A stretch of 64,000 nt of DNA from Planctomycetota bacterium. GTDB lineage: Bacteria > Planctomycetota > PLA2 > JAEUHO01. Made by a program: the position numbers and the translations under genes. The notes beneath the pieces were generated by a model. That model searched no databases. It had not been told where the DNA came from and saw only the letters and a program-made list of their open reading frames with translations. Shown here piece by piece: positions 1 to 64,000 of the stretch; positions within the stretch are counted from its first letter, which is position 1; each line of letters opens with the position of its first letter. The DNA lies in assembly GCA_965222115.1 (NCBI GenBank), contig CBDCTJ010000007.1:2144001-2208000 (forward strand). The letters are read 5' to 3'.

Positions 1-1563
<1,563 letters not shown>

Positions 1564-1643
1564 GACTAGAACCTCAGAGCGGGAAACCGCATTTGAGTGA
1601 AGTTCGGACGTCTTCCCTAACGTTCGGGACCATCTCGTTTTTG

Positions 1644-1726
1644 AAAGGGGGGCATAGGCCCCCCTTCGCTTTGAAGTTGGACTCGTCAGCGAAGCTGACT
1701 TCCTCCAACATTCAAAGCTACCCCCC
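1644..1726. repeat. Structured REP-like repeat, copy A (16S-23S spacer)
   Basis: G/C hairpin AAGGGGGGC-atag-GCCCCCCTT, then stem GCTTTGAA...TTCAAAGC and a TACCCCCC tail; same architecture as copies at 6205, 6295 and 7581. Confidence 0.65.
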
Positions 1727-1827
1727 GATTAGGTAGCTGGCGGCTCTTCGCCTCCTCTATCGAGACTCCGTTGAGTCGATTGGGGCCGTCGTTTGGCGGG
1801 ATCCGGGGTCCAAGTGGCTCGGGATAC

Positions 1828-1840
1828 GGTCTTTGACAAT
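1828..1840 (+). promoter_or_regulatory. Spacer boxA-like antitermination site
   Basis: GGTCTTTGACAAT resembles the boxA consensus TGCTCTTTAACAA and lies in the expected place in the ITS. Confidence 0.5.
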
Positions 1841-3284
1841 TGAATGGGGGCTCGAAAGAGCCCAAACAAGCCAGGTTTAGTAACCACAATCGGCTTTTCG
1901 TGGCAGGGATGCTTCGGCGTCTTTGTTTGCGAAGAGCTAGTAGGTTCTTTACGAGTGGTGTGTGCGTGGGCATTTTTGTGTCTACGTAGACGCCAGATTC
2001 GTGATTCTCACGATTGGTTGAGGAACGTGAGTTCCGCAGTCAATTTGCAACAAACACTCGAGCCAAAGACTTAGTAACAATCAACGTTGCTTCATGAGGC
2101 GCAAGTCTCGTGGTGGCAGCGAAGGAAGTTTCTTGGTCAAGCTAATAAGGGTGTGTGGTGGATGCCTTGGCGCTGAGAGGCGATGAAGGACGTGGTCAGC
2201 TGCGATAAGCTTCGGGGAGGTGTAAACAACCTTTGATCCGGAGATCTCCGAATGCGGGAACGCGGTAGGGGTGAATTCCCTACCACTGCATGGTGAATGC
2301 ATAGCCATGTAGAGCCAACGGGGCGAACTGAAACATCTTAGTAACCCCAGGAATAGAAAGAAACATCGATGTCCGTAGTAGCGGCGAGCGAAATGGACAC
2401 AGCCCAAACCGTATGCATGTAAGTCTAGATGCGTTGTGTATGCGGTGTTGCGGGACCCATGTCTTGTAGATCTAGCTGCAGGCAGAAGTTACCAAAGCTA
2501 TGTGTAGCCGAAATACACTGGAAAGAATGCCGTAGAGGGTGATAGCCCCGTAGGCGAAACGCATAGCTCTTCTGATTGGGCACCCAAGTAGGGTCGGACA
2601 CGTGAAACCCGGCCTGAATCCGGGGGGACCACCCCCCAAGGCTAAATACTCCTCAGCGACCGATAGCGAACCAGTAGCGCGAGCGAAAATGGTGAAAAGA
2701 ACCCCTGTTAGGGGAGTGAAACAGTACCTGAAACCACATACCTACATTCTGTGGGAGCCCTATACATCTTCGGATGGATGGGTGACCGCGTACCTTTTGC
2801 ATAATGGGCCCGCGAGTTAATCTGTTCGGCAAGGTTAAGAGCTTCAGGCTCGGAGCCGTAGCGAAAGCGAGTACTAATAGTGCGTCCAAGTCGTGCGGAT
2901 TAGACCCGAAGATAAGTGATCTATCCATGGGCAGGATGAAGCGTCTGTAACAGGACGTGGAGGTCCGAACGGGTAAACGGTGAAAAGTTTTCCGATGACT
3001 TGTGGATAGGAGTAAAAGGCTTGCCAAACTTATCGATATCTGGTTCTCGCCGAAATGCCTTTAGGGGCAGCGTCGTGTTATAGCTACCGGGGGTAGAGAT
3101 ACTGATCGGGATAGGGGGGAGCAATCCTACCCTACCTAGCCAAACTCCGAATACCGGTGGCCTCTATCACGGCAGTGAGTCGTTGGGCGATAAGGTCCTC
3201 CGACGAGAGGGGAACAGCCCAGACCGTCAGCTAAGGTCCCCAATACATACTGAGTGCGAAAGGAAGTGGAAGTGCTAAGACAGC

Positions 3285-3338
<54 letters not shown>

Positions 3339-4176
3339 GTCGAGCATTTCTGCGCCGATAATAAACGGGACTAAGTATGTAACCGAAGCTACGGCTTTAT
3401 AACATCTGCGGATGCTATAAGGGGTAGGCGAGCGTAGGACGTTAGGTTGAAGCCGGACTGTGAAGACCGGTGGACGATGTTCTAGTGCGTATGCGGGCAC
3501 GAGTAACGAGAAATGCAGTGAGAATCTGCATCGCCGAAAACCCAAGGTTTCCTGGGCAAGGTAAATCCACCCAGGGTTAGTCGGACCCTAAGGCGAGGCC
3601 GAAAGGCGTAGTCGATGGATAACAGGTCAACATTCCTGTACCGGCTGGTATCCCGCAAGGGGTTGAGGAGGGGTGAAGAAGGCTAGGCACGCCAGCGTGT
3701 AGTAGTGCTGGTCCAAGGCAGTAGGGTTGAGCGTAGGCAAATCCGCGCTCTGCATACCTGAGAGCTGATGGGGAGACCGATTTTGAGTCGAAGGTGTTGA
3801 CGCCATGCTTCCGAGAAAAGCTTCGCAACATTGAGCCAGCCGTCCGTACCTCAAACCGACACAGGTGGGTGAGATGAGAATTCTAAGGCGCTCGAGAGAA
3901 CCATCGCTAAGGAACTCGGCAAAATAGCTCCGTAACTTCGGGAGAAGGAGTGCCCTCAGGGGTGATGAACTTCGCGTTCTGAGCTCAGGGGGGTCGCAGT
4001 GAAAGGTGGGCTGCAACTGTTTATCAAAAACACAGGTCTGTGCCAAGACGTAAGTCGATGTATACAGACTGACACTTGCTCAGTGACGGAAGGTTAAAGC
4101 AAGGGGTTAGCCCTCGGGCGAAGCTCCGAACCCAAGCCCCGTTAAACAGCGGCCGTAACTATGACGGTCCTAAGGT

Positions 4177-4928
4177 TAAGCGTTGCCCTTCGCCGGCTGC
4201 TTGTTTCAAGCATTTTGATTCAGGCGGTCGAGTGGCAGGCGGCGACCGTGGTGCCCGTTCGATCGGGAAGGAAGCCACGCAGCCTTAGTAAAATCGAACC
4301 ATATGCGGGAAACTCCTCCACAGCCGTCCGGTACTCGTGTTTTTCGTCAACGAAAGACGCAGTAACAATCCGGCGGACACGTTCATGAGTCCAGTACTTG
4401 TGGACAATGGGGACAATCCGCAGGGAAGGCCCTTTTGCAAGGGAACCCTCAGAGACTTTACGTTCGAGATCAGCCGATGAACCTTGACGCACAATGGATC
4501 GTAGGCTTCGTGGATGGCGAAGGCTGCTTTCATGTTGGGATTGCCAAGCACCCCGACATGACGGTGGGCCATCAGGTATTGCCTGAATTCGTCGTCGTGC
4601 AACACGAGCGCGATGTGCAGTTATTGCACGCATTCAAAGCATATTTCGGGTGCGGCGTGGTTCGTTCGAATCACGACGACCGAATGTGTTACCGCGTGCG
4701 AAAGCGCGAGCATCTGCTCACACACATCGTTCCGTTCTTCGTCAAGCACCCGCTCAAATCAAAGAAGCGCGTGGACTTTCAAAAGTTCCGCCGCGTCTTG
4801 CTCAAGATGGAAGCGGGCGATCATTTGACTGTCGATGGGCTGGAGGACATCCGGCGCATTGCACACCAGATGAATCGAGGTCGATCAAGATAAAGTCCGG
4901 CTTCGTTGGAAACAGCGGAGATGAACCG
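4177..4928 (+). mobile_element. Group I intron in 23S rRNA at E. coli position 1931
   Basis: Conserved CCTAAGGT^AGCGAAATTCC is split by 752 nt; exon ends in U and intron ends in G; core elements P (TATGCGGGAAAAC), Q (AATCCGCAGGGAAG), R (TCAGAGACTTTA), S (AAGATAAAGTCC). Confidence 0.95.
4477..4893 (+). CDS. Single-motif LAGLIDADG homing endonuclease (138 aa), intron-encoded
   Basis: MNLDAQWIVGFVDGEGCF motif; later FGCGVV and HIVPFFVKHPLKSKK typical of the family; located between R and S (P8 loop). Confidence 0.93.
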   Translation: MNLDAQWIVGFVDGEGCFHVGIAKHPDMTVGHQVLPEFVVVQHERDVQLLHAFKAYFGCGVVRSNHDDRMCYRVRKREHLLTHIVPFFVKHPLKSKKRVDFQKFRRVLLKMEAGDHLTVDGLEDIRRIAHQMNRGRSR

Positions 4929-4963
<35 letters not shown>

Positions 4964-5486
4964 TGAATAGTGTAATGACGGCCCAACTGTCTCAGCGATG
5001 GACTCGGTGAAACTGTAGTTGTGGTGAAAATACCATGGCCCCGCGGCTAGACGGAAAGACCCCGTGAACCTTTACTGTAGGCTAATATTGGCGTTAGGCA
5101 TCTCATGTGTAGCATAGCTGGGAGTCGTTATAACCAAGGGTCGCTAGATCCGAGGGAGACATCAGTGAAATACCAGCCTTGTGGTGTTTGACTTCTAACC
5201 TCATGCCGTGAATCCGGGTGAGGAACAGTGTTAGTTGGGCAGTTTGGCTGGGGAGGTCTCCTCCTAAAAGGTAACGGAGGAGCGCAAAGGTACCCTCAGT
5301 ACGGTTGGCAATCGTGCGTAGAGCGTAAAGGTATAAGGGTGCTTGACTGCGAGACCGATGGGTCGAGCAGAAACGAAAGTTGGCCTTAGTGATCCGGCGC
5401 TTCCGAGTGGAAGGGGCGTCGCTAATCAGACAAAAGGTACTCCGGGGATAACAGGCTGATCCCGCCTAAGAGTCCATATCGACGGC

Positions 5487-5532
<46 letters not shown>

Positions 5533-5533
5533 G

Positions 5534-5585
<52 letters not shown>

Positions 5586-6204
5586 CAGACCGACGTGAGT
5601 CAGGTCGGTCCCTATCTGCCGTGGGTGTAGGAAAATTGAGGAGATATGACTTTAGTACGAGAGGATTTAGTTGTACGAACCTCTGGTGTGCCGGTTATCG
5701 CGCTAGCGGTAGCGCCGGGTAGCTATGTTCGGAACGGATAAACGCTGAAAGCATCTAAGCGTGAAGCCTTCTCCAAAACGAGTTTTCCCTATCAGACCCC
5801 TTGAAGACCACGAGGTGATAGGCCAGGCGTGTAAGCACAGCAATGTGTTCAGCGGACTGGTACTAATCGGTCGATCGGCTTGACCATTTTCCCTTCTGTG
5901 GCATGTGGATGCATGGCGCGTCTTGTTCGGTGGTTTCCAGCGAATGAGCAATGCAGCCATCCCTCTTCGGAGGACGAACCTCTTCGGAAGACAATCCTCT
6001 TCGGAAGACCAAGCATGCACTGGAAGAGAAAACAAAGTCGGATAATTTGACGCGCCCATATGCAGCGCATGGGTTATCCGGTCTTTGCTCGAGCATGTCG
6101 TTTCGCGTGAGAGCGCGAGCGACGCGATGCAAATCGTGAGAAAATCATCTGGCGGAGTTGAAGCTCGGCACTGCGTGCCCTTGCCCCCATTCTTCCTTTT
6201 TATC

Positions 6205-6284
6205 AAAGGGGTGATCCCCCTTTCGCTCTTGACTTGAATTCGCTCGGCGAGGCCTCGCGTTCCAAGATCAAGAGCTAACCCCCC
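6205..6284. repeat. Structured REP-like repeat, copy B
   Basis: AAAGGGG-tgat-CCCCCTTT hairpin + GCTCTTGA-CTTGAA...TCCAAG-A-TCAAGAGC-TAACCCC. Confidence 0.8.
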
Positions 6285-6294
6285 GTTTTTAACT

Positions 6295-6371
6295 AGGGGC
6301 ATAGCCCCTTTCGCATCGGACTTGAATTTCGCTCAGCGTTGCTTCGCGTTCCAAGATCCGCTGCTAACCCC
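6295..6371. repeat. Structured REP-like repeat, copy C
   Basis: AGGGGC-ata-GCCCCT hairpin + GCATCGGA-CTTGAA...TCCAAG-A-TCCGCTGC-TAACCCC. Confidence 0.8.
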
Positions 6372-6382
6372 AAGTTAGTTTT

Positions 6383-6493
6383 TCCCGGTGCCCATACCTG
6401 AAGGGCCACACCCGATCCCATTCCGAACTCGACCGTTAAGCCTTCAGGGCCGATGATACTGCCGCAAGGTGGAAAAGTAGGTTAGTGCCGGGG
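6383..6493 (+). rRNA. rrf: 5S rRNA (short, ~110 nt)
   Basis: CACCCGATCCCATTCCGAACTCG, GCCGATGATACT, GGAAAAGTAGG; ends CCCGGTG / TGCCGGG pair. Confidence 0.96.
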
Positions 6494-6503
6494 TTTATTT
6501 GCG

Positions 6504-6552
6504 ATAGCCCAGTAGCCGTAGTGCTGCTGGGCTATTCTTTTTTTCTTTTTTT
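6504..6552 (+). terminator. Intrinsic terminator of the rRNA operon
   Basis: ATAGCCCAGTAGC-loop-GCTGCTGGGCTAT stem followed by a long T tract directly after the 5S. Confidence 0.85.
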
Positions 6553-6695
6553 GAAAGGGCGAAGCCCAATTTGCAGCGTTGCGGCCGGCACGTGCTTGCG
6601 GGGTAGGCTGCCCCGTCCATCTCTGGAGGATTGGATCTGTAGCTAGAAAGGGAAATTCGATGTCTTTGTGTGAATCTATGTGTAGAATCTCACAC

Positions 6696-6911
6696 ATGGC
6701 AACCAATCTCTCAATCGATCCGAATTTGATCAACGAGGCTCTCGCTGTCAGTGGTCAGAAAACAAAAAAGGCTGCCGTCACCCTGGCCCTCAAGGAATTC
6801 ATTGCACGAAGAAGGCAAGCGAGGCTCGTGGAGTTGTTTGGGGCTCTGAAGTGGGACGATTCGTACAACTACAAGCGCGATCGCTCGCGCGGTAATTCCG
6901 AAGAGAGTTAG
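6696..6911 (+). CDS. vapB: VapB-type antitoxin (type II TA)
   Basis: MATNLSIDPNLINEALAVSGQKTKKAAVTLALKEFIARR is a typical VapB N-terminus; imperfect inverted repeat GTGTGA...TCACAC over the promoter; directly upstream of a PIN gene. Confidence 0.88.
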   Translation: MATNLSIDPNLINEALAVSGQKTKKAAVTLALKEFIARRRQARLVELFGALKWDDSYNYKRDRSRGNSEES

Positions 6912-6913
6912 TT

Positions 6914-7318
6914 TTGGGGTACTTCGTCGATACCAGTGTTTGGTCACTGGCCTTTCGGCGCGACGTCATCGAGTCGTCCCCGCATGTCAAGCTGCTTTTG
7001 CAGCTACTCTCGGAGAGAGGCGTCGTCTTTTACACAGGACTTGTACTGCAGGAGTTGCTGCAGGGATTCGGTGGGCCACGCGCGTTCGACGAATTGCTTG
7101 AACGGTTCTCCGTGTTGCCGTGTCTCGAGCCGTCCCGTCAGGACTATGTGGGTGCAGCGAAGCTCCGCAACGTATGCCGCCGAAACGGCGTTCAAGTGGG
7201 AACGATCGATGCTCTGCTCGCTCAGCTGTGTCTTCGGCACGATCTCGAGATGCTCTCGACCGATGCAGACTTCTCAAACATGACCCCGCACTGCGGGATT
7301 CGGGTATGGGCACCCTGA
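6914..7318 (+). CDS. vapC: VapC PIN-domain ribonuclease toxin
   Basis: VDTSVW, LQELLQG, TIDALLAQLC, STDADF acidic PIN motifs; TTG start 2 nt after the vapB stop. Confidence 0.92.
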   Translation: MGYFVDTSVWSLAFRRDVIESSPHVKLLLQLLSERGVVFYTGLVLQELLQGFGGPRAFDELLERFSVLPCLEPSRQDYVGAAKLRNVCRRNGVQVGTIDALLAQLCLRHDLEMLSTDADFSNMTPHCGIRVWAP

Positions 7319-7496
7319 GTTTGACGCGATTCTCGGTGTGACACCCGTGGTAGTTCACGTCTTTGCGGCGCGATCCCAGTTTCGCGGTTTTCCGGGCCGA
7401 TGTTCGAACTTGGATCAGGCGTACCCCTTGCCAATCCCACCACCGGCGCTAGACTCCCGCTGCCGCGGATGACGATCTAGGTCATCGGCCATTCGT

Positions 7497-7573
7497 GGGC
7501 GTATAGCTCAGTCGGCTAGAGCGCCGCCCTGATAAGGCGGAGGTCCCTGGTTCAAGTCCAGGTACGCCCACCA
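7497..7573 (+). tRNA. tRNA-Ile(GAT), encoded CCA
   Basis: Acceptor GGGCGTA/TACGCCC, anticodon arm CCGCC-CT-GAT-AA-GGCGG, T loop TTCAAGT, ACCA end. Confidence 0.97.
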
Positions 7574-7580
7574 GTCCTTT

Positions 7581-7691
7581 AAGGGGGTCAGGGACCCCGC
7601 GCAGCGCGGAGCGCTGCTTGCCAACAGCACGGGCTTTCGACTTGAATTCGCGAAGCACAGCTTCGCGTTCCAAGATCGAAAGCTAAGCCCC
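7581..7691. repeat. Structured REP-like repeat, copy D
   Basis: GGGGTC-agg-GACCCC hairpin, short insert, then GCTTTCGA-CTTGAA-TTCGCG...CGCGT-TCCAAG-A-TCGAAAGC-TAAGCCCC. Confidence 0.78.
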
Positions 7692-8343
7692 ACTTAGAAC
7701 TTGGGGGGTCGGTGACCCCGCGTAGTGCGACGCCTGTTTCCATTACAGCAGCAGAGTCAAGCATGGCGTCGCCTCGCCTTCCATGATCTGACGCTGTTCC
7801 CCTCGACGTCGATACTTCTCTTCCCCGTCGATTGAATGGGCGAGAGCTCAATGAGCTGCCGACAGCGACATTCATCACGTGCGCTCTCTGCGGTCCTGCA
7901 CCTCTGCGCGCGGCTGATTGAGGCGCGTCCGAATGAAACGCGCAGGCGAATCCGGTCGGGCGGATGAACGGCTTGGGCAATGCAAGAACCCGGCGTGACG
8001 ATTCGAGGCGACGGCCCCCGTATTGAAGCGCACGTCATTGCTCGCCGCAGCGATGGTCACGCTCGGTGTCTACAACGCGATCATCTTGATGGCGGAGAAC
8101 GTGCTGTAGCGGTTTCCCCATGCGTACAAATCCATCGAAGTCTGAGTTGAGACCCGAGGCGCCGCATAGCTAGTGCCCAGCAAGACCCATGCAAAAAAGA
8201 CCGCAACATCGCCCATGTTTTGGATTTCGGGGACGGCGGCCCAACTGGCAGCATCCAATGGTCGATAGGGGGCGTTGGTGCCCATAGTTTGCTGTGGGGC
8301 CGACTTGAATCGTACGGCCCTTACGCGCAAGGAACGTTGCTGC

Positions 8344-9816
8344 ATGTCTACACCGTTTAAGATCGGACTCGCGTGTCTGTTCGCGCTTGCGCTTGCTGCA
8401 AGTGTGACCTATTTCCTGCTCGACGAAGATGACGAATCGATGCGCCATACGGATGGTGTTACGGACGTGTCGAGCGACGGTACGCCACGTCGTGGAAATG
8501 AGTACCTCACGGGTACATCGGATCGCCGTGAAGGGGAGTCGTCGGATAGATCGCCCGTGCTTTCGGCGGGCGGACTTCGCCCAGGGGGACGAGAAGCAAC
8601 GGGTCCCAATCTCGGGTCGCCCGAAGAGCGCGCGCGGCACCTACGGGAACTGCTCAACGCCGCAGAGATTCGTTGGGAGGACGTGGCGCGATTGCTCTCC
8701 GTGATGGATGAGCCACTCTCGGCCGAGGCACGCGGCATCTTGCTCAATCGTCTCCAGACCGGACCCCAGTTCAACCGTGTACTCAAGGCGTTTGCGATGG
8801 TGCGCGATCCCGAAGTGGTAAAGGGCGTCATCTCCCTCTATGAAGACACTGGATCATCTTCCCGTGCGAAAAAGGCTGCCCTACAGGCGCTTTGGCAAAT
8901 GCCCGTTGAAGACCCCAACGAGATTTCGCGCTACCTCGAGTCACAGCTGAGTGGTGAACTTGGCCGCGACGGAAAGGTGCTCAATGCGCTCGCGCGACGT
9001 GGCGGGAAAGAAAGCGTGCGCGCCATGATCGCATACGTGCAGTCCCTCAAAAATCCTCAATCCATGCCGCCCTATCTCCTGCGCGCGATTCCCCCTAGCG
9101 AGGATGAAGAGGTTCGAGCAATCATTCGCGATGGGCTCACCAGCAGTCAAACCTCGCCTGGCGCGCTTCGCGGCCTCCTGCGCATGGTTGCCGATCCTGC
9201 GATGCACGGATTTGGCGACACGCTCGTTTCGCTCGATCGACCCGATCAATCCATGGAAGTGCGGCGCCAACTCTACGCCACGATGAGCGACTCGGGCGAT
9301 AGCGCGGCCATTGCCCACCTCGCCAAGCGTGCTGAGGAATCCGGTCACATGGGCACCATGGCGCTTGAAGCGTTGGGACGCGTCAAAGTGGCCAATCCCG
9401 AAGGTCGCAAATCGCTCATGAATCTCCTGGAACGCTCCCCGCTCCATGCCAATCCCAACAAGGCCAAGGAACACCTGTTACTCGCGTTGGGTTCGCTAGG
9501 ACACCGGCCGGCCATGCCTGCCATGGTCAGTTCGCTTGAAGATTCGGAGCCGCGTGTTCAGATCGCTGCCATTCGCGGCCTCGGGCGGATGGGTTCCGCC
9601 GCTAGGGAGCACCTCCCAACGCTTGCGCGCGTTTTCAAGGAGGGCAACGGGGCCATGCAGCAGCGCGTCGCTGTTGCCGTCGGTCGCATTGGCGGCCCCA
9701 AGGCCCTTGAATTGATGAAGAGCATGGAATCCACCGATGGCATCGAAGAAAGCGTTCGACGCACACTCAAAGTGGCCATTCGCTCGCTCTCTAGCCGTAT
9801 TGCGCAGCGTCGCTAG
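8344..9816 (+). CDS. Membrane-anchored HEAT-repeat protein
   Basis: N-terminal TM segment (KIGLACLFALALAASVTYFL); HEAT repeats such as VQIAAIRGLGRMG and RVAVAVGRIGG. Confidence 0.8.
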   Translation: MSTPFKIGLACLFALALAASVTYFLLDEDDESMRHTDGVTDVSSDGTPRRGNEYLTGTSDRREGESSDRSPVLSAGGLRPGGREATGPNLGSPEERARHLRELLNAAEIRWEDVARLLSVMDEPLSAEARGILLNRLQTGPQFNRVLKAFAMVRDPEVVKGVISLYEDTGSSSRAKKAALQALWQMPVEDPNEISRYLESQLSGELGRDGKVLNALARRGGKESVRAMIAYVQSLKNPQSMPPYLLRAIPPSEDEEVRAIIRDGLTSSQTSPGALRGLLRMVADPAMHGFGDTLVSLDRPDQSMEVRRQLYATMSDSGDSAAIAHLAKRAEESGHMGTMALEALGRVKVANPEGRKSLMNLLERSPLHANPNKAKEHLLLALGSLGHRPAMPAMVSSLEDSEPRVQIAAIRGLGRMGSAAREHLPTLARVFKEGNGAMQQRVAVAVGRIGGPKALELMKSMESTDGIEESVRRTLKVAIRSLSSRIAQRR

Positions 9817-11113
9817 CCCCTTCGACCGCGTCCCAGGGGCGCTTGCATGCGTCGTACTCGTGCTCGCATTCATCCTTGGGTATCCGCATGTAGATTCCCA
9901 AGCTCGGGCGAGTGAACCCGGTCGCGCATCATTGCGTGCATTGAAAAAGGCGCTTTCCGGCGAAGACAGTACCCAGCGCCGCGCGGCCCTCCTCGACATT
10001 GGCCGCTCGGCTCCCCATTTATCCAAAGAGCAATCGCGCAGCGCGACGCTCTTGTTGCGTCGTGAGCTCGATGAAGGGACCGATACCGAGTCTCGCCGAC
10101 TTGCTGTGCGCGCACTGGCTCGCCTCCACAATCCTGCCGCGTGGATACCGATTGCGTTGACTGCACTAGACGATCGGGAAGAGGCGATTCACGCGGCTGC
10201 GCGCCTTGAAGTGTTTTCGGGAGGACGTGATGTTCTCGACGCAATCGTGAAACTCTTGCGCGAAGAGAAAGACCCCGCGTTTCGCGCACGCGTGTTGTTG
10301 CTGCTCGGCGATCGTCGCCGCAGCGATGCGCTGCCCATATTGTTGGATGGCCTGTCCGACACGTCGCCACTCGTTGTGTCCGCGGCCGCCGAGTCTCTCG
10401 AAGCCATCACCGGCCAGGCACTTGGTTACGACGCAAAGAAGTGGAATCGCTGGGCCCGTGAAAAGGCAAGTGCACCTGTCAAGTTCGAAGGACCCTCGGT
10501 GGCACCCAAGTCGGTGGAAGCGAAAGAACCAACCCCACACGTCAGTCGTTCGTTGGTACCCGACTACCTCGGACTCCCGCTGCGTGCCAAAGACATCGTG
10601 TTTTTGGTCGACGTCAGTCCTTCCGTCGGCAGCGGTGGCATGAAGCGCGCGCGCGCCGCGCTTCTACGCGCCGTAGACCTGCTGCCAAGTGACGTCCACG
10701 TGTCCGCGTTATTCTTTTCCGATGAAGTCAAATTGTGGAAGCCCACGATGGTGCGCGCTACGCCCACCAACAAAGCTGCGCTCGCGATGTTTCTCCGCGG
10801 CATCAAGCCCGGCAAGCGAACCGACGTCCTGAGCCCACTCCATGCCGGCATTCAAATACTCAAGAAGCGGGTCGAGGCCAAGAAGGTCGCCAAGGAACCA
10901 TTCCGTTATCCCGTCACGCTCGTCATGGTCAGTGATGGCCGCAACAACATGGATAAGACGCCGTTCTCTGTCATTCAAGACAAACTCGACCGCCTCGACA
11001 TGACGCGCACACAGATTCACTCGCTTGTTGTGGGAGCTTCGGACAGCAAACTCATGTTCGATTTGGCGCGTGTCGGCGGAGGCCGCTACATCCGCGTCCG
11101 AGGTACGAAGTAA
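9800..11113 (+). CDS. HEAT-repeat + VWA domain protein (start uncertain)
   Basis: HEAT repeats, AESLEAITGQALGYDAKKW, then VWA MIDAS DIVFLVDVSPS ... VSDG. Confidence 0.82.
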   Translation: MRSVASPFDRVPGALACVVLVLAFILGYPHVDSQARASEPGRASLRALKKALSGEDSTQRRAALLDIGRSAPHLSKEQSRSATLLLRRELDEGTDTESRRLAVRALARLHNPAAWIPIALTALDDREEAIHAAARLEVFSGGRDVLDAIVKLLREEKDPAFRARVLLLLGDRRRSDALPILLDGLSDTSPLVVSAAAESLEAITGQALGYDAKKWNRWAREKASAPVKFEGPSVAPKSVEAKEPTPHVSRSLVPDYLGLPLRAKDIVFLVDVSPSVGSGGMKRARAALLRAVDLLPSDVHVSALFFSDEVKLWKPTMVRATPTNKAALAMFLRGIKPGKRTDVLSPLHAGIQILKKRVEAKKVAKEPFRYPVTLVMVSDGRNNMDKTPFSVIQDKLDRLDMTRTQIHSLVVGASDSKLMFDLARVGGGRYIRVRGTK

Positions 11114-11168
11114 CTACACGGCTCTGCGCCTTAGCGTCTCTGCGCGCGGCACTTCTTCTTCTCTGACG

Positions 11169-12101
11169 CTACCGACTACTGTCCAGCGCTGTTCGCAAAG
11201 CTTCGGGCGTTGCGGGATCGTCGATGAGCTTCTTCATTGCCTCGGTGGGCGCGCGACCGGCGTAGGCACGGGCCGCGGCGATGCGTTGCACGAGTGAGCG
11301 GTCGTTTGAGGCGATGACTTCCGCCAACAAGGTGCGCGTGGTGTCGCTCTTGTCGCTGAAAAGAAACGCGATTGCGCCGTCAGTCTGTGCAGGTTCGTCG
11401 AGGGCGAGTTGAGCGTGGGGGACAAAGCGCGTAAGCAGCGATTGTTCACTTTCGGAGGCGCCTTCGCGGAGCCACGTTGCAGCTTCGAGGGCAATCCCCC
11501 GCATCTCGGCGCGCTTGGCAGATTCGAGTGCAGAGCGAAGTGCGCGTTCGCGAACGGCGCGCCGTACCGCTTCGGGGACTTCCCATACGAGGCGGGCCAA
11601 ACGCATCAAACCCTTACGGGTGATCCGAGCATTCCCTCGGCGTGCCTGCGCCATGGCAAGCGCCATTTGAGGGGCAAGTTCATCGGGAACACCCTCGGGA
11701 ATCGAGGCGGTCGCAATGTCATTGGGTGTGAGTTCCACTCGCGCGCTCGATGCGTTCGGCGTGGCCGTCAGCTTGGCTGGCTTTCTAGGCGACGTGCCAG
11801 GCAGATGAAGCTCGCTGGCGGCCGAACCGTCACCCGGAACGACGGGGGCTTGCGTGGCGTCGCCGCGCACGGGATCGCCCTCACGGCGCGTGCCCATTTG
11901 GGAGAACTGATAGATGAGCGCCGCCAACACCGCAGCGCCGAGTACCAACATAGCAATGCCCTTGCCGGGCGGATCGGGCGCACGAGAACGCGACAACGCT
12001 TCGATGCGCTGGGGGAGACTCCCCTCGGACTTCATGTCGCGCATGGCTCGGTGGCGTTTGAGTTCGGACTGGACCGAAGAATCTTGCGGTTGCTTGAACA
12101 T
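11169..12101 (-). CDS. Hypothetical membrane-anchored helical protein
   Basis: GGAG SD before ATG (MFKQPQ); one TM segment; divergent from aroC. The longer ORF-track start overlaps aroC. Confidence 0.7.
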   Translation of the reverse strand: MFKQPQDSSVQSELKRHRAMRDMKSEGSLPQRIEALSRSRAPDPPGKGIAMLVLGAAVLAALIYQFSQMGTRREGDPVRGDATQAPVVPGDGSAASELHLPGTSPRKPAKLTATPNASSARVELTPNDIATASIPEGVPDELAPQMALAMAQARRGNARITRKGLMRLARLVWEVPEAVRRAVRERALRSALESAKRAEMRGIALEAATWLREGASESEQSLLTRFVPHAQLALDEPAQTDGAIAFLFSDKSDTTRTLLAEVIASNDRSLVQRIAAARAYAGRAPTEAMKKLIDDPATPEALRTALDSSR

Positions 12102-12158
12102 GGCGATGCTCCAGTGTCTGTCGGGTCGGAGCGCCGGGCCGATCATACACTGCCGCCC

Positions 12159-13304
12159 ATGGAATTGCTGCTTGAGACCGCCGGCGAGAGTCATGGTGCC
12201 ATCCTGACGGGCATTCTGTCTGGGATTCCCGCAGGCTCGCCCTGCACGGCCGACTACGTGAATGCGCGTTTGGCCCATCGTCAGAAGGGGCACGGCAGTA
12301 GCGCCCGACAGAAAACCGAACAAGATACCGTCACGTGGCTGAGTGGTGTAAGAGACGGACGCGCTACTGGCAATCCCATCGCCATGCAGGTTACCAATCG
12401 CGATACGCGCTACGCCGACTTGCCGCCTGTGCACACACCGCGGCCGGGTCACGCGGACCTCGCCGGGGCGCTCAACCGTGGTGTCACCGATGTGCGCGAC
12501 ATCATAGAGCGTGCAAGCGCACGCGAAACTGCGATTCGTGTCGCGGGTGGCGCTGTAGCCCAACAGTTTTTAGAAGCGTTGGGCGTGCATGTGCTCGGTC
12601 ATACGGTGTCCATTGGCTCGTGCGAACTTTGGGCGGACCCGCTTCCCAACATCGAGAGAGCGCGCGCGAGGCGAGACGCATCTTCGCACCACGCGCTCGC
12701 CGATGAAAACGCACAGCAGCACGCAATCGACACGATTGACGCCGCGCACAAACGAGGTGACACGCTTGGCGGCGTTGTGGAAGTTGTTGCGACCGGTATT
12801 CCAACCGGACTTGGTGGTCATGAGCGACCCGCAGCGAAACTCACGTCAGGTCTTGCAGGCGCGCTTTGTGCCATACAAGCCGTGCGCGGCATTGAATTTG
12901 GCCTTGGCTTTCGAGGTGCATCTATCCCCGGTTCCGAGTTTCACGATCCGATTCATCCTGCAGAGAGCGACGGCGTACCTACACGTCCTTCCAATCGCGT
13001 GGGTGGTATTGAAGGTGGCATGAGCAACGGCCAACCCATTGTGCTGCGCATCGCCATGAAGCCACTTGCTACGCTCCGAAGTGCGCTACCAAGTGTGGAT
13101 TTGCGCACTGGCGAAAAGGCCCCCGCGCGCATCGAGCGCAGTGACGTGTGTGCAGTCTCACGACTGGCGATTGTTGCCGAGGCCGTTACCGCACTAGAGA
13201 TCGCACGACACGTGAGGCGACGATTCGGTGGCGCCACACTCGAAGATGTGCAAGCGGCCATCGCGCATCATCGCGAGCGCAACCGCCATACATTCGGAAG
13301 CTAA
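12159..13304 (+). CDS. aroC: Chorismate synthase
   Basis: TAGESHG, PRPGHAD, ERASARET, GDTLGG, GGIEGGMSNG, ERSD motifs; real start MELLLETAGESHG. Confidence 0.96.
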   Translation: MELLLETAGESHGAILTGILSGIPAGSPCTADYVNARLAHRQKGHGSSARQKTEQDTVTWLSGVRDGRATGNPIAMQVTNRDTRYADLPPVHTPRPGHADLAGALNRGVTDVRDIIERASARETAIRVAGGAVAQQFLEALGVHVLGHTVSIGSCELWADPLPNIERARARRDASSHHALADENAQQHAIDTIDAAHKRGDTLGGVVEVVATGIPTGLGGHERPAAKLTSGLAGALCAIQAVRGIEFGLGFRGASIPGSEFHDPIHPAESDGVPTRPSNRVGGIEGGMSNGQPIVLRIAMKPLATLRSALPSVDLRTGEKAPARIERSDVCAVSRLAIVAEAVTALEIARHVRRRFGGATLEDVQAAIAHHRERNRHTFGS

Positions 13305-13341
13305 TTCTGATTCGGTCGCACGTGGATATGCCGGTGGGAAA

Positions 13342-13413
13342 AGCCGGTGGTCAGGATTGAACTGACGACCTGCGGTTTACAAAACCGCTGCTCTACCACT
13401 GAGCTACACCGGC
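13342..13413 (-). tRNA. tRNA-Thr(TGT), no encoded CCA
   Basis: Reverse complement GCCGGTGTAGCTCAGTGGTAGAGC-A-GCGGT-TT-TGT-AA-ACCGC-AGGTC-GTCAG-TTCAATC-CTGAC-CACCGGC-T. Confidence 0.96.
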
Positions 13414-13550
13414 GTGACGTCGGCGGACGGTACGAAGCCCGAGCCGGAGGGTCAAGATTCTACCTATGGCCCTTGCACGAAACACGAGCCCACGTACCCT
13501 CGAGAGTTGGAGATCTTAGATGGACGATGAGTTTCACGAGGAGCTTGGCG

Positions 13551-14300
13551 ATGGTCCATAAAGGTACAATTTTGGTTGCCGTCGTTGCAGGTGCGTTCGG
13601 TGGAATAACAGCAACACTCGTGATGAACTCATTCGACAAGAGCGAAAAACCAACTGATACCGTGTCGGAATCGTCGAAGGCTGGCGATGCCGCCGACTCC
13701 CAACGTACGCAGCAATCCAAGAAGCGAGGCAACTGGGCTCCTCGCGTCAACGAACCTGCCGCCGTAGCAACAATTCGAAACGCGGTAATGGCACAAGCCC
13801 AAGTGCAACAGAGCGCGAAGATTGACGTCGATATGGATGGGGTTGGGGAGCACGGTGGGCATAAGGAGCTTAGTGGCGCTCTGAAGGGTCGCATGAATGA
13901 GAAACTGTTTCCCCCCGTGCTGTCTGGTGCATTTCAGCATCTGCGAGATCCCGGAGTTGTGCTTCGCAGCGGCTATTGCTACCGCATATTCCTGCCCGGA
14001 GAGGATGGAGCACCCGTGGGCGAGCCCACAAATGGCTACTTGGGCAATAGCGCGATCGACGCTGACCTTGCCGAGAAAAACTTCGTCGTGTACGCGTGGC
14101 CCGTGGAGTACGGCAAGACGGGCAACCGGACGTTTGTCGTTAACCAACTTGGTGACGTCCTCGCCACCGAGTCCAAGACCTATTCGGGGGCGGATGCCGG
14201 CCCGGCAGGTGACGCCGCATATGTTGGATCAAGCCTCACCGCACCGCTCGCGAATGGCGTCAAGGCCAATGACGGGAATGTGTGGAAAATCGTTCCCTAG
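13551..14300 (+). CDS. Membrane-anchored pilin-head-like / DUF2950-like protein
   Basis: AGGAG SD; N-terminal TM; NEPAAVATIRNAVMAQ helix, GYCYRIFLP, YAWPVEYGKTGNRTFVVNQ; paralog of the C-terminal half of the next gene. Confidence 0.8.
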   Translation: MVHKGTILVAVVAGAFGGITATLVMNSFDKSEKPTDTVSESSKAGDAADSQRTQQSKKRGNWAPRVNEPAAVATIRNAVMAQAQVQQSAKIDVDMDGVGEHGGHKELSGALKGRMNEKLFPPVLSGAFQHLRDPGVVLRSGYCYRIFLPGEDGAPVGEPTNGYLGNSAIDADLAEKNFVVYAWPVEYGKTGNRTFVVNQLGDVLATESKTYSGADAGPAGDAAYVGSSLTAPLANGVKANDGNVWKIVP

Positions 14301-14348
14301 TTCAGAAAATCTGAATCAACTTAGCCACTCACGGCGTGTAACCCTTTG

Positions 14349-15875
14349 ATGACGACGCCTGAGCTCTCGACCGACGATCTGCTCCGAGACCGGGCATGGA
14401 TTGTCAATATCGCGCGCGTTCTTGTGCGGGGTAAGGACACGGGTGAGGACGTGGCTCAAGATGTGTGGGTTGCGGCTCTGCGCCATCCGCCCAAGCGGCG
14501 CGAGCATGTCCGCGCCTGGTTCAATCGTGTTGCGCGCAATCGTGCGCGTGACCTCCATCGTTCTTCCGTTCGACGTGTCCGACGTGAAGCAGTCGCTGCT
14601 CGTCCTGCGTGGAGCGACGAGCACACGGCCGATGCCCTCGTCGAACGGGTGCGGCTTCAAGGCATCGTGGCCAGAGCCGTGGCCGAGCTGCAAGACCCGT
14701 ATCGGCACACCATTTTGCTCCGCTACTTCAAGGATCAATCCGTAGCTGATATCGCGGAACTTGAGGATATCTCCCAAGCCACGGTGCGTACGCGCCTTCG
14801 CCGCGGGCACGCGTCCTTGAGGCGACGTCTCTCACAACTAACTGGCGAATGTGAATCGGATTGGCGGCAGTCGCTTGTTCCGCTTGCCGTGACGACGCGT
14901 GCTGACGCGCTACACACATCAACTTCGGGCACGGGTTCCCTCGTTGCCCTTGGAGGAACTACCATGGCAGCGCATCTGAAGTCGGGCTGGCTCATCGCGG
15001 GAGCTCTCGTGGCGGGGCTCATCGGTGGCATGCTTGGCGTCTTGGTGGCGGGTCCTTTGCAAGGCGAAAACGACGGAAACCGTGCACAGCCCATGTTGGA
15101 AGCGAATCGCGACGAAACCGCTCGCTCGGCAGCCACTGAGAATCCTACATTGACGGCGGCATCACCCGAAGGCGACGATCGCCGGCTGCGCGACGACATC
15201 GATCAAATCATGGCTCAGCTTGCGGCATTGGAGGTTGCGTACGAGAAGGATCGTCTATCTCAGGAAACGATCGATCGAGCCTACAAATTGTCTCTTCGTG
15301 TGCTGCAGGAACGCGCTCGCGCCAATGAGACCGCGGCGGTTGCGACTTCGCGAAACGCGGTTTCTGCACAGGCACAGTTTCAGCACTCGGCAAAGGTCGA
15401 TACGGATGGCGATGGCACCGGCGAGTATGGTGGTTTCATGGAGCTCTCCGGTGCAACCAACGGTCGTATGCGTGCGGCGCTCGTACCGCCCGTGTTATCG
15501 CGTACATTTCGCGGCCTTTCGGAGAATGGGGAGGTCCTTCGAAACGGCTACTACTACCGTGTTTATCTTCCGGACGCCAATGGACAAGGGATCGGAGAGC
15601 CACAAGAGGGCTTTACCGACCAAAGCGGCATCGATGCTGATCTGTCCGAGACGACGTGGTGTATGTACGCATGGCCGGAAGAGTACGGCGTAACCGGGAC
15701 AAAGACGTTTATGGTCAACCAAGGAGGCGACACATTCGCCACCGACGATCGTCGCTACTCAGGCAGTGGGAATGGACCCAAACCGAACGCGGCGTTCACA
15801 ACCGACGGCATCGTGGGCTCACCCAAACACGATAAGCGCGGCAACGATGGCAATGTGTGGAAGCAGCGAGGATAA
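14349..15875 (+). CDS. ECF sigma factor fused via TM segment to a pilin-like/DUF2950-like domain
   Basis: Region 2 (EDVAQDVWVAAL...AWFNRVARNRARD), region 4 (LRYFKDQSVADIAE...ATVRTRLRRG), TM segment, then NETAAVATSRNAVSAQAQFQ...YAWPEEYGVTGTKTFMVNQ. Confidence 0.9.
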   Translation: MTTPELSTDDLLRDRAWIVNIARVLVRGKDTGEDVAQDVWVAALRHPPKRREHVRAWFNRVARNRARDLHRSSVRRVRREAVAARPAWSDEHTADALVERVRLQGIVARAVAELQDPYRHTILLRYFKDQSVADIAELEDISQATVRTRLRRGHASLRRRLSQLTGECESDWRQSLVPLAVTTRADALHTSTSGTGSLVALGGTTMAAHLKSGWLIAGALVAGLIGGMLGVLVAGPLQGENDGNRAQPMLEANRDETARSAATENPTLTAASPEGDDRRLRDDIDQIMAQLAALEVAYEKDRLSQETIDRAYKLSLRVLQERARANETAAVATSRNAVSAQAQFQHSAKVDTDGDGTGEYGGFMELSGATNGRMRAALVPPVLSRTFRGLSENGEVLRNGYYYRVYLPDANGQGIGEPQEGFTDQSGIDADLSETTWCMYAWPEEYGVTGTKTFMVNQGGDTFATDDRRYSGSGNGPKPNAAFTTDGIVGSPKHDKRGNDGNVWKQRG

Positions 15876-15914
15876 GAAGGTCAGGATCGAGTACACCAGG
15901 TAACGGCGAGGCGC

Positions 15915-17534
15915 TTATCGCGTCGTGCTTTGAGGCGCTACGGGCACCGTTCGTTCTTCTAGGCGCTTCTCGAATTGTTTAATGAAGGCTCGCTGCCACA
16001 TGGGCCGACCGCCTGTCTTCGCTCTTAGCGATTCGAAGAATGCCCAGGCTGGCTTGTCACCACAGCCTGACAAGAGTTCTGCGACCAAGAGAACCTGCTT
16101 CCAGTCCTTGACGACGTTGAGTTTCTTACCCATCTCGATGAGCGCAGCTTCGCAAGCCGCACGATCTTCCTTGGATAGCGTTGGAAACACCCGTCGATTC
16201 AACTCATCGTTGTAGCGCGGCTTGTAGTTCTCGTTCGGAAGCCCCGCGCCACTCGCTACCGTTTCGTCGATTTGCGACAGGAGCAACTTGACGCGCTCCT
16301 TCGGCTTGGCTTCCAGGCGCTGTAGCGCCAACAATCGCTTTGCGCCCGGGAGCCAAAACCCGAGGCGCTTCTCGGAGAACGCGTAGGACCGATCGATTTT
16401 CTGATAGGGACGCGTGGATTCCACGAGTTCGACTATTGCCTTGTAGTTGCCGGAATCGGCCAGCGTTTTGAGGGTCTCCTTCGCCCCCTTCATCTTCTCA
16501 GCGGCTTCGGCCACGCGCGCCTTCCAGGCCTCGACATCGGGCCCGCCGAGCGCGGAAACCAATTTGAAACTGTTCTTGAGTTGGTGCTTGTACTTGAGCG
16601 CGTGCCACGCCTTGATGGCGCGGGGCGCGAGTTCAAGTCGCAGCGACTCGGGCCACGACGCGATCAAGTTCAAGAAACGCTGATTGCCCTTGCGCCGCAA
16701 TTCGCGAAACGGTTTCGTTGGATTGCGCATCAGACCGGCGATCGCATTCTTCTTCTCGGCTTCGCCCCATGTTGCTGGGTCTTTCATGAGCATCACCATG
16801 CGCGCCGCGTGATCGCGCATGTGTTTGAGATCATCGGGATCTACGCCGGCATCGGGGCAGTCTTTGATCGCATGTTCGAGCAACTGCAGCCCTTTGGTGT
16901 AGGCCGCCGCTGCCAACGTCTTGTCAATTTCGCCCCGGAGACGCTTTAGATCTGCGCGTGCAGCCATGAGGGCATTGCGATTGCGCACCCACACGACTTC
17001 CTTCACGTCCAACGTATAGATGCGTTCGTGATACCCCATCACACCACCGTGTGCATCGCCATGCACCTCGCCGTGGGGAAGTCCGTTTCCGTACCACTTG
17101 AGATGAGATGAACCAAAGGAGCCCACCAGTGTGCACGTACCTCGCACACGCACGAAACATCGCGAACCCGGCTTCGCCAGTGCCTTCCTTACTCTCTCGT
17201 TGCCAATACCCGTGACGAACCAATGCTCCACCGCCATATGATGCTGGAGCAACGGCATGAATCCTATGCGTCCATCCTCAAGTTTCGTTATGGCTCCCGA
17301 GAGATCCACCGGCTCTGGGGGCGACGTGTAGACGTTCTTCGTTCCCAAGATCTTTTTGGCGTGCGCGACGGCCTCGTCTGGCGTCTTGTATGGCGTGGGT
17401 TTTAGTGGATTGCCGTCTTCTGCGTGTGCAGCCGGTGTGGCGTGCATGAACAGGCTTACCGCTGCGACTGCAATGCTTACTCGGAACCACCTGGATGCGT
17501 TCAATCTGGATTCACACCAGGACACTGCGTTCAT
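15915..17534 (-). CDS. Secreted hypothetical protein, paralog 1
   Basis: Signal peptide ending AHA-ED; collinear similarity to 17847-19430 along its length. Confidence 0.82.
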   Translation of the reverse strand: MNAVSWCESRLNASRWFRVSIAVAAVSLFMHATPAAHAEDGNPLKPTPYKTPDEAVAHAKKILGTKNVYTSPPEPVDLSGAITKLEDGRIGFMPLLQHHMAVEHWFVTGIGNERVRKALAKPGSRCFVRVRGTCTLVGSFGSSHLKWYGNGLPHGEVHGDAHGGVMGYHERIYTLDVKEVVWVRNRNALMAARADLKRLRGEIDKTLAAAAYTKGLQLLEHAIKDCPDAGVDPDDLKHMRDHAARMVMLMKDPATWGEAEKKNAIAGLMRNPTKPFRELRRKGNQRFLNLIASWPESLRLELAPRAIKAWHALKYKHQLKNSFKLVSALGGPDVEAWKARVAEAAEKMKGAKETLKTLADSGNYKAIVELVESTRPYQKIDRSYAFSEKRLGFWLPGAKRLLALQRLEAKPKERVKLLLSQIDETVASGAGLPNENYKPRYNDELNRRVFPTLSKEDRAACEAALIEMGKKLNVVKDWKQVLLVAELLSGCGDKPAWAFFESLRAKTGGRPMWQRAFIKQFEKRLEERTVPVAPQSTTR

Positions 17535-17693
17535 CCGTAGCCGAATGTGTATCACGAAGCCTCCTGTGGCGTCTGAGCTTGGTTGTCTCATAAACCTGTC
17601 ATGGGTACGTCGATCAGCAAGGCGCGTACGGTGATCTGTAGGAGCGATGGCCTCGCTGCAAGTCTTAGATCTTGCGACCGCAAGAATCTTACT

Positions 17694-17732
17694 CCCTCTC
17701 TCCCTCTAGGAGAGGGGGTTGGGGGTGAGGGT
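17694..17732. repeat. REP-like palindrome (CCCTCACCCCC...CCCTCTCC...GGAGAGGG type)
   Basis: CCCTCTCTCCCTCTAGGAGAGGGGGTTGGGGGTGAGGG between the two paralogs; resembles a widespread extragenic palindrome type. Confidence 0.6.
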
Positions 17733-17846
17733 TCAGGCAAGCCACCGACTTCAAGTCGACCGCCACCTTCGCAATTGGCGCGTCCGGCGAACACGCTAGC
17801 GCCCCTCGCACTCACTGCCTCCGCGTGAGGTCAAATGTCGGACTAC

Positions 17847-19430
17847 TTACTTACCCCCCGCCCTCGCTACCAGCCGCTCCCGCAACGTCTTCGCAAACGC
17901 ACGACACTGCTTGGCACGATTCTTCCACCGAATCTTGGCTGCAAATGCATCAATGGCCGTTGCCGCATCTTCATTGCCGACGGAGGCCAGCAGTTCACAT
18001 GCGACGAGGCCCGACTTCCATTGCTTGTTCGCGTCAAAGCCCTCAAGTAGTTGAACTAGATCCTTTGAAATCGTGGAACGCTCCGCGCCAGTAAGATGTG
18101 GAACGACATGCATGATGAACTGTTCACTATAACGCGGCTTGGTTACCTGGTGCGGGAGAATCATCGGCTTGTCGATTTCCAATGCCAGTTGCTTGCGAAT
18201 CATCGGTAGGCGTTTAGCGGGATCTTTCATGACGCCGCGTAGCGCGGTCAAGCGGGCGACACTCCCTTTCCACTTTTCAATCGTGTCGGGCCTCAACATA
18301 TAAGACTTGTTGATGCGCTGATAGGGCTGGACGTCAGCGAGTACCTTGTCGATGGCCTCATACCTTTGTTCAGCAGCCAGCGAAACGATTGTCTTGAGCG
18401 CTTCATCGACTTTGATGGCTGCCTCGGCTACTGCCGCCCTCCACGCGTCCACATCAGGCCCGCCCAACGCTTCCACGAGTGGCGTTGTCAACTTGTGTTG
18501 ATGTCTGTGTTTGAGCGCGTACCACGACTTGATGGCGTCGGGCGCGAGGTCGTGACGAATGGCCTCGGGCCAGTTCCCCACGAGCTCGAGAAAGCGTGGG
18601 ACCGCATTGCGATGGTCTTCGCGGAAAGCACTCACGGGGTCGCGCATCAGCATTTGAATTGCCATAGCACGATCTTCTTGGGTCCACGTTTTGGGATCTT
18701 TCGTCACCGCGATCATGCGGCGCAAGTAATCCCTTTGAGACGCGATGCCGCGTGTGTGAACGCCGGCGTCCTTCGCACCGCGTAGGGCCGAATCAACAAG
18801 CGTTAGCGCCTCCGCGTATCTGCCTTGCTTGGCAGCGGCTTTGGCACGGGCATCGTCTCGCTTGGCCTTGGCTTGCGCCTCTCTTATCTCCGCAAGGCTC
18901 TTGATCCACACCACGTCGTCAACTGCGAGCCGATAGACCCGCTCGTGATAGCCGCGCACGTGCATATCGCCCTTCACGTAGGTACCGCCGTGCGCGAGTC
19001 CATTGCCGTACCAGTCGAGCGCACCGCGCCCGTAGGCGCCAAGCAACGTCGCATTGCCACGCACGCGCACAAAGCAGCGACCGTTCTGTTTGTCCAGCGC
19101 TTCGGCGATCTTGCCGTCGCTCAGTCCGTCCACAAACCAGTGTTCGACCGCCATGTGGTGTTGGAGCATTGGCATAAATCCAATGCGACCGTCCTTTGAA
19201 CGCGACACGGCGCCCACGAGGTCCACATCCTTTGCAGGCTGTGCTTTGAGCGCCTCGTTCTGCAGTAGCTTCTTGGCATGAGCGAGTGCCTCTTCCGGCG
19301 TCTTGAAGGGCGTGGGATCCAGAGGGTTGTCTTCGGCATGTGCCATCGGACTGGCGCTTGCGAGCAATGCCACGCTCAGGACGCAGGCAAGCAACATCCG
19401 CCGTCCGATGGGCGCGTCGCATTCAGTCAT
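17847..19430 (-). CDS. Secreted hypothetical protein, paralog 2
   Basis: GGAG SD; signal peptide ending AHA-ED; shares RIGFMPxLQHHMAVEHWFV and WYGNGLxHG with paralog 1. Confidence 0.85.
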   Translation of the reverse strand: MTECDAPIGRRMLLACVLSVALLASASPMAHAEDNPLDPTPFKTPEEALAHAKKLLQNEALKAQPAKDVDLVGAVSRSKDGRIGFMPMLQHHMAVEHWFVDGLSDGKIAEALDKQNGRCFVRVRGNATLLGAYGRGALDWYGNGLAHGGTYVKGDMHVRGYHERVYRLAVDDVVWIKSLAEIREAQAKAKRDDARAKAAAKQGRYAEALTLVDSALRGAKDAGVHTRGIASQRDYLRRMIAVTKDPKTWTQEDRAMAIQMLMRDPVSAFREDHRNAVPRFLELVGNWPEAIRHDLAPDAIKSWYALKHRHQHKLTTPLVEALGGPDVDAWRAAVAEAAIKVDEALKTIVSLAAEQRYEAIDKVLADVQPYQRINKSYMLRPDTIEKWKGSVARLTALRGVMKDPAKRLPMIRKQLALEIDKPMILPHQVTKPRYSEQFIMHVVPHLTGAERSTISKDLVQLLEGFDANKQWKSGLVACELLASVGNEDAATAIDAFAAKIRWKNRAKQCRAFAKTLRERLVARAGGK

Positions 19431-19455
19431 GGTTTCTCCACGGGTCACTGAGTTC

Positions 19456-21057
19456 CTACTTGCTTTGTGTAGTCGCATGCGACGTACGGCCAAACCGACG
19501 AATACTCCGCTCGCGCCAGAGTCGCGCAACCCGCTGTCGAAGCACCTCAATCGGATTGTGTATATCCGTCAATCGGGCAGCAGTCGTAAAGTCGATTGAC
19601 TCCAGATTGATGGGTGTTGGCCACTCAATGTCCATTTCGCTTGCCCGGTCGCGACTCGATTCGTCTTCAATCGGGCCGTTACTCGCAAATAGCGTCATGG
19701 GAGCGATCGTGGCGCCTCGATCCGGTGCGAAGAGTTGGACATGGGCGAACGATGCCATTGCCGCTGCCAAAATGGCTCGGACGGCGTCGTCGTGGGGCTG
19801 CCCGATTAAGTTGACTGCGAGCAGTCCCTCGGACGTTAGTCGCATCGCCATTCGATGAAAGGCCTGTTCGCTGAACAGATGTGCGGGCAGCAGCTCACCC
19901 CGGTACACATCCAAAACGATGAGCGAGTAGGTGTCGGATGTTCGATTTAAAAATCGCCGACCGTCTTCGATGGTTACAGGAAGGCTCAAGTCAAAGTGTT
20001 TGCGCGCCAGGCTTACAACGTGAGGGTCGATCTCCACGGCCTGCACCTGCCAATCCGCGTCAATGAGCGCGTTTGGAAAGGCGCCGCCACCCAATCCGAT
20101 TACCAAAGCGCGTCCTGGTTCGGGGCGCATCCAGCGCGCGAGTTCAAGTGCATTGCCGGATGCGAGCAAGGCGCCGGGTGGAGGAGGACCGAGTGAAATC
20201 AACGGCGCCGATGTTTGCAGCACACCATCCACGAGCAAGTAGCGCGAGACGTCATCTTCGAGCACTTCGTGACGCCCATAGAAACTGTCCACGCGTTCAA
20301 TGCGTTGCAGTCCGAATGCACCTGACGACGCGTCGCTTGCGTCCGTTGCATCGAGCGTATGGTGGCAACAGAACCAGGTAACACCCGCGAGGCACATGAG
20401 CACAAGCATGACGACACGCATTCGTGTGCGTGTGATGCTGGACGCAATCAGGGCGGTGGCGCCAATCCCCACGACAAGCGACAGCGTGGCTCCGATCAAC
20501 CCCTGTTGCGGAATGAGGTAGAGACCCGCGGCGAGTGCTCCACCCGCACTACCAATCGTTCCCACGGCGTAGGTGGCGCCCGCGGCGCGACCGGATGCAA
20601 TGCCCGTGTCGCTATATGCCTGGACTAGTCGTGGCGACATCATGCCCCACGCAATGAGTGACGGCGCGAGCAGCGCCGACGCAACGAGGCCGAGTGAGGG
20701 TGGATCTGCCGCGTCTGCATTTGCAACGTAGGCCATCGCGGCCGCCATGAACGCGCCGCCAACGGCAAGGCACGTCATGGCAATCATGAGCGAGTGTCTT
20801 GGCTCACGACGACGCGAACTCGGGCGGCCGAGCCAAGCACCGAGCGCGAGTGATGCCAACGAGATGGCCAATACCACAGCCCAGACTTGCAGACCGCTTC
20901 CATAGAGCGGCGCCAGCCAACCTGCCGCCATGATTTCTTGCATGAGTACGGCGGCACCACCAACCGCCGCAAGGAGCAGCGCTGCCACGCGCACAGATCG
21001 GGATCCTGACCCCTGCGGGGCGTTTGCATCGTGCCGGCTCATGGGGCCATTGGACAC
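19456..21057 (-). CDS. Fused membrane domain / spermidine-synthase-like methyltransferase
   Basis: Multiple N-terminal TMs (AGATYAVGTIGS), then ALVIGLGGG, VEIDP, EDGRRFL, IVLDVY SAM-fold motifs. Confidence 0.9.
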   Translation of the reverse strand: MSNGPMSRHDANAPQGSGSRSVRVAALLLAAVGGAAVLMQEIMAAGWLAPLYGSGLQVWAVVLAISLASLALGAWLGRPSSRRREPRHSLMIAMTCLAVGGAFMAAAMAYVANADAADPPSLGLVASALLAPSLIAWGMMSPRLVQAYSDTGIASGRAAGATYAVGTIGSAGGALAAGLYLIPQQGLIGATLSLVVGIGATALIASSITRTRMRVVMLVLMCLAGVTWFCCHHTLDATDASDASSGAFGLQRIERVDSFYGRHEVLEDDVSRYLLVDGVLQTSAPLISLGPPPPGALLASGNALELARWMRPEPGRALVIGLGGGAFPNALIDADWQVQAVEIDPHVVSLARKHFDLSLPVTIEDGRRFLNRTSDTYSLIVLDVYRGELLPAHLFSEQAFHRMAMRLTSEGLLAVNLIGQPHDDAVRAILAAAMASFAHVQLFAPDRGATIAPMTLFASNGPIEDESSRDRASEMDIEWPTPINLESIDFTTAARLTDIHNPIEVLRQRVARLWRERSIRRFGRTSHATTQSK

Positions 21058-21204
21058 GCCTCAACTCGCTGAGTTCACAATTGCGTGCCTAACGCGAAGG
21101 GCGGCGAACAAGGGACTTTCGACGAGGTCGAAGCGCGTAACGCTGTACCCAGTCCGCATACGCTATAGGAGCGCCCGAGACCTGGGGCGAAGTCGGAGTC
21201 CTCT

Positions 21205-22332
21205 ATGCGTATGCCATGTTTCGTCGGGGCGTTTGCTGCGGCGTGTCTACTTTTTGCGTTGCCCGCCACACTGCGTGCCGAAGAGGGTCAGGGGCCCGCC
21301 GATGACAACGCGGTGCTTGCCGATCTCAATCTGGGCGATCATTGGTTTGGTCCCGAGATTTCGCATAAAGACCTCAAGGGCAAAGTAGTGCTCTTTGAAA
21401 TGTGGGGCCACTGACCGGGTTGCAAGGCGATTACGCCGCATTTGGTCAGTTTGGCCAAGCGACTCGAAGGTCGACCCTTCCATCTCATTGCTAGCTTTTG
21501 CCAGCGGGGTGAACGAGACACTACGGTTGCCTACATCAAGTCCAAGGGGCTCGAAGCGAACACGCCCAATTTGACCGTCACGTACCAAGGGCGGCATGCC
21601 GGCATCAAAGGTAATGGGTATGTGCCCTACTACGCGGTATTCGATCACCGCGGCAACCTTGCCCATCATCACATGTGTGGTCAGTGGCACGGTGGCGATG
21701 GACTCAAGATGATCGAGTGGGTGGACAAACTGCTGGAAGATGCGCCTGGTATCTATCTCGGCGACGAGCCCTACGAGAAAATTGCTGCGATTGCGAAGCA
21801 AGTCAGCAAAAAGAAGAGTCTTGCGGGTGCCGTGAAGAAACTCGACAAGGGGATGGCCTCGGAAGACACCGACGCCGAAACCAAGACCGAAATGAAGCGA
21901 TTGTACGACGCGCTCACCGCCTGGCGCGACGGGGCTATGAAGCGCGCCGTAGATGCAATGGCCACCGAGCCGTCCGACGTCGTGGTGCGCCTGACGCAAT
22001 TAAGTAGGGATTTCAAGGGCTCGAGCCTCGGTGCCGATGTGGACGAGCGACTGAGGACCATTAAGGCGAGCAAGGAACTCAAGACATCCATCGCCATTGC
22101 GAAGAAACGTGACAAGATCTTGAAGGGCCTAGCGAAACTCAAGCCCTGCAAGTCGTGCAAGCGCAAGGGCTCTTCCGCGGCGCGAAAGGCGTGTGCCGCG
22201 TGCCGCAAGGAGAACGCAAAGGCTTTCGAGCGCGCTGAGAAGAAGTGGAAGGCGCTCATTGAGGAGGCCGCGGACCTGCCCATCCAAGCCACGCTTGAAA
22301 AGGTACTCCCCCGGATCCAGGGCAAAAAGTAG
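21205..22332 (+). CDS. Exported TlpA/redoxin-like protein with in-frame UGA (putative selenocysteine, UxxC)
   Basis: ORFs 21205-21414 and 21442-22332 are in the same frame; read-through gives DLKGKVVLFEMWGH-U-PGC-KAITPHL, with TGA at the first Cys of the CxxC motif. Confidence 0.85.
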
Positions 22333-22646
22333 TCGATTTCGGCGATCGTCCGAACGCCCAAACACACTCTGGTGACAATACTACGGCCTACTGTTCGTCG
22401 CGGGGGCGGTATGCCTCTGCTCGTGCGGCCACTCGCGACCACTTAAGAGGAACCGAGGGACCGAGGGAGTTCCTTCATGGCGGTGGGCTGTGCGCAATTC
22501 ATTCGGCGTAAGGACCGATGTAAGCAGTTAGGCCCGGATTCGTTGGCATGAGGCGAACGCTGAACGGGCAAGGTGGCTGAAGAGGCATGAGGGCGATCGG
22601 GCGTGAGCGTGATCTCGCTGCCCGCGAGCCGAAAAAGGAGGACCGC

Positions 22647-23300
22647 GTGCGGTACCTATTGAATACGCGTTTCATGAGCTCATCGATGGCGATCGCGGGC
22701 TTGATGTCTGCTGCGGTCTTGTTTTCCGGCTGTATTTCTCAGTCGTCAGGCCCCGCCACGCGATCCACACCCGCTGGCACCATTGAGTCTTTTAAGAAGG
22801 CCGCCGCTCGCGGCGACCGTCGTGCCGAATGGGACATTCTGAGCCCCAACTTCAAGAAGCGTTTGAGTCGTCAAGCCGGTCGTAACGTGGACTTGGCCGA
22901 CTACATCACGGCGCGCAATGCCCTTCGCAGCGATCCTCAAGTGCGCCTCGCCGAGTCCATGCTCAAGACAGCCAAGGTCCAGCGCACGGAGATGCAGGGC
23001 GAAAACTCGGCCTACCTCACCATTACAGCGGGCCCCCTCGGTGTAAAGAAGACCGCGCGCATTCACATGGTGCGCATGCAGCGATGGGAGCTTCATGTTG
23101 CCGGCGACGACGAGCCCTATTCTGGCATCGTCGGCGATTCATCCTCTACCTACCGACGTAATGCCGATGGCGGCTACACGGTTTCCGGTAGTGGTGGCTT
23201 CAGCGAGACCTTCCGCCGCGACGAGATTCGCGACTTCAAGACCAGCACCAAGTGGTATGTAGACGACCTCGGTGGCATGGAACGACAGTTCATGCAGTAG
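22647..23300 (+). CDS. Hypothetical lipoprotein
   Basis: AAGGAGG SD + GTG; lipobox-like FSGC after a hydrophobic stretch. Confidence 0.75.
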   Translation: MRYLLNTRFMSSSMAIAGLMSAAVLFSGCISQSSGPATRSTPAGTIESFKKAAARGDRRAEWDILSPNFKKRLSRQAGRNVDLADYITARNALRSDPQVRLAESMLKTAKVQRTEMQGENSAYLTITAGPLGVKKTARIHMVRMQRWELHVAGDDEPYSGIVGDSSSTYRRNADGGYTVSGSGGFSETFRRDEIRDFKTSTKWYVDDLGGMERQFMQ

Positions 23301-23351
23301 CGCTCGTGCTACCCGCAGTGGCGTATGATTTCGCGCTAAGCGCGGTGCGTT

Positions 23352-23993
23352 ATGCCACTTGAATCAATCGAGCTACCCATCGACGCGCCGCGGTTTCGCC
23401 GCACGCCGCCGCCCGAAGTCGTGTCGCTTCTCCGCGACGCGGACGAGTTCGTACACAACTTCGTAGAAGATCGACTCGACGACCCCATTGCTGGCTATGT
23501 CCCGTGTGACTTTCAGTTGGCGTATTTCGCGTTGCGGCACGTTGTCGAGCGTCGGTTGATGCTTGGCAGTACATTTTGCGAGTGGGGGAGCGGGCTGGGC
23601 ATTGTTTCCTGCCTGGCGGCTTGTCTCGACTTTGACGCGTCAGGCATCGAGATCGAGGGCGAACTTGTCGAGGCATCGACGGCTTTTGCCCGCGACCACG
23701 AAATCGTCGTTGAGTTGGTTCAAGGGAGCTTTATTCCGCCCGGTTCGGACGACTGCCTCGACGACGTGGGGGACTTTGCGTGGTTGCTTCCCGGTGGCCA
23801 CGACGGTCATGCGCTGCTCGATCTGGACGTGGACGACATCGATGTGGTCTTCGCCTACCCGTGGCCCGGTGAAGAGGACATCGTATTTGATCTCTTCAAT
23901 CATCACGCAGCGCCCGGCGCGCTTCTGCTCACGTACCACGGGATGGATTCGATGCGCCTGCAGCGAAAGCGACGGGCTAAGGGGCGTCGCTAG
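23352..23993 (+). CDS. Class I SAM-dependent methyltransferase-like protein
   Basis: FCEWGSGLG motif I, GIEIE motif II, VVFAYPWPGE. Confidence 0.85.
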   Translation: MPLESIELPIDAPRFRRTPPPEVVSLLRDADEFVHNFVEDRLDDPIAGYVPCDFQLAYFALRHVVERRLMLGSTFCEWGSGLGIVSCLAACLDFDASGIEIEGELVEASTAFARDHEIVVELVQGSFIPPGSDDCLDDVGDFAWLLPGGHDGHALLDLDVDDIDVVFAYPWPGEEDIVFDLFNHHAAPGALLLTYHGMDSMRLQRKRRAKGRR

Positions 23994-25434
23994 TCCGATC
24001 CAGATCGAAGTAGTCGAGAATGAAGGCACGCGGATCGTCGCTCTTGATGCAGCGCACCATGTCGAGCAGACGCTCCAAATCGCGCTTGCGCTTAGCGGCC
24101 GTTTCTTCGGGGCTCACCCGTGTGTGGTCTAGCGGCTCAACGTATCGAAAGCGACCTTCGACGGGCGTGGGTTCAATTACGCCCAGATCGGCAAGCGTAA
24201 TGACGACGTAGTCCATTTGGCCGTGGCTGCCACCCTTGCCAAGGACTTCGAGTCGCAATTCGTCTACGTCAAAGTCTGCGTGCGCATACGTGCGTAACAT
24301 CTCGGCCGTGCGCGTGACAAGATCAACTGGCGGATTCTTCCATTCCACGAAGTTTTGCTGAATGGCGAGATCTTCGCCGGCATAAAGCAGTGTGCAGTCG
24401 GAGGTGAGTCCATCGCGACCCGCGCGGCCAACTTCTTGGTAGTAAGCCTCCACACTGCCCGGCACTTGCGCATGCACAATGAAGCGAATATCGGGCTTGT
24501 CCACGCCCATGCCAAACGCGTTGGTCGCACAGAGTAGCAATCGTTCGTCCGGCGTGGCCTCAATGAACTCGTCATAGATCTTCTTCTTGTGGGACGGATC
24601 GAGCCGGCCGTGATACATCACCACGCGTCGATCAGGGAGTGCCTTACGAATGTCGTGCGCCATACGCTCTAAGTCTTTAATCAGAGCGAAATACACTATG
24701 CCCGTGCCGCCCATGGCGATGGCAATGCGTGCAATTTTGGCCACCTTCTCTTGATCGCCATGGACTTCGCGCATCGAAAGACTCAGATTGGGTCGATCGA
24801 GCCCCTGCGCAAAGAGCGGCATGGCCTCGTCGGTGCGATCCAGGGTGCGTAAGATGTCGGCGCGAACTTCGGCAGTAGCGGTAGCTGTTAGCGCGATGGT
24901 GGGCGGTGAACCCAGCGCATCGCGGTAGCGACCCACGTCCTGGTACGCAGGGCGCAAGTCGTGACCCCATTTTGTGATGCAGTGGGCTTCGTCAATTGCG
25001 AGCAGTTTGATGGCGCGCCCGTCGCGTTTCCGTCGTGACTCGAGCGCCGCCGTGAACTCGGGCTTCCCCATACGCTCGGGCGTGGCATAGAGAATCTCAA
25101 ACGCGCCCTCGGCCACTTGCTGGTAACGCTTCTCGCGCTTGGCCTTGCTCAGTGTGCTGTTGATGTAGGCGGCGTCCACGCCCTTGCGCCGAAGCGCCGA
25201 CACTTGGTCTTCCATTAGTGCGATGAGCGGACTGAACACCAGCGTGAGTCCCGGGCCCGGCAGCGCGAGCGCCGGGAGTTGATAGCAAAGGCTCTTGCCC
25301 GAGCCCGTGGGCATGACGACAAGTGCGTCACCGCCGCTCATAACCCGTTCTATGATCTTGGCTTGAAGCGGACGTAGCGCTTCCAGTCCAAAACGGGATT
25401 CCAATACCCGTTGGACGTCGGACGATGTTGGCAC
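23977..25434 (-). CDS. recQ: RecQ-family ATP-dependent DNA helicase (no HRDC evident; start uncertain)
   Basis: MPTGSGKS, SPLIALMEDQ, IDEAHC, ALTATA, ATNAFGMGVDK, YYQEVGRAGRDG. Confidence 0.94.
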   Translation of the reverse strand: MPTSSDVQRVLESRFGLEALRPLQAKIIERVMSGGDALVVMPTGSGKSLCYQLPALALPGPGLTLVFSPLIALMEDQVSALRRKGVDAAYINSTLSKAKREKRYQQVAEGAFEILYATPERMGKPEFTAALESRRKRDGRAIKLLAIDEAHCITKWGHDLRPAYQDVGRYRDALGSPPTIALTATATAEVRADILRTLDRTDEAMPLFAQGLDRPNLSLSMREVHGDQEKVAKIARIAIAMGGTGIVYFALIKDLERMAHDIRKALPDRRVVMYHGRLDPSHKKKIYDEFIEATPDERLLLCATNAFGMGVDKPDIRFIVHAQVPGSVEAYYQEVGRAGRDGLTSDCTLLYAGEDLAIQQNFVEWKNPPVDLVTRTAEMLRTYAHADFDVDELRLEVLGKGGSHGQMDYVVITLADLGVIEPTPVEGRFRYVEPLDHTRVSPEETAAKRKRDLERLLDMVRCIKSDDPRAFILDYFDLDRTSDAP

Positions 25435-25442
25435 GTTGGACG

Positions 25443-26639
25443 CTATTTCGTTGCTGTTGAAGCGGCCGCGGAGGAGGCCTGTTTGCCTTGTTCCGGTGCC
25501 ACGGCAACGCCGTCTTTGGTCAACCCAAGTTTGTCGAAGGACTTTAGAATCTTGGTTCGCGCGCGCGCCCACTTGAGCCGCAACAGTGATCCGTATTTGG
25601 CGTACGCTTTGGCCTCGAAGGAACGGGCCTCCAGGCGAGCGTCTCGCATGCGTTCTAACAGGTCGGCGGTGTCGCTCACGACAGACGCGTCGCCTTTCCA
25701 CGTACTCAGCGCATTGCGAATGCGGTTCTCTTCCGCCGCCTGCAAGGTGGCCACGATGGCTCGCAGGGATAACATTTGGAACTGAAGCGTTTCACGCTGC
25801 TGTTCCATATGCTCTTGATTGCCCGCGTGAAGCTGTGTCAACTTGTCTTCAATGGCGGCCTGCTCGATCTCCCACTCGATTCGCGCCGCCTCGCGGCGTT
25901 CGATCTCTGCCTGTACGTAGTGTGCAAGTCGCCAGTAGTAATCGATTTCGTGTTTCCACACTGGGCGCCCATGGCGCAAACGACGATCGAAGTCGTGTTC
26001 GAGATTCCTCAACTCGTGATGACCAGCCGGCAGGCCCGTGTGAGGATTGTGGCGTCGTACTCCTTTGGACCCGAGTCCGAGCGGGCTCGTAACTTTTACG
26101 CGCACGGTTTCGTACTGATTCATCGCGCCACCGAGTTCGGTGTAGAGCGCGGCAATCTCGCGAACGGCCCGCGTCCAGTGCTTGGGCGCTAGGTGGATCC
26201 AGCTTGTGTGGGTCGTGGGTCGCAGCCAGCGATCGGCACTCTTGAACCACTCGACACGGCGGGTCATGCGACGTGCACGGGGCTTCAAAATGGAGCGCCA
26301 CGCATCCACCGCAGCCCGGTCGTATTTGCCGCGGGACGGTGCCTTCTGATGAAGAGCCAACTGGCCGCGAAACGCGGCAAACAACGCACGCAAATCGACA
26401 GGTCCCTGGGGTTGTGTTGGTGCGTCGGACTTGGCGGGATTTTGGCCTTCGCCGGGCTCCGCTTCACGTGGCGCTTCGGCCTCGCTCGGATCGCCGGGCG
26501 ATTTGGGTGCCGGAGCGGGGGCCCCAGGGGCTTCGTCCTCCCCGAACGCGCAATTTGAGATGTTTGGGAGGCTCAAAGCAAGTGAAATGAGCGCTATGCG
26601 GGCGAGGAGGGACGCCCAACTACGAGTTGCAACTACCAT
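25443..26639 (-). CDS. Secreted hypothetical coiled-coil protein
   Basis: Signal-peptide-like N-terminus, Pro/Ala linker, helical body; ends 8 nt before the recQ start. Confidence 0.7.
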   Translation of the reverse strand: MVVATRSWASLLARIALISLALSLPNISNCAFGEDEAPGAPAPAPKSPGDPSEAEAPREAEPGEGQNPAKSDAPTQPQGPVDLRALFAAFRGQLALHQKAPSRGKYDRAAVDAWRSILKPRARRMTRRVEWFKSADRWLRPTTHTSWIHLAPKHWTRAVREIAALYTELGGAMNQYETVRVKVTSPLGLGSKGVRRHNPHTGLPAGHHELRNLEHDFDRRLRHGRPVWKHEIDYYWRLAHYVQAEIERREAARIEWEIEQAAIEDKLTQLHAGNQEHMEQQRETLQFQMLSLRAIVATLQAAEENRIRNALSTWKGDASVVSDTADLLERMRDARLEARSFEAKAYAKYGSLLRLKWARARTKILKSFDKLGLTKDGVAVAPEQGKQASSAAASTATK

Positions 26640-26984
26640 TTTGAAATCTCACAAGAATCGGACCACGGAACCGGGAACCCGAGATCAAGCCGAACTTTCA
26701 CGGAGATTCTGAGTCTAACGTAGTCGGTGGATTCTTCGGAGCGCACGAGCCAACCCCGCCTGTCTTGGTAGGCTGCCTTCGGCAAATTCGCCTCCAAATC
26801 GCGAATTTTCCCGCCTTGGCGAAGATCGCATGGGCATGAGCGCGTCGGGAATTTCCAGGCGCAGCAAGGGAGCTGAGGAATGAGTACCTGTAGCAATTCG
26901 ATGAGCCGTTCGACGTGCGGATCGCCCGGGCGACCTTCACGCTCCGATGCGCATTCGCCCACGGTGTCGAGGGTGAACACGCCA

Positions 26985-28709
26985 ATGAGGCCGGGTCTCG
27001 GGAAGCGTGTGCTTCCGAGCCTTACTGTCTTGGCCCTCGCCTTGCTTCCTTTCGCGGGGCTTGGCGGCACCGCACAGGCCGCGGAGAAACCCGGAAAGTT
27101 TCACAAGGTCGATCGCTGGGGTTTCAAAATTCGCGCGCCGAAGGGCTGGACGAAGGCCGTCATGTCGGCGCAAGAAAAGTGGATTGCCGCCAAGTTCATT
27201 GGCAAGAAGGGTCTTCAGCCCAAAGGCAAGAACGAGTTTTATGTAAACGAAAAGCCCGACATGTGGGTGATTGCCTTTCCTGCCGACCGCGAACGGCTCC
27301 GCACGGCCAAGCGCGACAAGAAGACGAAGCGCGTCAAGATCGACGATCCCTATCGCGACTACAAAGATTTCCTCAAGCGCGAAAAGTGGGCCGCGTCCGG
27401 TGGATTCTATTTTTCAAAGGAAGAAGAAACCACCGTCAAGGGCATCAAAGTTTCAGTCTACGAAGTCAAGGTCGAGAAGAGCGTGAACGCACCTAAGCGC
27501 CTCATAGCCTGGATGTTTCACTTTCCTACGGTCGAGTTCGCGATTCAGTTTCGTGTACTCGAAGATCATGTGGATGACTACCGAAGCACCTTTGAGGCCT
27601 GCTTTCGATCCATCGCCGTGACAGGGCCTGCCAAAGCGCTTGCCGTTACCACCGGTAAGGCCATTGAAGACGAAGGCAAGTCCGAAGATGACATGACGCC
27701 TGAGGAGCGCCGTCGGCACCGCGCCGAAGAAGTCAATCGTCTCTTGCGTAGCGAGATCGCGGCCCTTGAAAAGCCGTGGTACAGCATGGAGTCTGAGCAC
27801 TATGTAGCGTTGACCAATACGGACAAAAAGTTCGTCAAACGCACACTGGACCATGCCGAGGCCCTGCGGAAGTATCTCGACGAGACGTTCCCCGATCTCG
27901 GAAGCGACTTTGTTCCCCGCGGCGTCCTGCGTATTTTCAACTCTCGCGACGAGGAGCGCGCGTTTCAATCCGGTACGGCAAGCGTGTGGGCGGCCAAGGT
28001 CGAACAAGTACTCGTCAGTAAAGCAGTTGGCGAAGAAAAGGATTGGGAACACGAGTACATGGGCAGGCGCATTACGCGCCAGTGGATCAGTTTTCGAAAC
28101 AAGGAACTCTATAGGCTCATGCCCTATTGGATCCGTCAGGGTCTTGTTCAGCACATGGCATTCGCCAAACCCAAGGGCCGACGCATTGCGTTCAAGCCCG
28201 ATCCATACGACGCCGACAGCCTGCGCAAGCTCATCAAGGGTGAGAAGTCGATCCCGTTGGTGAAACTGCTTACGGGTGACGATGACGCGTTCAAAGAACA
28301 CGCGCACAATCTCCAAGCGGGTTCGGTCGTGGGTTGGATGTTGGGCAAAGGCAACCGCGGGAAACTCAAGGGTGCCGTTGAGAAGTATCTTGTCCAACTC
28401 GTTGGCATCGTGGACGAAGAGACGGAAGCCTTTGAAAAGAAGCAGAAGGAACGCAAAGCGATTCTGTTAGGCAAGCGCGAGAAAAAGGAAGGCGAAGAAG
28501 GCGGCGATGATGCCGAAGAAGAAGGTCTTTCCGACGAAGAGGAAGAGCGGCTGGGCGAAGAGTTTGAGCGCATGTGGAAAGAGTTCTCGGACGCGCTCAA
28601 GGAGCGCTCAAAGTCGATCCGAAAACGCGCGTTTGAAGCCGCATTTGGTCAGCTAAAGGACCGCGACTGGAAGAAGTTGGACAACGCATGGAAGAAGTTT
28701 GCCGGCTAG
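26985..28709 (+). CDS. Secreted DUF1570/peptidase-MA-like protein with degenerate Zn motif
   Basis: Signal peptide (AQA-AE); HEYMGRRITRQW...PYWIRQGLVQHM sits where the neighbour has HExxH...PAWLNEGLAEY; acidic C-terminal tract. Confidence 0.78.
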   Translation: MRPGLGKRVLPSLTVLALALLPFAGLGGTAQAAEKPGKFHKVDRWGFKIRAPKGWTKAVMSAQEKWIAAKFIGKKGLQPKGKNEFYVNEKPDMWVIAFPADRERLRTAKRDKKTKRVKIDDPYRDYKDFLKREKWAASGGFYFSKEEETTVKGIKVSVYEVKVEKSVNAPKRLIAWMFHFPTVEFAIQFRVLEDHVDDYRSTFEACFRSIAVTGPAKALAVTTGKAIEDEGKSEDDMTPEERRRHRAEEVNRLLRSEIAALEKPWYSMESEHYVALTNTDKKFVKRTLDHAEALRKYLDETFPDLGSDFVPRGVLRIFNSRDEERAFQSGTASVWAAKVEQVLVSKAVGEEKDWEHEYMGRRITRQWISFRNKELYRLMPYWIRQGLVQHMAFAKPKGRRIAFKPDPYDADSLRKLIKGEKSIPLVKLLTGDDDAFKEHAHNLQAGSVVGWMLGKGNRGKLKGAVEKYLVQLVGIVDEETEAFEKKQKERKAILLGKREKKEGEEGGDDAEEEGLSDEEEERLGEEFERMWKEFSDALKERSKSIRKRAFEAAFGQLKDRDWKKLDNAWKKFAG

Positions 28710-28826
28710 TAGCCCGCAAGGGCGCGCCTCGGTTGACGTGCCGCCACGTGGTAATCGTAGCGATGCTAAAGACCGTGACGCTATAGACGGTGATGCCAAA
28801 GACAAGCGAGTTCAGGGAGAAACAGC

Positions 28827-30449
28827 GTGAACTGCATCAAGAATACCGCGGCGACCGGTAGTTCGCGAATGGCGAGGCGAAGCGTTTACTATGCGCTACT
28901 CGGCGTCGTGTGCCTGTGCGGGGTACTCGTTTTCTCTTCGGGCCAGGCGTTCGGCGACATGCTTTCGTTGAAAGACGGCCGCTTCATCATGGACAAGGAG
29001 ATCGAGGAGTCCGAGAAGGGCTACACGGTCACGTTCGAGAACGGCAAAGTGTTTGTTCCACGGGAACGGGTTGACAGCTACTTCGACGGTGACAGCGACT
29101 CAGGCTTTGTACCCAAGACCGATGAGGAAAAAGCGAAGGCCGAGAAGGGCCTGGCGCCATGGAAGGGCAAATGGATCAAGGCGAAGAAGCGCGCCAAGCT
29201 CGTCGAGGAAGAGATTGAAAAGCTTCGAAACAACCTGATTCAGCAAAAGGAGCGCCGACTCTGGCGCAATGCAGTCACGGTGAAGACGAAGCGCTTCACG
29301 TTTAAGCACACGTTGCCCGACTCGCTGTTCGAAGAGTTCAAGACGCTGTTCGAGATCTACTATGCCACGTTTACCAAGCAGTGGCGTGTCAAGCCGTCAA
29401 AGAAGTATGGCAAGGCGACCATTAACATTTATCAGAACGAGGACTATTTCCTTCAGGTGAGTGGCGCCAGCAAGGGTACGTGCGGCTATTACCAACTGCT
29501 CGAGCGCGATCTGCACTTCTATTTTGATCGGGACCGTAAGCGTTTCACGATTGATGTGATGTTTCACGAAGGCAATCACATGCTTACGCACATGATCAAT
29601 GAGAGCATTTGGTATCCCGCGTGGCTCAACGAAGGGCTCGCCGAGTACTACGGCGCAAGCCAATGGCTGCCGGAAGAAAAGAAGATGAAAACTGGCGGTG
29701 TTCAGAGCGGCCGGTTGTGTGTGCTGTGGATGCGCATCGAAGACGATGGCAAGTTTCAGGGCCTCGAAGAGTTGATTCGAACGCCGCGCGTCAATGTCGA
29801 GCAGTATGCGTGGGCGTGGTCGTTTTGCCACTTCCTCATGTCCACGGAGAAGTACGCGAAGCGTTTCATGAAGTACTACTTGGCGCTTGGCAGTGACAAG
29901 CGCGTCAAGCGCATCGACTATGCCTATGGCCTGCGGCAAATCCCCGTGGACGAGCAAATTGTACAGCTCAAGAAGTATCTAAAGGTCAAAGACTTGGATG
30001 CGCTTGAGAAGGAGTGGCACGACTACATCAAGACCACGTTGGCCCTGGATAAGGTGAAGGTGAACTACGCCGACGCGGGCTGGATTTGCTACATGTACGG
30101 CGAGACGGTGAAGTCTCGGAAGTTCTTCAAGAAGGCCATCGAGCAGGGCACCGACTCGGGCTACGTCTACTACATGCATGGCCTCTTGCAGTTTCGATTG
30201 GGGCGCAACACCAAGGCCAAGGCGGATGCCAAGAAGGCAACGGAACTGGATCCGCTTCACGCGCGATCGTGGCTTTTGTTGGGCGAGTGCACCTATGAAA
30301 AGGGCGACAAGAAAGAAGGCATGCGCCTTATGAAGCTGGCACGCGAGTTGGCTCCCGACGACATGCAGATTTGGTATGAGATTGAGTCCCGCAAGTTGGA
30401 CGAACAGGATGAAGCGGCCAAGGAAGCCGCCAAGGCCGCAGGCAAATAG
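28827..30449 (+). CDS. Secreted DUF1570-like gluzincin + TPR protein
   Basis: GGGAG SD; signal peptide; FHEGNHM...PAWLNEGLAEYY; YAWAWSFCHFL; C-terminal TPRs. Confidence 0.85.
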   Translation: MNCIKNTAATGSSRMARRSVYYALLGVVCLCGVLVFSSGQAFGDMLSLKDGRFIMDKEIEESEKGYTVTFENGKVFVPRERVDSYFDGDSDSGFVPKTDEEKAKAEKGLAPWKGKWIKAKKRAKLVEEEIEKLRNNLIQQKERRLWRNAVTVKTKRFTFKHTLPDSLFEEFKTLFEIYYATFTKQWRVKPSKKYGKATINIYQNEDYFLQVSGASKGTCGYYQLLERDLHFYFDRDRKRFTIDVMFHEGNHMLTHMINESIWYPAWLNEGLAEYYGASQWLPEEKKMKTGGVQSGRLCVLWMRIEDDGKFQGLEELIRTPRVNVEQYAWAWSFCHFLMSTEKYAKRFMKYYLALGSDKRVKRIDYAYGLRQIPVDEQIVQLKKYLKVKDLDALEKEWHDYIKTTLALDKVKVNYADAGWICYMYGETVKSRKFFKKAIEQGTDSGYVYYMHGLLQFRLGRNTKAKADAKKATELDPLHARSWLLLGECTYEKGDKKEGMRLMKLARELAPDDMQIWYEIESRKLDEQDEAAKEAAKAAGK

Positions 30450-30519
30450 CCAAGTAGCCGCACAGGTAAGCGCAGTTTGGCGTTTACCCACACGAGGCGC
30501 CCGCCTGTACCATGGTTGT

Positions 30520-32265
30520 GTGCATGGTGGTCGTAACCGTTTCCTGACTGTCCTCGTCGTGTCTGTCCTAACCTCGGCGCTACAAGCACCTCCCGCTTTT
30601 GCCGAAGACACCGATGAAGCCAATCTTGCGCGGCAATTTGCAGAACTGCGTTCGCCGTTTGTGGCGCGCCGGGCAGCCGCCTCGCGCATCGTGCAGCGCC
30701 ATGCTCATGCCGCGCGATTATGGGCGCGAAATACGTTTCGCCAGCAGCACGCGGCGCGTGACGTCGTTGCCGCACTGGCCGTTCTCGGTGACGTCGGGGA
30801 AGAAGGCGATCTGAAGTTCGTCTATACGTCGCTAAGGGCCTTGGCAGCGACAAATGATTCGAAATCCTCGCCAAACGCGCTATCCAACCACGCCGATGAG
30901 CTCGCGGAAGCGTGTCTTCGGCTTGTGGAGCGACTTCCTCCGAAACACGGACCTTGGCTTCCGATCAACTCACTTCCGGCTGCGCTCACGCCGCCCATTG
31001 CTACCGCCATGCGTTCTCGCCTCGGCGCTGGCGGCATCCCAGCCGCGATTCGTCATGGCGGTGAGGGACTTCGACCCGCCATGATCGCATTGCTGAACGA
31101 TTCACGTCTGGGCCCGGAGCAACGCCTGCGAGTGGTGGCCATCCTTGGGAGAATGGGCGGAGCTACGGCGCGCGAGGCCCTCGCCTCGCTGGACGTGGAT
31201 ACATTCGACCGAAATCGTCACACCCTTTGGTACAGCTTGCGTGAAGTCGGTCGTGGCGATGCCCTGGATCCAGTCCACACGTGGATCAACAAGCTTGTTG
31301 GTCGGTCTTGTCTTGAATCGACGCGTAGTCCTCCGTGGTCGGCGTGGCATCGCGGTGAACGTATCGCGTTTCTTTCGTTCCTGCGGTCGATTCAGGATGA
31401 CGCATGGCGAGAGAGCGTTATTGCGTATCTCGAAGATCAGATTCAGCGACGCGGGTCGGGAAACGTTTCCTACTTCGAACACATTGCACGGCTCTACGTG
31501 GCACTTGGCGATCCATCGGACTATCACCTGGCGCGCATCGTTGGGCATGCCGCTGGACCCGTCATGGGTCGCCGTCCGAGTCGCCAAATTGGCCGCGCGG
31601 CGTTTCTCCAGATCGTGTCGCGCTATCGGGATCGACCGGCCGTTCGCGCCGCGCTAAAGACCCTTCGTGATTTGCGGCGAGCGATTCCCGATGCCGTGCG
31701 TGCCTGGGCCCACTTCTTGGCCGGTGAAGCAGAGCCGCAAGCTGTTGAAGCGATGGCACGAAAACTCATCCGAGGCAAGGGTGAAACGCCGAGTCTGGCC
31801 TCTCAGATTCATGGGACCCGTTTGCTTGACGCGCTCAAGCGTCCGCTCTCGCCCGATATCGTTCGCGAACTCGCCGTCCATGGTCACAGTTCGATGCGCC
31901 GTTGGGCCATGGCACGTGCACATCGGGCACTGGAACGGCACGAAGTCCAAGCGCTCGCTGCGAAGCTGATTGAGGATTCAGACGACGGCGTGATGCTGGC
32001 GGCTCTCGCGCGCCTTGATCCTGCAGGCGTCCCCGCGGCCACCGCGAACCGCCTCAAACACCTTGCCGTGGCAGGGAATAGGGGCTCACGGCGGACGGCG
32101 GTCGGCTGGCTGGCACGGCGGGCAGGACAGGCGCAGCGCGAGCGGGAGGACACCCTTGATAGCCGCATTCGTGCCGCCGCGGGCTTTCCATCCCCCGCCG
32201 ATCGACCCGATTGGATTGGGGGCCATGAACCGGCCTTGCAGGAGCACGAGCCCGAGGCAAGATAG
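30520..32265 (+). CDS. Secreted HEAT/ARM-like helical protein (start uncertain)
   Basis: Signal peptide ending AFA-ED; Ala/Arg/Leu-rich helical repeats. Confidence 0.7.
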   Translation: MHGGRNRFLTVLVVSVLTSALQAPPAFAEDTDEANLARQFAELRSPFVARRAAASRIVQRHAHAARLWARNTFRQQHAARDVVAALAVLGDVGEEGDLKFVYTSLRALAATNDSKSSPNALSNHADELAEACLRLVERLPPKHGPWLPINSLPAALTPPIATAMRSRLGAGGIPAAIRHGGEGLRPAMIALLNDSRLGPEQRLRVVAILGRMGGATAREALASLDVDTFDRNRHTLWYSLREVGRGDALDPVHTWINKLVGRSCLESTRSPPWSAWHRGERIAFLSFLRSIQDDAWRESVIAYLEDQIQRRGSGNVSYFEHIARLYVALGDPSDYHLARIVGHAAGPVMGRRPSRQIGRAAFLQIVSRYRDRPAVRAALKTLRDLRRAIPDAVRAWAHFLAGEAEPQAVEAMARKLIRGKGETPSLASQIHGTRLLDALKRPLSPDIVRELAVHGHSSMRRWAMARAHRALERHEVQALAAKLIEDSDDGVMLAALARLDPAGVPAATANRLKHLAVAGNRGSRRTAVGWLARRAGQAQREREDTLDSRIRAAAGFPSPADRPDWIGGHEPALQEHEPEAR

Positions 32266-32328
32266 CCCGCCCGGTTTTGCGCCCCTCGGACGGTCGAGGG
32301 TGTCACCGGCCAGGAGCTTGAGACGCAC

Positions 32329-32538
32329 ATGAGTGGCAACGGTGGATTCAAGCAGCGGCAGGTTGCCCTGCACAACAAGGCCAATCAGCGTCGCAAGAAG
32401 GCGAAGGCCAACATTGCGCGCATCCGCAACCAGTTTGAGGAAAAGGGGCAGACCTGGGATCCGGTGAACGACAGCAATCAACTCGCTGCGCTCAATCACC
32501 ACGCGCGCCGCTACGTCACGCGCGCCCGCAAACCCTAA
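32329..32538 (+). CDS. Small basic hypothetical protein (69 aa)
   Basis: Strong GC3 codon bias, fills the intergenic gap, AGGAG upstream; family not recognised. Confidence 0.6.
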   Translation: MSGNGGFKQRQVALHNKANQRRKKAKANIARIRNQFEEKGQTWDPVNDSNQLAALNHHARRYVTRARKP

Positions 32539-32923
32539 CAGCCGCGCACCACGCTTACGCCGCCCGAAGAATCCGGGCAATCTCCCGCTGCGACCTACCG
32601 ATCCAGTAGGGTGATGACGATGCCGTCACCCCGTCTCTGGTCACGAATCGAGTCCGAACTCCCGTTGCCCTGCACGTGGGGACCGTGGCGGGGCCCTGCA
32701 CGTGCGGACGGCCTGCTGCCAATGGCTGGCAACTCCCAAAACTCATTATTCGCGCTCGTGTGGCGAATGCACACCGACGGTCAACGTCTCAACTCGATAT
32801 CTCGCCACCTCGTAGGATCGAAAGCGCTTCGACTGACGTCTCGGGCAAGTCCCTGGTTTCGCGAAGGCCAGCCGGAGTACCCGCCTCTTCACCTGCGCCA
32901 GTAAAAAGATATACAGTGTTGGC

Positions 32924-33406
32924 ATGCGTGTACTGGCATGTCTTCTAACACTCGCGGTGGCTTGGCACGCGATTGCCTGCAGCCAGGAGTCTGGCACGAC
33001 GACACCCACTGTCGATCTTGAAGCAATTCAATCCGACTTGGTTGCGACCAATCGACTGCGTTGGGAACGCGGTATCAAACAACTTGTGGATGGAGGCGCG
33101 GCACACGTTTCGCGGTGGTCCTCCTGGCTCACCCATGAGAATCGCGCTGTGCGCGAAGGCGTTGCCCATGCATTGGGCGACATCGCACCCCAAGACGAGT
33201 CGATCGTGGACGCGCTCATCAAGGCCTTTGACGACACCGACGACTACGTGCGTTGGAAGGCTGCGCGTGCGCTCGGACGCATCGGCAAACCCGCGAAGAA
33301 GGCACTGCCCATGCTTCGCATTGCTGCTAACGCCGAACGTGAAGCCGAAATCGTACGCGCCATTTGCAAGAAATCGGTGCGGGAGATCGAAGAAAGCTCG
33401 CGCTAA
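32924..33406 (+). CDS. HEAT-repeat lipoprotein
   Basis: Lipobox-like AIAC; VREGVAHALGDI and VRWKAARALGRIG HEAT repeats. Confidence 0.82.
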   Translation: MRVLACLLTLAVAWHAIACSQESGTTTPTVDLEAIQSDLVATNRLRWERGIKQLVDGGAAHVSRWSSWLTHENRAVREGVAHALGDIAPQDESIVDALIKAFDDTDDYVRWKAARALGRIGKPAKKALPMLRIAANAEREAEIVRAICKKSVREIEESSR

Positions 33407-34962
33407 ACTTTTGCTGGTTCCGCCGGCTTGCCGAATGCGCTGTGGACTTGCGTCTTGAATCCCTGCACCGCCGTGCGCTGCATGTAAAACGCCAAGCCGC
33501 GAAGGCCGCCGAGTTCTTCGCCACCGCCGGCGCGGCCGGGACCGCCGTGAATCATGGCAGGGAGCACCATGCCGGGGGGCAGAGACTGCTCGGCCATGCG
33601 ATCGCTTCCGGCCCAAATGCGACCATGCCAGGGGGCCATCGCGCGCGTAGCCGTGGCCATGAAGTCGTTATCGTTGGAATAAAGGCTCGAAACGAGGCAT
33701 CCGAGGCCGCGATTGGTTATGCGTGCCGCAGCTTCCGCGCTGCCGTCATAGGGAAGGATCGTGGCGACCGGGCCAAATACTTCCTCGTCGTGAATGATGT
33801 CGACCATCGGGTCACTAGCCTGCAGCAACGTGGGCTTGACGAAATAGCCTTTGCCCTGAACAGCGTCGGATCCACCGCACAGTAAGTCTGTGGCCGCGGC
33901 GAGCTTGTCGATGCCCGCGCGCACATCGCGAAGTTGCGCTGCACTCGCAAGCGGTCCCATCGTCGTCGCTTTGTCGGCGGGATCACCCACAACAATAGCT
34001 TCAAGCTCGGCCAGCAAATCCGTACGCACTTCGTCCACGCGATCCGTGGGTACCAAGATGCGTCGTACCGCCGTGCACTTTTGGCCGGTCTTCTGACGCA
34101 TATCGAGCGCGACGTTTCGAACAAAAAGGCGATAGGTCTCACTGCTGCTATCGGCATCTGGACCGAGGATGGCTGCATTGAGCGAATCGGCTTCCACATT
34201 GAAGCGCACATTGTGACGCAACACGTTTTCATTGGACTTGAGCTTGAGCGCCGTCCACGACGAACCCGTAAACGCCACGCAGTCCTGATGCCGCAGCGCA
34301 TCCAGCATGCCGTCGGGAATGCCCACCAAGAATTGGAACGCACCCTCCGGAAGCAACTTGCTCTCTGCGGCAATCTGCGCAATGCGCCACGCAACCATGG
34401 CGGTGGGGGTGCCGGGTTTTTCCACGACGGGCATACCAGCCAGTAGCGCGCACGCGGCTTTCTCCATCATGTTCCATGCGGGAAAGTTGAACGCATTGAT
34501 GTGTAGCGCTGCGCCTTCCAGCGGAACGGCAATGTGTTGCCCCCAAAAACGCGCCGTACGTCCAAGCTGAATACCGTCGCCGTCGCTCATGAACCCGCGT
34601 TCGGGCATCGACTTGGCGAAGTGGGCATAGGCCGCGAGCGTGCCCGTGGCACCGTCGATGTCGAACTTGCTGTCTTTACGCGTGGTGCCTGCGTTCTTAA
34701 TGGAGAGATCGATCAACTCTTCGCGGTGCTCGTAGATGGCACCGGAGAGCGCCTTGAGCATGGCGCCGCGTTCGTGAAACGTCATGGCGCGAAGCGCAGG
34801 CCCGCCTTTGGTTCGCGCATAATCGAGTACGTCGCCCATGTTGATGCCGCTGGCATCGCACTCGGCGATCACGTCTTCCGTGGTTGCGTTGTGCAGCGAG
34901 CGTGCTTTGCCAGAACCGTTGTGCCACGAACCGAGAATGTAGCTGGTGAGGCGCGTCGTCAT
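33403..34962 (-). CDS. PaaZ/BoxD-type aldehyde dehydrogenase (no MaoC domain)
   Basis: HINAFNFPAW, FTGS, EADSLN, catalytic GQKCTAVRR, EVFGPV, HGGPGRAGGGEELGG. Confidence 0.92.
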   Translation of the reverse strand: MTTRLTSYILGSWHNGSGKARSLHNATTEDVIAECDASGINMGDVLDYARTKGGPALRAMTFHERGAMLKALSGAIYEHREELIDLSIKNAGTTRKDSKFDIDGATGTLAAYAHFAKSMPERGFMSDGDGIQLGRTARFWGQHIAVPLEGAALHINAFNFPAWNMMEKAACALLAGMPVVEKPGTPTAMVAWRIAQIAAESKLLPEGAFQFLVGIPDGMLDALRHQDCVAFTGSSWTALKLKSNENVLRHNVRFNVEADSLNAAILGPDADSSSETYRLFVRNVALDMRQKTGQKCTAVRRILVPTDRVDEVRTDLLAELEAIVVGDPADKATTMGPLASAAQLRDVRAGIDKLAAATDLLCGGSDAVQGKGYFVKPTLLQASDPMVDIIHDEEVFGPVATILPYDGSAEAAARITNRGLGCLVSSLYSNDNDFMATATRAMAPWHGRIWAGSDRMAEQSLPPGMVLPAMIHGGPGRAGGGEELGGLRGLAFYMQRTAVQGFKTQVHSAFGKPAEPAKV

Positions 34963-35085
34963 GGGGGTCTCCATCGCACTACAAGGTCGGCGGAGACTGT
35001 ATCGGGACGGCGCATGGCCGCGGACAATGGTCGGGGACATTGGCCGGGGACTTCGGCAGGGGACGTTGGCGCGGTGGGAGGGGCG

Positions 35086-36150
35086 CTACTTCTTTGGCGG
35101 CGGATCGTCCTTCGCGGGCTTGGGCGGCCACACGGGATTGTCCCTGCTGCTCATCGGTGGCTCGGCACGTGCCTCATGGCGCCAGTCCCGAATCACGAGA
35201 TAGCGTTCATGCAGCCGGCGCTCCCAGGTGTCATCGGGCAGTTCGTAGGCGACGGACCATATTGCGGAAGGCGGCATCACTGCGTCTGCGTGTTGGCGCA
35301 AACTGGGATCGGCCAATGCCTCGGCCACCCACGGATCGCGATGAAGAAAGTACTCGGCCAGTCGCCCGCGGCGTTGCTGCTGAAACGTGCGCTCGCGCTC
35401 GCCGCTCGGATACACCACACGTCGCGTCAGAATAGGCATGACGCCTTTGGCGATCGCGGCGCCGAGACTCTTGAGCATGGAAAAGGACGAGTCAAACGAA
35501 TCCGACGAGTGTGTAAGCATCGACACCCCGCCGATTCCAAGTTGCTCTTTACGATGGGGCAAGGCGAAGCGCTCATCGGCCGCCTTCTTGAGCGCGGGGT
35601 AGAGGCTCGCATCGTGTGGCGCAAGTGCATCGTAGAGCGTTTGATGCCAATGCAGCGCGTCTTCATCAAAGCCGTATGCGGGTGCAAGTTGCGTCGAGGC
35701 ATCCATGTGCCACGCCATTGCCGGGGTCGTCGTCACGGCGAAGCGCAAAACCACCATGATGGAAGGCGCGTACGGATTGCGGGGATGAATTGCTGCCGTG
35801 AACGTGGCATGTCCGCGATCGGGAACAACTTTGGGCGCCTCGCGCGTTGCATCCACCGGCGGCTTGCCATAGGTGAACACCAAGTGGGCGCGTTCCAGGG
35901 CGTTGCCGCCTTCCACAATGAGCCTGCGCGAATGCGGTGTGACATCTTTTTGCTTCTTGACCTTGGTCGGGAGCTTCTTCCCCTTGGCCGGCTTCTTGTC
36001 GCCGTCGTTCAGAAGCGGAGCCGCCTCCTGTTCGGGGGTGTCCGGATCCTCGAAGATGTGTTTACTGTCCAGCGTCTCTAGTGCTTTGCGGAGTTCGCCC
36101 TGGAGCTCAAACATCCAGGCGGCCACGTCTTCGAGATGGGACAGGCTCAT
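35086..36150 (-). CDS. HemF-like (aerobic coproporphyrinogen III oxidase) protein, divergent
   Basis: IHPRNPYAP, YPALKKAADERFALPHRKEQLGIGG, QQQRRGR, MPP..W; several canonical motifs altered. Confidence 0.72.
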   Translation of the reverse strand: MSLSHLEDVAAWMFELQGELRKALETLDSKHIFEDPDTPEQEAAPLLNDGDKKPAKGKKLPTKVKKQKDVTPHSRRLIVEGGNALERAHLVFTYGKPPVDATREAPKVVPDRGHATFTAAIHPRNPYAPSIMVVLRFAVTTTPAMAWHMDASTQLAPAYGFDEDALHWHQTLYDALAPHDASLYPALKKAADERFALPHRKEQLGIGGVSMLTHSSDSFDSSFSMLKSLGAAIAKGVMPILTRRVVYPSGERERTFQQQRRGRLAEYFLHRDPWVAEALADPSLRQHADAVMPPSAIWSVAYELPDDTWERRLHERYLVIRDWRHEARAEPPMSSRDNPVWPPKPAKDDPPPKK

Positions 36151-36160
36151 TGGAGTCTCA

Positions 36161-36847
36161 CTACGAGCTTACCGTCGGCGCAATGCATCCGCGGAACCAC
36201 TCACCCATGTCGCGAATTTGAGGGGGACACACTTGGTGGCCCATCGGGTAGGTCTTCCACTCGGCATGATGTCCACGTGCTACAACTTGTTCGTATGCAT
36301 CGCGTCCACGGGTGGGTGGCACCATGTCGTCCATCTCTCCGTGGCAGTGTAGGAAAGGCGTCGTGAGATTTGCCTCGACGTGTTCGGTTGCAAGACTGTC
36401 GGCATCCACCATATAGGTCGAGAGACACATGACGCCGGCGAGTTTTTCGTCGAGTCGCAGCGCAACATGCAATGCGATGGCGCCGCCCTGCGAAAATCCA
36501 GCCATCACAATGCGCTCACTTGGGACGCCCACCGCACGTTCCCGTTCATAGAGACGCAAGACGTGATCGGCCGAAGCGCGCACGCCATCCAAGTCGTGGC
36601 GACGCTTGAGATCGAGCGTTGTAATGTCGTACCAAGCGGGCATGACGAAGCCGCCATTGATCGTCACGGGGATGGCGGGAGCGTGGGGGAATACGAATCG
36701 CACGCCCCAAGCATCGGGAATGCCCAGCTCGGGAACGATGGGCTCAAAGTCGTGACCGTTGGCGCCGAGTCCGTGTAGCCAAATCACCGACGACTGCACG
36801 GGCCCGCTGGGATTCACCTCTACGCATGGAAGGAGTTCGCTGCTCAT
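36161..36847 (-). CDS. Carboxylesterase / phospholipase (alpha/beta hydrolase)
   Basis: WLHGLGA, FPHAP...MPAWYD, GFSQGG nucleophile elbow, HGEMD, MGH. Confidence 0.94.
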   Translation of the reverse strand: MSSELLPCVEVNPSGPVQSSVIWLHGLGANGHDFEPIVPELGIPDAWGVRFVFPHAPAIPVTINGGFVMPAWYDITTLDLKRRHDLDGVRASADHVLRLYERERAVGVPSERIVMAGFSQGGAIALHVALRLDEKLAGVMCLSTYMVDADSLATEHVEANLTTPFLHCHGEMDDMVPPTRGRDAYEQVVARGHHAEWKTYPMGHQVCPPQIRDMGEWFRGCIAPTVSS

Positions 36848-36942
36848 CGCACTACAGTAGCGCATCCGCCGCGGAGCGACTCGCCTTCCGCCGGTCAAGA
36901 CGTTCGATTCGACACTGCACGCACATCCCCAAAACGAGACCG

Positions 36943-38121
36943 ATGGATCCCGAGTACCAGAGCGAAATCAACCGCGACGTGGCGCCCGCTGCCCCGGGAG
37001 AATTTGCGCCACTCTCGCTCGGTCCGCTATCCATTTGGCCGCCCGTTGTGCTTGCACCCATGGCGGGCGTGACCAACTATCCATTTCGCAAGCTTTGTAA
37101 GCGATTCGGCGCCGGTCTCTACGTGAGCGAAATGATCACCGCGCGTGGGCTGGTCGAGGGGAATCCCGGTGCACTCAAAATCGCCGGATTCGGTCCCGAT
37201 GAACATCCACGTTCGATTCAAATCTACGGTGTTGAGCCTCGCTCGCTCGCCGAGGCCACCAAGCGGCTTGTGGGTGAGGGCAAGGTCGATCATGTGGACA
37301 TGAACTTCGGTTGTCCGGTTCGTAAAGTCACCTCAAAGGGAGGCGGAAGTGCGATCCCCGCCAAGCCCAAGCTCCTTCGACGACTTGTACATGCCGTCAC
37401 GACAAACGCGGGGGACGTTCCCGTCACGATCAAGTTTCGGAAGGGCATCAACGACGACTACCTGACTTATCGTGAAAGCGGGAAGATTGGAGAAGGCGAA
37501 GGCTGCGCGGCCGTCGCCCTTCATGCCCGTACGGCTGCAGAGCTTTATAGCGGTCACGCCGATTGGAATGCCATCACTGACCTCAAGGAGCACGTTTCCA
37601 TTCCTGTGTGGGGCAATGGCGACATCTGGGAGGCACAAGACGCTCTGCGCATGATGCGCCAAACCGGCTGTGATGGCGTCGTGGTAGGTCGTGGCTGTTT
37701 GGGCCGTCCGTGGCTGTTCCGCGACTTGGCCGATATGATGGACGGTCGTGAACCTCGAAATCCGCCAAACTTTGGTGAGTGCATCGACATCATGCTGGAG
37801 CACGCGCAGCTACTCGCCGATTGGTTTGGCGAAACGCATGGCGTGCGCATGAATCGCAAATTCACGACGTGGTACACCAAGAGTTTCCCTGGCAGCGCCA
37901 AGCTCCGTCCGCTCATGATGCACGCCAACACCGTCGAAGAACTCCGCGCAGTGGTTGCCGATGTCGATCGTGACGAACCGTTTCCACCGGCGGGCATGCG
38001 GGTTCGTCGCGGAAAGACGTCTCGAACACAAACGGTGCATTTACCGGATGGGTATTTGGATACGTTGGATGATGATCGACCGCCTGGGAAGGCGGCGGGT
38101 GTGTTGGTGTCGGGGGGCTGA
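36943..38121 (+). CDS. dusB: tRNA dihydrouridine synthase B
   Basis: LAPMAGVT, DMNFGCPV, ALHART, GNGDI, VGRGCLGRPW. Confidence 0.93.
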   Translation: MDPEYQSEINRDVAPAAPGEFAPLSLGPLSIWPPVVLAPMAGVTNYPFRKLCKRFGAGLYVSEMITARGLVEGNPGALKIAGFGPDEHPRSIQIYGVEPRSLAEATKRLVGEGKVDHVDMNFGCPVRKVTSKGGGSAIPAKPKLLRRLVHAVTTNAGDVPVTIKFRKGINDDYLTYRESGKIGEGEGCAAVALHARTAAELYSGHADWNAITDLKEHVSIPVWGNGDIWEAQDALRMMRQTGCDGVVVGRGCLGRPWLFRDLADMMDGREPRNPPNFGECIDIMLEHAQLLADWFGETHGVRMNRKFTTWYTKSFPGSAKLRPLMMHANTVEELRAVVADVDRDEPFPPAGMRVRRGKTSRTQTVHLPDGYLDTLDDDRPPGKAAGVLVSGG

Positions 38122-38148
38122 GGGGCGCCTCTTGGGAGAAGAAGGCTC

Positions 38149-38477
38149 TTACCAAGGGCACCAAGTCCTCCAAGCGCTGCCGGAGGCTGTGACGATCGCC
38201 GTCATCGTGTTGAACCATGCGGTGGGAGGAGAAGAAGAGCCGCGCGCAGAGACGCAGAGCGCAAGCGACGATGAGCGCGATACTCGCATTCGTGGAACGG
38301 ACTGCAAGCGGGTCGTTTTCGTAAGAAGAAGCTCACACGAAGAGCACCAAGAAACGAAGGCGCAAGCGTCGGGGAGCGTGTCTTGGCGAGGTTGTGCGAA
38401 TAGGGGGTGAGACGCTCTTTGAAGAAGATGCCCTCACCAAGGGCACCAAGGGCACCAAGGGCACCAAGGCCACCAAG
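38149..38477. repeat. Cluster of period-9 short repeats (CACCAAGGG-type)
   Basis: CACCAAGGG x3 + CACCAAGGC + CACCAAG at 38435-38477; degenerate sets near 38151, 38243 and 38336. Confidence 0.8.
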
Positions 38478-38529
38478 CGCAGCCCGATGTTCGGTTACGG
38501 CGATCAATGGGAATGGTGCAGGAGAATGC

Positions 38530-38823
38530 GGCTCCGAAGGAGCCAAAGCTGGTAGCTAAGGGTGAGCGAGGCGAACCCTGTGATAGCGCAGCGGCGCGAA
38601 ATCCTGGGTTTACGTTCCCACCCCAAGGCACCGCCCTGAATGGGCGGCGGAGACGTGAACACGATTCCATTGTCTCCTTGCAGAGCCGAGCTCGCACAGC
38701 GTGAACGTTGTTGGCGGTTCTATCCGCATTGTTCTCGGCGGGACATAGGTCACGAAGTTGGTGGGAGAAAACGCGGCTCGGGATCCCTAGATCCCCCCAA
38801 ATTGTGCCGCCCTGAATGGGCGG
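38530..38823. repeat. REP-like hairpin cluster
   Basis: GGCTCCGAAGGAGCC (38530) and two identical CCGCCCTGAATGGGCGG hairpins (38631, 38807). Confidence 0.65.
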
Positions 38824-38854
38824 TGGACTCGATCGAAACGTCAGTGGCGTGCAA

Positions 38855-40931
38855 TTACCGGACCCAAGGATAAATCGTGTACGGACCATCGCGGTTCACG
38901 ATGTCTTCTTCGTTCAGCTTGATGAAGTGAATCATGTCACGGTAGTCGTTTTCCTTGGGGAGCAGCTTTGCGAAGCGTTTTAGGCGCGCGATCTTGAGAT
39001 CGCGATCGACTGTGGTTTCGTCTTTGGCTTTGTCGATCAGTTCATCGAGTAGCAATGAAACGGCGGGTTTCCTACGCAGCGACTCGTCTCTAAGGTGATC
39101 GGCAATCATTGGTTCGGCGTCTTCAATCACGTCGAGGACGAACTGGAGGTTCGCCTTGGAGGGCGTGTCGACGTAGAGCCTCCACACCGCGCCCGCGATA
39201 CGCTTCGGTCCTCTCGGATCGTGTTCTCGAATGATCTCGAGCAGGGGTTGGCTTGGCTCCTTCGAGAACCGTATGAGTAGCGATTCCACCTCCGCATCGG
39301 ACATGGGAGAGAGATTGTCGAGTAACGTCCACGGCCCGGGCGATGGCAGGAGGCCTGATGCTAGCGTTGGCAATGAGTCGAAGAGTCGTTTCCGCTGAGT
39401 GGGGTCGCGATGCAACCACCATGCGCCCTCGAGCGCCACGCTCGGGCGCTTGTCTTGAATGAAGCGCAAGGAGGAGCAAGGACTGTTGCTTGCGACGTGC
39501 TGCCTCTATCGTGGCAATGACCGCATGATGTTCGGAGGGACCGTGAATCAGCCGTTTCAACTGGTCAGCGCGTAACGGAGCCATCGCAATGGCATCGATT
39601 ACGCGTTGTGCAAACTTCGCGTTTTCTGTTCTACGGGCCGCCAATACATAGAGTCGAATGAGCTCTGACTTGGCCGCGTCTCCCATAGATGCCAACGCAA
39701 TACATGCGACTCGCGCCGTGGTGCGACAGTCATCCTTGGGCTTGGCATCAACGCGATCCCCGTCGCCGTGAAGTGTTTCGAGAAGGTGCGCGAGCTCTGC
39801 CTTGGGTACGGCACGGAAGCTGGATAGAAGTTGTAAGGCGCAGCCACGAATGTCTCGATTTGGGTCCACGAGTAGACCCACCAGGCGGTCCCGGTAGTGG
39901 TCGATTGCCTCCGGGTACGGTGGGTCAAGCCAGCGCGTCAACTGGCATGCCTTGTTGCGCACCCCATCATCAACATCGAAGAGTGCATTCAAGCACGTGG
40001 TGAATGCCGCGGCCGAATGTCCCAAGTGACAGAGCTCGCCAATAGCCAGCCTACGAAACTCAGGATCGGCATCTCTGGCCAGCTTTACGAATGCGGAAGC
40101 CGTGTCGTGCTCAACGAAGTAGGAAAGACCTCGCGCGGCGGCTAGTCGAACAACTTTTTCCTCACCCGTCGCCAACATGAGTTGCGACAGTTGCGGTATG
40201 AACTGCTTCCAATCTCCTTGAGGAACTACCCATGCCGCCATTTGCCGCACCCGTGGATTCTTGTCCTGTAGGCGATTCCGTAACGCTTGTTCTACATCGA
40301 TTCCCCGGCGCTTGCTCGTGCTGGCAAGACATGCGGTTGCCATCATGCGAACGCGCCAGTCTTGATCCGTTGACAGCGTCAGAAGTGAGTCTTCACTTCC
40401 ATGCACCTGATCCCTGAGCATTCGTGCCAGAGTATCAAATGGTGCCTCAGTGCCGAACACAGCCACTTCGGGCACGCCCAGTCCATGAAGCACGATGAGA
40501 AGTGGGCGCCACCACGATTGATTCCAACGTATCGGTTGGTCGGGAGCCGAACGATTTAAACTCCTGGGCAGGCGAGCCGCCAAGAGTTCGATGGCGTACC
40601 CCATCAGGCCCTCATCACTTGAGCGCATATACGGCAAAAGAAACTCAAAACACGCTTGTCCCCCCGGCGCAAGATTGTCAACGGCCTCCATTGCCAGTTG
40701 TCGATACTTCTTCGGAATGCGGCCGTATGCCATGTGCGGAGCAACTCGCGACCAACCGAGTTTGGCGATCTTTACCCAGGCTTCATGCTCGCCTTTGTCC
40801 AACCGCTCAAGCAACGTTCGAACCGTCGTGGCGTCTTCTTCGTTCGTGGCTTCCTTCGCAGTTGCCTCGCCACCGAAGAACACCGACGCGACCGCGAATA
40901 TGAGCACAAACACTGGTACGCGGACTAGCAC
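38855..40931 (-). pseudogene. Secreted HEAT-repeat protein with apparent +1 frameshift near 39467-39505
   Basis: First ORF stops looking protein-like after ...ARRKQQSLL; helical sequence continues in another frame (RFIQDKRPSVALEGAWW) to 38855. Confidence 0.65.
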
Positions 40932-41120
40932 GGTGGGTACTCCCAGCTACAGCTGGATTCTACTCCGACGCATTGGCGCCGTCGGCGGATTGGCGCAACA
41001 GGTCCGTTCGATATGCATTCTCGCCCCAAGGTTCGTTCGAAATTGCCCGAGCTATCCAAGACGCGCGCCGGAATGTTGCTAAGCTAACGGTGCGCACCGA
41101 GCGCGTCGGAGGAAGTTGCG

Positions 41121-42524
41121 ATGAGATCCAGGCAACCAACGATTTCGGTGATTGTGCTACTGATGTTTGCCTTGCCGGCGGTTGTTGTAGCGGCGCCGAA
41201 GAAGAAGAAGTCACCAAAGAAGGGGAAGGTCACAGCGGTCAGTACATTTGAGGGATCGGACTGGGAAGAGCATGCCTACGCCGATGGATTGGACGTAAAG
41301 CGGATCAAGCGCGGCGATGAATATGCTCTTCGTTTGACGGTACCCGATGGCGCCGAGCAACCGCGTGTCATTCTCGATCCCACGCCTGCCGACATTCGAA
41401 AATTTCGAAGCATTCGCTTCTGGATCCGCGGCACGGGTGCAATGAATCCCAAACCGTACCTTCGCCTGATCAACGACGATGCTTGGTACATGGACGTTCG
41501 GCTGAAGGGAATTACGAGCGAATGGCAACGCATGGAAATTCGATTGGCCGCGATGCGGCCAAGTCAGGGATTTGATCCGGACCAAGTTTCAGGCGTTAGT
41601 TTCACATGGTTCGATGCCAAGGCCTGCACACTCGACGTCGACAACGTCGAGTTCGTGGAAGGTGAGGGGAACTGGCGGTATTCCGATAAAGAAATGTGTG
41701 AACAGTTCTTCGGCAAAGAACGCGCCAAGAAGGTTAGGAAGCAAAAGACCAAGCATTTTCAAATTTGGAGTGATACCAAGGCAGCTCGAAAGAAGTTTCC
41801 CAAAGAACTGGAGAAGACCTATGAGCGCATTCGATCGTGGCTGCAGCTTGAGGAGATGAAGAAGCCCCTTCCGGTCTACGTGTTCCAGAATCCCCAACTC
41901 TATTGGGACTTTTGCGCGCGCCATTTGGGGTGGAGCCGTCAAGAGGCTCAAGAATCGGCCGGTCACGGATCGGGTGAGTATTTCGCAACCTATTTCCAAG
42001 GGAACCGAACACCCACGGTCACGCACGAACTCACGCATGCGATGTTTGATCGCGCGGTGGGTTGGGGCGGGGGCTCCGCGTTCCAGGAAGGTGTCGCCGT
42101 CTACTGTGAAGAGCGTGACGCCAAGAAGAGTGCGGCGAAGTTGTTTTCGGCAACGTTACGAGGCGGGCGTCATGTCCCGCTCCGAGAGTTTCTTACCACG
42201 GAAATGCTCATTCGTTCCAATGACACGTCGGGTGGTGCTCGCACGGCAGACACGTTGTACGCGCAGGCCGGAGCGTTCTTTGAGTTCCTTGTTCGTTCCG
42301 AGTGGGCACGTGCGGACCATTCAGGTGAACTGAAAGGGAAGGTCAATCCCGTGGGACAATTGCCCCCGGCCATTCACCCGCGCATCGTGAAGATCGCGGA
42401 ATCCCGGGAAGTGGGCGACGCACTCATGCAGGTGATCGAGAAGCTCTTCGGCGTTTCGATTGAGGAGATGGAGAAAGCATGGGTTGCCTGGGGCGGTAAA
42501 CCCCCGAAGCCGCTCAAGAAGTAG
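41121..42524 (+). CDS. Secreted protein: beta-sandwich (CBM-like) N-domain + gluzincin peptidase-MA-like domain
   Basis: GGAGG SD; signal peptide; IRFWIRG...WQRMEI...LDVDNVEF; THELTH...FQEGVAVY; YAQAGAFFEFL. Confidence 0.82.
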   Translation: MRSRQPTISVIVLLMFALPAVVVAAPKKKKSPKKGKVTAVSTFEGSDWEEHAYADGLDVKRIKRGDEYALRLTVPDGAEQPRVILDPTPADIRKFRSIRFWIRGTGAMNPKPYLRLINDDAWYMDVRLKGITSEWQRMEIRLAAMRPSQGFDPDQVSGVSFTWFDAKACTLDVDNVEFVEGEGNWRYSDKEMCEQFFGKERAKKVRKQKTKHFQIWSDTKAARKKFPKELEKTYERIRSWLQLEEMKKPLPVYVFQNPQLYWDFCARHLGWSRQEAQESAGHGSGEYFATYFQGNRTPTVTHELTHAMFDRAVGWGGGSAFQEGVAVYCEERDAKKSAAKLFSATLRGGRHVPLREFLTTEMLIRSNDTSGGARTADTLYAQAGAFFEFLVRSEWARADHSGELKGKVNPVGQLPPAIHPRIVKIAESREVGDALMQVIEKLFGVSIEEMEKAWVAWGGKPPKPLKK

Positions 42525-42620
42525 GGAGCAGATGCAGAGCATGCGTGACCAGGGAGTGCGCCTGAGTCGCTCGACCCTCCAAAACGCGCCCCTCCCTCGC
42601 GAACTTCGTATCGTCTCCCC

Positions 42621-43946
42621 ATGAAGACCAAGCTACAGATTGCTCTCGACCAAGTTGACCTTCACCGGGCGTTGCGCGCGGCGAAAGAAGCCGTAGCCGG
42701 TGGTGTCCACATTCTTGAAGTCGGTACGCCATTGCTCAAGGCCGAAGGCCTTTCGGCGATTCGGGAGCTTCGCAAGGCCTTTCCGAAGCACGACATTGTG
42801 TGCGACGGAAAGACGATGGATGCCGGTCGGCTCGAGTTGGAGGCGGCGGCAAAGGCAGGCGCGACGTGGGGGACGGTGCTTGGTGTGGCGTCGGACAGCA
42901 CGTTGAAGGAATGCGTTGAGGCTGGGCGCAACTACGGCATTTCGGTGCTTGTTGATTTGCTTGGTTGTGAAGACCCTGCCAGTCGGGCGAAATTCGCTGA
43001 GTCCATCGGTGCGAACGCGGTCAATGTGCACTGCCCGATCGACGATCAGGTGCGCGGACACGATCCGTTGGAAACCCTGCGAGCTGTGCGCTCTGCAGTG
43101 TCTATTCCTGTAACTGTTGCGGGGGGCATCAATGCTCGAACCGCGCCGGTCATGGTTGAGGCCGGGGCCGACGTGTTGATCGTGGGAGGGGCGATTACCA
43201 AAGCGAAGGATGCCGAAGTTGCAACACGCAGCATTCTCAAGGCAATGAAGTCCGGCAAAGCCGGCGAAAGTGACGTGGCCGATCGCGTGAGTTCCACCGA
43301 AGCCATGCGCAAGCTTCTGATTGAGGTATCGACGCCCAATATCAGCGACGCAATGCATCGTCATCCTTGTTGGTGGGGGCTTATGCATACGCAGCCCGAT
43401 GCGCGTATTGCCGGTCCGGCGGTGACGTGTCGTTCCGTACCGGGTGATTGGGCCAAACCCGTTGAAGCCATCGATCGCTGTGAGCCAGGGGACGTTCTTG
43501 TGATCGACGCCGGAGGCAAGCCGCCTGCGGTGTGGGGCGAGTTGGCGACGCACAGTGCCAAGAATCGCGGGCTCGCGGGTGTAGTGGTGCTGGGTGCCAT
43601 TCGGGATACGCGAGACATTCAGGAAATTGGCCTGCCGGTCTTCGCCACGACGCATTGTTCGCACGCCGGTGAGCCCAAGGGCTTCGGTGAAATGCAGGTT
43701 CGGCTCAGCTACGACGGCATCGACTGTCACCCCGGCGACTGGATTGTGGCCGATGCCGATGGCGTGATGGTGTTGCCCAAGCTGGAAGCCATTGAGATCG
43801 CCAATCGCGCCATGTACTGCCTCGAAGCAGAGAATCGAATCCGCGCGGAAATTCAGGGCGACGGCGGCACCCTCGCCGAGGTCGTGGATCTCTACAAATG
43901 GGAGAAGCAAGTCGTTTCTGGCGGGGACGCGCCGGGCGAGACGTAG
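42621..43946 (+). CDS. 3-hexulose-6-phosphate synthase fused to an RraA/MenG-like domain
   Basis: LQIALD, LEVGTPL, DGKTMDAG, VAGGI (HPS barrel); STPNISDAM, AVWGEL, GAIRD, PGDWIVADADGV (RraA-like). Confidence 0.9.
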   Translation: MKTKLQIALDQVDLHRALRAAKEAVAGGVHILEVGTPLLKAEGLSAIRELRKAFPKHDIVCDGKTMDAGRLELEAAAKAGATWGTVLGVASDSTLKECVEAGRNYGISVLVDLLGCEDPASRAKFAESIGANAVNVHCPIDDQVRGHDPLETLRAVRSAVSIPVTVAGGINARTAPVMVEAGADVLIVGGAITKAKDAEVATRSILKAMKSGKAGESDVADRVSSTEAMRKLLIEVSTPNISDAMHRHPCWWGLMHTQPDARIAGPAVTCRSVPGDWAKPVEAIDRCEPGDVLVIDAGGKPPAVWGELATHSAKNRGLAGVVVLGAIRDTRDIQEIGLPVFATTHCSHAGEPKGFGEMQVRLSYDGIDCHPGDWIVADADGVMVLPKLEAIEIANRAMYCLEAENRIRAEIQGDGGTLAEVVDLYKWEKQVVSGGDAPGET

Positions 43947-43978
43947 TCACCCGTGCCCTCCCTGTTTTACTGCGCGTC

Positions 43979-44197
43979 ATGAGTCGTATTTCCATCACCG
44001 TCAATGGCGACGCGCACGATTTCGCCACCGACCAGGGCGAGGCCACCGTGTCGCAATTGCTGACCCACTTGGAACTTGCCGACACGCGCGTGGCCGTCGA
44101 GGTCAACGGCGACATCGTCCCTCGCGATCGGCATCAAGCCCATGTGTTGCGTGACGGTGACCGCATTGAAATCGTAACCTTTGTTGGTGGAGGGTAG
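43979..44197 (+). CDS. thiS: Sulfur carrier protein ThiS
   Basis: ITVNG...[12 protein letters not shown]...[14 protein letters not shown] with C-terminal GG. Confidence 0.95.
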
Positions 44198-44201
44198 CGC
44201 C

Positions 44202-44993
44202 GTGACGGATCAACCCCTGCGCGTCGGCACGCACACGTTTACGAGTCGCCTTTTCGTGGGCACGGGTAAGTACACGTCCAATGAAGAGACCGTGCAGGCC
44301 TTAGATGCGAGCGGGACGGAGTGTGTCACTGTTGCGCTTCGTCGCGTTGACCTCACGCGCAAAGATGGCGAGAACTTGCTCGATGCACTTGGGAATCGCT
44401 GGACGTTGCTGCCCAATACAGCGGGGTGTTTCACAGCCGATGAAGCCGTGCGCACATTGCGACTTGCACGCGAACTTGGCATTGCCGATCTTGTGAAGCT
44501 TGAGGTGTTATCCGATCCCAAGACGCTTTTGCCGGATGTGATCGAGACATTGAACGCGCTCGAGACATTGGTGAAGGAGGATTTCTCTGTGTTGGTCTAC
44601 ACCAACGACGACCTCGTCACCGCGCGCAAGCTTGAAGATGCTGGTGCGGCAGCCGTAATGCCCCTTGGCAGTGCCATTGGCTCGGGATTGGGGATTCTCA
44701 ACCCCTACAACTTGGAGCGCATTGTAGAGCAGGCGTCGGTGCCCATCATTGTGGACGCGGGCGTTGGCACGGCGTCGGATGTTGCGGTTGCCATGGAACT
44801 CGGCTGCGACGGTGTGTTGCTCAATACAGGCATTGCGAAAGCCGACAATCCGATCCTCATGGCTGCAGCAATGCGCGATGCGTGTGTCGCGGGTAGAAAC
44901 GCCTTCTTGGCAGGCCGAATGCCCAAGGGCGGTGCGTCACCTTCTAGCCCCACGACGGGCGTTGTGGCGCCTAAGGCACCGGCGCGCGCGTAA
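44202..44993 (+). CDS. thiG: Thiazole synthase
   Basis: [43 protein letters not shown]. Confidence 0.97.
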
Positions 44994-45997
44994 TGCAGCG
45001 TATTCTTTGTTTGCTACTCGCATGCCTGTTCGTCCTAACGTGTGCGCAGCCATGCGTGGCGAAGGAGGCACCAACGCCGGAACCGAAGTCTGAGGTGACG
45101 GTGCCCGCAGACGATAGTGAAGGCGCGAAGCGGAAGGCGCCGCTTCTAACGCAGCGTCAGTTTTCCAGTGTGCTTGAGCATGGTCCAGCGGGCAACTATC
45201 TGTTGGCGATGCTCTTCCTGAAATACGCACTTGCAGCGCTTGGACTGTTCTTCTTGATTCAGTGGATTCGTGAGTCCAAGCCAATGGGCGTCCCCGTCCT
45301 GACGCATGGGCCAACAACACCGCTCGAACTTGGTGACGGTATATGGATCGTCTTGGGCGCCCTCATATTGCCATCGTTCGTGCTCCTCGCACTTGGCCAT
45401 TCGCAAGACGATCCACTCATTGAGCGCCGTGCGCGCGAGTTCGCCGCCTCGTTCGCTGTGGGGATTCCCATCGTGGCGCTCGTCACCATGCGCCGTTGGC
45501 GGCTTACGAAGTCGCGCTTGCCGTCATGGGGTAGCGCACTCAACATTGGGTTTCAAGGGTTGTGCGTGGGTACGTTTTTCATGTTGGGCATCGCCCTCCT
45601 GACTGCACAAATTATGGCCGCGACAGGGCACCAACCCCGTGTCCAGCGTCTCGTTCAAGAGGGGCTATCCAGTTCCACCGTGTCGTGGATGGTCGCCGCG
45701 TTTGGCGTCTTCGTTGCACCACTGGTCGAGGAAGTGTTGTTTCGAGGATTGTTGTATCCGGCGCTCAAAACTGCGTTTGCCAAGATCGATCGGCCCGCCG
45801 TTTGGTCGGCCATTGTCACGTCCTTTGTCTTTGCTTTGATTCACGGCAGCCTTACCGCATTCGGGCCGCTCTTTGCCCTCGCCATGGTGCTCGCTTGGGT
45901 CATGGAAAAAACGAATAGTTTGGCGGCGTGTGTGTTGCTCCATGCCATGAACAACGTGATTGCCGCCATGCCCCAAGTGCTGCATCACATCGCGTAA
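44993..45997 (+). CDS. CPBP/Abi (CAAX-like) intramembrane metalloprotease
   Basis: APLVEEVLFRG, FALIH, LHAMNN motifs; many TM segments. Confidence 0.9.
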   Translation: MQRILCLLLACLFVLTCAQPCVAKEAPTPEPKSEVTVPADDSEGAKRKAPLLTQRQFSSVLEHGPAGNYLLAMLFLKYALAALGLFFLIQWIRESKPMGVPVLTHGPTTPLELGDGIWIVLGALILPSFVLLALGHSQDDPLIERRAREFAASFAVGIPIVALVTMRRWRLTKSRLPSWGSALNIGFQGLCVGTFFMLGIALLTAQIMAATGHQPRVQRLVQEGLSSSTVSWMVAAFGVFVAPLVEEVLFRGLLYPALKTAFAKIDRPAVWSAIVTSFVFALIHGSLTAFGPLFALAMVLAWVMEKTNSLAACVLLHAMNNVIAAMPQVLHHIA

Positions 45998-46013
45998 TTC
46001 GAGGAGACGTATT

Positions 46014-46571
46014 GTGAACGCATCCCCCGGTGGTTCGCGGCTCCGAAAGGCGCGACTCCTGCGCGTAAAGCAGGCCTATGTGGCTGACTCGGCCACCGTC
46101 ACAGCGGAAGTGATCCTGGGTCAGGACACCAACATTTGGTACGGGGTCATGATCCGCGGGGATGATGCGGCGATCACGATTGGGCATCGTACCAATGTGC
46201 AGGATGGCACCGTTGTGCATGTAGATCCCGGTGCACCCAACGTGATTGGCAATGACGTCACCATTGGCCACGGCGCGGTTGTTCACGGTGTAGAAGTTGG
46301 ATCGTACTCCTTGATCGCCATGGGCGCGATTCTGTTGGGCGGCAGCAAAATTGGCGAGGGCAGCATCGTTGGCGCGGGTGCCGTCGTACTTGAGAACGCC
46401 GTCATTCCACCCTACAGCTTGGTTGTGGGCACGCCGGGCAAGGTGGTTCGGACTCTGGATCCCGGAGAGCGTAAGCGATCGGCGATTGCCCATGCGGCGG
46501 GGTATGTTGAGCAGGCGCGGCGCCATGCGCGAGGTGATTGGGACAACATGATTTCGGCCTTGAAGGGGTGA
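46014..46571 (+). CDS. Gamma-carbonic anhydrase family (hexapeptide repeat) protein
   Basis: IRGD, TNVQDG, VH, TIGHGAVVHG; GAGGAG SD before GTG. Confidence 0.92.
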   Translation: MNASPGGSRLRKARLLRVKQAYVADSATVTAEVILGQDTNIWYGVMIRGDDAAITIGHRTNVQDGTVVHVDPGAPNVIGNDVTIGHGAVVHGVEVGSYSLIAMGAILLGGSKIGEGSIVGAGAVVLENAVIPPYSLVVGTPGKVVRTLDPGERKRSAIAHAAGYVEQARRHARGDWDNMISALKG

Positions 46572-46669
46572 ACGGCTTCAACACGTCCTGAGTCTTAATC
46601 CTTCTCCTGAACCGTATCCGTATCCCGTCCCAACCAAACACGTTGACCAACCCAAGTCGGGGTCAGGCG

Positions 46670-47164
46670 CTAAACCCACATACCGGTGATCTTGGCTTCA
46701 ACGCCGAGTTTCGTGGGGGCCGAACCCAAGAACCCCTGTGTGTCAAACACCGCGCGCCGGGGGCGAATCTCCATTCGCTGCCCGACGATGATGAGTCGCT
46801 CAGGGGGCACCACCGTCGAGCGAAACTTCACATTGTCGATGCCACCGAATCCGAAGATGCGATCCTTGTACTTGTCGCCGTCATAGATCTGATGGACGAA
46901 CCACGAACACAGTTGTGCCGCACATTCCAGCATAAGTACGCCGGGCATGAGCGGGCGACCGGGGCAGTGACCCCGTGACCACCAGATATCTTCGGGGATG
47001 TCCAGGACACCAACGGCAATACCCGTCTCTAGATCGAAGTGGCAGATGTGACTGAGTTGTTCAAATTCGTATCGCTGCGGATTGTGTTTACGAATGTCTT
47101 CGATCGAAACGGCGACCTTGTCGAGGTCGATCGTCGAAATGTCGAACAGTGCTTTCCGCGGCAT
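46670..47164 (-). CDS. fabZ: 3-hydroxyacyl-ACP dehydratase FabZ-like
   Basis: NPQRYEF, GHCPGRPLMPGVLMLECAAQ, NVKFRSTVVP; GGAGG SD. Confidence 0.82.
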   Translation of the reverse strand: MPRKALFDISTIDLDKVAVSIEDIRKHNPQRYEFEQLSHICHFDLETGIAVGVLDIPEDIWWSRGHCPGRPLMPGVLMLECAAQLCSWFVHQIYDGDKYKDRIFGFGGIDNVKFRSTVVPPERLIIVGQRMEIRPRRAVFDTQGFLGSAPTKLGVEAKITGMWV

Positions 47165-47292
47165 ACACCACCTCCGAGGGCGGGAGCTTACGGCACCGCG
47201 ACCGGAGTTCGAAACGACGCGCCGGAGTCGATTCACGCTTCTCGCGACTTCCGATGGAACAACCACGATGCGACCGTTGGTATGCTTCAGAA

Positions 47293-48717
47293 ATGAGAAT
47301 CATTCATCGCCGCGGTGCCCTCGGATTGCTTGTCGCGACGCTAACAATCGTTGCTGGATGCGGTGGTGGCGGCAGTGACGATGAGGTCGCGTCGCCCGCG
47401 CTCGATACACGCCTCAATACCGACCCCGCCGGCGCGGAACTCAGCCAAACTCCCACCATTTGCTGCGACGGCAATCACGTGTACGTGGCGTGGTCAGATC
47501 GGCGCGACGGCGGCCTCGACATTCGTTTCAATCGATCGCTGGACTGGGGCCAGAGCTGGCTCGCGACGGACCTCAGACTCGACACCGACGCGATCGGCGC
47601 CGCAGGGTCCACGGTGCCCGCCCTCTGCTGCAATGGCAACAACGTGTATGCGTGTTGGCACGACGAGCGCAATGGCTTTGGCGACATCTACTTCAATGTG
47701 TCTCGCGATGCCGGTGCGAGTTTCCTGAGCAGTGACATCCGTCTCGACACGTCGTCCATCGGTTCGACGCGCAGTCGCGAACCGCAGATCTGCTGTGCCG
47801 GCGATACGGTGTACGTGGTTTGGGAGGACAATCGAAACGGCGGTTGGGATATCTACTTCAATCGTTCGCTCGATGGCGGTACGACGTGGCTTGCCAGTGA
47901 CGTGCGGATCAATACGGATGCGGCAGGGGCAGACAACGCGCGTTCCCCGCAAATCGCGTGCGTTGGTACCACCGTGTTCATTGCGTGGGAAGATGAACGG
48001 GACGGCGGCAATGATGTGAGGTTTTCGCGTTCGCTTGATCGCGGTGCCACGTGGTCCACGTCGGACACGCGCATCAACGTGGGAACGGCGGCGGGCGGGT
48101 TCGTCACGTCCTTCTCGCTCAGAGCATCAGGAAATGTTGTGGCCGTTGCTTGGGGCGATATGCGGTCGGGCATGGCCGATATCTATGTGAATCGCAGCGC
48201 CAATCAGGGCGCCACGTGGTTTCTCAATGATGTGCGCGTAAACGAGGGGACCGCGGGCGCGAACCACTCGCACAGCGTTGATACGTGTATGTTTGCCGAT
48301 CAGCTCTATGTTGTGTGGGCCGACGATCGAAATGGCTTGGACGACATCTACTTCAATCGTTCGCTGGACGGTGGCGTGTCGTGGATCGCCAATGACATTC
48401 GGCTGGAATCCGACACGCCCGGCGCCTATACATCGACGTTGCCCACCATTGCCTGTGATCAAGATCGTGTGAGCGTTGCGTGGTACGACAACCGCTTTGG
48501 CGCCCAGGATATCTTTCTCAATCACTCGCCGGATCGAGGTGGATCGTGGCTCATCGAAGAGGAGCGCGTCGATGATGATCCGGCGGGATCGGGCCATTCG
48601 TTGCAGCCCAAGGCGTGTAGCGAAGGCAGTCGCGTGTGGGTCACATGGACCGATCAGCGTGACGGTCCGGGCGATGTCTACTTGCGAGCCGCCGACTTTG
48701 GCACCTTGGGGATCTAG
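47293..48717 (+). CDS. Asp-box (BNR) beta-propeller lipoprotein, 8 repeats
   Basis: Lipobox VAGC; eight ~57-aa repeats VYVxWxDxRxGxxDIYFNRSxDxGxTW. Confidence 0.88.
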   Translation: MRIIHRRGALGLLVATLTIVAGCGGGGSDDEVASPALDTRLNTDPAGAELSQTPTICCDGNHVYVAWSDRRDGGLDIRFNRSLDWGQSWLATDLRLDTDAIGAAGSTVPALCCNGNNVYACWHDERNGFGDIYFNVSRDAGASFLSSDIRLDTSSIGSTRSREPQICCAGDTVYVVWEDNRNGGWDIYFNRSLDGGTTWLASDVRINTDAAGADNARSPQIACVGTTVFIAWEDERDGGNDVRFSRSLDRGATWSTSDTRINVGTAAGGFVTSFSLRASGNVVAVAWGDMRSGMADIYVNRSANQGATWFLNDVRVNEGTAGANHSHSVDTCMFADQLYVVWADDRNGLDDIYFNRSLDGGVSWIANDIRLESDTPGAYTSTLPTIACDQDRVSVAWYDNRFGAQDIFLNHSPDRGGSWLIEEERVDDDPAGSGHSLQPKACSEGSRVWVTWTDQRDGPGDVYLRAADFGTLGI

Positions 48718-48778
48718 GACTGAGAATTCGGTATAATCACCGGTCATTCGCAGTCGCTTGATTGGTCAGGAGGCGTCC

Positions 48779-49711
48779 ATGGTTGCTTTTTCGCGTCGAC
48801 CGCTCATACATAAACGCAGCGCGTTTTACATATTCCTACTCTTGATGCTTACTGGGGGTTTCACCGTAGACAACCGTGCCTTGGCCGAGGAAGACGAGAA
48901 GAAGGAAGAGAAGGAAGAAGAGTACGACGACGACAAGGATCCCTTTGCCGATTCGCCCGATAGCAAGATGGAAGTGCCTGCCGAGAAGAAGACCAAGAAG
49001 GATTCCTTTGAGGAGGAAAAGCCTCCCGTCCTTCGCGAGATGGAGAGCGACGAGGCGAAGCCGCTTACCGATGCACTAAAAAAGGCTGCCAAGAAAAAGG
49101 ATGCCGCCCCGGCCTTGAAGGCGATTGCCGCCTTGGCAAAGGTCAAGCACGAGAGCTTTGCCAAGCCACTCATCAAGCTCCTGTCGCACGACAGTAGTAA
49201 AGTGGCGTCAGAGGCGGCGCTTGCGCTTAGCTATCGCTGCGACGACGCCAAGTTGCGTAAGAAATTGTGGAAGGCCTCCTACGGGCACAATGCCAACAAG
49301 CGCCGCTACCGAGTGAAGGGAAAATTCTTGCGCATGCTTGCGCGCATGGGCATCACGATCGACGCGCGACAATACAAAGATGTTGAACGCGACTTCCGTG
49401 CAATCAATGGCAATCCCTCGGAGTCGGCGGGTAAAGCCTTTGCGGACTTTGCGTGGTACGCAGGCACCGTCAAGGACAAGCGCTTTGCACGTGCGTTGGC
49501 CGAGCAGCTCGATGAGCCGGCACCGGCGGATGTCAACTCGCCCAGCAACCCCCCGGCAAGCTGGTGGGAGAAGAAGTGGAATATGTGGAAGGAGTGCCGC
49601 GCTGGCGCCGCGCGGGCGCTGCGGCAGATTACCGGCAAGGAGTTTGAGAAGACCGCTGAGGCGAAGAAGTGGATCAAGGGGCCCGGGAAGAAGCTCGGAT
49701 TCGATTGGTAA
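48779..49711 (+). CDS. Secreted HEAT-like protein with acidic N-terminal linker
   Basis: AGGAGG SD; signal peptide; LIKLLSHDSSKVASEAALAL; ALRQITGKEF...W terminal motif shared with other HEAT proteins here. Confidence 0.8.
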   Translation: MVAFSRRPLIHKRSAFYIFLLLMLTGGFTVDNRALAEEDEKKEEKEEEYDDDKDPFADSPDSKMEVPAEKKTKKDSFEEEKPPVLREMESDEAKPLTDALKKAAKKKDAAPALKAIAALAKVKHESFAKPLIKLLSHDSSKVASEAALALSYRCDDAKLRKKLWKASYGHNANKRRYRVKGKFLRMLARMGITIDARQYKDVERDFRAINGNPSESAGKAFADFAWYAGTVKDKRFARALAEQLDEPAPADVNSPSNPPASWWEKKWNMWKECRAGAARALRQITGKEFEKTAEAKKWIKGPGKKLGFDW

Positions 49712-49742
49712 CCACACGTTAGCGTTTTGTTTTATATCTGTT

Positions 49743-49945
49743 CGCCGCTCGCCGATCGAGGGCGGCGCGCATTGCTCCGGGGTTCCCTTTCGGGGTCCTG
49801 GATTACATACTGCATTTGGCTTAGACGAACCGACCGGGGTCAGTCACATCGGCATTGGGGACGGCGGGAAGAAAGCCCTCCCACGGTGTAGCCGGTAGTC
49901 CCATACGGGTCGTTGACCATGCGTGGAACCCGGAGCCGGGCGGCG
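49743..49945. ncRNA. Candidate 6S-like long hairpin RNA (~200 nt)
   Basis: Nested end-to-end pairing: CGCCGCTCG/CGGGCGGCG, GCTCCGGGGTTCC/GGAACCCGGAGC, ACGAACCG/CGGGTCGT, TGGGGAC/GTCCCA, inside a 400-nt intergenic gap. Confidence 0.4.
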
Positions 49946-50116
49946 TCTGCTATATACTTTTGTCCCATCCCGATTTTGTGACTGCGCGCTCCCAACCGTG
50001 GGGGTGTGTCAGCGGTTGCAGTAGGCAATCGGGTTGCATCTACCTACGCCCACGCCGGGATGTAACCATTTTGGATTCGTCGTGGGTCGTCGAATGACCG
50101 TGTCTCCGGAGACTCT

Positions 50117-52378
50117 ATGAAGCTTCAGTCATGCCCTAAATGCCAAGCGCAATTCGATGTATCTGAATTTCCGCGCGGCCACCAGTTTGCTTGTGGGGCT
50201 TGCGGACACGTGATCACGGCACACGCAACGGCTAGGCCGCAAGCGGCAGGTACTGCTCGCTCACGTGCGCCAAAGGGCAGAGCGCCTGCAGGTAGAGCGC
50301 CTACAGGTCGCACGAGCGGAAGTGGGCGCGCACCACGCGGCGGCACGGCCCGTAGTTCGTCGCGTGGATCGGCATCCGGTCGTGTGCCCGGTTCAGGGTC
50401 GGCAAGACGTGCGCCGTCAGGCGGCTCGCCCGCGAGAGGCAACCGTGGACCACAGTTTCAGCCGCGTCAGCGGGGCGGCAGTACGAAAGCGGGCGCACCC
50501 GCGCGTCGCGCGGCAAGCGGCGCCACTGCCACACGCGCAACGTCGCGGCGACGAGGCAGAGGCGGCGACGATGACTACGCGTCAAGTCGAGGACGCGATC
50601 GAGGTCGTCGCGCATCGTCGGGACCGAATAAGGCGTTGTTGTTTGGCGGCTTGGCAGCGGTTGTCCTTGCAGGTGTGTTGCTAGCCGTACTCGGTGGCGA
50701 CAAGGGTGAGGGCCAGGGCGACACCAGTGGTACCAATCAAGCCGGCACTTCGCCCAATGGCGGCGGCACGGCTGTCGTAGCGGAAACTCCCAAAGAAACC
50801 ATCCGCGACGTCATGGCCGACTTTGGCACCGCGTCGATGGTCACCAAGAAGAAGTTCCAGGACGTGATCGCCCGCGTGAAAGCGGCTTCGGGCGACGAAC
50901 AAGGCCGCAAGAATGCCCTCAATAAGGTCTACAGTGAGTTCATTAAGGGCCCGGGATTCGATGACGATGAAGCCCGCGCGGCGCTTGGGTATATGAAGTT
51001 TGACTACGAAGTCAATATCGACATCGAAGACCACGACATGGACTACATCCGCGGCGCCCTGGCCGCATCCAAGCGCAAGTGGTTCCCGCCCGAAGACAAA
51101 GAGGCCTACCAGCAAGCCTTGGAAGCCAAGCGTAAGACGGAGTTGCACGAAGAGCGTTACGGCAACGAGCGCCTCTTTCGACTGGGCATCGATACCCGCA
51201 ACGACATTGCGACCAACTCCGAATTCAAGGAATATCACTTTGCAAGCGAGTGGAAGGCGCCGTTTATGGTGTGCTACGCCTCCAAAGAGCGCGTTTCGGA
51301 ATACGACCTCCTGTCCATTGAAGATCCGGCCGAACGCAAAGCCAAAGCCGAGGAGCTTCGTCGCAAGCGCAAGGCGTGGGAGCCCTTCCTGAAGGAGAAG
51401 GCGACCATTCTTAAAGACCTGTATGACGAGTGGTTGAATCGCTTTAAGGAACCACTGCGTCTCAAGGACCTAGCCAGCGCCTATGGCGGACGCGACGATC
51501 TAAAGCCCGGCAAGCGCTCCTACACCGATGGATGCCCGCTTGTCGTCTGGATCTTTTCGGACAAGGCCGCCTTTGATGATTATCACAAGAAGGAAGGGGT
51601 GGATTTGCCACCCGGCGTTGCTGGCTACTTCTCGCCCAAGACGGGCTGGGTGTATCTCTTCGACGAAGAGGACAGTAAGGAGGCCCGTCGCTTCGAGGTC
51701 AACAAGAACGTGCACGAAGGCGTACACCAACTTGAGTATTGGTTCACGCGACAACGTTTGGAGTGGGGCTATCCGCCACACGGCCAAGACTTCTTTGGTG
51801 AAGGCATCGCCGAGTGGCTGGGCGCCGTCAAGATGGGCGCGGATCGAAAGCTGGAATACATCGACGTCAATCTGACGCGGCTTTCGAGCATGAAACAGAC
51901 GCAACGGATCTTCAAGGAACAATATAAGAAGGACTACCCCATCTTTCCGCTTGAGAACTTGAGTTCCTTCGGGTCCTACGCCCAGGCACAGAACTGGGGC
52001 GCCGCCAAGTGGGGTGTGTCGCAACAATTTGTGATGGGCATCTTTTATGAGCAATCGTGGGCCGCGGTGTACTTCCTCACGGAATATGAAAATGGCAAGT
52101 ACCGCAAGCGCTTCGATAAGATGTTTGATTTGATCCTGCATGGCTTTGGTGGGCGCAAGACGGGCCAAGCATTCCGCGAGGCATTTGGGATCGAAGACGA
52201 AGAAGATTGGGAAGAAATCGAAGAGGAGTGGACGGACTACATCAACGACGTACTGTTGAAAATGCCGACCGCCCCCTACAAGTACGACCCACCCGATCGC
52301 CGCGATACCGGTTGGTATAAGAACAAAAACTCAAACAAGAACAGCGCCGGCGGCACGACGGTGAAGAAGGACAATTAG
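50117..52378 (+). CDS. Zn-ribbon + disordered linker + TM + gluzincin (DUF1570-like) protein
   Basis: CPKC...CGAC; R/G/S/A-rich linker; TM segment; VAGYFSP, VHEGVHQ...EGIAEW, YEQSWAAVYFL. Confidence 0.85.
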   Translation: MKLQSCPKCQAQFDVSEFPRGHQFACGACGHVITAHATARPQAAGTARSRAPKGRAPAGRAPTGRTSGSGRAPRGGTARSSSRGSASGRVPGSGSARRAPSGGSPARGNRGPQFQPRQRGGSTKAGAPARRAASGATATRATSRRRGRGGDDDYASSRGRDRGRRASSGPNKALLFGGLAAVVLAGVLLAVLGGDKGEGQGDTSGTNQAGTSPNGGGTAVVAETPKETIRDVMADFGTASMVTKKKFQDVIARVKAASGDEQGRKNALNKVYSEFIKGPGFDDDEARAALGYMKFDYEVNIDIEDHDMDYIRGALAASKRKWFPPEDKEAYQQALEAKRKTELHEERYGNERLFRLGIDTRNDIATNSEFKEYHFASEWKAPFMVCYASKERVSEYDLLSIEDPAERKAKAEELRRKRKAWEPFLKEKATILKDLYDEWLNRFKEPLRLKDLASAYGGRDDLKPGKRSYTDGCPLVVWIFSDKAAFDDYHKKEGVDLPPGVAGYFSPKTGWVYLFDEEDSKEARRFEVNKNVHEGVHQLEYWFTRQRLEWGYPPHGQDFFGEGIAEWLGAVKMGADRKLEYIDVNLTRLSSMKQTQRIFKEQYKKDYPIFPLENLSSFGSYAQAQNWGAAKWGVSQQFVMGIFYEQSWAAVYFLTEYENGKYRKRFDKMFDLILHGFGGRKTGQAFREAFGIEDEEDWEEIEEEWTDYINDVLLKMPTAPYKYDPPDRRDTGWYKNKNSNKNSAGGTTVKKDN

Positions 52379-52543
52379 CGCCACGCCGTTGCGTTTGCAC
52401 CCTGACCTAGGAGCGCGTCTCCGAGAGGGTTGTGGTTGAACCGCTCAGGACGAACGTCGTTTCGTCATAGTGGGCGTTGGGTCCGCGGCCTTGTGGGCGC
52501 GTGCGGACAACGGGTCCCTTGCTCGCGGTAGAACGGTCCTTCC

Positions 52544-54940
52544 ATGATGAACTCCGTACCGTCTTCTGATTCAGGTACGCCCAGCTCGAAACCACGCAGC
52601 CAAGGGTCCTCTGGCGACTATCCGGCGCGATCCACCGGCACCGACACCACCAATGGATGGGGTGTCTCGCGGTGGTGGGTCGTGGCATTGATCCTCGGCT
52701 TGGTTGTGGCCGCGGCGCACGGTCGCGCGGTTCGTGATGCGTGGTTGCTTGATGACGTTCGACTCGTCCGCGGCGCCCCGTCCATCGTTGCGGGTGCATC
52801 AGGTATCACTGACTTGATGGCACGGCCTACGCCCGCCGGCGTATTCGAACCCGCGACCTACCGACCGCTTGCCATGACGAGCCTAGCGCTTAACCGTGCA
52901 GTCAACCGCGATGTGCCGGTAGACAGCAAAGGCACTTGGATCTACGTGATCAATCTTGTGCTTTACACGCTCTGTGGCCTTGTGCTTGCCCTCTTGCTCT
53001 ATCGCGTGCTCAGATTCAGGCAGCCGGTATACGAACACGCGGGACGCCATGTTGCGATAGCCGTCGTGAGTGCGATTGTGTTCCTTGCTCATCCACTGAT
53101 TGCTGAACCCTTGAGTCGCGCTGTGGGTCGCGCGGATGTTCTTGCAGCGCTATTCGTCCTGCTCTCACTGTTCTTGTGGCAGCGCGTCCGCAGTGGTGAA
53201 ATCGCGTGGCTCCCCGTACTGGCGCTTTCCTGGTTTGCGGCACTCCTTAGTCACGAAGCCGTGTTGCTGCTTCCGGTCGCGGTACTGCTCTTGGATCCGT
53301 GGTTGGCACCGCGGGCCGCGAAAGGGCCCTGGCTAGAAGCCATGGTGTATTTGCTTCCCACGATTCTGTATTTCCTCATGGGCGGCATGGTTCCGCGCAC
53401 ATTACCTGGAATTGCAGAGGCACCTTGGATCGATCACCTGCTCGTTGGCGTTGACGGCTGGTGGACCAATGTGCTGTCGTGGTGGGTTCCATCCCGTGTT
53501 CCGGTGGATGCCAGCCATGCCTTGCCCATCGCCAGCCACCCCGTGTACTCGTATGGGGCCATTGCTTGCGGCGCAGCCATCGCACTTATCGCGCTGCTAG
53601 GGTTGACATTGTCAAGATCGTCTAAGGTGGCGGCGCGCATTCGATTCGCGCTCGGTGTCGCGGTGTGGGGCGTTGCGGTGGCGTGTTGCATGCCTACGGG
53701 CGCCGCGCACGGTCCTCGATTCGCCATGCTCGGCCTCTTACCGCTTGCCGCAGTTGTTGCGGGTCTCCTCGCAGCCTGCGCGGGCTCGGCGCGGCGCCCT
53801 TGGGTAGTTGTCGTCCCAGTTGCTCTTGTCGTGGCTTCGCTCGTTTGGTTGTCACGCAATCAGCATGCAGCCTTTGCAAACGATGCGAGCACGATGACCT
53901 ACGTACTCGAAGAGGATCCGCTTGAGACGGGTGCGATCGCACGTTTGGTCCGCCATCACCGACTGGCCGCCAACGAGACGCGCAACGCCATGAGCGAATT
54001 GTCCATCGTTGCCCGTCCTTCCCGGGACACGCGGAAAAATCCATTGATGCCGTTTGAGGAAGGCTATGCCCGGCAACAGCTTGAAACCGAGTTGCGTCAC
54101 CACGTTACGCAGGCACGTGCGTGGGCGAAACATCTGGAACGCGTTCCAGAGGCCAACGAGTTGCCCGACATGGTTCGTGAACGCGGTCTGCTCATGCTCG
54201 AACGCTCTCGAACTGCAGAAGCGTTGCAACTGCTCAAGCGCGCCGCAACACTCGATCCGTTACTAAAGCAAAGTAAGGGGCGTATCCAAGCCGCGGTAGG
54301 CACACCGCGCGCAAGGCTGACGGCGGAAATGCTGCGCGGTATCGGGCGTTGCCACGTGGCGTTGGGGCAGGGCAAAGACGCGATCGAGCCCTATTCGTTT
54401 GCCGTCGAATTGGATCCCACCTCGGTTCGCGGCTTGTTGGAAGCCGGAGCCGCGCTCGTCAAGCACGGCGCTGTACAGAAAGGGCTGGACGCATTTGAGC
54501 AGGCCCGCCGCAGCGCCAAGACCCCAGCGGAACGTGGTCGCATCCAAGAACGCATTCGCCTCCAACGCACGTCTGCACGCGTGGCCGCGCGTGTTGAGTT
54601 GAACCTAGGAACACGTGCCGTCGACAAAGGGGACCAGAAGGACGCGCTGCTCCACTTCAAACGCGCGATTGAAATCGATCCAACCTATCCCAAGGCACTA
54701 CTCGAGGCCGGTTGGATTACTGGACATTGGTTTGGCAAGTACCAAGAGGCGCATGCCCTTCTCGATCGAGCCGAGTCATTGCTCGTCAAGGACGGTTCTC
54801 CTACCGCCATGAAGCAACTCGACAGCGTTCGCGAACGTCGTGCCCTCTTGATTGACCAAAAGCGCGAGGAAGATGCCGAGGAGCGGCGCGAAATCGAACG
54901 CGAGTCTCGCAATGCGTCGGATTCGGACAAAAACAAGTAA
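52544..54940 (+). CDS. TMTC-like GT-C membrane glycosyltransferase with C-terminal TPRs
   Basis: LLDD, YRPL, INLVL, HPLIAEP...GRADVL; many TM segments; TPRs (AVELDP, AIEIDP). Confidence 0.78.
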   Translation: MMNSVPSSDSGTPSSKPRSQGSSGDYPARSTGTDTTNGWGVSRWWVVALILGLVVAAAHGRAVRDAWLLDDVRLVRGAPSIVAGASGITDLMARPTPAGVFEPATYRPLAMTSLALNRAVNRDVPVDSKGTWIYVINLVLYTLCGLVLALLLYRVLRFRQPVYEHAGRHVAIAVVSAIVFLAHPLIAEPLSRAVGRADVLAALFVLLSLFLWQRVRSGEIAWLPVLALSWFAALLSHEAVLLLPVAVLLLDPWLAPRAAKGPWLEAMVYLLPTILYFLMGGMVPRTLPGIAEAPWIDHLLVGVDGWWTNVLSWWVPSRVPVDASHALPIASHPVYSYGAIACGAAIALIALLGLTLSRSSKVAARIRFALGVAVWGVAVACCMPTGAAHGPRFAMLGLLPLAAVVAGLLAACAGSARRPWVVVVPVALVVASLVWLSRNQHAAFANDASTMTYVLEEDPLETGAIARLVRHHRLAANETRNAMSELSIVARPSRDTRKNPLMPFEEGYARQQLETELRHHVTQARAWAKHLERVPEANELPDMVRERGLLMLERSRTAEALQLLKRAATLDPLLKQSKGRIQAAVGTPRARLTAEMLRGIGRCHVALGQGKDAIEPYSFAVELDPTSVRGLLEAGAALVKHGAVQKGLDAFEQARRSAKTPAERGRIQERIRLQRTSARVAARVELNLGTRAVDKGDQKDALLHFKRAIEIDPTYPKALLEAGWITGHWFGKYQEAHALLDRAESLLVKDGSPTAMKQLDSVRERRALLIDQKREEDAEERREIERESRNASDSDKNK

Positions 54941-54950
54941 CGCTTCGTTG

Positions 54951-55376
54951 CTAGTTGGAATCTTCGTCGTCTTCGACGATCTCGTCCGGACGCAACGAAG
55001 GCGGCAACGCATCGGCCATGGCGCGAATTGAGTCCTCGTCCCCAATGGCGTTGTAGCACTGTCGGGCATCGATGATGCGCCCACGCTCGATCGCGCGTTT
55101 GGCGCACGAACGAAATTGTTCGTCAGAAACCGGCACGCCGATGCGTTTCACACTGAGCAAATGAAAACTGTCGCCTTCTCGAAGTGCCCAGTCGATCTCG
55201 GCGGGTGCGTCGAGCGCGTCCAGGTGCCGTTCGAACAGCAACAGGGCCTCGGAGTGTCGTCCCGCAGCGCGCAATGCGTCGGCCACGGCCTGTCGCCTTT
55301 TGGGATCGTCTTGTTCGCCGTACTTGAGCTCTCGCATCTGAAGTGCATGCGGTATTGAGGCGTTTCGACGTGCCAT
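54951..55376 (-). CDS. Hypothetical helical protein
   Basis: Protein-like composition; fills the gap between the TPR gene and the HU gene; start uncertain. Confidence 0.65.
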   Translation of the reverse strand: MARRNASIPHALQMRELKYGEQDDPKRRQAVADALRAAGRHSEALLLFERHLDALDAPAEIDWALREGDSFHLLSVKRIGVPVSDEQFRSCAKRAIERGRIIDARQCYNAIGDEDSIRAMADALPPSLRPDEIVEDDEDSN

Positions 55377-55621
55377 GATGAGTGAACCCTCGAGGTCGAG
55401 CCGCACGGGCCGACTCACATGAGGGTGCCAGCCAATTCCTGGTCCGGGGGAAGATTTCCGTCTCGATACCTGTCCAGGTTAGCGGCCCGGTGCGTCAGAA
55501 GTGAACCAATGGGCCCCTTTGACACATCGCCCTACGGACGTAAACTGGTGCCAGATAACGATCTAGGGCGTTCGACGGTCTCGGCTTGGACGAGTGACGG
55601 GCAGTCGAACCCGGAGTCGCC

Positions 55622-56194
55622 ATGGTTCCTCCTCTTCCCCCCGATTCCTCCAGCCGCGGCCCTTCCAATCAAGAAGAATCTCATCAAGAAGAAGGTCCGC
55701 ACGGGCAGGGGGGCTCTAGCGACCGCGGTCACCCCCCACCAGCGGACACGGCGAGCCCGTCCGATGGCAAACCAAGCACGTCGCCCGCTTCGCGTTCGTC
55801 GCGAACGATTACGAAGAAGGAACTCGTGGCACGCATTGCTGACCGCACGGGTCAAACCAAAGTGGTGGCCAAGGACGTGATCCAGCTCTTTCTCGACGAG
55901 ATTGTGCGCGAACTCTCGATGGGCAACCGTCTTGAGTTTCGCGAGTTTGGTGTGTTTGAGGTCAAGGAGCGCGCCCCGCGGCTGGCGCAAAATCCTGTGA
56001 CGCTAGAGAAGGTGCAGGTTCCGGCAAAGAAAGTCGTCAAATTCAAAGTCGGGCGGCTCATGCGCCTGCGTGTTGCGGAGGGCGCGCCTGCGGCGAAGGA
56101 AGTTTCGGTCGATCGTGACTCGAATGGCAGTGACGCGCCGAATGCATCCTCCGATTCCCCCTCCAATGCGATGCCCGGAAATTCAAAGGAGTAG
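55622..56194 (+). CDS. HU/IHF family DNA-binding protein with disordered extensions
   Basis: TITKKELVARIA...RLEFREFGVFEV...AQNPVTLEKVQVPAKKVVKFKVG; GGAG SD. Confidence 0.92.
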   Translation: MVPPLPPDSSSRGPSNQEESHQEEGPHGQGGSSDRGHPPPADTASPSDGKPSTSPASRSSRTITKKELVARIADRTGQTKVVAKDVIQLFLDEIVRELSMGNRLEFREFGVFEVKERAPRLAQNPVTLEKVQVPAKKVVKFKVGRLMRLRVAEGAPAAKEVSVDRDSNGSDAPNASSDSPSNAMPGNSKE

Positions 56195-56389
56195 CACCCC
56201 GTTCAAACGATCCGAGTCCTCGCTTCGTGCCCCGCGTGGCGTCGCGATGTTCGATTTCGTTTCCGTTTCGAATAGAGCACGGCGACCTGCGGCGCTCGTA
56301 CACGTTGGTAGGTGTGGAGCATCGCCGAGGCCGCGTATGGATACGCCGCGTAGCCTGAGCAATTTCGCCCGAGTCGTAGAAAGGTCGTT

Positions 56390-57595
56390 ATGGAAATCCG
56401 TTTCTGCACCATTTGCAATGAGTCGATTCCCGACACCGATTTTGAGGCAAGCCGCGCCTTCGTAGCTGGCGGCAAGAGTCAGCATGTTGCGTGCGCCATG
56501 ACGCAAGCCACTGAGCGAAAGGGGACGCGTTCGTGGTTACCATTGTTGTTAGGACTCTATGCCGCAGGTGTCGCCACCTATTTGTTGGTGGGGCACCTCC
56601 AGGCCAAGAACGCGCCCAAGGAGGATGTGCCAAAGGTTAGCGAGGCCGTGGAATCTCGTATTCAGACCGTGACCAAGCAATACGTGGATGCATCCGAACG
56701 ACGGAGCATGGAGCTTGGAAAGGAGCGCCTCGGTGCCTTGGAAACCTCTTTAACTGAGGATTTCGAGGCGCGCCTGTCGGGCGAGTGGAAAGACCGCCTT
56801 GGTAAAGAATTCAAGGCGGGCGAAAAGCGCGTGCAAGACCTACAAATCGCAGTGGACAAGCGAACGGGTGCGTTAGAAACGCGTTCGACCGCGCTAGAAA
56901 CCGAAATGGCGCGACTGGACGGCTGGATTCGTCAACTTCAAGAGCAGGCTCGGCAACTGGCAATGGCCGGCGCGAGCAGAAAGTCGGATGACGACGGCAA
57001 GGGAGATGACCCGCAGCCGACACCGGAGAACGGCGGTTCGGATTCGCCCAAACTTACGCCCGCGCAGGCGGCGGCCGAGGCCAATGCGCTTCGCAAGGCC
57101 GTGTCGCTTCATATCGATCTGCTCGAGGACACCGATGAGGACCTTGCCTATACGGGCACAACGGAACTCGCCCGGATTCCGGTATTGCGTGGTGGGGGGC
57201 AGGATTACCTCGATCTCTTGAAAGAGTGGAAGCTTAATCTATCTGCACCACCCAATGCCACGCTCGTGGCTCAGTTGGAGCGCGAGGCCGGTGCGGCGCT
57301 GCTCAAGACGCTGAAGGCGACAAAGAAGGGTAAGTGGCTTCGGTTGGGATCGGCTGTGGCGTTGGGTGAACTGCGCCATGCCGATGCGGTACCTACACTC
57401 ATCGATGTCTTGCAGGACAAAAAGGAATCGCTACGCGCAGCGTCCGGCGAAGCCTTGCACAAGATTACCGGCCAGAGTTTCGATTTCGACGCCGCCATGC
57501 AAAAGCAAGAGCGTCGCAATGTTCAACGCAAGTACGAAGCGTGGTGGAAAGCCAATGAAGAGAGCGTTCGTACCCGGTTGCAACAGCCCAAGTAG
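56390..57595 (+). CDS. Zn-finger-like N-terminus + TM + coiled coil + HEAT protein
   Basis: CTIC...HVAC; TM segment; heptad region; ALGELRHADAVPTLIDVLQD...ALHKITGQSF. Confidence 0.82.
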   Translation: MEIRFCTICNESIPDTDFEASRAFVAGGKSQHVACAMTQATERKGTRSWLPLLLGLYAAGVATYLLVGHLQAKNAPKEDVPKVSEAVESRIQTVTKQYVDASERRSMELGKERLGALETSLTEDFEARLSGEWKDRLGKEFKAGEKRVQDLQIAVDKRTGALETRSTALETEMARLDGWIRQLQEQARQLAMAGASRKSDDDGKGDDPQPTPENGGSDSPKLTPAQAAAEANALRKAVSLHIDLLEDTDEDLAYTGTTELARIPVLRGGGQDYLDLLKEWKLNLSAPPNATLVAQLEREAGAALLKTLKATKKGKWLRLGSAVALGELRHADAVPTLIDVLQDKKESLRAASGEALHKITGQSFDFDAAMQKQERRNVQRKYEAWWKANEESVRTRLQQPK

Positions 57596-57615
57596 GTTAG
57601 GTCAACCGACAAGCC

Positions 57616-57762
57616 ATGCATGATGGTGCCCCTGAATCGCCGTCTCGCCGAGTCGCGACTTCCTGCTCGCGGCGGAAGGCACTCAAATTCTGGATTACGC
57701 TCGTGTTGGCCGCGATCGCATCACTGCTCGTCTTGCGGATGGTCACATCGGGACCGAGCTAG
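57616..57762 (+). CDS. Possible 48-aa membrane peptide or truncated gene start
   Basis: MHDGAPESPSRRVATSCSRRKALKFWITLVLAAIASLLVLRMVTSGPS*; basic patch then TM helix; below ORF-track cutoff. Confidence 0.35.
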   Translation: MHDGAPESPSRRVATSCSRRKALKFWITLVLAAIASLLVLRMVTSGPS

Positions 57763-57990
57763 CAGTTCATGAATAATCCGGGCTAGGAACCACCACGTCA
57801 ATCGCTTTGCGTTTCACCCTGTGGGATCCACATGACCGCCGAAACACGTTCCTGCGAGCATGCCGCAGCCGCTCCATGGGGTCGTTGCCCTATGAATTTG
57901 GTAGTCTTAGCGCCCGCACTTTGAGGGGGATGGTTGATGGCCGGGCCGACCGGCCGCCTCATTCATCCTCACGATTTCGGAGCCGAGTAC

Positions 57991-60072
57991 ATGCGACGAG
58001 CCTCACCCTCATCCCTCCATTTGCCGCAAACATTGCAGACGCGAACGTTTCAGACAATGATCCACGTCGGTCTTGTCGCACTTCTTGGATCGGTGCTATT
58101 GTCCGGATCGCGCATCGAAGCGAAAGATGGGTCGTCGGCGACCGCGCTCAATTTTAGCGCCACGGGTTATGCGGTGCTCGACCCCTCGCACCTCAGCCTC
58201 TACAGAATAAATGATGAACGGCTCATGCACGGCATCCTCGAATGCTTGACCGTCATCGACCCCGAATCAGGCAAGGCCAAGCCAGCCGCAGCGGAATCGT
58301 GGACGCTGGCTGCCGATCGCCGCACATGGACATTCCATCTGCGTAAGAATGCTGTGTGGAGCGATGGCTCGCCCGTGACCACCGAAGATTTTTTGCGCTC
58401 GTGGACTCGTACGCTCTACAGCATGGAAAAGTCGCCGTGGCGATACTTGTTTCGCCCCATCAAAGGATGCAGCGCCATCCTGGATCAGGGCGCGAAGGCA
58501 AAGGCACTCAGTCGATTGCGTTCCAAGCTTAAAACGCTCAAGAATCAGTTCAGTGGCAAAGAGGCAATTCCCGGGGAACGAATCAATAGCGAAATCGATA
58601 ACTTGGGCGTTCGACCGCATCTACGAGGGTTCAAGTCCAAGGCCGTGCGCAAGCTCGCCAAGTTGGGCGAAGGTGACACCTACTCATTAGAGTCCATTGA
58701 TCCGGCACGCGATGCGCTCAAGAAGCTAAGTAAGACGCTGAAGCTCGCATCGCGTGAGGCTTATGCCGCGTTTGGGAAGACGCAAGGCGTGGTTGCCAAA
58801 GACAAGTACACCTTCGAGATCACTACCGAGTGGTATTGCCCGTCGCTACCCGATCTCTTGTCTCGCGCCGCGTTTGCGCCTCTCCATAAGGGGTATGCCG
58901 ATAAACGTTCCAAGTTCTTTCAACCCGAAAACTACGTGTGCAATGGTCCCTATACGCTTGCGGGTCGCGGTGCCGAAAAGAAGAATCCTGATAGCGACTT
59001 CGACATTTTGTCGGTCGTAGAACTCACGAAGAACCCCAAGTACAACGGGCCATGGTTGGCCAAGCTCGGGCGCGTGATGTGCCTCACCGACCAGAAATAC
59101 GAAGATGACCATGTTGAGTTTAGCAATGGCAAGCTCGACTGGGTGCCGTGTGACGCTCGCGAATATCCAAACGTTGGCGATAAGAAGAAGCCCGAAACGA
59201 ACGAGCGAAAGAGAATCGTGGGCACAAAGGGGTTTACGACGTACGAGACGCCAACCACGGTGTACTTGCAGTTTCGCTGCGATCGCGCGCCCTTTGACAA
59301 GAAGGACGCGCGCGAGGCGTTTGCGGCCGCAGTTGACCGCGCCGCCGTTGCGAAACAGTACTGGCCCGTCGCCACACCCGCCACGCGCATCGTTCCCCCC
59401 AACGTATTCGGCCGTCACGATGCCGTCGTGGGGCCGAGCGTAAATGCATCGCGCGCGAAGTCGGTGTTCTCTAAACTGGGCTTTACCGTCGATACTTGGT
59501 TCGAACTTAAGTACTACGAAGGCGCAGGCAACGCGGAGGCGATTAGCCACTGCATCCAGCATTGGAAGAACCTGTTTAAGGTCATCGATCCGGGAAGCAC
59601 CATCGTCTCGTATCCGGATATACAGAGCGCGCTTCGATCGGGTGACTACTACTGCATGCTTGTTACCAATCGCGGCACCGTGAACGACGCCTTCGCGTAC
59701 CTCGGTGGATTTCATTCAAAGAATGCCGACAGTGGGCTCGGCTGGTATGACGAGACCTTCGACGCCCTGATCGATGGTGCGCGCAACCCAGATACCATCG
59801 CGGCCGATGCCGAGGCCTATGTACAACGCATCGGTATGCCAGAGCTCAAGTCCTTGGTGTCTGCGGCCTCGGGCTCTGAAGAGGCGGCCAACGCCCTCCG
59901 AACACGCCTCTTGGGCGAAGCCGAGAAGCGGCTGATGAGCGAATATGTGATCGTTCCCTTGGTCTATCTCAAGGAGGCGGCGCTGGTCGGCAACATCAAG
60001 GGCGGCACAAGTCCCGCCGCCCGAAGCAATCCCGCCTTTCCCGGCGTCTATTTGCCAGCAGTAGCCAAGTAA
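57991..60072 (+). CDS. Oligopeptide ABC substrate-binding protein (family 5), divergent copy; start uncertain
   Basis: PAAAESW...WTFHLRKNAVWSDGSPVTTEDF, VCNGPY, PFDKKDAREAF, EAEKRL...IVPL. Confidence 0.85.
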   Translation: MRRASPSSLHLPQTLQTRTFQTMIHVGLVALLGSVLLSGSRIEAKDGSSATALNFSATGYAVLDPSHLSLYRINDERLMHGILECLTVIDPESGKAKPAAAESWTLAADRRTWTFHLRKNAVWSDGSPVTTEDFLRSWTRTLYSMEKSPWRYLFRPIKGCSAILDQGAKAKALSRLRSKLKTLKNQFSGKEAIPGERINSEIDNLGVRPHLRGFKSKAVRKLAKLGEGDTYSLESIDPARDALKKLSKTLKLASREAYAAFGKTQGVVAKDKYTFEITTEWYCPSLPDLLSRAAFAPLHKGYADKRSKFFQPENYVCNGPYTLAGRGAEKKNPDSDFDILSVVELTKNPKYNGPWLAKLGRVMCLTDQKYEDDHVEFSNGKLDWVPCDAREYPNVGDKKKPETNERKRIVGTKGFTTYETPTTVYLQFRCDRAPFDKKDAREAFAAAVDRAAVAKQYWPVATPATRIVPPNVFGRHDAVVGPSVNASRAKSVFSKLGFTVDTWFELKYYEGAGNAEAISHCIQHWKNLFKVIDPGSTIVSYPDIQSALRSGDYYCMLVTNRGTVNDAFAYLGGFHSKNADSGLGWYDETFDALIDGARNPDTIAADAEAYVQRIGMPELKSLVSAASGSEEAANALRTRLLGEAEKRLMSEYVIVPLVYLKEAALVGNIKGGTSPAARSNPAFPGVYLPAVAK

Positions 60073-60180
60073 CGCGCCCATGTCTGTGGACCGTTTGGCC
60101 ACGCGTTCGAACCAACGTTCGACCATACGCACGACTTCGACGGGACGAACACTCTCGCTACGATAGGCCCGGGAGGCGGC

Positions 60181-62433
60181 ATGTATCGCACAGTCATCGG
60201 TATCGCCGTCGCGTTGGCCATCGGGCTCGGCATCGTCGGTCTCACCTTCTCCGCCAACCGCGACGAACCGGCGGATTTCGTGTTCGCCAACGGTACAGAG
60301 CCCAAGAGCCTTGATCCGCACATCATGACGGGGCAGCCCGAGGGACGAATTGCGACCGCGCTATTTGAGGGGCTCGCCTATCGAGACCCCAAGTCGCTGG
60401 AACCCGTGCCGGGTATGGCGAAGTCGTGGAGCGTATCCAGTGACGGACGAACGTACACATTCAAGATGCGGCCCGGCGTCACGTGGAATGATGGCACGCC
60501 CATCACGGCGGAAGACTTCGCCTATTCGTGGCGTCGATTACAGGAACCCGAACTCGCTTCCGAATACGCCTACTTCATGCACATGATCAAGTGGGCCGCT
60601 GAGTACAACACCTATGAGGGCAATGTCTTTGCCTTGATTGGATTGCCACCAGCGAAGAACACAGAAGAGGACAAGCGAGAGGCCGACGAGCAGCGCCGTG
60701 CGCTAACGAAGATCGCCGATCGCTATTTGGCCAGCCACGATGTACAGGCTGCGCGCGCCGAACTGAACGCGTGGACGAAATTGCGCAAGGCCGAGAAACG
60801 TCAAGACGTGGATGGGACGATGCGTTCCGTTCCCATTCGAGGCGTAATCCATGCGTTGGATGAACTCATTGGACGTAGCGATGGGCCGGTGGATCGCGAC
60901 GCGTGGATCAAGTTCATGGAACGGCAGCGCCTTGCGCAAGCCATCAAGAACACCAAGCAAGTTGAGTTGCAGCAAGCGCTTGCGGCGTCCGATCAGCAAT
61001 GGCCAATCGCAAAGCTCACGGAAATTCGAGGCGCCCTGATTATCGAGGCGTTGACACGCTGGTCTCAGTGGATTGTCGCCGACCAGCGTTTTGGCAAAAC
61101 CGAAGGCGTATTCGCACCGGACCCGAGCACGCTGATCGTTGAGTTGCGCGCGCCCACACCCTATTTTCTGGAAGTTGTTTCCTTCTATTCTGCGCTTCCG
61201 GTGCCCAAGCACGTCGTTGACGTGGAGGGCAACAACGATGACTGGTTTCGACACGAAAAAATTGTATCCAATGGACCCTTCGAGATGGTCGCCTGGCGCG
61301 TAAACGATCGGATTCGTCTCAAGCGGAGCAAGACCTATTGGAGCCGCAAAACGGTTCGCATTGAGACGATCGACGCGTTGCCCATCTCGGATGCGACGGC
61401 AGCGCTCAACTTGTACCTGACAGATGAACTTGATTGGGCGCAGAGTCCGCCACCGGACGTTATTGATGTGCTAAAGACGCGCGAGGACTTTCGCACCACC
61501 GCGGCATTGGGGACCTACTACTACCGATTTAACTGCACGAAACCTCCCTTTAGCAGCGCGCACGTTCGTCTGGCCACATGCATGGCGGTAAACCGCGACG
61601 AGATCGTCAAGGGCGTCCTTCGGGGCGGCCAAGAACCAGCGATCCATTTCGTTCCACCCGGCATTCCCGCCTACGAGCCGCCACCGTCTCGCATCCGGTT
61701 CGATCCCGATGCGGCCCGTACATTGTTCAAAGAAGGCCTTGCTGAGTTCAAGAATGACGATGGCACGCCCATGTACCCCGATGGCGTTGTGAAGCAGACA
61801 CTCCATCTACTGTACAACACCAACGAAGTGCATTCGAAAGTTGCGGACACGGTTGCCGATCATCTCTACAAACATCTCGGCCTGCGTGTAAAGCCCATCA
61901 ATCAGGAATGGCAAGCGTACCAAGTTACGACGCGGGCCCTGGACTACGATCTCGCTCGAGCGGCGTGGATCGGCGACTACATGGATCCCAATACCTTCTT
62001 GGACATGTGGGAAACCAACGGCGGAAACAACCAGACGGGTTGGTCGAGTCCTATCTACGATCAGTTGCTTCGATTTGGGAAGGATCCTGAACAGTTTCTG
62101 GCGGTCGCCGAGCAGTGGATTCCTAAGTTGAAGGAACCCGAGCGGATGCAGGAAGCTGTTGCGTTGGCGTCGGATGCAGAGACACGAGGGAAAGGGCTTG
62201 CCGCGCTGCGCATGCAGTGTTTTCGGGAGGCCGAAGCAATCCTTTTTCAGGATCAATTTCCAATCATGCCGCTTTACTACTACGTGTGGCAGAGCATGGT
62301 GAGTCCGCGCGTGCGTGGATGGTACGAGTACTGCCTGTTCCCAGATGGTTCTAAGAAACCGAATATGAAAGACATTCATCCGCTCCGGGGAATCTGGATC
62401 GATCAAGGTAGCAACGCGGGGTCGAGCAAATGA
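60181..62433 (+). CDS. oppA: Oligopeptide ABC substrate-binding protein
   Basis: NGTEPKSLDP, LFEGL, WNDGTPITAEDF, VSNGPF, RAAWIGDYMDPNTFL, NNQTGW; GGAGG SD. Confidence 0.92.
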   Translation: MYRTVIGIAVALAIGLGIVGLTFSANRDEPADFVFANGTEPKSLDPHIMTGQPEGRIATALFEGLAYRDPKSLEPVPGMAKSWSVSSDGRTYTFKMRPGVTWNDGTPITAEDFAYSWRRLQEPELASEYAYFMHMIKWAAEYNTYEGNVFALIGLPPAKNTEEDKREADEQRRALTKIADRYLASHDVQAARAELNAWTKLRKAEKRQDVDGTMRSVPIRGVIHALDELIGRSDGPVDRDAWIKFMERQRLAQAIKNTKQVELQQALAASDQQWPIAKLTEIRGALIIEALTRWSQWIVADQRFGKTEGVFAPDPSTLIVELRAPTPYFLEVVSFYSALPVPKHVVDVEGNNDDWFRHEKIVSNGPFEMVAWRVNDRIRLKRSKTYWSRKTVRIETIDALPISDATAALNLYLTDELDWAQSPPPDVIDVLKTREDFRTTAALGTYYYRFNCTKPPFSSAHVRLATCMAVNRDEIVKGVLRGGQEPAIHFVPPGIPAYEPPPSRIRFDPDAARTLFKEGLAEFKNDDGTPMYPDGVVKQTLHLLYNTNEVHSKVADTVADHLYKHLGLRVKPINQEWQAYQVTTRALDYDLARAAWIGDYMDPNTFLDMWETNGGNNQTGWSSPIYDQLLRFGKDPEQFLAVAEQWIPKLKEPERMQEAVALASDAETRGKGLAALRMQCFREAEAILFQDQFPIMPLYYYVWQSMVSPRVRGWYEYCLFPDGSKKPNMKDIHPLRGIWIDQGSNAGSSK

Positions 62434-63626
62434 GGCGCGCACCGGTCGGTGTGATCGTTCTCGGCGTACTTGCGTTGACGATTCTCGGGGTTGTAGGCAA
62501 GTTCGTGGGGTGGACCGAGGCGCTTGTACTTCTCGGCGGCATGTTACTGCTGACGGCCACCGTGTGGTTGTCACCTTTTGCCTCGCGTGTCTTGGGGTCG
62601 CTCTACGCGGCCGCACTCACGTTTGTCATTGCACGTCTCATGTGGGGTATCGAAATTGGCCTAGGACTTGCCGCACTTGTCGGAATTGCCGCATGGTTCT
62701 TGCTGGGTGTCCGCGTGCATCGGCGCATCTGTTTCATGATCCCCAGTCTCGTGTTGCTTATCTTTGTAACGTGCATCCTCATGTACAGTGCCCCGGGTAG
62801 CCCCTTCGCATCCGAGCGCGTCCAATCCGATCAAGTCCGCGCGGCGCAGGAGCGAAAGTTCGACATTTCCGATAGCGCATTAGGGTTCTTCACCAATTAC
62901 ATCACGCGCCTTGTGACCACCGGATCGATGGGAAAATCGACGACGGTGCAGGGGCGAACGGTCAATGAACTGCTCTTGCCGGCGCTACCCGTGAGTGTGT
63001 CACTTGGTTTGTTGGCGCTTATTCTCGCGATTGGGATTGGCCTCTTTCTTGGCATTCGGGCGGGGCTGCGCCCCAATTCCTTTGCCGACTTCACCAGCAT
63101 GGGCGTGGCGCTGGTAGGCGTGTCGCTTCCGAATTTTGTGATTGGTGCCACGCTCATTCTCATTTTCGCGCTCAAATTGGGATGGTTACCTTCTGCAGGG
63201 TGGGGCGGCTACCGCCACTTGGTTTTGCCAGCGATCACGTTGGCGTTGCCCTATGCGGCGTACATCGCCCGCTTGGCCAGAACGGGCACGATTGATGTGA
63301 TGCGTCAAGACTTCATTCGAACGGCCCGCGCCAAGGGACTGCCGGACCGTGCGGTCGTGCTGAAGCACGCGCTCAAGGGAGCCATTTTACCCGTCGTATC
63401 CTTTCTCGGCCCCGCCGCGGCCGGCATCATGACCGGGTCGTTCGTCGTGGAGAAGCTGTTTAACATTCCGGGCATGGGCCAGTGGTTTGTGAACGGCGCC
63501 ATCAATCGGGACTTCTCGGTCGTGCTGGGAACGGCCATCATCTACTTTTCGATGATTACGTTCTTTAACCTTGCTGTCGACTTCGCATACGCATGGCTCG
63601 ATCCCCGAACGAGGGAGGACCTGTGA
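62430..63626 (+). CDS. oppB: Oligopeptide ABC permease with N-terminal TM extension
   Basis: APGSPF, EAA loop DFIRTARAKGL, VEKLFNIPGMG, VDFAYAWLDPR; ATGA overlap with oppA. Confidence 0.92.
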   Translation: MRRAPVGVIVLGVLALTILGVVGKFVGWTEALVLLGGMLLLTATVWLSPFASRVLGSLYAAALTFVIARLMWGIEIGLGLAALVGIAAWFLLGVRVHRRICFMIPSLVLLIFVTCILMYSAPGSPFASERVQSDQVRAAQERKFDISDSALGFFTNYITRLVTTGSMGKSTTVQGRTVNELLLPALPVSVSLGLLALILAIGIGLFLGIRAGLRPNSFADFTSMGVALVGVSLPNFVIGATLILIFALKLGWLPSAGWGGYRHLVLPAITLALPYAAYIARLARTGTIDVMRQDFIRTARAKGLPDRAVVLKHALKGAILPVVSFLGPAAAGIMTGSFVVEKLFNIPGMGQWFVNGAINRDFSVVLGTAIIYFSMITFFNLAVDFAYAWLDPRTREDL

Positions 63627-64000
63627 CTCACAACGGATCACCGCCTGGCGCCACCCGCGATGGCGTCACAGTGGATATCGCCCACGGACGAAGCCTTGGC
63701 CAGGATGCCTGGCGACGTCTGCGCAAGAACCGCTTTGCCATGTTCGGGCTCGCCGTGTTTTTGTTGTTGGCGCTGGCGTGTTTTCTTCTGCCGGTGTTGT
63801 TCAAGATGGATTACGGCACGACAACGCCATCGCGCGCGTGGCTGTCTCCGCTTGAGGACGGTGCAGGGATATTCGGTACCGACGGTCTTGGACGCGACTA
63901 CCTTGCGCGGGTGCTTAAGGGTGGGCAGATTTCGATCATGGTCGGCATCGTTGCCACACTCGTGTCCATTGTGATCGGCGTCTTGTACGGTTCCATCAGC
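63623..64000 (+). CDS. oppC: Oligopeptide ABC permease (runs off window end)
   Basis: GGAGG SD + GTG overlapping the oppB stop; SLGQDAWRRLRKNRFA, FGTDGLGRDYLARVLKGGQISIMVG. Confidence 0.92.
   Translation, partial: MTHNGSPPGATRDGVTVDIAHGRSLGQDAWRRLRKNRFAMFGLAVFLLLALACFLLPVLFKMDYGTTTPSRAWLSPLEDGAGIFGTDGLGRDYLARVLKGGQISIMVGIVATLVSIVIGVLYGSIS

Follow-up and report, generated by a model that had tools for sequence, protein, structure and literature searches.

The locus at 21205-22332 raises the question of whether an in-frame TGA ends a short gene or is read as selenocysteine (Sec), and, in the latter case, which RNA signal would direct the recoding and what the resulting protein might do. In the window, i.e. 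the whole 64-kb stretch of DNA that was analysed, these positions form a single reading frame with the TGA at 21412-21414 as its sole interruption: the ORF 21205-21414 encodes 69 amino acids and stops on this codon, and beyond it the frame stays open until the TAG listed in Table 1. Read through, the frame gives a product of 375 residues containing LKGKVVLFEMWGH-U-PGC-KAITPHL. The first-pass annotation had proposed both the two ORFs in one frame separated by a single TGA and the 375-residue product with a UxxC motif at that codon, and the sequence agrees with it on both points. Combining the comparative, RNA and structural data described below, we suggest, with a probability of roughly 0.85, that the gene encodes an exported, Sec-containing TlpA/ResA-like oxidoreductase and that recoding of the UGA is directed by a hairpin in the mRNA.

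The N-terminus MRMPCFVGAFAAACLLFALPATLRA|EEGQG consists of a basic start, about 17 hydrophobic residues and L-R-A and has the form of the signal peptide that had been claimed for it. All 25 locus and window rows of alignment A2 share a basic start and, after it, a hydrophobic stretch. Judged by this form, the product would be exported, or membrane-anchored and facing the periplasm.

Table 1. Features of the locus (positions in the window; residues of the read-through product)
Feature	Position	Strand	Basis or remarks
GGAG, Shine-Dalgarno-like	21195..21198	+	6 nt 5' of the ATG; read directly from the sequence
Predicted selenoprotein CDS	21205..22332	+	TGA as Sec, stop TAG 22330-22332; 24 further locus genes are homologous in frame over the full length
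Putative signal peptide or signal anchor, residues 1-25 (MRMPCFVGAFAAACLLFALPATLRA)	21205..21279	+	Sequence form
TlpA/ResA-like thioredoxin-fold domain, residues ~40-182	21322..21750	+	Foldseek, profile search
U-P-G-C redox motif	21412..21423	+	TGA 21412-21414 as Sec70, TGC 21421-21423 as Cys73
Hairpin 1, TGC-aa-GGCG-atta-CGCC-GCA (core GGCG-AUUA-CGCC), probably not the SECIS	21421..21440	+	Poorly conserved
Hairpin 2, UUGGUCA-GUU-UGGCCAA, candidate bacterial SECIS	21442..21458	+	Conserved, synonymous sites frozen
His-rich loop HHHMCGQWHGGDG, residues 154-166	21664..21702	+	C-terminal to the final strand of the thioredoxin-fold domain
All-alpha C-terminal domain, residues 183-375	21751..22329	+	AlphaFold2 model
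Variable insert CKSC...CAAC	22147..22203	+	CKSC 315-318, CAAC 330-333; Cys315, Cys318, Cys330, Cys333

The first-pass annotation had placed the stop on the first Cys of a thioredoxin CxxC and had proposed to align homologs for alternation between Cys and TGA at this column. This alignment bears out the placement: relatives have CxxC here, and TGA and Cys alternate. Of 28 related genomic loci, 25 share the TGA in this column, among them independent assemblies down to approximately 33% protein identity, and a tandem second copy in L019 carries it as well; two loci (L022 and L026) have TGC (Cys) instead, and L027, at 25% identity, has neither TGA nor Cys. Cys73 is kept in 25 of 25 rows. Upstream of the TGA and in the same frame, G49, G59, V61 and G68 are invariant (26 rows), and conservation on this side includes the signal peptide and LNLGxYWYG...GKVVLxEIWGS, i.e. 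invariant residues lie on both sides of the codon in one frame. Because the TGA is kept in 25 of 28 loci and the amino acids upstream of it are conserved in frame, the interrupted frame is beyond chance. Database proteins fit this pattern: among 85 close cluster representatives (E <= 1e-30), 64 begin downstream of the TGA column, and the 21 that cover it have CxxC (13), SxxC (three) or another sequence (five), while 43 of the next 65 representatives have CxxC. The proposal of a selenoprotein with a UxxC motif is thus supported by the classical comparative criteria of a conserved TGA, Cys-containing homologs and conservation before and after the codon, together with the stem-loop and the truncation of database entries described below, and on these sequence-based grounds 21205-22332 is very probably a real selenoprotein gene.

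In the mechanism that we propose, the ribosome would read the UGA at 21412-21414 as Sec, and a stem-loop of the mRNA within the coding sequence would recruit SelB and Sec-tRNA(Sec). The first-pass annotation had left it open which of two downstream hairpins could be the SECIS; the one at 21442-21458 (hairpin 2) has held up, whereas the one at 21421-21440 (hairpin 1) has not. Hairpin 2 is the sole helix of the RNAalifold consensus and is paired in 96.8% of cells (27 sequences), and its pair 37:53 is UA in 16 sequences, CG in six and broken in five. Its stem of 6-7 bp closes a 3-5-nt loop, (A)GUU(U); the loop conforms to xG[U/G]xx in all 27 sequences, with an invariant G44 that precedes a U or G, and starts 33-34 nt downstream of the UGA, and the interval between UGA and hairpin 2 is free of indels. 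As given in the legend of Fig. [quoted passage not shown] Hairpin 2 agrees with four of these rules and is borderline in energy, folding alone at -7.0 kcal/mol in the window and at -5.0 to -10.6 kcal/mol (mean -7.85) in the family.

Moreover, codon choice is frozen across codons 77-87 (mean entropy 0.61 bits vs 1.44 bits elsewhere; permutation p = 0.00027), with Val81 encoded by GTC in 23/23, Ala84 by GCC in 25/25, Thr77 by ACG in 23/25 and Leu87 by CTC in 24/25 sequences. The conserved peptide LVxLAK accounts for part of the conservation of hairpin 2, and covariation is thin in that a single pair varies on both sides and the whole-structure covariation of 0.115, compared with 0.092 in shuffles, is reached by 8 of 500 shuffles and approached by slid registers (0.110). 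The Cys-form L026 retains the stem of hairpin 2. In total, the conservation pattern suggests that hairpin 2 is probably the SECIS, and it would be the most likely element to recruit the Sec machinery.

Alternatively, the SECIS could be hairpin 1 or a composite or long stem that contains the UGA. Hairpin 1 has a GC-rich core of 4 bp, the frozen ACG of Thr77 speaks for it as well, as does Ala75, which is GCG in the aligned sequences where it is present, and the minimum-energy fold of the window sequence includes hairpin 1 within a long UGA-containing stem that competes with hairpin 2. This stem is also the structure that gives the 81-nt window fold its z of -3.89, and because it competes with hairpin 2, the folding energy of the window is poor evidence; it moreover needs a CCG after the UGA, which is present only in the window and in L028. 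Hairpin 1 itself is paired in 68.9% of cells (27 sequences), sequences with RQITP shift its register, RNAalifold drops it from the consensus, and it fails the bSECIS rules, its loop starting 15 nt after the UGA and lacking, in the window, a G at either of its first two positions. A SECIS of this kind is, therefore, unlikely. Single-sequence folding does not discriminate: the 51 nt from the UGA in the window give z = -1.44, with equally good folds in 17 of 200 shuffles, and the UGA plus 50 nt in five relatives give z = -0.35 to -1.41. Rfam detected no SECIS family in the whole window and none in 21300-21600 at E <= 10, where the sole match is naRNA4 (E 3.7), which is at chance level. A 13-nt motif of hairpin 2 occurs once per locus and exclusively in this selenoprotein gene and, thus, reveals no further selenoprotein genes.

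What the Sec may do is suggested by the predicted structure of the read-through protein (AlphaFold2, pLDDT 88.8, pTM 0.82). Foldseek against the PDB gave 115 matches at E <= 0.001, led by ResA, TlpA-like, CcmG and DsbF structures, and a profile search of PDB sequences matched redoxin, TlpA and ResA chains, among them 28db_A at E 3e-11 with its CPPC aligned on UxGC. In the model the thioredoxin fold spans codon 70, with strand 61-67 before and helix 78-86 after it in one domain. Scores against family models lie below their cut-offs, both in Pfam (AhpC-TSA 19.6 bits vs 26; Redoxin 13.7 vs 26.6) and in NCBIfam (NF047696 TlpA 24.5 vs 230; ResA NF002854 14.9 vs 170). Pro141 (21625-21627), the first residue of strand 141-146, shows no variation among 25 rows and would be a cis-Pro.

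The motifs HHHMCGQWHG (residues 154-163, 21664-21693) and CKSC...CAAC are present where the first-pass annotation had found them, and of the extra Cys/His clusters to which it had drawn attention the histidines are conserved and the cysteines are not. Within the His-rich loop, H162 and G164 are kept in 25, H156 and D165 in 24 and C158 in 15 of 25 rows, and the loop is missing from distant CPPC-type relatives. The topology of the thioredoxin fold would place the loop beside the active site. Five histidines are nearly invariant (H93, H131, H148, H156 and H162), and Met157 accompanies them. All four C-terminal cysteines, on the other hand, occur in 10 of 25 rows and are deleted or replaced in the others; the CKSC...CAAC pair is a variable insert and not a feature of the family.

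The C-terminal domain alone is predicted with a pLDDT of 97.2. Foldseek against the PDB returned no match for it at E <= 0.001 (best E 0.53, TM 0.2-0.3), it belongs to no Pfam family, and the part of the protein within the table-11 ORF has no match in the ESM Atlas at 0.9 or above. On the basis of the model, the domain thus appears to have a fold that is predicted with confidence and lacks any solved counterpart. The architecture as a whole, which the first-pass annotation had not recognised, is not confined to the present gene: the combination of a thioredoxin domain and this tail also exists in a wider Cys-containing family with the motif WGxNCPPC.

Sec70 would be the nucleophilic first position of U-x-G-C, at the site of the thioredoxin-fold CxxC, with Cys73 as its resolving partner. 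In this scheme the protein would most likely be a selenol/thiol-disulfide oxidoreductase that acts on an envelope substrate, with the His-rich loop (H156, H162 and GGDG) and the all-helical C-terminal domain probably shaping or docking the substrate. For disulfide oxidoreductase chemistry as such we lean towards a yes.

A different assignment is that the selenoprotein handles metal, with Sec70/Cys73 and His156/His162 (and Cys158 where present) forming a Sco-like site for copper or another metal. Servicing copper centres is a role of TlpA-type proteins, and in Sco proteins copper is coordinated by two Cys and one His approximately 90 residues downstream. The distance here from the redox motif to His156 and His162 resembles that in Sco, five histidines are nearly invariant and Met157 adds to them, and the His-rich loop is confined to the Sec subfamily and missing in CPPC relatives. 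However, there is no match to SCO1-SenC in Pfam at E <= 1, the spacing is UxxC/CxxC and not CxxxC, Cys158 is found in 15 of 25 rows only, and copper genes are absent from its surroundings in the window. We consider a metal-handling role improbable and, given the spacing and the Pfam result, reject membership in the Sco/SenC copper chaperones. Membership in the GPx-like family was considered and is unsupported.

Returning to the oxidoreductase reading, selenoproteins with a thioredoxin fold and UxxC are a known kind, and the present family reaches no NCBIfam cut-off and is matched by no NCBIfam selenoprotein model. TlpA-like and redoxin selenoproteins with UxxC are catalogued in Table 1 of PMC13188914. 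As listed there, the families cd02966 UxxC and PF08534 UxxC share with the present family the TlpA-like/redoxin fold and Sec as the first residue of UxxC, and the UxxC families of that table, like the present one, have a single Sec and are predicted by comparative genomics only. Compared with the descriptions of these families alone, the present family has a tail of approximately 190 all-alpha residues and a His-rich loop, and it may be identical to one of the UxxC entries of the table. NF041054 (WAxxUGC_long), whose model has 354 positions, describes a ResA/TlpA-like selenoprotein about as long as the present one and matches residues 28-110 weakly; membership was rejected, as the score is 15.7 bits where the cut-off is at least 300 and the motif is W-G-x-U-x-G-C (WGHUPGC here; WGSUVGC in relatives) rather than WAxxUGC.

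Among proteins with Cys, TlpA, ResA, CcmG and DsbF (1jfu, 1su9, 2b1k, 4pq1 and others) have the same fold (Foldseek probability 1.0, TM 0.6-0.7 on target), the redox motif at the equivalent place and, at the N-terminus, a segment for export or anchoring. They differ from the present family in having Cys for Sec, in their low identity (15-21%) and in lacking the C-terminal helical domain and the HHHMCGxYHGGDG loop. The closest Cys relatives are PDB 28db_A ('Redoxin domain protein') and the WGxNCPPC family of approximately 335-350 residues (e.g. P0244 and P0240), which share with the present family an N-terminal xGxHxxGPxxxxxDLKGKVV...WG block. The profile match extends through the helical tail to approximately position 360 in the proteins of 335-350 residues and covers positions 32-97 in 28db_A, which has 161 residues only. 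The WGxNCPPC relatives (E 1e-22 to 1e-36) differ in having CPPC or CGPC preceded by one additional residue and in lacking the His-rich loop.

There remain two explanations in which no Sec is inserted. In the first, the UGA is read as a standard amino acid, either in a reassigned code (Trp or Gly) or by near-cognate read-through. Consistent with this, no Sec machinery shows up in the 64 kb, which contain neither a tRNA-Sec nor, among 44 ORFs, a Sel-type Pfam domain (selA, selB and selD products); the 28 loci and their flanks likewise lack a tRNA-Sec. TGA is also the least used stop, ending 5 of 25 Pfam-supported ORFs; because it is an ordinary stop in these five, however, it is not reassigned genome-wide. 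Furthermore, the column alternates specifically with Cys at the first position of CxxC, and a conserved stem-loop with frozen synonymous sites lies at SECIS distance, all of which makes this explanation very improbable. A scan of the window for other TGA-interrupted frames gave 225 candidates and is too unspecific.

That the TGA is a true stop, in a pseudogene, through a sequencing error or between two genes for a 69-residue peptide and a 296-residue protein, is hardly credible: the frame is split under table 11, gene finders call the downstream ORF alone and a TTG start is present at 21442, but independent assemblies share the codon, the modelled thioredoxin domain runs across it, the frame and sequence upstream are conserved, and relatives have Cys in its place.

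With the codon read as Sec, the calls of the gene finders become a matter of annotation. The first-pass annotation had expected standard annotation to divide the gene, and 106 of 107 database homologs indeed start after the TGA column, 53 directly after the codon, 37 at residues 72-84 and 16 later, some of them under the names 'TlpA family protein disulfide reductase' or 'hypothetical protein'. The sole homolog that covers the column, P0102, has T..S in place of the U..C pair and no HHHMCG. Miscalling of selenoprotein genes is systematic, and here the putative signal peptide, the first strand and the predicted catalytic residue are lost; recognition of the Sec family would correct these truncated entries.

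The family also strengthens the case for Sec decoding in many uncultured Planctomycetota; our literature search found no paper describing Sec use in Planctomycetota. A bolder proposal, which we regard as a long shot, is that the Sec subfamily is more than TlpA with selenium, namely a new envelope selenoenzyme or seleno-metallochaperone, with Sec70/Cys73 and H156/M157/C158/H162 of the subfamily-specific loop as a selenolate-containing metal or substrate site and the all-alpha domain as a new docking module, widespread in uncultured Planctomycetota and unseen through truncation. The loci provide natural Sec/Cys pairs, i.e. L028 versus L026, and L020, L021 and L025 versus L022 of Rohdeia mirabilis, whose comparison could explain the preference for selenium in an envelope redox enzyme. 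No conserved gene neighbourhood is shared by the family; a tricorn-type protease is encoded upstream in a single subclade of seven loci.

The in-frame TGA in 25 of 28 loci, the existence of Cys forms, the conservation of the protein on both sides of the codon and a constrained downstream hairpin all uphold the suggestion of the first-pass annotation that this stretch encodes a UxxC selenoprotein, and we regard window 21205-22332 as a well-supported prediction of a real selenoprotein gene. Direct reading of the sequence confirmed the frame with its sole interruption, both hairpins and the HHHMCGQWHG, CKSC and CAAC motifs where they had been placed, and read-through yields 375 residues including GKVVLFEMWGH-U-PGC-KAITPHLV. 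TGA is not reassigned in this organism, as it terminates five of the 25 Pfam-supported ORFs in the window (TAG, 13; TAA, 7). TAG is the commonest stop in these ORFs, which is unusual at 58% G+C.

Positions of the features in the window and in the read-through protein
Feature	Position	Remark
GGAG	21195-21198	upstream of start
Start codon ATG	21205	
TGA	21412-21414	sole interruption of the frame
Hairpin 1	21421-21440	sequence as in the first-pass annotation
Hairpin 2	21442-21458	sequence as in the first-pass annotation
Stop codon TAG	22330-22332	
HHHMCGQWHG	residues 154-163	
CKSC	residues 315-318	
CAAC	residues 330-333	
Divergent upstream neighbour	19456-21057 (-)	533 aa
Neighbours	22587-23300; 23352-23993	no Pfam family
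16S-23S spacer	1556-2134	no tRNA found
23S rRNA gene	2135-5887	3753 nt vs 2925-position model
Group I intron-like match	around 4197-4919	46.6 bits (gathering score 50), E 7.5e-10
Intron ORF	4435-4893 (+)	LAGLIDADG homing-endonuclease domain, E 5.8e-24
VapB/PIN (VapC) pair	6579-7315	toxin-antitoxin
tRNA-Ile(GAU)	7497-7573	

The first-pass annotation also predicted that standard annotation would break the gene, and the databases bear this out. With Cys substituted for Sec, the read-through protein was searched against 5.8 billion predicted proteins and found 107 homologues, of which those carrying a source name are labelled Planctomycetota MAG proteins. When each was mapped onto the query, 106 of the 107 began after the TGA column: the first residue corresponds to the codon immediately 3' of the TGA in 53, lies within residues 72-84 in 37 and beyond 84 in 16. 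Such a massing of ORF starts behind one column is the pattern that a conserved in-frame stop yields, and the family is systematically truncated in databases. At the place of the family's U-x-G-C, the single homologue spanning the column, P0102, carries T-T-G-S, and its HHHMCG motif is missing too, which marks it as a predicted redox-dead paralogue. An exhaustive profile search gave 1369 cluster representatives at E <= 1e-3, 85 of them at E <= 1e-30, and the best 150 of the 1369 were classified by their residue at the TGA column. Within the group at E <= 1e-30, the column is spanned by 21 representatives (13 CxxC, 3 SxxC, 5 other), and 64 start downstream of it, 37 within 14 residues, 15 later and 12 more that the script scored as a gap at U and whose starts the search table places downstream; CxxC is present in 43 of the 65 next-best.

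In genomic DNA, a scan of genome_contigs matched 57 stretches, 28 of which encode a relative. The expected alternation of Cys and TGA was found at the active-site column, with CxxC among the cluster representatives, TGA at the identical column in the match frame of 25 loci (motif mostly WGSU[VI]GC) and TGC in L022 (from the complete genome of Rohdeia mirabilis Pla163) and in L026 (from a Pirellulaceae MAG); in L027 (25% identity) the motif is absent. All loci conserve the reading frame 5' of the TGA: an N-terminus that is basic and hydrophobic, in many cases with [DE]EGQG, precedes LNLGxYWYG and then GKVVLxEIWGS. L019 carries a second, tandem family copy likewise with TGA, the two paralogues lying at 4881-5924 and 6001-7062 on one contig, each with its in-frame TGA. 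A quick tree was inferred by maximum likelihood from 37 rows (24 Sec, 10 Cys, 2 Ser, 1 Thr) and rooted on four CPPC-type proteins; its sampling omitted three partial loci (L002, L024, L028), the divergent L027 and the majority of the database proteins. In this tree, forms with Cys, Ser or Thr are dispersed within well-supported Sec clades: L022 groups with three Sec genes (SH-aLRT 97), the database proteins P0116 and P0102 group with eight (support 99), and supported branches require at least four state changes. The related loci L026 (Cys; 1003-3297) and L028 (TGA; 4873-6237), each from a Pirellulaceae MAG, form a natural Cys/Sec pair at this column, and in both the redoxin domain is preceded by a fused TraB/PrgY/GumN domain (L026, E 3.8e-45).

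The first-pass annotation left open which of the two hairpins is the SECIS element; hairpin 2 is the likelier candidate, and hairpin 1 is probably not the element. In the gap-free alignment of 27 TGA-bearing sequences, which spans the 6 nt preceding the TGA and the 57 nt following it, the RNAalifold consensus is a single helix at columns 37-53, which is hairpin 2. By explicit count over these sequences its pairing holds in 96.8% of cells, with an outermost pair that is U-A in 16, C-G in six and broken in five, whereas that of hairpin 1 holds in 68.9% and shifts register where RQITP is encoded. Covariation of the whole structure is modest (0.115 vs 0.092 in shuffled alignments, 8/500 shuffles being as high) and reaches up to 0.110 at slid registers. 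The constraint on synonymous codons is a stronger argument for hairpin 2 than covariation. Over 67 conserved degenerate-residue columns in 25 DNA-backed rows (P0102, having no DNA, was excluded), mean codon entropy is 0.61 bits in codons 77-87 vs 1.44 elsewhere (sd 0.28, minimum 0.83), and a permutation test on the lowest window mean gave p=0.00027. Val81 is GTC in 23/23, Ala84 GCC in 25/25, Thr77 ACG in 23/25 and Leu87 CTC in 24/25, and Leu80 and Leu83 are exclusively TTG or CTG, CTC being commonest at most other Leu columns.

According to the legend of Fig. 2 in a 2026 review (PMC13188914), a bSECIS has a loop of 3-9 nt, an upper stem of 4-16 bp, a G within the first two nucleotides of the loop (commonly N1-G-[G/U]-N-N2 with N1 and N2 paired), a UGA-to-loop distance of 16-37 nt and an MFE <= -7.5 kcal/mol. 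Hairpin 2 agrees in loop, stem (6-7 bp), G and spacing, its loop starting 33-34 nt after the UGA, and is borderline in MFE (-7.0 kcal/mol in the window; -5.0 to -10.6, mean -7.85, in the family). Its loop five-mers are AGUUU (11), GGUCU (9), AGGUU (5), AGUCU (1) and CGUGC (1), position 2 always being G and followed by U or G in the 27 sequences. Hairpin 1 fails these rules because it begins 15 nt past the UGA and its loop reads AUUA. In the minimum-energy fold of the window sequence, the 5' arm of hairpin 2 is taken up by pairing with the UGA region; this competing stem requires the CCG after the UGA that occurs in the window and L028 only. The hairpin stem is retained in the Cys form L026 and degraded in the Cys form L022. 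An Rfam search of the window and of the TGA/hairpin region found no matching model.

In an AlphaFold2 model from a 26-row alignment (pLDDT 88.8, pTM 0.82), an N-terminal helix of low confidence is followed by a domain with the thioredoxin fold (~residues 40-182) and then by an all-helical region. Foldseek gave 115 PDB matches at E <= 0.001, those listed all being thioredoxin-type over aligned lengths of 140-204, with ResA, TlpA-like, CcmG and DsbF leading and glutathione peroxidases lower. A profile search of PDB sequences returned 'Redoxin domain protein' 28db_A (E 3e-11, CPPC over U-x-G-C), then TlpA, ResA and DipZ. No family exceeded the cut-off in Pfam (AhpC-TSA, 19.6 bits; Redoxin, 13.7 bits) or NCBIfam (best matches: TlpA, 24.5 bits vs 230; the selenoprotein model WAxxUGC_long, 15.7 vs 300). 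U/C70, C73, H93, P141, H162 and G164 are present in 25/25 rows, H131, H156 and D165 in 24/25, H148 in 23/25, and C158 and C99 in 15/25 each. In the thioredoxin-fold topology the loop following the last strand adjoins the active site, and by analogy the His-rich loop (residues 154-166) probably does so here. The C-terminal domain (residues 183-375), folded alone with AlphaFold2, reaches pLDDT 97.2, with no PDB match at E <= 0.001 in Foldseek, no Pfam family and no ESM Atlas match at 0.9 or above. The CKSC...CAAC pair mentioned in the first-pass annotation is present in the window protein; the insert carrying such a CxxC...CxxC pair occurs in only 10/25 rows and so does not characterize the family. 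A wider Cys family with WGxNCPPC (~335-350 residues) has the same two-domain layout but lacks the His-rich loop of the Sec family.

We suggest as the most likely mechanism that (i) the UGA would be decoded as Sec via SelB, directed by hairpin 2, (ii) the N-terminal hydrophobic segment would serve in export or anchoring, (iii) Sec70 would be the attacking selenolate in a U-x-G-C selenol/thiol-disulfide oxidoreductase, and (iv) Cys73 would be the resolving residue. Alternatively, the protein may function in metal handling, a live alternative because the loop is rich in histidine and methionine.

Selenoproteins of this kind are known already, and the present family may itself be among the catalogued entries: Table 1 of PMC13188914 lists 119 prokaryotic selenoprotein families including a TlpA-like UxxC family (cd02966) and 'Redoxin family protein' (PF08534, UxxC), and one UxxC entry traces to four Sargasso Sea sequences (PMC1088965). 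The known thioredoxin-fold UxxC class gains a member, possibly a new subfamily, in which the helical domain and the His-rich loop are distinctive. Publications on Sec use in Planctomycetes are sparse. Literature searches combining selenoproteins with Planctomycetes or Planctomycetota returned, in the text accessible to them, no description of the family or of Sec use in the phylum; the accessible part of PMC1794560 mentions the phylum solely as having too few genomes, and a term search on Planctomycetes Sec use had no match in the searchable text of PMC2398784 and PMC5029168.

The gene neighbourhood is unconserved except for a tricorn-type protease upstream in seven loci of one subclade. This protein of ~1090 aa (Tricorn_C1, PDZ_Tricorn, Peptidase_S41) lies at 2621-5899 in L008 and at the same place, immediately upstream and in the same orientation, in L012, L013, L014, L017, L018 and L019; it is absent from the window. 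In the window, the N-terminal half of the divergent upstream neighbour is hydrophobic and resembles a membrane protein, and this neighbour also has a weak domain match of spermidine-synthase type (E 1.3e-5). Elsewhere in the window, the group I intron-like match with its ORF lies in the 23S rRNA gene, and the VapB/PIN pair immediately follows the 5S rRNA gene and is itself followed by tRNA-Ile(GAU).
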